Positions 1-38,024 of a stretch of DNA of 38,024 nt are shown here, piece after piece. The stretch lies in the IMG/VR virus record IMGVR_UViG_2703718860_000027. One strand, given 5' to 3'. Under the pieces are notes generated by a model that was not told where the DNA came from, did no database searches, and saw only the letters and a list, made by a program, of their open reading frames with translations. The DNA is from a virus. Its lineage: Duplodnaviria; Heunggongvirae; Uroviricota; Caudoviricetes. The position numbers were made by a program, and so were the translations under genes. Within the stretch, counting starts at the first letter, position 1. Each line of letters opens with the position of its first letter.

Positions 1-27
1 TGTCTGGAGATTCAGGGGGCCAGTCTA
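1..27. repeat. IS2-type terminal inverted repeat (TGTCTGGAGATTCAGGGGGCCAGTCTA)
   Basis: The first 27 nt match my recollection of the outer IS2 terminal repeat (reverse complement of TAGACTGGCCCCCTGAATCTCCAGACA). Recollection only; needs an ISfinder check. Confidence 0.45.
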
Positions 28-29
28 AT

Positions 30-425
30 ATGTCTAACACTAGTGCTAATTTTGAGATGACTGGAATTTTGCTGGGGCAGGAGCTTCGTAAACGTAAAAC
101 TCCTCAGGAAAAAATCGCCATTATTCAGCAGACAATGGAACCCGGTATGACGGTGTCCCATGTGGCGCGTTTGCATGGTATTCAGCCCAGCCTGTTGTTT
201 AAGTGGAAAAAACAATATCTGGAAGGAAGTCTCACTGCTGTTGCTGCCGGAGAGGATGTCGTTCCTGCCTCAGAACTGGCTGCCGCTATAAAACAAATAA
301 AAGAGTTACAGCGCTTGCTGGGTAAGAAAACCATGGAAGTTGAGATCCTCAAAGAAGCGGTGGAGTATGGTCAGTCGCGAAAATGGATAGCGCATGCGCC
401 CTTGTTGCCAACGGACAAGGAATAA
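30..425 (+). CDS. IS3-family transposase OrfA (IS2 InsC-like, helix-turn-helix)
   Basis: 131-aa ORF with strong similarity to IS2 InsC (e.g. [61 protein letters not shown]). The start may instead be ATG at 57. Confidence 0.85.
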
Positions 426-1264
426 CCCTGGTAAGCCGTATTCTGGGCGTGTCGCGTGCGCAACTGGCACAACGGATGAAAACATCTGGTAATAAGCCGA
501 ATAAACGTCGTCGCAGATGTGATGAGGCTGCGGATGCGGAAGTGTTAGCACGTATCCTTGATATCATCAGCGATATGCCGACATATGGCTATCGTCGTGT
601 CTGGGCCATTCTCAGACGACAGTCCCGTAACAAAGGAGTGCCGTTCGTGAATGCAAAGCGCGTTTATCGGATAATGAGCGAAAATAACCTGTTGTTGTTA
701 CATGACAAACCTTCACGGCCGCAGCGGGAACATAAAGGCCGAATATCGGTGAAGGAAAGCGACCAGCGCTGGTGTTCCGATGGCTTTGAGTTCGGTTGTG
801 ATGATGGCGCAAAACTGCGTGTCACGTTCGCACTGGACTGTTGCGATCGTGAAGCCATAGACTGGGCCGCAAGCACGGGAGGTTATGACAAAGCAACGGT
901 GCAGGATGTCATGTTAGGAGCAATAGAAAAACGCTTTGGCGATAAAGGAGCGGAACGGCCAATCCAGTGGCTGACTGATAACGGTTCGGCTTATACAGCT
1001 CATGAAACACGGCAGTTCGCCAGAGAGTTGAATCTGGAGCCCTGCACGACGGCAGTCAGTAGCCCTCAGAGCAATGGAATGGCAGAAAGGTTCGTGAAAA
1101 CGATGAAAGAAGACTACATCGCGTTCATGCCGAAACCGAATGTAAGAACGGCATTGCATAACCTTGCAGTGGCGATCGAGCATTACAATGAAACCCATCC
1201 GCATAGTGCGTTAGGTTATCTCTCACCAAGGGAATATCGACGTCAGCGGGTAACGTCAACTTAA
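383..1264 (+). CDS. IS3-family transposase OrfB (IS2 InsD-like, DDE integrase domain)
   Basis: 293-aa ORF in the -1 frame relative to orfA. Shares conserved motifs with IS2 InsD ([48 protein letters not shown]). Confidence 0.85.
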
Positions 1265-1523
1265 GATACAACGACTGTCTGAATATCGTGGGTCAAGGAC
1301 ACTTTCCTTGAGAACAATAATTTTATCTTTATGTGAATCTCATTTTTTATAATGATGTCAGATGATTGAAATGCTAAATTATATCTGAATCAACTTTTCC
1401 TTTGCTAAAGGTATCGAAATAACTGCAAGGCTGTATTTTGTAATTGCCAATTTAAAAATGTCAATTTGCTTTTAATTATGTTTTTGTAATAAGTTTGAAG
1501 ACGCAAAAAATAATATAATAACA

Positions 1524-1556
1524 AAAATCCTCCAGCCTTGTAGGCCAGAGGATAAA
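1524..1556 (-). terminator. Rho-independent terminator downstream of the integrase gene
   Basis: On the minus strand, an 11-bp stem (ATCCTCTGGCC / GGCTGGAGGAT, two G-U pairs) with loop TACAA is followed by TTTTTG, about 45 nt after the int stop. Confidence 0.5.
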
Positions 1557-1597
1557 ATACTTAATTGAGGAAAACATCAGGGAAAAGTATTTCTGAC

Positions 1598-2782
1598 TTA
1601 ACTTTCCCGGCTGGAGAGTGAATCAATGTAATCAGCGTACCATTGCATCATTTCACGGCGGCCATCGAGATACAGGGCATGATTATAGGTACCCCTGATG
1701 GAATTTTTATCCACATGAGCTAACTGCATTTCAATCCAGGCGGAATTAAAGCCTTGTTCATGCAGAATTGTACTCATGGTGTGTCTGAAACCGTGCCCTG
1801 TGAGTCTTCCCTTATATCCAAGTAATTCAATTACTTGGTTAATGCTTTCCTTACTAATTGGTTTGCGGGGATCATTTCTACCGATAAAGACTAGGGGATG
1901 ATGTTTTGAGATTGGTTCAAGCTGCTTAAATAGCATAATGACCTGCTCAGAGAGCGGCACAATATGAGGTCGCTTCATCTTCATTACTTCTGCCGGGATC
2001 TCCCACAATTTTGTCTCAAAATCGATATCTTCCCAGCGTGCAAAACGCAGTTCTTGTGTTCGTACGCCGGTTAACATAATGATCTGAGTAGCTGTCTTAG
2101 TGATTATACTTCCGGTATAACCCGCCAGATCGTTGAGGAAGTGGGGAAGTTCATTAGCAGTAAGAAAGGGAAAATGTACTTTTTTCGGTGTAGCTAAAGC
2201 ACTGGCAAGATCGGGGGCTGGGTTATAGTCTGCCCGGCCAGTAACAATTGCATAGCGGAACACCTCACCACAGCGCTGGCGGACCTTGCGCATTTTCTCC
2301 AGAGCTCCACGTTTTTCCATTTTACGCAGTGCTTCCAGTAACTCCATTGGTTTGATTTCGGCAATAGGGCGCTTGCCAATGTAGGGAAAAATGTCTTTTT
2401 CAAAGGTATCAATGATTTCATCACGATAGCGTAATGACCACCGATCGGCTTTTGACTGGTGCCATTCGCGAGCAATAGCCTCGAACGTATTTTTCAGACT
2501 CATTTGCTGCGCGATTTTTTCTTCCTTTTTTGCCTCCCCTGGATCGCCTCCAGCAGCGAGGAGTTTCCTGGCTTCACTGCGTTTCTCGCGAGCATCGGCT
2601 AGCGTTACATCGGGGTATACGCCAATAGAAAGCATCTTTTCTTTACCAGCAAAGCGGTACTTCATGCGCCAGTATTTAGAACCATTAGTGTTAATCAGTA
2701 GATACATACCGCCGCCATCAGCAAGCTTATAGGGTTTGTCTTTGGGTTTTGCGGTTTTCACTTTGATATCGGTTAATGCCAT
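1598..2782 (-). CDS. int: P4-family tyrosine integrase (site-specific recombinase)
   Basis: 394-aa ORF with a P4-type integrase N-terminus (MALTDIKVK...YKLADGGGMYL) and C-terminal catalytic motifs (HGFRHT, RGTYNHA). It lies immediately downstream of the tRNA-Sec 3' end. Confidence 0.92.
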   Translation of the reverse strand: MALTDIKVKTAKPKDKPYKLADGGGMYLLINTNGSKYWRMKYRFAGKEKMLSIGVYPDVTLADAREKRSEARKLLAAGGDPGEAKKEEKIAQQMSLKNTFEAIAREWHQSKADRWSLRYRDEIIDTFEKDIFPYIGKRPIAEIKPMELLEALRKMEKRGALEKMRKVRQRCGEVFRYAIVTGRADYNPAPDLASALATPKKVHFPFLTANELPHFLNDLAGYTGSIITKTATQIIMLTGVRTQELRFARWEDIDFETKLWEIPAEVMKMKRPHIVPLSEQVIMLFKQLEPISKHHPLVFIGRNDPRKPISKESINQVIELLGYKGRLTGHGFRHTMSTILHEQGFNSAWIEMQLAHVDKNSIRGTYNHALYLDGRREMMQWYADYIDSLSSRES

Positions 2783-3081
2783 GACATCCTCCGGCTTTTG
2801 ATGAATTCATGTTCCTGAGGGGGATTTCTGCCAGTAACTAACCTGATACCCCCAATACACCCCTTGTATAACAAAGATGTTGTTAAAAGCCGTTGTTATA
2901 TATCACATTTTTCCTATTATGGGGGTGCTGGTATTTCAATAGGAAATAACACCCCCTAAAGTACCCCCAAAAGAAACTTGATACGGGGTGAAGTAGGTTG
3001 ACCTCTGGATACAAATAAATACTGATATACAAGGGATTAGAAGAGATTTATTGACATTGGGAGAGTTCAGAAGAGGTAAAC

Positions 3082-3176
3082 TGGCGGAAGATCACAGGAG
3101 TCGAACCTGCCCGGGACCGCTGGCGGCCCCAACTGGATTTGAAGTCCAGCCGCCTCACCGGAGACGACGATCTTCC
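3082..3176 (-). tRNA. selC: tRNA-Sec (selenocysteine tRNA)
   Basis: The reverse complement of 3082-3176 matches the 95-nt E. coli selC sequence as I recall it (GGAAGATCGTCGTCTCCGGTGAGGCGGCTGGACTTCAAATCCAGTTGGGGCCGCCAGCGGTCCCGGGCAGGTTCGACTCCTGTGATCTTCCGCCA). Confidence 0.95.
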
Positions 3177-3468
3177 GCGCCTCGATTGCTACATGGAGGC
3201 GGGGCGCATTATAGCTACTTCCTTGAGTTTCTACATCCCCCAGATCAGTTTTTTCCGCCTAATACACGCAGCGTATTATCACGAAAGCATTATAGTTCAT
3301 ATAAAACCCATATTTTACAATGATATATGAGCGGAATTAACGCTACCACGATCACATAAAACAAGAATCATAAATTAATAACCAGATATCGGAATATTCG
3401 CTCTCACAGGGATGGTTTACAAAATGCGTTATCGGTCTCAGCACCCCTATAGCATCAAGGAAAAGCAG

Positions 3469-4851
3469 ATGAAGAGTGAAGTGTTGTCCGTTAAAGAGAA
3501 AATTGGTTATGGCATGGGAGACGCCGCCAGCCACATTATTTTCGATAACGTAATGTTATATATGATGTTCTTTTATACCGATATTTTTGGCATTCCTGCC
3601 GGTTTTGTCGGAACCATGTTTTTGGTCGCTCGTGCACTGGATGCGATTTCCGATCCTTGCATGGGGTTGTTGGCCGATCGAACGCGCTCTCGCTGGGGTA
3701 AATTTCGTCCGTGGGTACTGTTTGGCGCACTGCCATTCGGGATCGTCTGTGTACTGGCCTATAGCACGCCAGATCTCAGTATGAACGGCAAAATGATCTA
3801 TGCAGCAATTACTTACACCCTACTTACCTTACTTTATACCGTCGTCAATATCCCTTACTGCGCATTGGGTGGTGTAATCACCAATGACCCGACTCAGCGT
3901 ATCTCGCTGCAATCCTGGCGTTTTGTGCTGGCGACCGCGGGAGGCATGCTTTCTACTGTTCTGATGATGCCACTGGTTAATTTAATTGGCGGTGATAATA
4001 AACCACTCGGTTTCCAGGGCGGTATCGCGGTCCTTTCCGTGGTGGCATTCATGATGCTGGCATTTTGTTTCTTCACCACTAAAGAACGCGTTGAAGCACC
4101 ACCTACAACAACGTCTATGCGGGAAGATTTACGTGATATCTGGCAAAACGACCAGTGGCGGATTGTCGGTTTACTAACCATTTTCAATATCCTGGCGGTG
4201 TGCGTACGCGGTGGGGCGATGATGTATTACGTCACATGGATTTTGGGCACGCCGGAAGTGTTTGTCGCTTTTCTCACCACTTATTGCGTGGGTAACCTGA
4301 TTGGTTCCGCACTGGCAAAACCTCTGACCGACTGGAAATGTAAAGTCACTATCTTCTGGTGGACGAACGCCCTGCTGGCAGTGATTAGCCTCGCGATGTT
4401 CTTTGTTCCCATGCAGGCCAGCATCACTATGTTTGTCTTCATCTTCGTGATTGGTGTGTTGCATCAACTGGTGACACCTATCCAGTGGGTAATGATGTCC
4501 GATACCGTCGACTACGGCGAGTGGTGCAATGGTAAACGCCTGACCGGGATCAGTTTTGCTGGCACGCTGTTTGTGCTCAAACTGGGGTTGGCCTTCGGCG
4601 GCGCTCTTATCGGCTGGATGCTGGCTTATGGCGGATATGATGCGGCAGAAAAAGCGCAGAACAGCGCCACGATTAGCATCATTATTGCGCTATTCACGAT
4701 TGTTCCGGCGATCTGTTATTTGCTGAGCGCGATTATCGCTAAACGCTACTACTCACTCACGACGCACAATCTGAAAACCGTTATGGAACAGCTGGCTCAG
4801 GGTAAACGCCGTTGCCAGCAACAATTCACCTCTCAAGAAGTGCAGAACTAA
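3469..4851 (+). CDS. yicJ: Putative glycoside/cation symporter (GPH family MFS transporter) YicJ
   Basis: 460-aa product from the ATG at 3469, which has an AAGGAAAAG ribosome-binding site upstream. Multi-pass hydrophobic protein matching K-12 YicJ; the ORF-track start at 3412 is probably too early. Confidence 0.9.
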   Translation: MKSEVLSVKEKIGYGMGDAASHIIFDNVMLYMMFFYTDIFGIPAGFVGTMFLVARALDAISDPCMGLLADRTRSRWGKFRPWVLFGALPFGIVCVLAYSTPDLSMNGKMIYAAITYTLLTLLYTVVNIPYCALGGVITNDPTQRISLQSWRFVLATAGGMLSTVLMMPLVNLIGGDNKPLGFQGGIAVLSVVAFMMLAFCFFTTKERVEAPPTTTSMREDLRDIWQNDQWRIVGLLTIFNILAVCVRGGAMMYYVTWILGTPEVFVAFLTTYCVGNLIGSALAKPLTDWKCKVTIFWWTNALLAVISLAMFFVPMQASITMFVFIFVIGVLHQLVTPIQWVMMSDTVDYGEWCNGKRLTGISFAGTLFVLKLGLAFGGALIGWMLAYGGYDAAEKAQNSATISIIIALFTIVPAICYLLSAIIAKRYYSLTTHNLKTVMEQLAQGKRRCQQQFTSQEVQN

Positions 4852-4860
4852 GGAACGGCA

Positions 4861-7179
4861 ATGAAAATTAGCGATGGAAACTGGTTGATTCAACCTGGCC
4901 TCAATTTGATTCACCCGCTTCAGGTGTTCGAGGTTGAACAGCAGGATAATGAAATGGTGGTCTATGCTGCCCCCCGTGATGTGCGTGAACGTACCTGGCA
5001 GCTTGATACGCCTTTATTTACGTTGCGCTTTTTCTCCCCACAGGAAGGTATTGTCGGTGTGCGGATTGAGCATTTTCAGGGGGCGCTGAATAACGGTCCT
5101 CATTATCCGCTCAATATTTTGCAGGACGTGAAGGTCACAATCGAAAACACAGAACGTTATGCTGAGTTTAAAAGTGGCAACTTAAGCGCGCGTGTCAGCA
5201 AAGGTGAGTTCTGGTCACTGGATTTTCTGCGCAACGGCGAACGTATTACCGGTAGTCAGGTGAAAAATAATGGCTACGTGCAGGACACGAATAATCAACG
5301 CAATTATATGTTTGAGCGGCTTGATCTTGGCGTTGGCGAAACAGTTTACGGTCTGGGAGAGCGCTTTACTGCCCTGGTGCGCAATGGCCAGACGGTAGAG
5401 ACCTGGAACCGGGACGGCGGCACAAGTACTGAACAGGCGTATAAAAATATCCCGTTCTACATGACTAACCGTGGTTATGGGGTACTGGTCAATCATCCCC
5501 AGTGTGTCTCTTTTGAAGTGGGATCGGAGAAAGTCTCCAAAGTGCAGTTCAGCGTTGAGAGTGAATATCTCGAATACTTTGTTATCGACGGCCCGACGCC
5601 GAAAGCGGTACTTGATCGTTATACCCGCTTTACTGGTCGTCCGGCGCTGCCGCCCGCGTGGTCCTTCGGCCTGTGGCTAACCACTTCATTTACCACCAAC
5701 TACGACGAAGCGACGGTAAACAGCTTTATCGATGGTATGGCGGAACGCAATCTGCCGCTGCATGTTTTCCACTTTGACTGTTTCTGGATGAAAGCCTTCC
5801 AGTGGTGCGATTTTGAGTGGGACCCGCTGACTTTCCCTGACCCGGAAGGGATGATCCGCCGCCTGAAAGCGAAAGGGCTGAAAATCTGCGTCTGGATTAA
5901 CCCCTATATCGGTCAAAAATCCCCCGTCTTTAAAGAGTTACAAGAGAAAGGCTATTTACTCAAACGCCCCGACGGTTCGCTATGGCAGTGGGATAAATGG
6001 CAGCCAGGTCTGGCGATTTATGACTTTACCAATCCGGATGCCTGCAAATGGTACGCCGACAAACTGAAAGGTCTGGTCGCGATGGGCGTTGATTGCTTTA
6101 AGACCGACTTTGGCGAACGTATCCCAACTGATGTTCAGTGGTTTGACGGTTCCGATCCGCAGAAAATGCATAACCATTATGCGTACATCTACAACGAACT
6201 GGTGTGGAACGTGCTCAAGGACACCGTTGGTGAGGAAGAAGCTGTCTTGTTTGCCCGCTCGGCCTCCGTCGGTGCGCAGAAATTCCCGGTACACTGGGGT
6301 GGCGATTGTTACGCTAACTACGAATCAATGGCGGAAAGCCTGCGCGGTGGTTTGTCTATTGGCCTTTCAGGTTTTGGCTTCTGGAGCCACGATATCGGCG
6401 GCTTTGAAAATACCGCTCCGGCGCACGTTTACAAACGCTGGTGCGCGTTTGGTTTGCTCTCCAGCCATAGCCGTTTACACGGTAGCAAATCTTATCGTGT
6501 GCCGTGGGCTTACGATGATGAGTCCTGTGATGTGGTGCGCTTCTTCACGCAACTGAAATGCCGCATGATGCCGTATCTGTATCGTGAAGCTGCGCGTGCG
6601 AACGCGCGGGGTACGCCGATGATGCGGGCCATGATGATGGAGTTCCCGGACGATCCGGCTTGTGATTACCTTGACCGTCAATACATGTTAGGCGACAACG
6701 TGATGGTTGCGCCGGTGTTCACTGAAGCGGGCGATGTGCAGTTCTACCTGCCGGAAGGTCGCTGGACACACCTGTGGCACAACGATGAACTCGACGGTAG
6801 TCGCTGGCATAAACAGCAGCACGGCTTCCTGAGTCTGCCCGTTTATGTGCGTGATAACACTCTACTGGCGCTGGGCAACAACGATCAACGTCCCGATTAC
6901 GTGTGGCACGAAGGCACGGCATTCCACCTCTTTAATCTGCAAGACGGGCATGAAGCCGTCTGTGAAGTGCCCGCTGCTGACGGATCGGTGATCTTTACTT
7001 TAAAAGCAGCACGTACTGGCAACACGATTACTGTGACTGGTGCGGGCGAGGCGAAGAACTGGACACTGTGCCTGCGCAATGTTGTGAAAGTAAATGGTCT
7101 GCAAGACGGTTCGCAGGCTGAAAGTGAGCAGGGGCTGGTGGTGAAGCCTCAAGGGAATGCGCTGACAATTACGTTGTAA
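4861..7179 (+). CDS. yicI: Alpha-xylosidase, glycoside hydrolase family 31
   Basis: 772-aa ORF, the length of K-12 YicI, with GH31 motifs (WINPYI, KTDFGE, HWGGD). It starts 9 nt after yicJ, so the two form an operon. Confidence 0.93.
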
Positions 7180-7193
7180 TCTATTGATGGAAT

Positions 7194-7220
7194 GCCGGGT
7201 ACGTCTGAGTCGTACCCGGC
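7194..7220. terminator. Bidirectional hairpin terminator between convergent yicI and yicH
   Basis: Perfect inverted repeat GCCGGGTACG-tctgagt-CGTACCCGGC lying between the two stop codons. Confidence 0.55.
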
Positions 7221-7231
7221 GAGATTGATGT

Positions 7232-8941
7232 TTACTGCACCAGCTCTGCCGACGTAACTTCACCGCTGGAAACGATGCCAGCATTCATGGTTTGAGTCAC
7301 TTGCTGCTTTGCGGCGTTCACGGCATGCAATTGCCCGCTAACCGTAGGTTTCAGCGGGGCATTGGCCTGAATATCTCCACTGGCGGTAAGCTGAATATTG
7401 CCGTCGCCAGTCAACGGTAATTCAGGCCATCCCCATTGTTGCAAAATATTTACCGGCACACCGCGTCCATTCAGGCTGATATGGGTCTGACGTTGTGGCG
7501 TTTGTGAAACACTGGCAGTGGCTTCCAGAATGCCTTTTTCAGTAAATGCACTCAGTTCGCTGATATTCACCGTGCTGCTGTTGGCGGTCAGCGCCAGCGA
7601 CGGGCGACGAACATCAACACGATTGAATGTCGCGGCGGCGGCATTCAGATTCGCCGAGCCACTCCAGACGCCCCATTTATGATCGGTAACCAGCGTCAGG
7701 TTGGCACCGTAACCATCGAGCGCGGTGAGCTGCCACGGGAAGTCAGGGTCGATATCAATGATCAGATTGCGGCTGGCGCTAAATCTCTTCAGTTGCAGGC
7801 TGTTTAACCAACCGGGTGTCGTTTCCATCCACAACTGTTGCCAGTTTTTCGGCAAGGTATATTCCAGCCCGGCAATTGCCGCATCATCAAGGATCAACGT
7901 TTTCCCGTCACGCAGCCAGTTCCCTGACGTTCTGACCATACCCCCTTCCCAGCGGCTGGTGAACTGGCGCAGCGCTACGCCCTGCGGGGAAAATTCCGTG
8001 TTTATAATCGGGTCAAATAAATGCAGCGAACCATAAATGAACTCGCTAGCGTTCATCGACAGTTTGCCTTCCTGTGTCTGCCAGTCATCTTTACTGAAGG
8101 TCATGTTGCGCAAGCTGAGATCGAGGTCGGTCACCGCCCAGTCCGGACCTTGCAAACGAGCATCGATCACTTCCAGGCGACCAATCTGCAACGACGGGAC
8201 AGAGCGTAATGGCGCAAAGAAGTCGGTTAGCGATTTTTCGCTTTGTAGACGTATATCCGCCATGCGCAGGTTTTCCACTTGCCAGCTGCCGTCGGCGTTA
8301 CGCTGCGCGTTTCCGGTTAATGTCCCGCGGGCGATGTCGGCACCCAGGTTAGTCAGCGTAACGCGATCGTTATCAATACTGCCTTCAATCAGTACATTGG
8401 TGGCAGGAACATCATTGAGCGAAAGCGATCCGGCACTAAACTGAATCTGCGCCTTCGTACCCAGCACTTTACCGGCTTTTGGTGACCACGGAACTACGCC
8501 GCCATTTACCCGCTGCGCGCTCAGTTTCCATTCGCTATTCGGGCTATTAAACGCCATATCACGCAGTTGCAGACGATCGGCTTTGAACGGTAGCGGCGCG
8601 GTCTGGTCGGTGAGATTCAGCGTCCCGTTTTCCAGCAGGATGGTATCGACATGGCGTGGTTCGGTCAGTTGCCGACTGCTTAGCGCAATGTCGACACTTT
8701 TTGCCACCAGGGTCGCGGGCTGGCCATCACGGCCAAACGTGACGTTCTCCAGCACGATATGAGATGGCGCGGAAAAACGGTGATCCATCGCCCCGAAGGC
8801 CAGATGATAGTCGCTATTCTCGGAAACCCATGCGCTGATATGTTCTGCTCCCCAGCGGGTTTGCAGAAGAAAATAGAGGCCAGCGATCACCACTAACAGA
8901 GCGATGAGAATGTAGAGAAGCAGCTTCCCAATAAATTTCAT
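7232..8941 (-). CDS. yicH: AsmA-family outer-membrane biogenesis protein YicH
   Basis: 569 aa from the Met at 8941 (MKFIGKLLLYILIALLVV, an N-terminal signal/anchor). Matches K-12 YicH in length and sequence. Confidence 0.9.
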   Translation of the reverse strand: MKFIGKLLLYILIALLVVIAGLYFLLQTRWGAEHISAWVSENSDYHLAFGAMDHRFSAPSHIVLENVTFGRDGQPATLVAKSVDIALSSRQLTEPRHVDTILLENGTLNLTDQTAPLPFKADRLQLRDMAFNSPNSEWKLSAQRVNGGVVPWSPKAGKVLGTKAQIQFSAGSLSLNDVPATNVLIEGSIDNDRVTLTNLGADIARGTLTGNAQRNADGSWQVENLRMADIRLQSEKSLTDFFAPLRSVPSLQIGRLEVIDARLQGPDWAVTDLDLSLRNMTFSKDDWQTQEGKLSMNASEFIYGSLHLFDPIINTEFSPQGVALRQFTSRWEGGMVRTSGNWLRDGKTLILDDAAIAGLEYTLPKNWQQLWMETTPGWLNSLQLKRFSASRNLIIDIDPDFPWQLTALDGYGANLTLVTDHKWGVWSGSANLNAAAATFNRVDVRRPSLALTANSSTVNISELSAFTEKGILEATASVSQTPQRQTHISLNGRGVPVNILQQWGWPELPLTGDGNIQLTASGDIQANAPLKPTVSGQLHAVNAAKQQVTQTMNAGIVSSGEVTSAELVQ

Positions 8942-9061
8942 GGTCTTCCATCCCGTGAAATGCACATAAGGGAGTTATGCACGATTTACGCGCAATCCTC
9001 AAGGCGGGAATGGTGAAAGAGGTGAGACTGCGGCGGTAATTATCTTACCGCCGCCAGTGAA

Positions 9062-10453
9062 TTACTGTTTTTCTGGTGGGAAAATCAGATTCAGCACGAT
9101 GGCAGTAATACCGCCCGCGGCGATCCCGGAGGAGAGCAGGTTTTTCAGCCATTCAGGGGCAAACTGCAAAATCAGCGGCTGCTGAGACACGCCCAGACCA
9201 ACCGCCAGCGACAGCGCGATAATCAGAATCGCCCGACGGTTCAGCGGTTCACGAGAAACGATACGCACACCGGAGGCGGCGATAGTGCCAAACATTACAA
9301 GCGTTGCGCCGCCCAGAACCGGTTCTGGAATGTGTTGTACAAAACCGCTCACTGCCGGGAACAGACCCAGCACGATCAACATCAGCGCGACGACAAAACC
9401 GACATAGCGGCTGGCAACACCAGTCAACTGGATCACTCCGTTGTTTTGCCCGAAGCAGGAGTTCGGGAAGGTGTTAAACACCGCCGAAACAAACGAGTTC
9501 AGGCCGTTTGCCAGCACGCCGCCTTTCAGGCGTTTCATGTACAGCGGACCGGACACTGGCTGTTCGGAAACGTCAGAGGTCGCCGTGATATCGCCAATGG
9601 TTTCCAGCGAAGTGATCATAAAGACCAGCATCAGCGGCAGCAGCAGACTCCATTCAATGCCAAGACCGTAATAGAGCGGCGTTGGCACCATAATCAGTTC
9701 TTGCGTCATCGGTTCGTTGCTTTCTGGCAACATGCCCATAAACCACGCCAGCGCATATCCGGCCGCCATCGCAATCACCAGTGAGGCCACGCGTAAGTAA
9801 GGGTTACGTTGACGGTTAAGCAGGATAATTAAGGCTAAGACCACGCCTGCCAGCAGCAGATTTTTCGGTGCGCCGAAGGTGTTATCGCTCATGGCTGCGT
9901 AACCGCCGCCAATGGACGTTAACCCAACCTGAATTAGCGACAGGCCGATAATCATCACCACAACGCCAGAAACCAGCGGCGTAATAATGCGGCGCGCCAG
10001 ATGCAGAACGCGGGAGATCACCATCTCGGTGCAACTTGCCAGCATCAACGTGCCGAACAAAGCCGCCATCATGGTAGGAACATCAGCACCACCGGTTTTC
10101 AGCGCGGTACCGCCCATAATCAGCGGGGCAACAAAGTTGAAGCTGGTGCCCTGAATAGACAACAGCCCGGAGCCAACCGGACCCCAGGCCTTAATTTGAA
10201 TAATCGATGCCACACCGGAGGCAAACAGCGACATACTAATAATGTGTTGCGTGTCTTGTGCCGGTAAACCCAGCGCCTGGCAGATTAATAGCGCTGGCGT
10301 GATCACCGCAACGAACATCGCCAGCAGATGCTGACAGGCGGCAAACAGGGTTTGAGGAAGCGGCGGACGATCTTCAAGACGGTAAATCAGTTCGCTGTTT
10401 TGAGTCTGCGCAACCGGTTGCGCATTTTCTGACTCGAGGGTGGAAACAGACAT
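9062..10453 (-). CDS. xanP: Xanthine permease (NCS2 family)
   Basis: 463 aa from [12 protein letters not shown]..., matching E. coli XanP (YicE). Polytopic membrane protein. Confidence 0.93.
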
Positions 10454-10732
10454 CGAAAACAATCCCGTGGTAGCAAAGCGGGCATTTTAGCTGACCGAAA
10501 GAGAAAAGCAAACGTTTGCCACATCCTCATCTAAATATTTAAATGAGATAAATGCACTTTTTTATATAACTTTTGGTATTTTTCTGCTTAAAATCCATGC
10601 CATTTGTTCATTAACAGCTGAGAATTTGACCCAGGAAAGCATAACTCGATACCCGTCATAGTTCATGAAGTTGCCACTGCGCGATGAAGTATGACGAGTA
10701 TGAAAGAGTGATGCGGATACAAAGGAGTAACT

Positions 10733-11938
10733 ATGTTTCATCTCGATACTTTAGCAACGCTTGTTGCCGCAACGCTGACGTTGCTGCTCGGGCGTAAGTT
10801 GGTCCATTCCGTCTCCTTTTTGAAGAAATACACCATACCGGAACCTGTTGCGGGTGGTTTGTTGGTGGCGCTGGCGCTACTAGTACTGAAAAAAAGCATG
10901 GGCTGGGAAGTCAACTTTGATATGTCCCTGCGCGATCCGTTAATGCTGGCTTTCTTCGCCACCATTGGCCTGAACGCCAACATTGCCAGTTTGCGTGCCG
11001 GTGGGCGTGTGGTTGGCATCTTCTTGATTGTGGTTGTTGGTCTGTTGGTGATGCAAAATGCCATTGGCATTGGTATGGCTAGCCTGTTAGGGCTTGATCC
11101 GCTGATGGGGCTGTTGGCCGGTTCTATTACGCTTTCCGGCGGTCACGGTACGGGCGCTGCGTGGAGTAAATTGTTCATTGAACGTTATGGCTTCACCAAT
11201 GCGACGGAAGTGGCGATGGCCTGTGCAACGTTCGGTCTGGTGCTGGGCGGCTTGATTGGCGGTCCGGTGGCGCGCTATCTGGTGAAACACTCCACCACGC
11301 CGAACGGTATTCCGGATGACCAGGAAGTCCCGACGGCGTTTGAAAAGCCGGATGTGGGACGCATGATCACCTCGTTGGTGCTGATTGAAACTATCGCGCT
11401 GATTGCTATCTGCCTGACGGTGGGGAAAATTGTTGCGCAACTTTTGGCTGGCACTGCTTTTGAACTGCCGACCTTCGTCTGTGTCCTGTTTGTTGGCGTG
11501 ATTCTGAGCAACGGTCTGTCAATGATGGGCTTTTACCGCGTCTTTGAGCGTGCGGTATCCGTGCTGGGTAACGTAAGCCTGTCGTTGTTCCTGGCGATGG
11601 CGCTGATGGGGCTGAAACTGTGGGAGCTGGCTTCGCTGGCGCTGCCGATGCTGGCGATTCTGGTGGTACAGACCATCTTCATGGCGTTGTATGCCATCTT
11701 CGTTACCTGGCGCATGATGGGCAAAAACTACGATGCGGCAGTGCTGGCTGCGGGTCACTGTGGTTTTGGCCTCGGTGCAACGCCAACGGCAATCGCCAAC
11801 ATGCAGGCGATCACTGAACGCTTTGGCCCGTCGCACATGGCGTTTTTGGTGGTGCCGATGGTCGGTGCGTTCTTTATCGATATCGTCAATGCGCTGGTGA
11901 TTAAGCTGTATTTAATGTTGCCGATTTTTGCCGGTTAA
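10733..11938 (+). CDS. gltS: Sodium/glutamate symporter
   Basis: 401-aa ORF matching GltS (MFHLDTLATLVAATLTLLLGRK...), polytopic membrane protein, with AAGGAG before the start. Confidence 0.94.
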   Translation: MFHLDTLATLVAATLTLLLGRKLVHSVSFLKKYTIPEPVAGGLLVALALLVLKKSMGWEVNFDMSLRDPLMLAFFATIGLNANIASLRAGGRVVGIFLIVVVGLLVMQNAIGIGMASLLGLDPLMGLLAGSITLSGGHGTGAAWSKLFIERYGFTNATEVAMACATFGLVLGGLIGGPVARYLVKHSTTPNGIPDDQEVPTAFEKPDVGRMITSLVLIETIALIAICLTVGKIVAQLLAGTAFELPTFVCVLFVGVILSNGLSMMGFYRVFERAVSVLGNVSLSLFLAMALMGLKLWELASLALPMLAILVVQTIFMALYAIFVTWRMMGKNYDAAVLAAGHCGFGLGATPTAIANMQAITERFGPSHMAFLVVPMVGAFFIDIVNALVIKLYLMLPIFAG

Positions 11939-11940
11939 AA

Positions 11941-12807
11941 ATGAAAAAGCGTCGGAAGGAACCGGAAACGCTACGTGAACACTGTCGCCATATTTTTGGT
12001 GATGAGCCGCCAGTGCTCTGTGTATGGGAAACGGAATTTGATTACGCAGATGCCGAACTCAAGGCGCTGGCGGCTAAAGAGTGGCAGCAGATCAGCGTAT
12101 GGGATTTGAGTGCTTACTATGTACTCAATCTCGTTTATAACGAACCGATGCAAATAGAGTTGTTTCGCTATCTGTTTCCGCTCTGCCTGGCGCAATGGCA
12201 TGAAACCGTTTTAGCTGGCGGTTATGGTGATCACTTCGAAGAATCCTTAATGAAGGCATTGTGTCGGCCCTATCTCTGGCAGGAGATGATGAATGCTTCC
12301 CAACGCCAGCAGGTACGGCAATTTTTACTGGACACCGCGTTGCAGCGTATGGATAACGAGCGTGGTTTCAATAACGTTCTTTGCTGGCTGGCGGTGTTCA
12401 ATACTCTGGGTGGGGCCGCGCCGTTAATTCATTCTCTCTGGTCGCGCTGGTGGGCGCTGGATACGCCAGGAAAAGCGGTGTGTGCTATTCAGTATGCCGC
12501 GCATCTAATTTATCCCATAGAAGCCAATCCGTTATGGTCGCAAGAATGGATAGGCTGGGGGCATCCATTAGGCCATAAAGATGGCTGGTCCTCTGATAAT
12601 CGCGCTTTTCTTCGCCAAATGTTAACACCTGAAATGATTGTGGCTGGCGTACAGGCAGCGGCTGAAATTCTGCGTGGTGAACCGGAAGGCGCAATGGCGG
12701 CGCGAATTGCACAGGATGCGTATGAGGCAATGGATATCCTCACTATCCAGATTGAAGATTTACTGCGTGACTTGTCTTGTGATGAGTCTGGTCATGCGTT
12801 GGAGTAA
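11941..12807 (+). CDS. Hypothetical Trp-rich cytoplasmic protein of unknown function, inserted between gltS and recG
   Basis: 288-codon ORF whose ATG lies 2 nt after the gltS stop and whose 3' end overlaps the last recG codons on the opposite strand by 16 nt. GC content and codon usage look host-like. No transmembrane segment and no motif I can assign. Confidence 0.6.
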   Translation: MKKRRKEPETLREHCRHIFGDEPPVLCVWETEFDYADAELKALAAKEWQQISVWDLSAYYVLNLVYNEPMQIELFRYLFPLCLAQWHETVLAGGYGDHFEESLMKALCRPYLWQEMMNASQRQQVRQFLLDTALQRMDNERGFNNVLCWLAVFNTLGGAAPLIHSLWSRWWALDTPGKAVCAIQYAAHLIYPIEANPLWSQEWIGWGHPLGHKDGWSSDNRAFLRQMLTPEMIVAGVQAAAEILRGEPEGAMAARIAQDAYEAMDILTIQIEDLLRDLSCDESGHALE

Positions 12808-14873
12808 CGTTCCGTCTCCGGCATCCAGCGTTCTATCAGGGCTTTTGCTTGTTGTGGGTAACGTTCGTGAATATGTCGCGCCAGGCGCTGAACTTCCGGG
12901 ATCATCGCCTGATCGCGCAGTAAATCCGCCACTTTAAACTCAGCATTACCCGTCTGACGCGTACCTAACAGTTCACCCGGTCCGCGAATCTCTAAGTCTT
13001 TCTGTGCAATCACAAAACCGTCGTTGCTGTCGCGCAGCACTTGCAGCCGAATTTGCGCGGTTTTGGAGAGCGGCGTTTTGTAGAGCAGCACGCAGTGAGA
13101 AGCCACCGCACCACGACCTACACGCCCGCGAAGCTGGTGTAACTGCGCCAGACCCAGACGCTCCGGGTTTTCGATAATCATCAGACTGGCGTTAGGCACA
13201 TCAACGCCGACTTCAATAACGGTTGTGGCAACCAGCAGGTGTAGCTCACCTTGTTTAAACGACGCCATCACCGCCTGTTTCTCGACAGGTTTCATCCGCC
13301 CGTGTACCAGGCCAACGTTCAACTCTGGTAGCGCCAGTTTCAACTCTTCCCAGGTAGCTTCCGCCGCCTGCGCTTCCAGCAATTCCGACTCTTCAATCAA
13401 CGTACAAACCCAGTATGCCTGACGACCTTCAGTTATGCAGGCGTGGCGCACGCGGTCAATGATGTCGGTACGGCGGGTATCAGGAATAGCGACCGTAGTC
13501 ACTGGCGTGCGGCCTGGCGGCAGCTCATCTATCACCGAGGTATCGAGATCGGCATACGCAGTCATTGCCAGCGTGCGGGGGATCGGCGTGGCGGTCATGA
13601 TCAACTGATGCGGATGGAAGCCCTGCTGCTGGCCTTTCTCCCACAATGCCAGACGCTGATGCACGCCAAAACGATGCTGTTCGTCGATAATCACCAGCGC
13701 CAGGCCGTTAAACTGCACCTGTTCCTGGAAGATGGCGTGTGTACCGACAATCATCTGCACCTGACCGCTGGCGATGGCTTCCTGCTGTGCCAGCCGTGCT
13801 TTACCTTTCTGCTTACCGGCGAGCCAGCCCACTTCGATACCGAGCGGTGCAAACCAGTTGCGGAAGTTATTGGCGTGCTGCTCGGCGAGTAATTCGGTTG
13901 GTGCCATCAATGCTACCTGTTTGCCGTGGGCAATCGCACGCAACGCGGCGAGGGCGGCGACCAGCGTTTTACCGGAACCTACATCGCCCTGCACCAGACG
14001 CATCATCGGCACATCCAGCGCCATATCGCGCTCGATCTCCGCCACTACGCGTGCCTGTGCGCCCGTTGGCTTGAACGGTAAGGCGGCGAGGAGTTTATTT
14101 TTCAGCGTGTCATTGGCGCTCAGCGGCTGGGCATGAAAACGCTGTGCTCCGGCACGTAAGGCTAACATGCTGAGGTTGTGCGCCAGCAGTTCTTCCAGAA
14201 TCAGACGACGTTGCGCCGGATGCTGCCCGGTTTCCAGATCGCTAAGCTGTAGCGTCGGTGGCGGGCGGTGCAAAGTGCGCAACGCTTCCGGTAGCGTCAT
14301 CATTCCTTGTGACAGTTCCGGCGGCAGGAGTTCTTCAATGGCGCAGGTGTCGAGCAGATCCAGCGCCTGGTCGGTTAATTTACGCAGCGTGGCCTGCTTT
14401 ACGCCTTCCGTTGTTGGATAAACCGGCGTGAGCGTTTCCTGTAATTCTGGCGTGCTGAGATCGCCCTGCACGCGGTATTCCGGGTGGATCATCTCCGCAC
14501 CATATTTACCGCGCTTTGCTTCGCCATAAGCCAGTACACGGCGGCCCGTCGCCAGGCTATTTTTCATTGCCGCGCTGAAATTGAAAAAGCGCATGGTGAG
14601 GATGCCGGAACCGTCGCTGATCTGGCAGGTCATCATCCGCCGACCGCCGAAGGAGATATTGCAGTTCAGCACTTCGCCTTCCACCGTGGCATAAACGCCC
14701 GGCAGTAGTTCTCCGATGGGGTAGAGATGGGTGCGATCTTCGTAGCGCAGGGGAAGGTGTAAGAGTAGATCCTGCACGGTATGCAGGTTGATTTTCGCCA
14801 GTTTGTTACTAAGTGCTGCGCCAACGCCCGTTAGGGAACTGAGTGGGACAGCATCTAACAGGCGACCTTTCAT
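12792..14873 (-). CDS. recG: ATP-dependent DNA helicase RecG
   Basis: 693 aa from MKGRLLDAVPLSSLTGVG..., with helicase motifs (GDVGSGKT, DEQHRFG). The C-terminus ...ERYSNA matches E. coli RecG. Confidence 0.95.
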   Translation of the reverse strand: MKGRLLDAVPLSSLTGVGAALSNKLAKINLHTVQDLLLHLPLRYEDRTHLYPIGELLPGVYATVEGEVLNCNISFGGRRMMTCQISDGSGILTMRFFNFSAAMKNSLATGRRVLAYGEAKRGKYGAEMIHPEYRVQGDLSTPELQETLTPVYPTTEGVKQATLRKLTDQALDLLDTCAIEELLPPELSQGMMTLPEALRTLHRPPPTLQLSDLETGQHPAQRRLILEELLAHNLSMLALRAGAQRFHAQPLSANDTLKNKLLAALPFKPTGAQARVVAEIERDMALDVPMMRLVQGDVGSGKTLVAALAALRAIAHGKQVALMAPTELLAEQHANNFRNWFAPLGIEVGWLAGKQKGKARLAQQEAIASGQVQMIVGTHAIFQEQVQFNGLALVIIDEQHRFGVHQRLALWEKGQQQGFHPHQLIMTATPIPRTLAMTAYADLDTSVIDELPPGRTPVTTVAIPDTRRTDIIDRVRHACITEGRQAYWVCTLIEESELLEAQAAEATWEELKLALPELNVGLVHGRMKPVEKQAVMASFKQGELHLLVATTVIEVGVDVPNASLMIIENPERLGLAQLHQLRGRVGRGAVASHCVLLYKTPLSKTAQIRLQVLRDSNDGFVIAQKDLEIRGPGELLGTRQTGNAEFKVADLLRDQAMIPEVQRLARHIHERYPQQAKALIERWMPETERYSNA

Positions 14874-14878
14874 GGCAC

Positions 14879-15568
14879 TTACCCTGCAGCCTGCATAGTA
14901 GCCCACCAGTCGGCATCAGCTTCGATCTCGCCTTGCTGATTGACGTGGGGATAAGGCAGGCCTTTGCGTTTTGCGACTTTCGCCAGCACCGGATAGCCGC
15001 CTTCAAACAACAGGCGTTGTTGCTCTGCTTCCGGCAACATGCTGTTTTCACGCAGGTACATGCCTGCATTTTGCCGCTGACGCTGGGCTTCGTAAAGAAT
15101 GAGGGCTGAGGCAACGGAAACATTCAGCGACTGCACCATGCCGATCATCGGAATGATGATGTCCTGATCCGCCAGGGCCAATGCTTCCTGCGTGATGCCC
15201 GTTTTCTCCTGTCCCATCAAAATGCAGGTCGGGCGAGTGTAATCAATTTCGCGGAAATCGACAGCGTTATCAGAAAGATGGGTTGCCAGAATCTGCATGC
15301 CCTGGCCTTTGAGATGAGCGACGGCATCGCCAATGGTGCGGTGTGTTTTCACCTGTACCCAGCTGTTACTACCCGCCGCTGCCGAAGCCATGGTGCGCAT
15401 GCGGCTACCAGGCCAGACGGCGTGAACTTCATGTACGCCAACGGCATCTGCGGTACGAATAATCGCAGAAACGTTATGAGGTTTGTGGACCTGCTCCATG
15501 CAGACGGTCAGATCAGGCTGCCGCCTGGCGAGCATTTCGCAGATGCGTGCATAACGTGTTGGGTTCAT
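14879..15568 (-). CDS. trmH: tRNA (guanosine18-2'-O)-methyltransferase TrmH (SpoU)
   Basis: 229-aa ORF matching the SpoU/TrmH family, in its operon position between spoT and recG. Confidence 0.93.
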   Translation of the reverse strand: MNPTRYARICEMLARRQPDLTVCMEQVHKPHNVSAIIRTADAVGVHEVHAVWPGSRMRTMASAAAGSNSWVQVKTHRTIGDAVAHLKGQGMQILATHLSDNAVDFREIDYTRPTCILMGQEKTGITQEALALADQDIIIPMIGMVQSLNVSVASALILYEAQRQRQNAGMYLRENSMLPEAEQQRLLFEGGYPVLAKVAKRKGLPYPHVNQQGEIEADADWWATMQAAG

Positions 15569-15574
15569 AAAACA

Positions 15575-17683
15575 TTAATTTCGGTTTCGGGTGACTTTAA
15601 TCACGTCTGGCATCACGCGGATTTTGCGCATGATATTCGCCAGATGCACACGGTCACGAGCGGTCAGACGAATAAAGGCGCTGTAGACGCGACCATCTTT
15701 CTCTTCCGTATTCAAACTTTGAATATTCGAGGTCGTGGTGTTAATTGCCGCCGTCAGGTTTGCCAGCGCACCCTGATGATTGAACATCTCCACCTTGATT
15801 TCGGTGATGAACTCCTGCGCCGTCTCTTTATCCCATTCCACAGCCATAAACTTCTCTGGCTCTTTCTGGTAGCCACGGATGTTACGGCAGGATTCATGGT
15901 GGATCACCAGACCTTTACCGGGGCTGACGTGGGCGATAATCGGGTCGCCAGGAATGGGGCGGCAGCATTTCGCAAAGGTGATCAGCACGCCATCAGCGCC
16001 TTTGATCGGCAGATGCCCGTGGCTTTGAGTCGCCGGTGGAATGGAGGCGTCCCCATGTTGTAGATTTTTCGCGACCACCACGCTCATTGCGTTACCAAGG
16101 CCGATTTCTGCCAGCAGATCGTCAAGCGTTGCCAGCTTCATGCGATCCAGCTCGCGCTGAATATTTTCCTGCGGGATTTCATTCAGCTTACGGCTACCAC
16201 CCAAAGCATGGTTGAGCAGACGACGGCCCAGGCTTACAGAATCATCACGCTTGAGGTTTTTCAGCAACTGACGAATTTTGGCGCGCGCTTTTGAGCTAAC
16301 GACAAAGTTCAGCCACGCGGCATTCGGGCGAGCGCCCGGTGCGGTAATGATTTCAACGGTTTGACCGCTGGTAAGCGGCTGCGACAGCGGGTAAGGCTGG
16401 CGGTCAACGCGTGCGCCCACGCAGGCATGACCGATATCGGTATGCACTGCATAAGCGAAGTCGACGGGCGTTGCACCGGCAGGCAGCTCGACAATTCGCC
16501 CTTCCGGTGTGAAAACGTAAATCTCATCCGGGAAGAGATCGGATTTAACGCTCTCGATAAATTCAAACGAACTACCGGCGCTCTGTTGCAGCTCCAGCAG
16601 GCTTTGCATCCAGCGCTGGGCGCGGATTTGTGCGGTAGTACTGGTTTCGCCGTGCTCTTTATAAGCCCAGTGCGCGGCAACACCCATCTCCGCCATCTGA
16701 TCCATATCTTCGGTACGGATCTGGACCTCAACCGGCACGCCGTGCGGGCCAATCATCGAGGTGTGCAACGACTGATAGCCGTTCGCTTTAGGAATGGCGA
16801 TATAGTCTTTCACGCGACCCGGACGCGGCTTGTACAGGCTATGCATTTGCCCGAGCACGCGATAACAGGTGTCAGAATCATTGACGATCACGCGGAAAGC
16901 GTAGATGTCCATGATTGAGTGAAAACGCTGCTCTTTGAGCACCATTTTGCAGTAAATCGAATAAAGATGCTTTTCGCGACCACTGACGCGGCACGGTATT
17001 CCCGCTTCCTGCAAACGCCCTTCGATTTCAGAGAGGATTTTTTGGATCATCTCTTTACGGTTGCCGCGCGCGGCTTTCACCACTTCTTTAATTACGCGGT
17101 AACGATTGGGATACAGCGCCTCAAAACCCAGCTCTTCGAGTTCGGTTTTAATGTGGTGGATACCTAAACGGTGCGCCAGCGGGCTATAAATTTCGAGAGT
17201 TTCACGGGCGATGCGGCGACGTTTGTCCGGGCGAAGTGAGCCCAGCGTGCGCATGTTGTGGGTACGGTCGGCAAGTTTGATGAGAATGACGCGGATATCC
17301 TGCACCATCGCCATAATCATCTTGCGAAAGTTTTCGGCCTGCGCCTCTTTCTTATCGCGGAACTTGAGCTTATCAAGTTTCGACACCCCCTCTACCAGCT
17401 CGGCGACGCTTTTACCAAAAAGCTGTTCCATGTCCTGGTAGGTGGCGGGAGTATCTTCAATCACGTCATGCAGCAGCGCCGCCATCAGCGTTTCATAGTC
17501 GAGTTTCATCTCGGCCAGAATGCAGGCAACCGCTACCGGGTGCGTGATATAGGGTTCACCGCTTGAACGTGTTTGCCCCTCGTGAGCATCACGTGCAACG
17601 AGATACGCCTGCCGCAGACGCTTGATTTGGTCTTCCGGCAGGTAGGTTTGAATCAGTTGATTCAGGCTTTCAAACAGATACAA
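15575..17683 (-). CDS. spoT: Bifunctional (p)ppGpp synthetase/hydrolase SpoT
   Basis: 702-aa ORF (MYLFESLNQLIQ...) with HD hydrolase and RelA/SpoT domains. The start codon is TTG, as known for E. coli spoT. Confidence 0.95.
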   Translation of the reverse strand: MYLFESLNQLIQTYLPEDQIKRLRQAYLVARDAHEGQTRSSGEPYITHPVAVACILAEMKLDYETLMAALLHDVIEDTPATYQDMEQLFGKSVAELVEGVSKLDKLKFRDKKEAQAENFRKMIMAMVQDIRVILIKLADRTHNMRTLGSLRPDKRRRIARETLEIYSPLAHRLGIHHIKTELEELGFEALYPNRYRVIKEVVKAARGNRKEMIQKILSEIEGRLQEAGIPCRVSGREKHLYSIYCKMVLKEQRFHSIMDIYAFRVIVNDSDTCYRVLGQMHSLYKPRPGRVKDYIAIPKANGYQSLHTSMIGPHGVPVEVQIRTEDMDQMAEMGVAAHWAYKEHGETSTTAQIRAQRWMQSLLELQQSAGSSFEFIESVKSDLFPDEIYVFTPEGRIVELPAGATPVDFAYAVHTDIGHACVGARVDRQPYPLSQPLTSGQTVEIITAPGARPNAAWLNFVVSSKARAKIRQLLKNLKRDDSVSLGRRLLNHALGGSRKLNEIPQENIQRELDRMKLATLDDLLAEIGLGNAMSVVVAKNLQHGDASIPPATQSHGHLPIKGADGVLITFAKCCRPIPGDPIIAHVSPGKGLVIHHESCRNIRGYQKEPEKFMAVEWDKETAQEFITEIKVEMFNHQGALANLTAAINTTTSNIQSLNTEEKDGRVYSAFIRLTARDRVHLANIMRKIRVMPDVIKVTRNRN

Positions 17684-17701
17684 GGGCGACCCGCTTTGTG
17701 A

Positions 17702-17977
17702 TTAACGACGACCTTCAGCAATAGCGGTAACGGCTTGTAATTCAGCGGCTTCCTGCTCTTGCTGTTCCTGGCGTTCGCGAACGTCGAGGATCTGGTTGTT
17801 GATCAGACCTTCTTCGATTTCGCGCAGCGCGATTACAGTGGTTTTATCGTTTTCTTCCGGTACCAGCGGATCCTTTCCGCCTACCTGCATCTGACGAGCG
17901 CGACGCGCGGCGACCAGTACCAGGTCAAAACGGTTACCAATTTTCTCTACAGCGTCCTGAACAGTTACGCGTGCCAT
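17702..17977 (-). CDS. rpoZ: RNA polymerase omega subunit
   Basis: 91-aa ORF ([29 protein letters not shown]...) matching RpoZ. Confidence 0.95.
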
Positions 17978-18031
17978 ACTTAAAAAGCTCCACAGGTGAA
18001 GAAATGACTGGGCATGATACTGAAATCAGGT

Positions 18032-18779
<748 letters not shown>

Positions 18780-18798
18780 TTTCCGCATTTGCCTGTGA

Positions 18799-21209
<2,411 letters not shown>

Positions 21210-21500
21210 GGTTCTCTCCCTAAAAATCTGTCTGGCAGGGTAGCGATTTGTGCGTATTGTCACGATTGAGATTTTTTAAGGTGAGAGGAAATTGATAACT
21301 TGTAGTTATGTGAAATCGCTATTTTCTGTAGCGTAGATGCATTCTTCTGACTTCTTGTCTGAGAAAATGCATAAGAAAAAATAGGTTAAAATTGAGGGGT
21401 GGAAAAGAAAGGTGCAATGTTTAGCCATTGTGTTCACCGCACCTGGACTTTGGCTTACGCATCGGGTATCTCAATCAACAAAAAGAGTTTTTAGTTTCTG

Positions 21501-22325
21501 CTATTTCTTCTCTGTAATTTTTACACTGTTTTCCAACTGCTTGATGCTGACCTGCGGGGTCGGCAACTCCTCAGGCATGGTTCCGCCAAGTTCCTGAATG
21601 GTTTGCCTCACCTTGCTACCCACGTCAAAGTGTGTGGTATTAGCTTGCTGTTTTGAATTCACGCCATCCCGCTTGAGTTTTTCTTCTGTTTGGGTAGCTC
21701 GAAAGAGATTAGCCGCCAGTTCTGTTGAACCCATATGATCCAGGATCTTCTGACTCTTTTTCAGCCCCTTCCGCTGATGGATGGCTTTCTGATCTAATCC
21801 ACCATACAGCCCCCGGTAACCATGATTCTGAAATATGGCGAAATCGATAGCTGTCGCTACCCCAGCTTGCTGCGCTGCCTCAACCAATTGTTTGTTATGT
21901 TCTTTCAATTCATTTCTCAGAAAAAGACGCTTTTCGTCTTCACGAAGTTGCCTGAAAGCTTCATCGTCAGCCAGCTCCTGCCGTCGGGTCTGGATAGCAA
22001 AATAAGTTTGCCCTGCCGCAATAACCGGTTTCGCAGGGTCGCCGTTTTGTACTACCAGGTAACAGGCATAGCGGGAGAGATGAACATCTTCAAGTTCTCG
22101 TTGAGCCCCTGAACCTAATACAACCATTTTGGTGGTTTCAACGAAATGGTCAGATGCAGCTTGATTGCTGGCTTCGCACGCTTGAGTCGCGCGGGCCAGT
22201 ACCTTTTGAAAATTGCGCCAGTCCCGATAATCCAGTAACGGTGCCAATTCTCTAGCTGACCAAAATTCTTGCCCTTCAGTGCCATAATGCCGTATTTCTT
22301 CAAAAGGTTGATGATGTTCGTTCAT
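21501..22325 (-). CDS. dinD: DNA-damage-inducible protein D
   Basis: 274 aa from MNEHHQPFEEIRHYG..., matching DinD. A LexA box lies 46 bp upstream. Confidence 0.9.
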   Translation of the reverse strand: MNEHHQPFEEIRHYGTEGQEFWSARELAPLLDYRDWRNFQKVLARATQACEASNQAASDHFVETTKMVVLGSGAQRELEDVHLSRYACYLVVQNGDPAKPVIAAGQTYFAIQTRRQELADDEAFRQLREDEKRLFLRNELKEHNKQLVEAAQQAGVATAIDFAIFQNHGYRGLYGGLDQKAIHQRKGLKKSQKILDHMGSTELAANLFRATQTEEKLKRDGVNSKQQANTTHFDVGSKVRQTIQELGGTMPEELPTPQVSIKQLENSVKITEKK

Positions 22326-22370
22326 TGCCCACTCCATGTGATATCGATTGCAAAGAAAGTAAATCTGTAA

Positions 22371-22386
22371 CTGTATTTATATACAG
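22371..22386 (-). promoter_or_regulatory. LexA (SOS) box upstream of dinD
   Basis: CTGTATTTATATACAG is a near-perfect match to the CTGT-N8-ACAG LexA consensus, placed 46 bp upstream of the dinD start. Confidence 0.8.
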
Positions 22387-22477
22387 TTGTGAGTATCTCA
22401 CGTTCTCAGTGTGCTGGGCAAAAAAACATCGCAAAATCTGGAGCAGGCACGCAAAACAGAATTGAAGTTGCGGGGAA

Positions 22478-22512
22478 GAAAAATGCCGCTCTGTTTGAGT
22501 GGGCGGCATTTG
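22478..22512 (-). terminator. Rho-independent terminator downstream of yicC
   Basis: On the minus strand, stem ATGCCGC / GCGGCAT is followed by TTTTTCTTCC, about 35 nt after the yicC stop. Confidence 0.5.
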
Positions 22513-22545
22513 TGAAGGCTGAAAAGTAAGAATTGGCGTTACGAG

Positions 22546-23409
22546 TTATTCAATGTTCTGAATCTGCTCGCGCATCTGCTCAATCAACACTTTCAGCTCA
22601 ATCGCGGAGTTTGTCACTTCGGCATTGATAGACTTCGACGCAAGAGTGTTCGACTCGCGGTTGAATTCCTGCATCATAAAGTCCAGACGACGACCAACGG
22701 CTTCTTTTTTCTTCAGAATGTTGTAGGTCTCTTTGACATGCGCTTCCAGGCGGTCCAGTTCTTCGGCAACGTCAATTCGTTGTGCCAGCAGAACCAGCTC
22801 CTGCTCCAGACGGTTGTTTTCCAACTGAACCTGAGCATCTTCCAGCTTCGCGACCAGACGCTCACGCTGCCATTGCAGGATTTCCGGCATATGGGCGCGG
22901 ACTTTGACCACTTCGGCGGTGACGCCTTCCAGACGCTGCTCGATCAATGCTTTCAGTGCCTGACCTTCGGTTTCGCGCGCGACAATAAAGTCGTCCAGCG
23001 TACCATCCAGCGCCGCGAGAATTTCAGCGGCAATGGCGTCAAGATCCTGCTCCTGGGCTGCCATCACGCCCGGCCAGCGTAGAATATCAACCGGGTTGAT
23101 TTCCCCTTCGTCACTCTGCATTTTTACCCAGTTCGCGGCAGTTACCAGCTGTTTAGCCAGTTTTTCGTTGAGGATCAGCTCACCTTGCGCGCTAACATCT
23201 GGCTCATAGCGCAGGGTACATTCCACTTTACCGCGCGTCAGGCGAGAACGAATACGCTCGCGAACGACAGGTTCAAGGCTACGGAACTGCTCCGGCAGAC
23301 GAAAGTAAGTTTCCAGATAACGCTGGTTTACCGAGCGCATTTCCCAGGTCGCGCTCCCCCATTCACCCTTGATTTCACGCCGGGCGTAGGCGGTCATACT
23401 GCGGATCAT
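22546..23409 (-). CDS. yicC: YicC-family stress-induced protein (UPF0701)
   Basis: 287-aa ORF matching E. coli YicC in length and sequence (MIRSMTAYARREIKGEWGSATWEMRSVNQRYLE...). Confidence 0.9.
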   Translation of the reverse strand: MIRSMTAYARREIKGEWGSATWEMRSVNQRYLETYFRLPEQFRSLEPVVRERIRSRLTRGKVECTLRYEPDVSAQGELILNEKLAKQLVTAANWVKMQSDEGEINPVDILRWPGVMAAQEQDLDAIAAEILAALDGTLDDFIVARETEGQALKALIEQRLEGVTAEVVKVRAHMPEILQWQRERLVAKLEDAQVQLENNRLEQELVLLAQRIDVAEELDRLEAHVKETYNILKKKEAVGRRLDFMMQEFNRESNTLASKSINAEVTNSAIELKVLIEQMREQIQNIE

Positions 23410-23535
23410 AGACGTTCCTGTTTATAAAAGGAGAGGTGGAAGGATTATAGCCATCGATGCCTTGTCAGGATAGGAATAACCGCCGGAAGTCCGTATAATG
23501 CGCAGCCACATTTGTTTCAAGCCGGAGATTTCAAT

Positions 23536-24252
23536 ATGCGTCCAGCAGGCCGTAGCAATAATCAGGTGCGTCCCGTTACCCTGACTCGTAACTATACAAA
23601 ACATGCAGAAGGCTCGGTGCTGGTCGAATTTGGCGATACCAAAGTGTTGTGTACCGCCTCTATTGAAGAAGGCGTGCCGCGCTTCCTGAAAGGTCAGGGC
23701 CAGGGCTGGATCACCGCAGAGTACGGCATGCTGCCACGTTCTACCCACACCCGTAACGCTCGTGAAGCGGCGAAAGGTAAGCAGGGTGGACGCACAATGG
23801 AAATCCAGCGTCTGATCGCCCGTGCTCTTCGCGCGGCAGTAGATTTGAAAGCGCTGGGTGAGTTCACCATTACGCTGGACTGCGACGTGCTTCAGGCTGA
23901 TGGTGGCACGCGTACCGCGTCGATTACGGGTGCCTGCGTGGCGCTGGCAGATGCGCTACAGAAGCTGGTGGAAAACGGCAAGCTGAAAACCAACCCGATG
24001 AAAGGGATGGTAGCCGCAGTTTCTGTCGGTATTGTAAACGGTGAAGCAATTTGCGATCTGGAATACGTTGAAGACTCAGCCGCAGAGACCGACATGAACG
24101 TAGTGATGACCGAAGACGGGCGCATCATTGAAGTGCAGGGGACGGCAGAAGGCGAGCCGTTCACCCATGAAGAGCTACTCACCTTGTTGGCGCTGGCCCG
24201 AGGGGGAATCGAATCCATTGTAGCGACGCAGAAGGCGGCGCTGGCAAACTGA
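23536..24252 (+). CDS. rph: Ribonuclease PH, full length
   Basis: 238 aa from [27 protein letters not shown]... The reading frame is intact, unlike the K-12 rph-1 frameshift allele. Confidence 0.93.
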
Positions 24253-24258
24253 TTTTTA

Positions 24259-24285
24259 AGGCGACTGATGAGTCGCCTTTTTTTT
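24259..24285 (+). terminator. pyrE attenuator / rph terminator hairpin
   Basis: AGGCGACT-gatg-AGTCGCCT followed by a T8 run, lying between the rph stop and the pyrE start. This is the known UTP-sensitive pyrE attenuator position. Confidence 0.8.
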
Positions 24286-24317
24286 GTCTGTAGAAAAGTA
24301 AGATGAGGAGCGAAGGC

Positions 24318-24959
24318 ATGAAACCATATCAGCGCCAGTTTATTGAATTTGCGCTTAGCAAGCAGGTGTTAAAGTTTGGCGAGTTTACGCTGAAATCCGG
24401 GCGCAAAAGCCCCTATTTCTTCAACGCCGGGCTGTTTAATACCGGGCGCGACCTGGCACTGTTAGGCCGTTTTTACGCTGAAGCATTGGTGGATTCTGGC
24501 ATTGAGTTCGATCTGCTGTTTGGCCCTGCTTACAAAGGGATCCCGATTGCGACCACTACCGCCGTGGCGCTGGCGGAGCATCATGACCTTGACCTGCCGT
24601 ACTGCTTTAACCGCAAAGAGGCAAAAGACCACGGTGAAGGCGGCAATCTGGTTGGTAGCGCGTTACAAGGACGCGTAATGCTGGTAGATGATGTGATCAC
24701 CGCCGGAACGGCGATTCGCGAATCGATGGAGATTATTCAGGCTAATGGCGCGACGCTTGCTGGCGTATTGATTTCGCTTGATCGTCAGGAACGGGGGCGC
24801 GGCGAGATTTCGGCGATTCAGGAAGTTGAGCGTGATTACAACTGCAAAGTGATCTCTATCATCACCCTGAAAGATCTGATTGCCTATCTGGAAGAGAAGC
24901 CGGAAATGGCGGAACATCTGGCGGCGGTTAAGGCCTATCGCGAAGAGTTTGGCGTTTAA
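24318..24959 (+). CDS. pyrE: Orotate phosphoribosyltransferase
   Basis: 213 aa from [36 protein letters not shown]..., matching PyrE. Confidence 0.95.
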
Positions 24960-24965
24960 AGAAAC

Positions 24966-24990
24966 TCGCCGGATGAAAAGTCATCCGGCG
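24966..24990. terminator. Bidirectional hairpin between convergent pyrE and slmA
   Basis: Inverted repeat CGCCGGATGA-aaag-TCATCCGGCG lying between the two stop codons. Confidence 0.5.
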
Positions 24991-24995
24991 TCATA

Positions 24996-25592
24996 TTACT
25001 GCAACTGCGCGGCAATTAGCGGCCAGCGGGCGTCAAAATCATCCGTCGGGCGGTATTTAAATTCGCTGCGGACAAAACGTGACAGCATACCTTCACAGAA
25101 GGCCAGGATCTGGCTTGCCAGCAGGGTTTCATCGGTGGTGTAACCTTCACCCTCACGCATTCTCTTTTCACGCAATACCTGGCGCAGCTGCGCTTCAATA
25201 CGCTCGAACAGCTGGTTGATACGCCCTTGCAGGCGATCCTGTTCAAACATCAGCGCATGACCAGTGAGGATGCGGGTCAGGCCAGGATTACGCTCACCAA
25301 AACCGAGAAGCAGCAACACAATCAGACGCAGGCGCGCTGTGGTGTCTTTCTCATCTTTCAGAATCAGGTTGATGCGAGTAATCAGGCTATCTTCGATAAA
25401 CTCAATCAGGCTATCGAACATGCGGGTCTTACTGGGGAAGTGGCGATACAGTGCCGCTTCGGAAACGCCGACAGAGGCGGCCAGTTTTGCCGTCGTGATA
25501 CGTTGGCTTCCATCGCTGGATTCCAGCATCAGCGCCAGAGACTGAAGTATTTCCTCGCGACGGTTCCTTTTCGCAGTTTGTTTTTCTGCCAT
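24996..25592 (-). CDS. slmA: Nucleoid occlusion factor SlmA (TetR family)
   Basis: 198 aa from [52 protein letters not shown]..., matching SlmA. Confidence 0.93.
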
Positions 25593-25698
25593 GTTACAAA
25601 ATACCCCTGAAAATAAGCACTTGCCAGGCGGCACCCACGCTATGACCGCAAACGAAATGTTTGCGGCTATGTTATGACGTTATTCGGATGCGTATGTG

Positions 25699-26154
25699 TT
25701 ACTGACGACCAGAGTGACCAAAGCCGCCTTCACCGCGGTCGGTGGCGTCGAAATCTTCCACCAGATTAAATTCAGCCTGTACTACCGGAACAAAAATCAT
25801 CTGGGCGATGCGTTCGCCAGGTTGAATGGTGAAGCTGTCCTGACCACGGTTCCACACGGAAATCATCAACTGGCCCTGATAGTCAGAATCGATCAATCCT
25901 ACCAGGTTACCAAGCACGATACCGTGCTTATGTCCCAATCCGGAGCGCGGCAGCATCATTGCCGCCAGTGAAGGATCGGCAATATGAATCGCCAGCCCGG
26001 TCGGAACCAGCGTAGTGTCACCCGGAGCCAGTTCTACGGCGTCGTCGAGACAGGCACGCAGGTCAAGTCCGGCAGAGCCAGAGGTGGCATAAGTCGGGAG
26101 CGGAAATTCCTTCCCAACGCGCGGGTCCAGAATCTTAACGTCGATTTTTTTCAT
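25699..26154 (-). CDS. dut: dUTP pyrophosphatase
   Basis: About 151 aa ([34 protein letters not shown]...) matching Dut. The start overlaps the coaBC 3' end. Confidence 0.93.
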
Positions 26155-27355
26155 CATAACGGGTCACGATCTCGTCGAGTAATAATTGGCCAAGGAGCTC
26201 TTTGCGCTCAAGCGGTAAGACTTTATCTCCGTCCTGCCAGAAAAGGTGTAATGCGTTGTTGTCGCTGTTAAATCCTTGAGTTGGCTGGGAAACATCGTTC
26301 GCGCAGATCAGATCAAGGTTTTTACGGATACGTTTTTGCCGGGCGTATTCTTCCACATTATTTGTTTCGGCGGCAAATCCAACGACGTAGGGTCGATGGT
26401 CTTTTAGTGCGGCAACGCCTGCGACGATATCGGGGTTTTTAACCATTTTTATTGTTAATTCATCACCCTGCGTGGCCTGCTTTTTGATTTTCTCTGGGGC
26501 CACGGTAGCTGCGCGATAATCCGCCACGGCGGCGCAGCCGATAAAAATATTTTGCTGCTGTACAGAAGCATTCACGGCGGCTTCCATTTCCAGCGCGGTC
26601 ATCACATCAACACGTTTAACAAACGGTGGCGTCGGTAGTGAAACCGGACCTGATACCAGCGTGACGTTCGCGCCACGACGGGCAGCGGCGGCGGCGATAG
26701 CAAAACCCATCTTGCCGGAGCTGTGATTAGAGATATAACGCACGGGATCGAGCGGTTCACGCGTCGGGCCGGCGGTAATCATAATGTTCAGATGTTTCAG
26801 GTCGTTGACGGGCGAAAAATGCGCTACCGCCATATCCACAATGGTTAACGGATCGAGCATTCGCCCAGGACCGATATCACCACAAGCCTGACTGCCACTG
26901 TCTGGCCCCCAGATGAGCAAACCACGGGAAGCAAGCACCTCTAAATTATGCTGCGTGGCAGCGGCACGGTACATCTGCTGGTTCATGGCGGGGAGCACGG
27001 CTACAGGCGCAGGTGTAGCCAGACAAATCGTCGATACCAGGTCATTCGCCATTCCGGCAGCAACACGGGCAATCAAATCTGCCGTGGCAGGGGCGAGAAT
27101 CACTAAATCAGCCCATTTACCCAGCTCAATATGGCCCATAGCGGCTTCGGCTGCCGGGTCCAGCAGACTGTCGGAAACGGGATAACCAGAAACCGCCTGC
27201 AAGCTAAGTGGGGTGATAAAGGCTTTTGCCGCTTCGGTCATGGCTACGCGGACGTCGGCCCCGCGATCGCGCAAACGACGCACCAGTTCAGGGGTTTTAT
27301 AGGCAGCAATACCGCCGCTAACGCCGAGAACGATTTTTTTACCGGCCAGGCTCAT
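26135..27355 (-). CDS. coaBC: Bifunctional phosphopantothenoylcysteine decarboxylase / synthetase
   Basis: 406 aa from [28 protein letters not shown]..., matching Dfp/CoaBC. The ORF-track start at 27427 is probably too early. Confidence 0.93.
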
Positions 27356-27526
27356 GATGATTTTTCCTGTTGGGTGACACCAGAAGTTGGCGATTTTATC
27401 ACAATACTTTTGTTGTCGTGCCTTCACCTGAGAATCACTTTGCGAGGCGCTTTCCAGGATTGAAAACTGGCCGTCGATTTAACGGAACGGCTATGACAGG
27501 ATGCGAGCACCACAAAGGAGGTGAAG

Positions 27527-28195
27527 GTGAAAAACAATTCACAGCTGTTGATGCCGCGCGAAAAAATGCTGAAGTTTGGTATTAGCGCCTTAACGGATGT
27601 CGAGCTGCTGGCGCTATTTCTGCGTACCGGAACGCGCGGTAAAGATGTATTAACCCTGGCAAAAGAGATGCTGGAGAATTTCGGCTCTCTTTATGGCTTG
27701 TTAACCTCTGAATATGAACAATTTAGTGGCGTTCATGGAATTGGCGTGGCGAAATTTGCCCAGTTAAAGGGGATTGCTGAACTGGCGCGGCGTTACTACA
27801 ACGTGCGGATGCGTGAAGAAAGCCCTTTACTCAGCCCGGAGATGACGAGGGAATTTTTACAAAGCCAGCTCACGGGTGAGGAGCGGGAGATCTTTATGGT
27901 GATCTTTCTCGACTCCCAACACCGGGTTATAACGCATAGCCGTCTTTTTTCCGGCACGCTAAACCATGTTGAAGTCCATCCTCGGGAAATTATCCGCGAA
28001 GCGATAAAAATAAACGCCTCGGCGCTGATCCTTGCACATAATCACCCTTCGGGTTGTGCTGAACCCAGTAAAGCGGATAAACTCATTACTGAACGGATAA
28101 TAAAGAGTTGTCAGTTCATGGATTTACGCGTGCTCGACCATATCGTGATTGGGCGTGGAGAGTATGTTTCTTTTGCCGAACGCGGCTGGATTTAA
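27527..28195 (+). CDS. yicR: RadC-like JAB-domain protein (UPF0758) YicR
   Basis: About 222 aa from a GTG start preceded by AAGGAG, with the JAMM motif (HNHPSG). Start-codon choice between 27521 and 27527 is uncertain. Confidence 0.85.
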
Positions 28196-28390
28196 CCCGC
28201 TATGCGCGATCCTTCGGGATCTTTGTCTGTTCGGGACTTGAGCACATCGCTGAGTCAGCGTATACTACGCCACCTTTGAGAATCTCGGGTTTGGCATTTG
28301 GGCCTGGCAATCGAGAGTTCACATAGAACTGCGATGACCGGGCTGTAAAGCCTGACGAGGCGCCAATACCCCATACGAAGCTCGAGCTAA

Positions 28391-28648
<258 letters not shown>

Positions 28649-28665
28649 GTACTTAGAGGAAATAA

Positions 28666-28836
<171 letters not shown>

Positions 28837-28854
28837 TTCTCGCTTTGATGTAAC

Positions 28855-28883
28855 AAAAAACCTCGCTCCGGCGGGGTTTTTTG
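28855..28883 (+). terminator. Rho-independent terminator of the rpmBG operon
   Basis: CCTCGC-tccg-GCGGGG hairpin followed by TTTTTTG, directly after the rpmG stop. Confidence 0.65.
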
Positions 28884-28933
28884 TTATCTGCTTGCCCCCA
28901 TATTGACTGCATCTGTTCATTCCTGGAGATGCT

Positions 28934-29743
28934 ATGCCTGAATTACCCGAAGTTGAAACCAGCCGCCGCGGCATAGAACCGCATCTCGTTGGTGCAACCA
29001 TTCTTCATGCGGTGGTGCGCAACGGACGCTTGCGCTGGCCGGTTTCAGAAGAGATCTACCGTTTAAGCGACCAACCAGTGCTTAGCGTGCAGCGGCGGGC
29101 TAAATATCTGCTGCTGGAGCTGCCTGAGGGCTGGATTATCATTCATTTGGGGATGTCTGGCAGCCTGCGCATCCTTCCAGAAGAACTTCCCCCTGAAAAG
29201 CATGACCATGTGGATTTGGTGATGAGCAACGGCAAAGTGCTGCGCTACACCGATCCGCGCCGCTTTGGTGCCTGGCTGTGGACCAAAGAGCTGGAAGGGC
29301 ACAACGTGCTGGCTCATCTTGGACCGGAGCCGCTTAGCGACGATTTCAATGGTGAGTATCTGCATCAGAAGTGCGCGAAGAAAAAAACGGCGATTAAACC
29401 GTGGCTGATGGATAACAAGCTGGTGGTAGGGGTAGGGAATATCTATGCCAGCGAATCACTGTTTGCGGCGGGGATCCATCCGGATCGGCTGGCGTCATCA
29501 CTGTCGCTGGCAGAGTGTGAATTGTTAGCTCGGGTGATTAAAGCGGTGTTGCTGCGTTCGATTGAGCAGGGTGGTACAACGCTGAAAGATTTTCTGCAAA
29601 GTGATGGTAAACCGGGCTATTTCGCACAGGAATTGCAGGTTTACGGGCGAAAAGGCGAGCCGTGTCGGGTGTGCGGTACGCCGATTGTGGCGACTAAACA
29701 TGCGCAGCGGGCAACGTTTTATTGTCGGCAGTGCCAGAAGTAA
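28934..29743 (+). CDS. mutM: Formamidopyrimidine-DNA glycosylase (Fpg/MutM)
   Basis: 269-aa ORF starting MPELPEVE with a C-terminal zinc finger (CRVCGTPI...CRQCQK), matching MutM. Confidence 0.95.
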
Positions 29744-29752
29744 TTCATGCGC

Positions 29753-29773
29753 GCCGGATGGCATACCATCCGG
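29753..29773. terminator. Bidirectional hairpin between convergent mutM and coaD
   Basis: Inverted repeat GCCGGATGG-catac-CATCCGGC lying between the two stop codons. Confidence 0.5.
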
Positions 29774-29781
29774 CATAAACG

Positions 29782-31546
<1,765 letters not shown>

Positions 31547-31870
31547 AGTAAATAGCTGACTTATGGATGTGCTGGGGATTCTATGTATTTAGCTGTGGCT
31601 TTACCATTACTTTTCCCGTTTTTGACTTAAATAGCAATTTACCCGCCAATTCTTGCTGAACATCTATACTTTTTTTGTATTTTTATGCGATTCATTGATT
31701 TCTGCTGTACGTGCAGGAAGGAATCGCAGAGCAACAGTGAAAGAATATGGTTGCTAATGATTTTATTTGATTGATTTCTTTATTGAAAATCAACAATGTG
31801 CTTAAAAATCATTCGGGTCGGATTGCCGCGAAAGAAGTGATACACTAGCGCGTCAATATCAGTGCGGTAT

Positions 31871-31910
31871 CAGTATTCAGGTAGCTGTTGAGCCTGGGGC
31901 GGTAGCGTGC
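31871..31910 (+). promoter_or_regulatory. JUMPStart element with ops site (GGCGGTAGCGTG) in the waaQ leader
   Basis: The exact 12-nt ops motif is at 31898-31909, inside a conserved JUMPStart-like context, about 50 nt upstream of the waaQ start. This is the known RfaH recruitment site for the waaQ operon. Confidence 0.85.
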
Positions 31911-31958
31911 TTTTTCTGCTTCACCTTAATCGGATAATCTCAACAAAAAGAGTTACTT

Positions 31959-33017
31959 GTGGATAAGCCATTTCGAAGAATTTTGCTCATTAAGATGCGT
32001 TTTCATGGGGATATGTTATTAACTACTCCCGTCATTAGTTCGCTGAAAAAAAATTACCCTGACGCAAAAATCGATGTGCTGCTTTATCAGGACACCATCC
32101 CGATCCTGTCTGAAAATCCAGAGATTAACGCGCTCTACGGCATAAAAAATAAAAAAGCAAAAGCCTCAGAAAAAATTGCCAACTTTTTTCATCTCATCAA
32201 GGTATTACGTGCCAATAAGTATGACCTTATCGTCAATCTTACCGATCAATGGATGGTTGCTATACTGGTTCGCTTATTAAATGCCCGTGTGAAAATTTCC
32301 CAGGATTATCATCATCGGCAGTCTGCTTTTTGGCGTAAAAGTTTCACCCATTTGGTGCCGTTGCAGGGTGGAAATGTGGTGGAAAGTAACTTATCCGTGC
32401 TGACACCATTGGGACTTGATTCGTTGGTGAAGCAGACAACCATGAGTTACCCGCCTGCAAGCTGGAAACGTATGCGTCGCGAACTTGATCACGCTGGTGT
32501 TGGACAAAATTATGTGGTTATCCAACCTACGGCGCGGCAAATCTTCAAATGCTGGGACAACGCCAAGTTTTCCGCTGTGATTGATGCCTTACATGCTCGT
32601 GGTTATGAAGTCGTTCTGACGTCCGGCCCAGATAAAGACGATCTGGCCTGCGTCAATGAAATTGCGCAGGGATGCCAGACGCCACCAGTAACGGCGCTGG
32701 CTGGAAAGGTGACCTTCCCGGAACTTGGTGCGTTAATCGATCATGCGCAGCTGTTTATTGGCGTTGATTCCGCACCGGCGCATATTGCCGCTGCAGTTAA
32801 TACGCCGCTGATATCGCTGTTTGGTGCGACAGATCATATTTTCTGGCGTCCCTGGTCAAATAACATGATTCAATTCTGGGCGGGAGATTACCGGGAAATG
32901 CCAACGCGCGATCAGCGTGACCGAAATGAGATGTATCTTTCGGTTATTCCGGCGGCAGATGTCATTGCTGCTGTCGATAAATTACTGCCCTCCTCCACGA
33001 CAGGTACGTCGTTATGA
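31959..33017 (+). CDS. waaQ: LPS core heptosyltransferase III
   Basis: GT9 heptosyltransferase matching WaaQ. The ORF track uses GTG at 31959; the ATG at 31995 (MRFHGDML...) is an alternative start. Confidence 0.9.
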   Translation: MDKPFRRILLIKMRFHGDMLLTTPVISSLKKNYPDAKIDVLLYQDTIPILSENPEINALYGIKNKKAKASEKIANFFHLIKVLRANKYDLIVNLTDQWMVAILVRLLNARVKISQDYHHRQSAFWRKSFTHLVPLQGGNVVESNLSVLTPLGLDSLVKQTTMSYPPASWKRMRRELDHAGVGQNYVVIQPTARQIFKCWDNAKFSAVIDALHARGYEVVLTSGPDKDDLACVNEIAQGCQTPPVTALAGKVTFPELGALIDHAQLFIGVDSAPAHIAAAVNTPLISLFGATDHIFWRPWSNNMIQFWAGDYREMPTRDQRDRNEMYLSVIPAADVIAAVDKLLPSSTTGTSL

Positions 33018-34138
33018 TCGTTGCTTTTTGTTTATATAAATATTTTCCCTTTGGCGGTTTGCAGCGTGATTTTATGCGTATTGCTCAGACAGTCGCCGCC
33101 CGAGGTCATCATGTTCGGGTTTATACCCAGTCGTGGGAAGGCGAATGCCCTGATGTATTTGAACTGATCAAAGTGCCGGTTAAATCGCATACCAATCACG
33201 GGCGCAATGCGGAGTATTTTGCCTGGGTGCAAAAACATTTACGCGAACATCCCGTCGATAAAGTCGTTGGATTCAACAAAATGCCGGGGCTGGACGTTTA
33301 TTATGCCGCTGATGTTTGTTATGCCGAGAAAGTAGCGCAGGAAAAAGGCTTTTTCTATCGCCTGACGTCACGTTATCGCCATTATGCCGCCTTTGAGCGG
33401 GCAACCTTCGAACAGGGCAAGCCGACACAGCTGCTGATGCTGACAGATAAGCAAATCGCCGATTTCCAGAAACATTATCAGACTGAAGCGGAGCGTTTTC
33501 ATATTCTGCCACCGGGGATTTATCCTGATCGTAAATATAGCCAGCAGCCAGCCAATAGCCGTGAAATCTTCCGTAAGAAGAATGGAATAACCGAACAACA
33601 ATATTTATTGTTGCAGGTCGGTTCAGACTTCACGCGTAAAGGTGTCGATCGTTCCATTGAAGCACTTGCTTCGTTACCGGATTCGCTGCGCCACAACACA
33701 TTGCTATATGTTGTTGGGCAGGATAAACCGCGAAAATTTGAGGCGCTGGCAGAAAAACGCGGCGTGCGCAGTAATGTTCACTTTTTCTCGGGGCGCAATG
33801 ATGTCTCGGAATTAATGGCGGCGGCGGATTTATTACTGCATCCTGCCTACCAGGAAGCGGCGGGAATTGTGCTGCTGGAAGCGATTACTGCAGGATTACC
33901 GGTACTAACAACAGCCGTTTGTGGCTATGCGCATTATATTGTCGACGCTAATTGCGGCGAGGCTATTGCTGAGCCATTCCGCCAGGAAACATTGAATGAG
34001 ATTTTACGCAAAGCGTTAACGCAATCTTCATTGCGCCAGGCCTGGGCGGAAAATGCGCGACATTATGCTGATACACAAGATTTATACAGTCTGCCAGAGA
34101 AAGCGGCGGATATCATAACGGGTGGTCTGGATGGTTGA
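33014..34138 (+). CDS. waaG: LPS core glucosyltransferase I (GT4)
   Basis: 374-aa ORF matching WaaG. Its start overlaps the waaQ stop (ATGA). Confidence 0.94.
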
Positions 34139-34928
34139 ACTTAAAGAGCCGTTTGCCACGTTATGGCGCGGCAAAGATCCTTTTGAGGAAGTTAAAACCT
34201 TGCAGGGTGAGGTATTTCGTGAACTGGAAACTCGCCGTACTCTGCGCTTTGAAATGGCGGGCAAAAGCTATTTTCTCAAATGGCATCGCGGCACGACCCT
34301 GAAAGAGATAATCAAAAATTTACTCTCATTGCGGATGCCAGTATTAGGCGCTGACCGCGAATGGAATGCGATTCATCGACTGCGGGATGTCGGCGTTGAT
34401 ACTATGTATGGGGTGGCATTTGGCGAAAAAGGCATGAATCCGCTGACCAGAACTTCATTTATTATTACCGAAGATCTGACACCAACCATAAGTCTTGAAG
34501 ATTACAGTGCTGACTGGGCGACTAACCCTCCAGATGTTCGCGTAAAGCGTATGCTTATTAAGCGTGTCGCGACGATGGTGCGCGATATGCATGCTGCGGG
34601 CATTAACCACCGTGACTGTTATATCTGTCATTTCCTGCTGCACTTGCCTTTTTCCGGTAAGGAAGAGGAGTTAAAAATTTCGGTAATTGACCTGCACCGG
34701 GCGCAGCTTCGCACGCGCGTTCCACGTCGTTGGCGGGATAAAGATCTTATTGGGCTTTATTTTTCTTCGATGAATATCGGCCTGACTCAGCGGGATATCT
34801 GGCGGTTTATGAAAGTGTATTTTGCCGCCCCGCTTAAAGACATTCTCAAGCAGGAACAAGGACTGCTGTCGCAAGCAGAAGCAAAAGCCACAAAAATCAG
34901 GGAAAGAACGATTCGAAAATCGTTGTAA
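34131..34928 (+). CDS. waaP: LPS core heptose(I) kinase
   Basis: 265 aa from [21 protein letters not shown]..., matching WaaP. Overlaps the waaG stop by 8 nt. Confidence 0.93.
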
Positions 34929-34970
34929 CCCGTAACTTATTTTTGCCAAAATTTTGGATACAGAATAAAT

Positions 34971-35978
34971 ATGTCTCAACTCAATGATAGTGACATCATC
35001 CTTTTTGAGTATAATTTTCATTATCAAAATATAAGATCTAAAAATACTCTTGATATAGCATTTGGTATTGACAGAAATTTTCTTTTTGGATGTGGTGTAG
35101 CCATCGCATCTATTCTATTAAACAATAGAGAAATCTCTTGTGAATTTCATGTTTTCACAGATTATATCAGTGATAAAGACAAATTATATTTTTCTGATTT
35201 AGCAAAACAATATAATTCAAGAATTAATATTTATGTTATCAATTGTGATAAGCTGAAGTCATTACCAAGCACGAAAAACTGGACTTACGCAACATATTTT
35301 CGATTTATAATTGCAGATTATTTCTATCATAAACATGAAAAAATACTATATCTTGATGCAGATATTGCTTGCAAGGGTAGTATTAAAGAACTCTTAGATT
35401 ATCAATTTTCTACTAATGAAATTGCCGCAGTTGTAGCTGAAAGAGATGTTGAATGGTGGCAAAATCGAGCCTCGGTATTAACTACACCACAGTTAGCTTC
35501 TGGATATTTCAATGCTGGTTTTTTACTGATAAATATTGATGAGTGGAATCTAAATAACATTTCGTCAAAAGCTATTGAAATGTTGCGTGACCCAGATTGG
35601 GTAAGTAAAATCACCCACCTTGATCAAGATGTACTGAATGTATTATTGAATGGTAAAGTGAAGTTTATTTCGGAGAAATATAATACCCGATATAGTATTA
35701 ACTATGAATTAAAAGACAAAGTTGATAATCCAGTCAATGATGACACCGTGTTTATACACTATGTGGGACCTACAAAACCCTGGCATGAGTGGGCTGACTA
35801 TCCGGTGTCACGTAGTTTTTTGATCGCCAAAGCAGCTTCTCCGTGGAGTAAAGAAGATTTACTTAAACCTGTAAATAGCAATCAGTATCGGTATTGTGCA
35901 AAACATAAATTTAAACAAAAGCATTATATGGCAGGCATTTTTAATTATTTAAAGTATTATAAAGAAAAATGCTTCTAA
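34971..35978 (+). CDS. waaI: LPS outer-core glycosyltransferase, family GT8 (WaaI-like by R3-type gene order)
   Basis: 335-aa ORF with GT8 features (DxD context YLDADI, HY.G..KPW). Low GC. Sits between waaP and waaY, as in the R3 core locus; the symbol is assigned by synteny only. Confidence 0.6.
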   Translation: MSQLNDSDIILFEYNFHYQNIRSKNTLDIAFGIDRNFLFGCGVAIASILLNNREISCEFHVFTDYISDKDKLYFSDLAKQYNSRINIYVINCDKLKSLPSTKNWTYATYFRFIIADYFYHKHEKILYLDADIACKGSIKELLDYQFSTNEIAAVVAERDVEWWQNRASVLTTPQLASGYFNAGFLLINIDEWNLNNISSKAIEMLRDPDWVSKITHLDQDVLNVLLNGKVKFISEKYNTRYSINYELKDKVDNPVNDDTVFIHYVGPTKPWHEWADYPVSRSFLIAKAASPWSKEDLLKPVNSNQYRYCAKHKFKQKHYMAGIFNYLKYYKEKCF

Positions 35979-36003
35979 AGATTTAAGGTTAAAATAATTC
36001 ATT

Positions 36004-36711
36004 ATGATATATAATAAAACGATAAATGGGTTGAAAGTTTTCATAAAAGATAATGATCCCTTTTATGAGCAAGTTCTAAATGACTTTTTAACTTGCAGGG
36101 TTAAAACATTAAAAGTTTTTCGTTCGATTGATGATACTAAAGTCATTCTTATTGACACTGCTCGTGGACCTCTTGTACTTAAAGTTTATGCGCCAAAGCA
36201 TAAAATGACCGAACGTTTCTTAAAATCTTGCATAAAAAAAGATTATTATGAAAATTTAATTTATCAAACCGATCGGGTACGTGGTGAAGGCATCCAATCA
36301 ATTAATGACTATTTTTTGCTAGCTGAACGTAAAACATTAAATTTCGCTCATTATTATATTATGCTCATTGAGTATATTGAAGGTGTCGGGTTAAATGAGT
36401 ATTTGGAAATTTCTGAAGATCTGAAGGATCAATTATCAGAATCGATAAAAGAGTTGCATCAGCATGGAATGGTGTCTGGCGATCCTCATAAAGGAAATTT
36501 TATAGTATCCGAAAAAGGTTTAAGACTAATTGACCTTTCAGGTAAAAAAACAACCGCTGTTTTAAAAGCAAAAGATCGCATTGATCTTGAACGGCACTAT
36601 AATATAAAAAATGAATTGAAAGACTTTGGCTATACATATCTTATATTCAAAAAGAAAATTAAAAAAGTAATCAGGGATGTAAAAGTCAAACTAGGATTGA
36701 AGAGCAAATAA
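36004..36711 (+). CDS. waaY: LPS core heptose(II) kinase
   Basis: 235-aa ORF resembling WaaY, a small kinase-like protein, in a low-GC context. Confidence 0.75.
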   Translation: MIYNKTINGLKVFIKDNDPFYEQVLNDFLTCRVKTLKVFRSIDDTKVILIDTARGPLVLKVYAPKHKMTERFLKSCIKKDYYENLIYQTDRVRGEGIQSINDYFLLAERKTLNFAHYYIMLIEYIEGVGLNEYLEISEDLKDQLSESIKELHQHGMVSGDPHKGNFIVSEKGLRLIDLSGKKTTAVLKAKDRIDLERHYNIKNELKDFGYTYLIFKKKIKKVIRDVKVKLGLKSK

Positions 36712-36735
36712 TGATTATGATGAAGGGTAATTAAA

Positions 36736-37749
36736 TTGGATTTTAAACATCTTACTCAATTTAAAGATATAATTGAACTGGACAAGCGCCCCGTTAAACT
36801 TGATGAACGGGAAACGTTTAATGTCTCATGGGGTATTGATGAGAACTACCAGGTTGGGGCTGCGATTTCAATTGCTTCAATTCTTGAAAATAATAAACAA
36901 AACAAATTTACCTTTCACATAATCGCTGATTACTTAGACAAAGAGTATATTGAATTATTATCACAATTAGCAACGAAGTATCAAACAGTAATTAAATTAT
37001 ATCATATTGATTCTGAGCCATTGAAGGCGCTACCTCAATCAAATATCTGGCCAGTATCTATTTATTATCGTTTGCTTTCATTTGATTATTTTTCTGCGCG
37101 ATTGGATTCATTATTATATCTTGATGCTGATATCGTCTGTAAGGGTTCATTGAACGAGTTAATAGCATTAGAGTTTAAAGATGAATATGGGGCAGTGGTA
37201 ATTGATGTAGATGCTATGCAAAGTAAAAGCGCTGAGCGTTTGTGTAATGAGGATTTTAACGGTAGCTATTTTAACTCTGGTGTAATGTATATTAATTTAC
37301 GGGAATGGTTAAAACAAAGACTAACGGAAAAATTCTTTGATCTATTATCAGATGAGTCAATTATAAAAAAATTAAAGTACCCGGATCAAGATATTTTAAA
37401 CTTAATGTTTCTACATCATGCTAAAATATTACCGAGAAAATATAATTGTATTTATACTATAAAGTCAGAATTTGAAGAAAAAAATAGTGAATATTACACC
37501 CGGTTTATTAATGATGACACTGTCTTCATACATTATACTGGTATAACTAAGCCATGGCATGATTGGGCGAACTACGCCTCTGCAGATTATTTTCGTAATA
37601 TTTATAATATATCACCATGGAGAAATATACCTTATAAAAAAGCTGTTAAAAAACATGAGTACAAAGAAAAATATAAACACTTGCTTTACCAGAAAAAATT
37701 TCTCGATGGTGTTTTTACAGCAATTAAATATAATGTTATGAAAGGTTAA
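36736..37749 (+). CDS. waaJ: LPS outer-core glycosyltransferase, family GT8 (WaaJ-like by R3-type gene order)
   Basis: 337-aa ORF with GT8 motifs (YLDADIVCKG, HYTGITKPW). The apparent start is TTG, so the true start is uncertain. Symbol assigned by synteny only. Confidence 0.55.
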   Translation: MDFKHLTQFKDIIELDKRPVKLDERETFNVSWGIDENYQVGAAISIASILENNKQNKFTFHIIADYLDKEYIELLSQLATKYQTVIKLYHIDSEPLKALPQSNIWPVSIYYRLLSFDYFSARLDSLLYLDADIVCKGSLNELIALEFKDEYGAVVIDVDAMQSKSAERLCNEDFNGSYFNSGVMYINLREWLKQRLTEKFFDLLSDESIIKKLKYPDQDILNLMFLHHAKILPRKYNCIYTIKSEFEEKNSEYYTRFINDDTVFIHYTGITKPWHDWANYASADYFRNIYNISPWRNIPYKKAVKKHEYKEKYKHLLYQKKFLDGVFTAIKYNVMKG

Positions 37750-37757
37750 TATACGAG

Positions 37758-38003
37758 ATGGTTGATAAAATAATATTTACGGTTACTCCTATTTTTTCAA
37801 TTCCTCCTCGCGGAGCGGCTGCTGTTGAAACGTGGATGTATCAGGTTGCTCAGCGTACCAATTTTCCAAATCGTATTGTTTGTATCAAAAATCCAGGATA
37901 CTCAAATTACACCTTTGTTAATGATAATTGTAGTATTCATAGGGTTGGATTCAGTCGCATATATAAGCGGTTATTTCAAAAATGGACAAGACTTGATCGG
38001 TAA
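37758..38003 (+). CDS. N-terminal part of a WaaD/WaaK-like LPS core glycosyltransferase; possibly truncated or frameshifted
   Basis: 81-aa ORF (MVDKIIFTVTPIFSIPPRGAAAVETW...) that looks like the N-terminus of a GT-B core glycosyltransferase but stops at 38003. One alternative frame stays open to the window end. Confidence 0.4.
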   Translation: MVDKIIFTVTPIFSIPPRGAAAVETWMYQVAQRTNFPNRIVCIKNPGYSNYTFVNDNCSIHRVGFSRIYKRLFQKWTRLDR

Positions 38004-38024
38004 TGACTCCAACTTATTGATAGT

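Follow-up and report, generated by a model that had tools for sequence, protein, structure and literature searches.

A very probable integrase-proximal end of an LPA-type island at the 3′ end of selC in LEE-negative STEC

LPA is defined as the selC island of LEE-negative STEC that encodes EspI, Iha and BtuB (PMC6455142, PMC6920203, PMC9729726), and its presence has been scored as a coverage and identity of at least 70% to the reference AJ278144 (PMC6455142). Comparable features have been described for other islands at the same tRNA gene: LIC is reported to be bounded by 23-bp imperfect selC repeats (PMC6455142), and one and the same pair of GGGGGT motifs has been reported at the ends of GIselC17584/1 and of the avian BEN2908 selC island (PMC6174562), the latter being named AGI-3 or EPI-I in the literature. 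Here, we analysed a window of 38,024 nt (the whole stretch of DNA under study) and read its positions 1-3105, with a probability of roughly 90%, as the attL-type, integrase-proximal boundary of an island of the LPA type that occupies the selC 3′ end in a LEE-negative STEC. This is an ordinary feature, known from the published LPA-type selC island. An earlier note, made from the sequence, had placed this stretch at the edge of a selC-associated genomic island, and the integrase, the cargo and the distal repeat all support that placement. The features of this end are the following, in window coordinates.

28-1301, plus strand: IS2-group insertion sequence of the IS3 family related to ISEc48 (orfA 30-425, orfB 383-1264)
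1302-1597, minus strand: AT-rich spacer downstream of int, 99.9% common to many other selC islands
1598-2782, minus strand: P4/CP4-type tyrosine integrase, full length, 394 aa (Pfam domains, P4 Int alignment)
2783-3081, minus strand: integrase-proximal att arm with a tandem GGGGGT motif
3082-3105, minus strand: att core, the 24-nt 3′ end of selC, TTCGACTCCTGTGATCTTCCGCCA, with a distal copy by setC in both complete genomes examined
3082-3176, minus strand: selC, tRNA-Sec with anticodon UCA (ARAGORN and Rfam RF01852, 83.8 bits), identical to K-12 selC

The gene directly 3′ of selC had been described in the earlier note as an intact P4-family integrase, and its product fits that description closely. 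It has a three-part architecture made of an N-terminal arm-binding, a central SAM-like and a C-terminal catalytic domain, with Pfam matches to Arm-DNA-bind_3 (DUF4102, PF13356, 2.8e-30), Phage_int_M (PF22022, 4.6e-36) and Phage_integrase (PF00589, 5.5e-28), and it can be aligned with P4 Int over its full length (residues 1-387, 45% identity, E 2e-115). The R-K-H-x-x-R-H-Y residues are complete (R241, K270, H330, R333, H356 and Y366) and aligned with their P4 Int counterparts, except for K270, which stands beside a 12-residue gap and which we take to be the catalytic lysine also from the XerD K-x4-VPL pattern. RefSeq annotates the protein as intact (WP_001218908.1), and a recombinase activity serving both integration and excision is plausible from these residues. 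When a closer named integrase was sought among phage-database proteins, the best identity was only about 51% (Klebsiella and Erwinia phages, Sf6 IntS), and at that level no phage origin was assigned. The module formed by int and att is at least 99% identical in 921 complete-genome records, and the integrase module is present in about 23% of complete E. coli genomes. A pattern scan identified a terminator-like hairpin at 1527-1553, within the spacer after int. The int promoter presumably lies in the integrase-proximal arm (2783-3081); a promoter scan returned sites no more numerous than in shuffled sequence.

The integration target is selC, and in an Rfam scan of the whole window it was the only match bearing on positions 1-3081, with nothing else found within them. 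In K-12, yicT/setC directly follows selC, so that the different gene neighbourhood anticipated there is indeed what the comparison shows. A direct repeat of the selC 3′ end at the far side, which had been proposed as a check, was found in two complete genomes as a 23-nt copy of TTCGACTCCTGTGATCTTCCGCCA with one T missing, located just before setC. This distal copy reads TTCGACTCCTGTGATC-TCCGCCA, and K-12-type sequence continues from it at 99.9%. An anchored exact-match search of the flanking loci found the selC 3′ end over no more than 10 nt at the distal end; the exact search missed the repeat because of the deleted T, and it emerged only by gapped alignment to K-12. An exact block of 16 nt (3090-3105) is nevertheless repeated at the distal island end. 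Internal att copies hinting at tandem islands were absent from both complete genomes examined, with up to 4 errors allowed. On the integrase side, the arm carries the tandem GGGGGT motif TTTGGGGGTACTTTAGGGGGT at 2951-2971 (minus strand) and further copies at 2847-2855 and 2921-2929. The motif, TTTGGGGGTNCTTNNGGGGGT, is a putative arm-type site of the Int N-terminal domain. Arm-type motifs are found at both island ends, and the distal one is the same in 7 of 7 metagenome contigs even though their flanks diverge.

What lies beyond the integrase? The cargo sits outside the window itself, and we took its annotation from RefSeq in two of the genomes that match window positions 1-3400 at 100%. Accessory genes had been predicted to the left of the window, and in both genomes they are annotated there. 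From repeat to repeat, the island spans 72,493 bp in strain 2018-166 and about 67.6 kb in strain 2012EL-2448. Starting from selC, its order is int, an IS2-like insertion sequence interrupted by IS2, espI, a gene for an AraC regulator, iha, btuB and PTS genes. Next comes a cluster of IS elements, then a T6SS segment that has been disrupted, and finally a CP4-44-like module in which Ag43 and CbtA/CbeA accompany an AlpA-family gene. The T6SS segment is split by ISEc8, and the island contains many IS elements and pseudogenes. Its GC content barely differs from that of the flank (49.4% vs 50.0%). The matching genomes are named as STEC strains, and the element found at their selC is this int-led island and not LEE. 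The window's own genome would carry the same cargo, judging from these near-identical complete genomes.

The origin that we propose follows established knowledge of P4-type integrases. A P4/CP4-type integrase would have carried out recombination between the 3′ part of selC and an attP on the incoming element. This event would have had two consequences: i) the element would have given selC a new intact 3′ end and ii) the original chromosomal 3′ end would have been moved to the far side of the island, by setC, where it would since have lost one T.

Can the island still leave selC? Int-mediated excision of the whole unit is plausible, and we would give it even odds, because the integrase is intact, both core repeats are present, arm-type motifs stand at both ends and an AlpA-type protein is a candidate directionality factor. 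The distal att core is imperfect, with its one-T deletion. A crossover within the 16-nt exact block would probably rejoin selC to the one-T-deleted copy and yield a tRNA-Sec with a defective acceptor stem. We scanned metagenomes for such a footprint (selC body plus one-T-deleted end) and obtained 0 matches, a weak negative, as the control remnant occurred in only 7 contigs. Strain STEC435 has a P4-like satellite at selC on the same backbone (flank 100% identical) and retains the same one-T-deleted remnant; because of this, it shows recent turnover at the site.

A reading to which we give somewhat less than an even chance is that the island is real but fixed, its intact integrase heading a decaying, IS-riddled mosaic that descends vertically, with selC changing by homologous recombination between the flanks. 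The deletion in the distal core speaks for such fixation, as does the counter-selection that excisants rejoined to a defective selC end would be expected to face. The metagenome scan returned no excision footprint, the many IS elements and pseudogenes and the split T6SS segment are those of a decaying mosaic, the junction IS has no target duplication, and the one-T-deleted remnant under a different occupant in STEC435 could be explained by flank recombination too. However, the integrase is full length with complete catalytic residues, the 16-nt core is exact at both ends, the arm-type motifs are conserved despite diverging flanks and an AlpA-family gene is present. Moreover, excision of PAI I of strain 536, another selC island with the same 16-bp repeat, was reportedly documented by Blum et al. 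in 1994 (cited in PMC6174562).

A more speculative extension, which we consider unlikely, is that the composite of about 70 kb (LPA cargo, T6SS remnant and CP4-44-like Ag43/toxin-antitoxin module), as distinct from the classical 33-kb LPA, forms one unit excisable by Int and AlpA, whose loss would cost selenoprotein synthesis, a penalty that would stabilise the island. If true, excision would leave selC lacking one base of the acceptor stem and would link island loss to loss of selenoprotein synthesis. The missing base in the chromosomal selC remnant may not have been spelled out before, and it could help to explain island stability.

The insertion sequence at the junction had been called an IS2-group element following the integrase. 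The group holds, with HTH_Tnp_1 and rve domains in Pfam and matches to IS2 models below their cut-offs, but the element at 28-1301 is not IS2 itself. Indeed, against the NCBIfam IS2 TnpA/TnpB models it scores 411.6 vs 597 bits and 201.9 vs 229 bits, and its OrfB shares only 62% amino acid identity with that of IS2. RefSeq gives it no name; it is about 88% identical in nucleotide sequence to ISEc48-annotated copies, and copies at least 99% identical to it occur on STEC plasmids. As in IS2 and ISEc48, two ORFs overlap, orfA (HTH) and orfB (DDE rve) doing so in the -1 frame, for which RefSeq notes a programmed frameshift, and the TG...CA ends resemble the IS2 inverted repeats. The right inverted repeat ends ...GGACA at 1301. 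Unlike those elements, the window copy is split by IS2 and has no target duplication: a genuine IS2 is inserted in its left end, so that its first ~67 nt, left inverted repeat included, lie beyond that IS2, and positions 1-27 of the window are not part of it. In a 100%-identical genome, this genuine IS2 is 1331 bp long (L001, 18697-20027) and is flanked by a 5-bp ATATG duplication. A target-site duplication of the IS2-like element itself was sought against the uninterrupted relative BE2-5 and none was found (left flank ...CTCTTC, right flank CTTTCC...). Homology to other selC islands begins exactly at 1302, and there is none with BE2-5 across the element. The element marks the exact boundary at which the widely shared int module gives way to LPA-specific cargo; this position and the missing target duplication point to an IS-mediated rearrangement rather than to a simple insertion.

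Both ends of the window fall in insertion sequences. Positions 1-27 (minus strand) are the terminal 27 nt of the genuine IS2, its left inverted repeat end, and form the contig edge; the last 26 bases are the tip of an IS1. The window therefore has the look of a draft contig that broke at a repeat on either side. Positions 1-3400, IS2 junction included, are matched at 100% by three complete STEC chromosomes, and in genomes that do not have the genuine IS2 the match begins only at position 28. Compared with the whole window, strain 2018-166 shows a single SNP over 38 kb, plus the unmatched final 26 nt. Because of that IS1 tip, the source genome is not exactly any complete genome and differs from them by at least an IS1 insertion. 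It could be argued that the source strain keeps an isolated remnant of int and IS, its cargo having been removed or relocated by an IS2-mediated deletion or inversion. The contig does stop 27 nt into an IS2, copies of which are able to mediate deletions, and the IS1 insertion sets the source apart from every complete genome. We regard this as very improbable: beyond the IS2, the cargo is present in all three complete genomes that have the same IS2/IS junction, one SNP over 38 kb separates the window from 2018-166, and a break of this kind, at a multicopy IS, is the artefact that assembly would be expected to produce. The window illustrates cleanly how the cargo of an island goes unseen when a draft contig ends at an IS copy. 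The idea of a P4-like satellite prophage, or of another prophage, in place of a pathogenicity island is, despite the P4-type integrase and the true P4-like satellite at selC in the same-backbone strain, scarcely credible and was rejected, as the 72 kb of the matching genomes hold no primase, capsid-size, psu/delta or structural phage genes, their cargo consists of virulence and transport genes and IS elements, and the satellite integrase is a different protein (WP_001218969.1).

We therefore return to the LPA-type reading. If it holds, the source strain is a LEE-negative STEC whose LPA virulence island encodes the EspI protease and the Iha adhesin, a point of use in typing; beyond annotation, the feature matters little. 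By gene content, the island resembles LPA of STEC O91:H- strain 4797/97 (AJ278144; Schmidt et al. 2001) in its position at selC, in the adjoining CP4-type integrase and in having espI, an AraC-type regulator, iha, btuB and PTS genes among its cargo. In contrast, the repeat-bounded unit measures 67.6-72.5 kb here, about twice the published 33-37 kb, it runs on past a cluster of IS elements to include the remnant of a T6SS and a module of Ag43 and CbtA-CbeA, and in the three closest genomes the junction IS has received an extra IS2. Within this larger composite, the LPA-type cargo occupies the part nearest to selC.

The same integrase module is found in other selC islands, namely GIselC17584/1, the avian BEN2908 selC island, SHI-2, LIC and PAI I of 536. 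They too have a selC direct repeat of 16-24 nt and this GGGGGT pair of arm motifs (PMC6174562), whereas their cargo is completely unlike beyond position 1301; BE2-5, for example, has TPR, LacI, MFS and GH31 genes there. In the case of satellite phage P4, the likeness extends to the three-domain integrase (45% identical), to a tRNA gene 3′ end as the integration site, with a core flanked by arm-type repeats (P4 annotation), and to a small HTH partner of AlpA/Vis type. Nevertheless, P4 targets leuX and the island targets selC, and the island has none of the P4 genes for replication or helper exploitation. Finally, the defective tRNA-Sec that precise excision would leave behind echoes the classical case of PAI I of strain 536.

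We give a probability of about 0.9 to the reading, based on location and annotated gene content, that the first 3 kb of the window are the edge of a selC island of the LPA type (Locus of Proteolysis Activity). The features of this edge are:

28-1301, left of the integrase, plus 18630-18696 of L001 (a locus from a complete genome): IS3-family element, orfA 30-425 and orfB 383-1264
1527-1553, 3′ of the integrase gene: terminator-like hairpin
1598-2782, minus strand: P4/CP4-type integrase, 394 aa, domains Arm-DNA-bind_3, Phage_int_M and Phage_integrase
3082-3176, minus strand: tRNA-Sec (selC), anticodon UCA, the sole tRNA in the window (ARAGORN; Rfam 83.8 bits)

The earlier note had described selC, a P4-type integrase and an IS element, and all three were found where it placed them, selC being identical to that of K-12. 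The integrase is intact, as had been claimed: beyond its length and three domains, its alignment with the satellite phage P4 integrase spans the entire protein (45% identity, E 2e-115) and its catalytic set is complete (R241, K270, H330, R333, H356, Y366). The label ‘IS2-group’ was also apt, since the NCBIfam IS2 TnpA and TnpB models match, both below cut-off, OrfB is 62% identical to IS2 OrfB and the nearest named relative of this element, which RefSeq leaves unnamed, is ISEc48 at ~88% nucleotide identity. The sub-cut-off scores and the OrfB identity rule out IS2 itself. At the position corresponding to the A6G frameshift site of IS2, the element reads only CGAAAATGG. Copies at least 99% identical are carried on large STEC plasmids, O91 strains among them.

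Why is the island cargo out of view? Positions 1-27, outside the IS2-like element, form the terminal inverted repeat of a true IS2 (1331 bp, opposite strand). In matching complete genomes this IS2 has split the IS2-like element after its left inverted repeat and before orfA, duplicating 5 bp (ATATG). The last 26 nt (37999-38024, GGTAATGACTCCAACTTATTGATAGT) are an IS1 terminal repeat. Because both ends lie a few bases inside multicopy IS elements, the window appears to be a whole short-read draft contig broken at IS, and the cargo is therefore hidden. The IS1 tip falls ~240 bp into an LPS-core N-acetylglucosaminyltransferase gene (start near 37758), a position without IS1 in strain 2018-166, the closest complete genome; this LPS outer-core gene may be disrupted by IS1 in the source strain. 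Upstream of rfaQ there is a JUMPstart RNA element (31871-31909, plus strand), as expected for a waa operon.

The segment comprising int and its arm (1302-3081) is widespread, being covered to at least 80% in 1235 of 5426 complete E. coli genomes and at least 99% identical in 921 records, such as ST131 EC958, ATCC 8739 and APEC strains; the selC-associated integrase of O157:H7 shows ~90% nucleotide identity to it. The joined arrangement of IS, int and selC, on the other hand, is confined to 18 genomes. Homology with BE2-5 ends exactly at 1301/1302, and comparison with BE2-5 revealed no target duplication of the IS2-like element. The IS therefore sits where a shared integration module meets the cargo specific to LPA, which points to IS-mediated assembly and not to simple insertion.

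The att repeat of the selC 3′ end predicted by the earlier note is present at the distal end of the island in the matching complete genomes. When these are aligned, gaps allowed, to the K-12 stretch from selC to setC, K-12-type sequence restarts at TTCGACTCCTGTGATC-TCCGCCA, the 24-nt selC 3′ end minus one T, and runs into setC at 99.9% identity; a 16-nt core is exact at both island ends. The repeat-to-repeat interval is 72,493 bp in 2018-166 and ~67.6 kb in 2012EL-2448. A search that tolerated up to 4 errors detected no other selC-end copy within the island, and therefore a single repeat pair encloses the entire mosaic. A tandem motif, TTTGGGGGTACTTTAGGGGGT, lies on the minus strand ~115 nt inside the selC-proximal core (2951-2971), and its counterpart, TTTGGGGGTTCTTATGGGGGT, ~55 nt inside the distal core. 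The distal 21-nt motif is unchanged in all seven independent metagenome contigs with the distal junction while neighbouring bases vary, the behaviour expected of a protein-binding site. Binding by Int would accord with its arm-binding domain and with the annotated arm repeats that flank the attP core of P4. The same motif pair has been reported for GIselC17584/1 and the selC island of avian BEN2908 (PMC6174562).

Window positions 1-3400, including the IS2 junction, are 100% identical to three complete STEC chromosomes (2012EL-2448, 2015C-3121 and 2018-166), and in the two whose islands were examined, 2012EL-2448 and 2018-166, the anticipated accessory cargo does lie to the left. Four small hypothetical genes come first, then espI (a serine protease autotransporter), an AraC-family regulator and iha, followed in both genomes by btuB with a cobalamin riboswitch, a LacI regulator with PTS IIA/IIB/IIC genes, and a cluster of IS remnants. 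Beyond this lie a partial type VI secretion cluster and a CP4-44-like module (AlpA-family gene, YfjI, GTPase, Ag43, antirestriction and RadC genes, YeeT, CbeA/CbtA) that stops just short of setC. The type VI remnant (1-19000 of L005 and 36464-37200 of L006, both loci from complete genomes) retains tssB, split by ISEc8, tssC, tssK, tssL, hcp, tssH, vgrG, tle1, two tli1 copies and PAAR; tssM, tssA and tssE-G are not annotated within the island. In 2018-166 tssL has a frameshift, and in 2012EL-2448 an IS1 replaces the vgrG-tle1-tli1 end.

On the flank, a 288-aa ORF without Pfam match (11941-12807, plus strand; RefSeq hypothetical protein WP_000747337.1) occupies a gltS-recG gap of ~850 bp, whereas the K-12 spacing is only 169 bp. 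Near 22558, between dinD and yicC (L001 42558-43400), the window ceases to match 2012EL-2448 and 2015C-3121; their insert, ~10.5 kb by match coordinates, carries a tRNA-Tyr-like gene, a Mor-family activator and a DUF927 protein, and looks like a small integrated element absent from the window.

Can the unit still excise? It has an intact integrase, the exact core and conserved arm motifs at both ends, and an AlpA-family gene (PF05930, the family of the CP4-57 regulator AlpA); Rox, the excision factor of a Shigella island, is reported to be 66% similar to AlpA (PMC2704930). STEC435 (NZ_CP129348.1; L010, 22555-33330) shares a 100% identical flank over 24.9 kb, yet has at selC a ~10.7-kb P4-like satellite with primase, Icd-like, delta and psu genes and an AIPR-family gene beside the satellite's own integrase, an occupant which shows that, on this backbone, the selC site is still live. 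Its distal repeat beside setC, TTTGACTCCTGTGATC-TCCGCCA, has the same T deletion plus a C-to-T change at position 3, so that the crossover lies 3′ of position 3. For the island at the window edge, a P4-type satellite is excluded by the gene content in the matching genomes. The one-T-deleted copy is probably the original chromosomal selC end, the intact end having been supplied by the island; Int-mediated excision with crossover in the 16-nt block would then reunite selC with the deleted end, leaving the 8-bp acceptor stem one base short and tRNA-Sec probably non-functional. In the classical case of strain 536, loss of PAI I by excision reportedly damages selC as well (Blum et al. 1994). The predicted excision footprint was not found in the metagenome contig scan, a weak negative as only 7 contigs carry the remnant. 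A serious alternative to excisability, and to that claim only, is that the island has become fixed and is decaying, its integrase intact but idle; we consider the chances roughly even that the unit still excises at detectable frequency.

That the source strain holds just an isolated integrase and IS remnant is unlikely, because over the whole 38 kb it differs from 2018-166, which has the full island, by a single SNP (26125) and the IS1 tip. An LPA-type island remains our preferred reading. LPA, published in 2001 (AJ278144), is a selC island of 33-37 kb in LEE-negative STEC, with genes for EspI, Iha and BtuB (PMC9729726, PMC6455142, PMC6920203, PMC6174562); a survey of 367 LEE-negative STEC genomes found it in 59 (PMC6455142). 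The selC-proximal half of the island described here has LPA gene content, but the unit between the repeats is roughly double the size given for LPA, which here therefore makes up the near portion of a bigger composite. The feature itself is a textbook example of the edge of a tRNA-associated pathogenicity island, and has been published as LPA.
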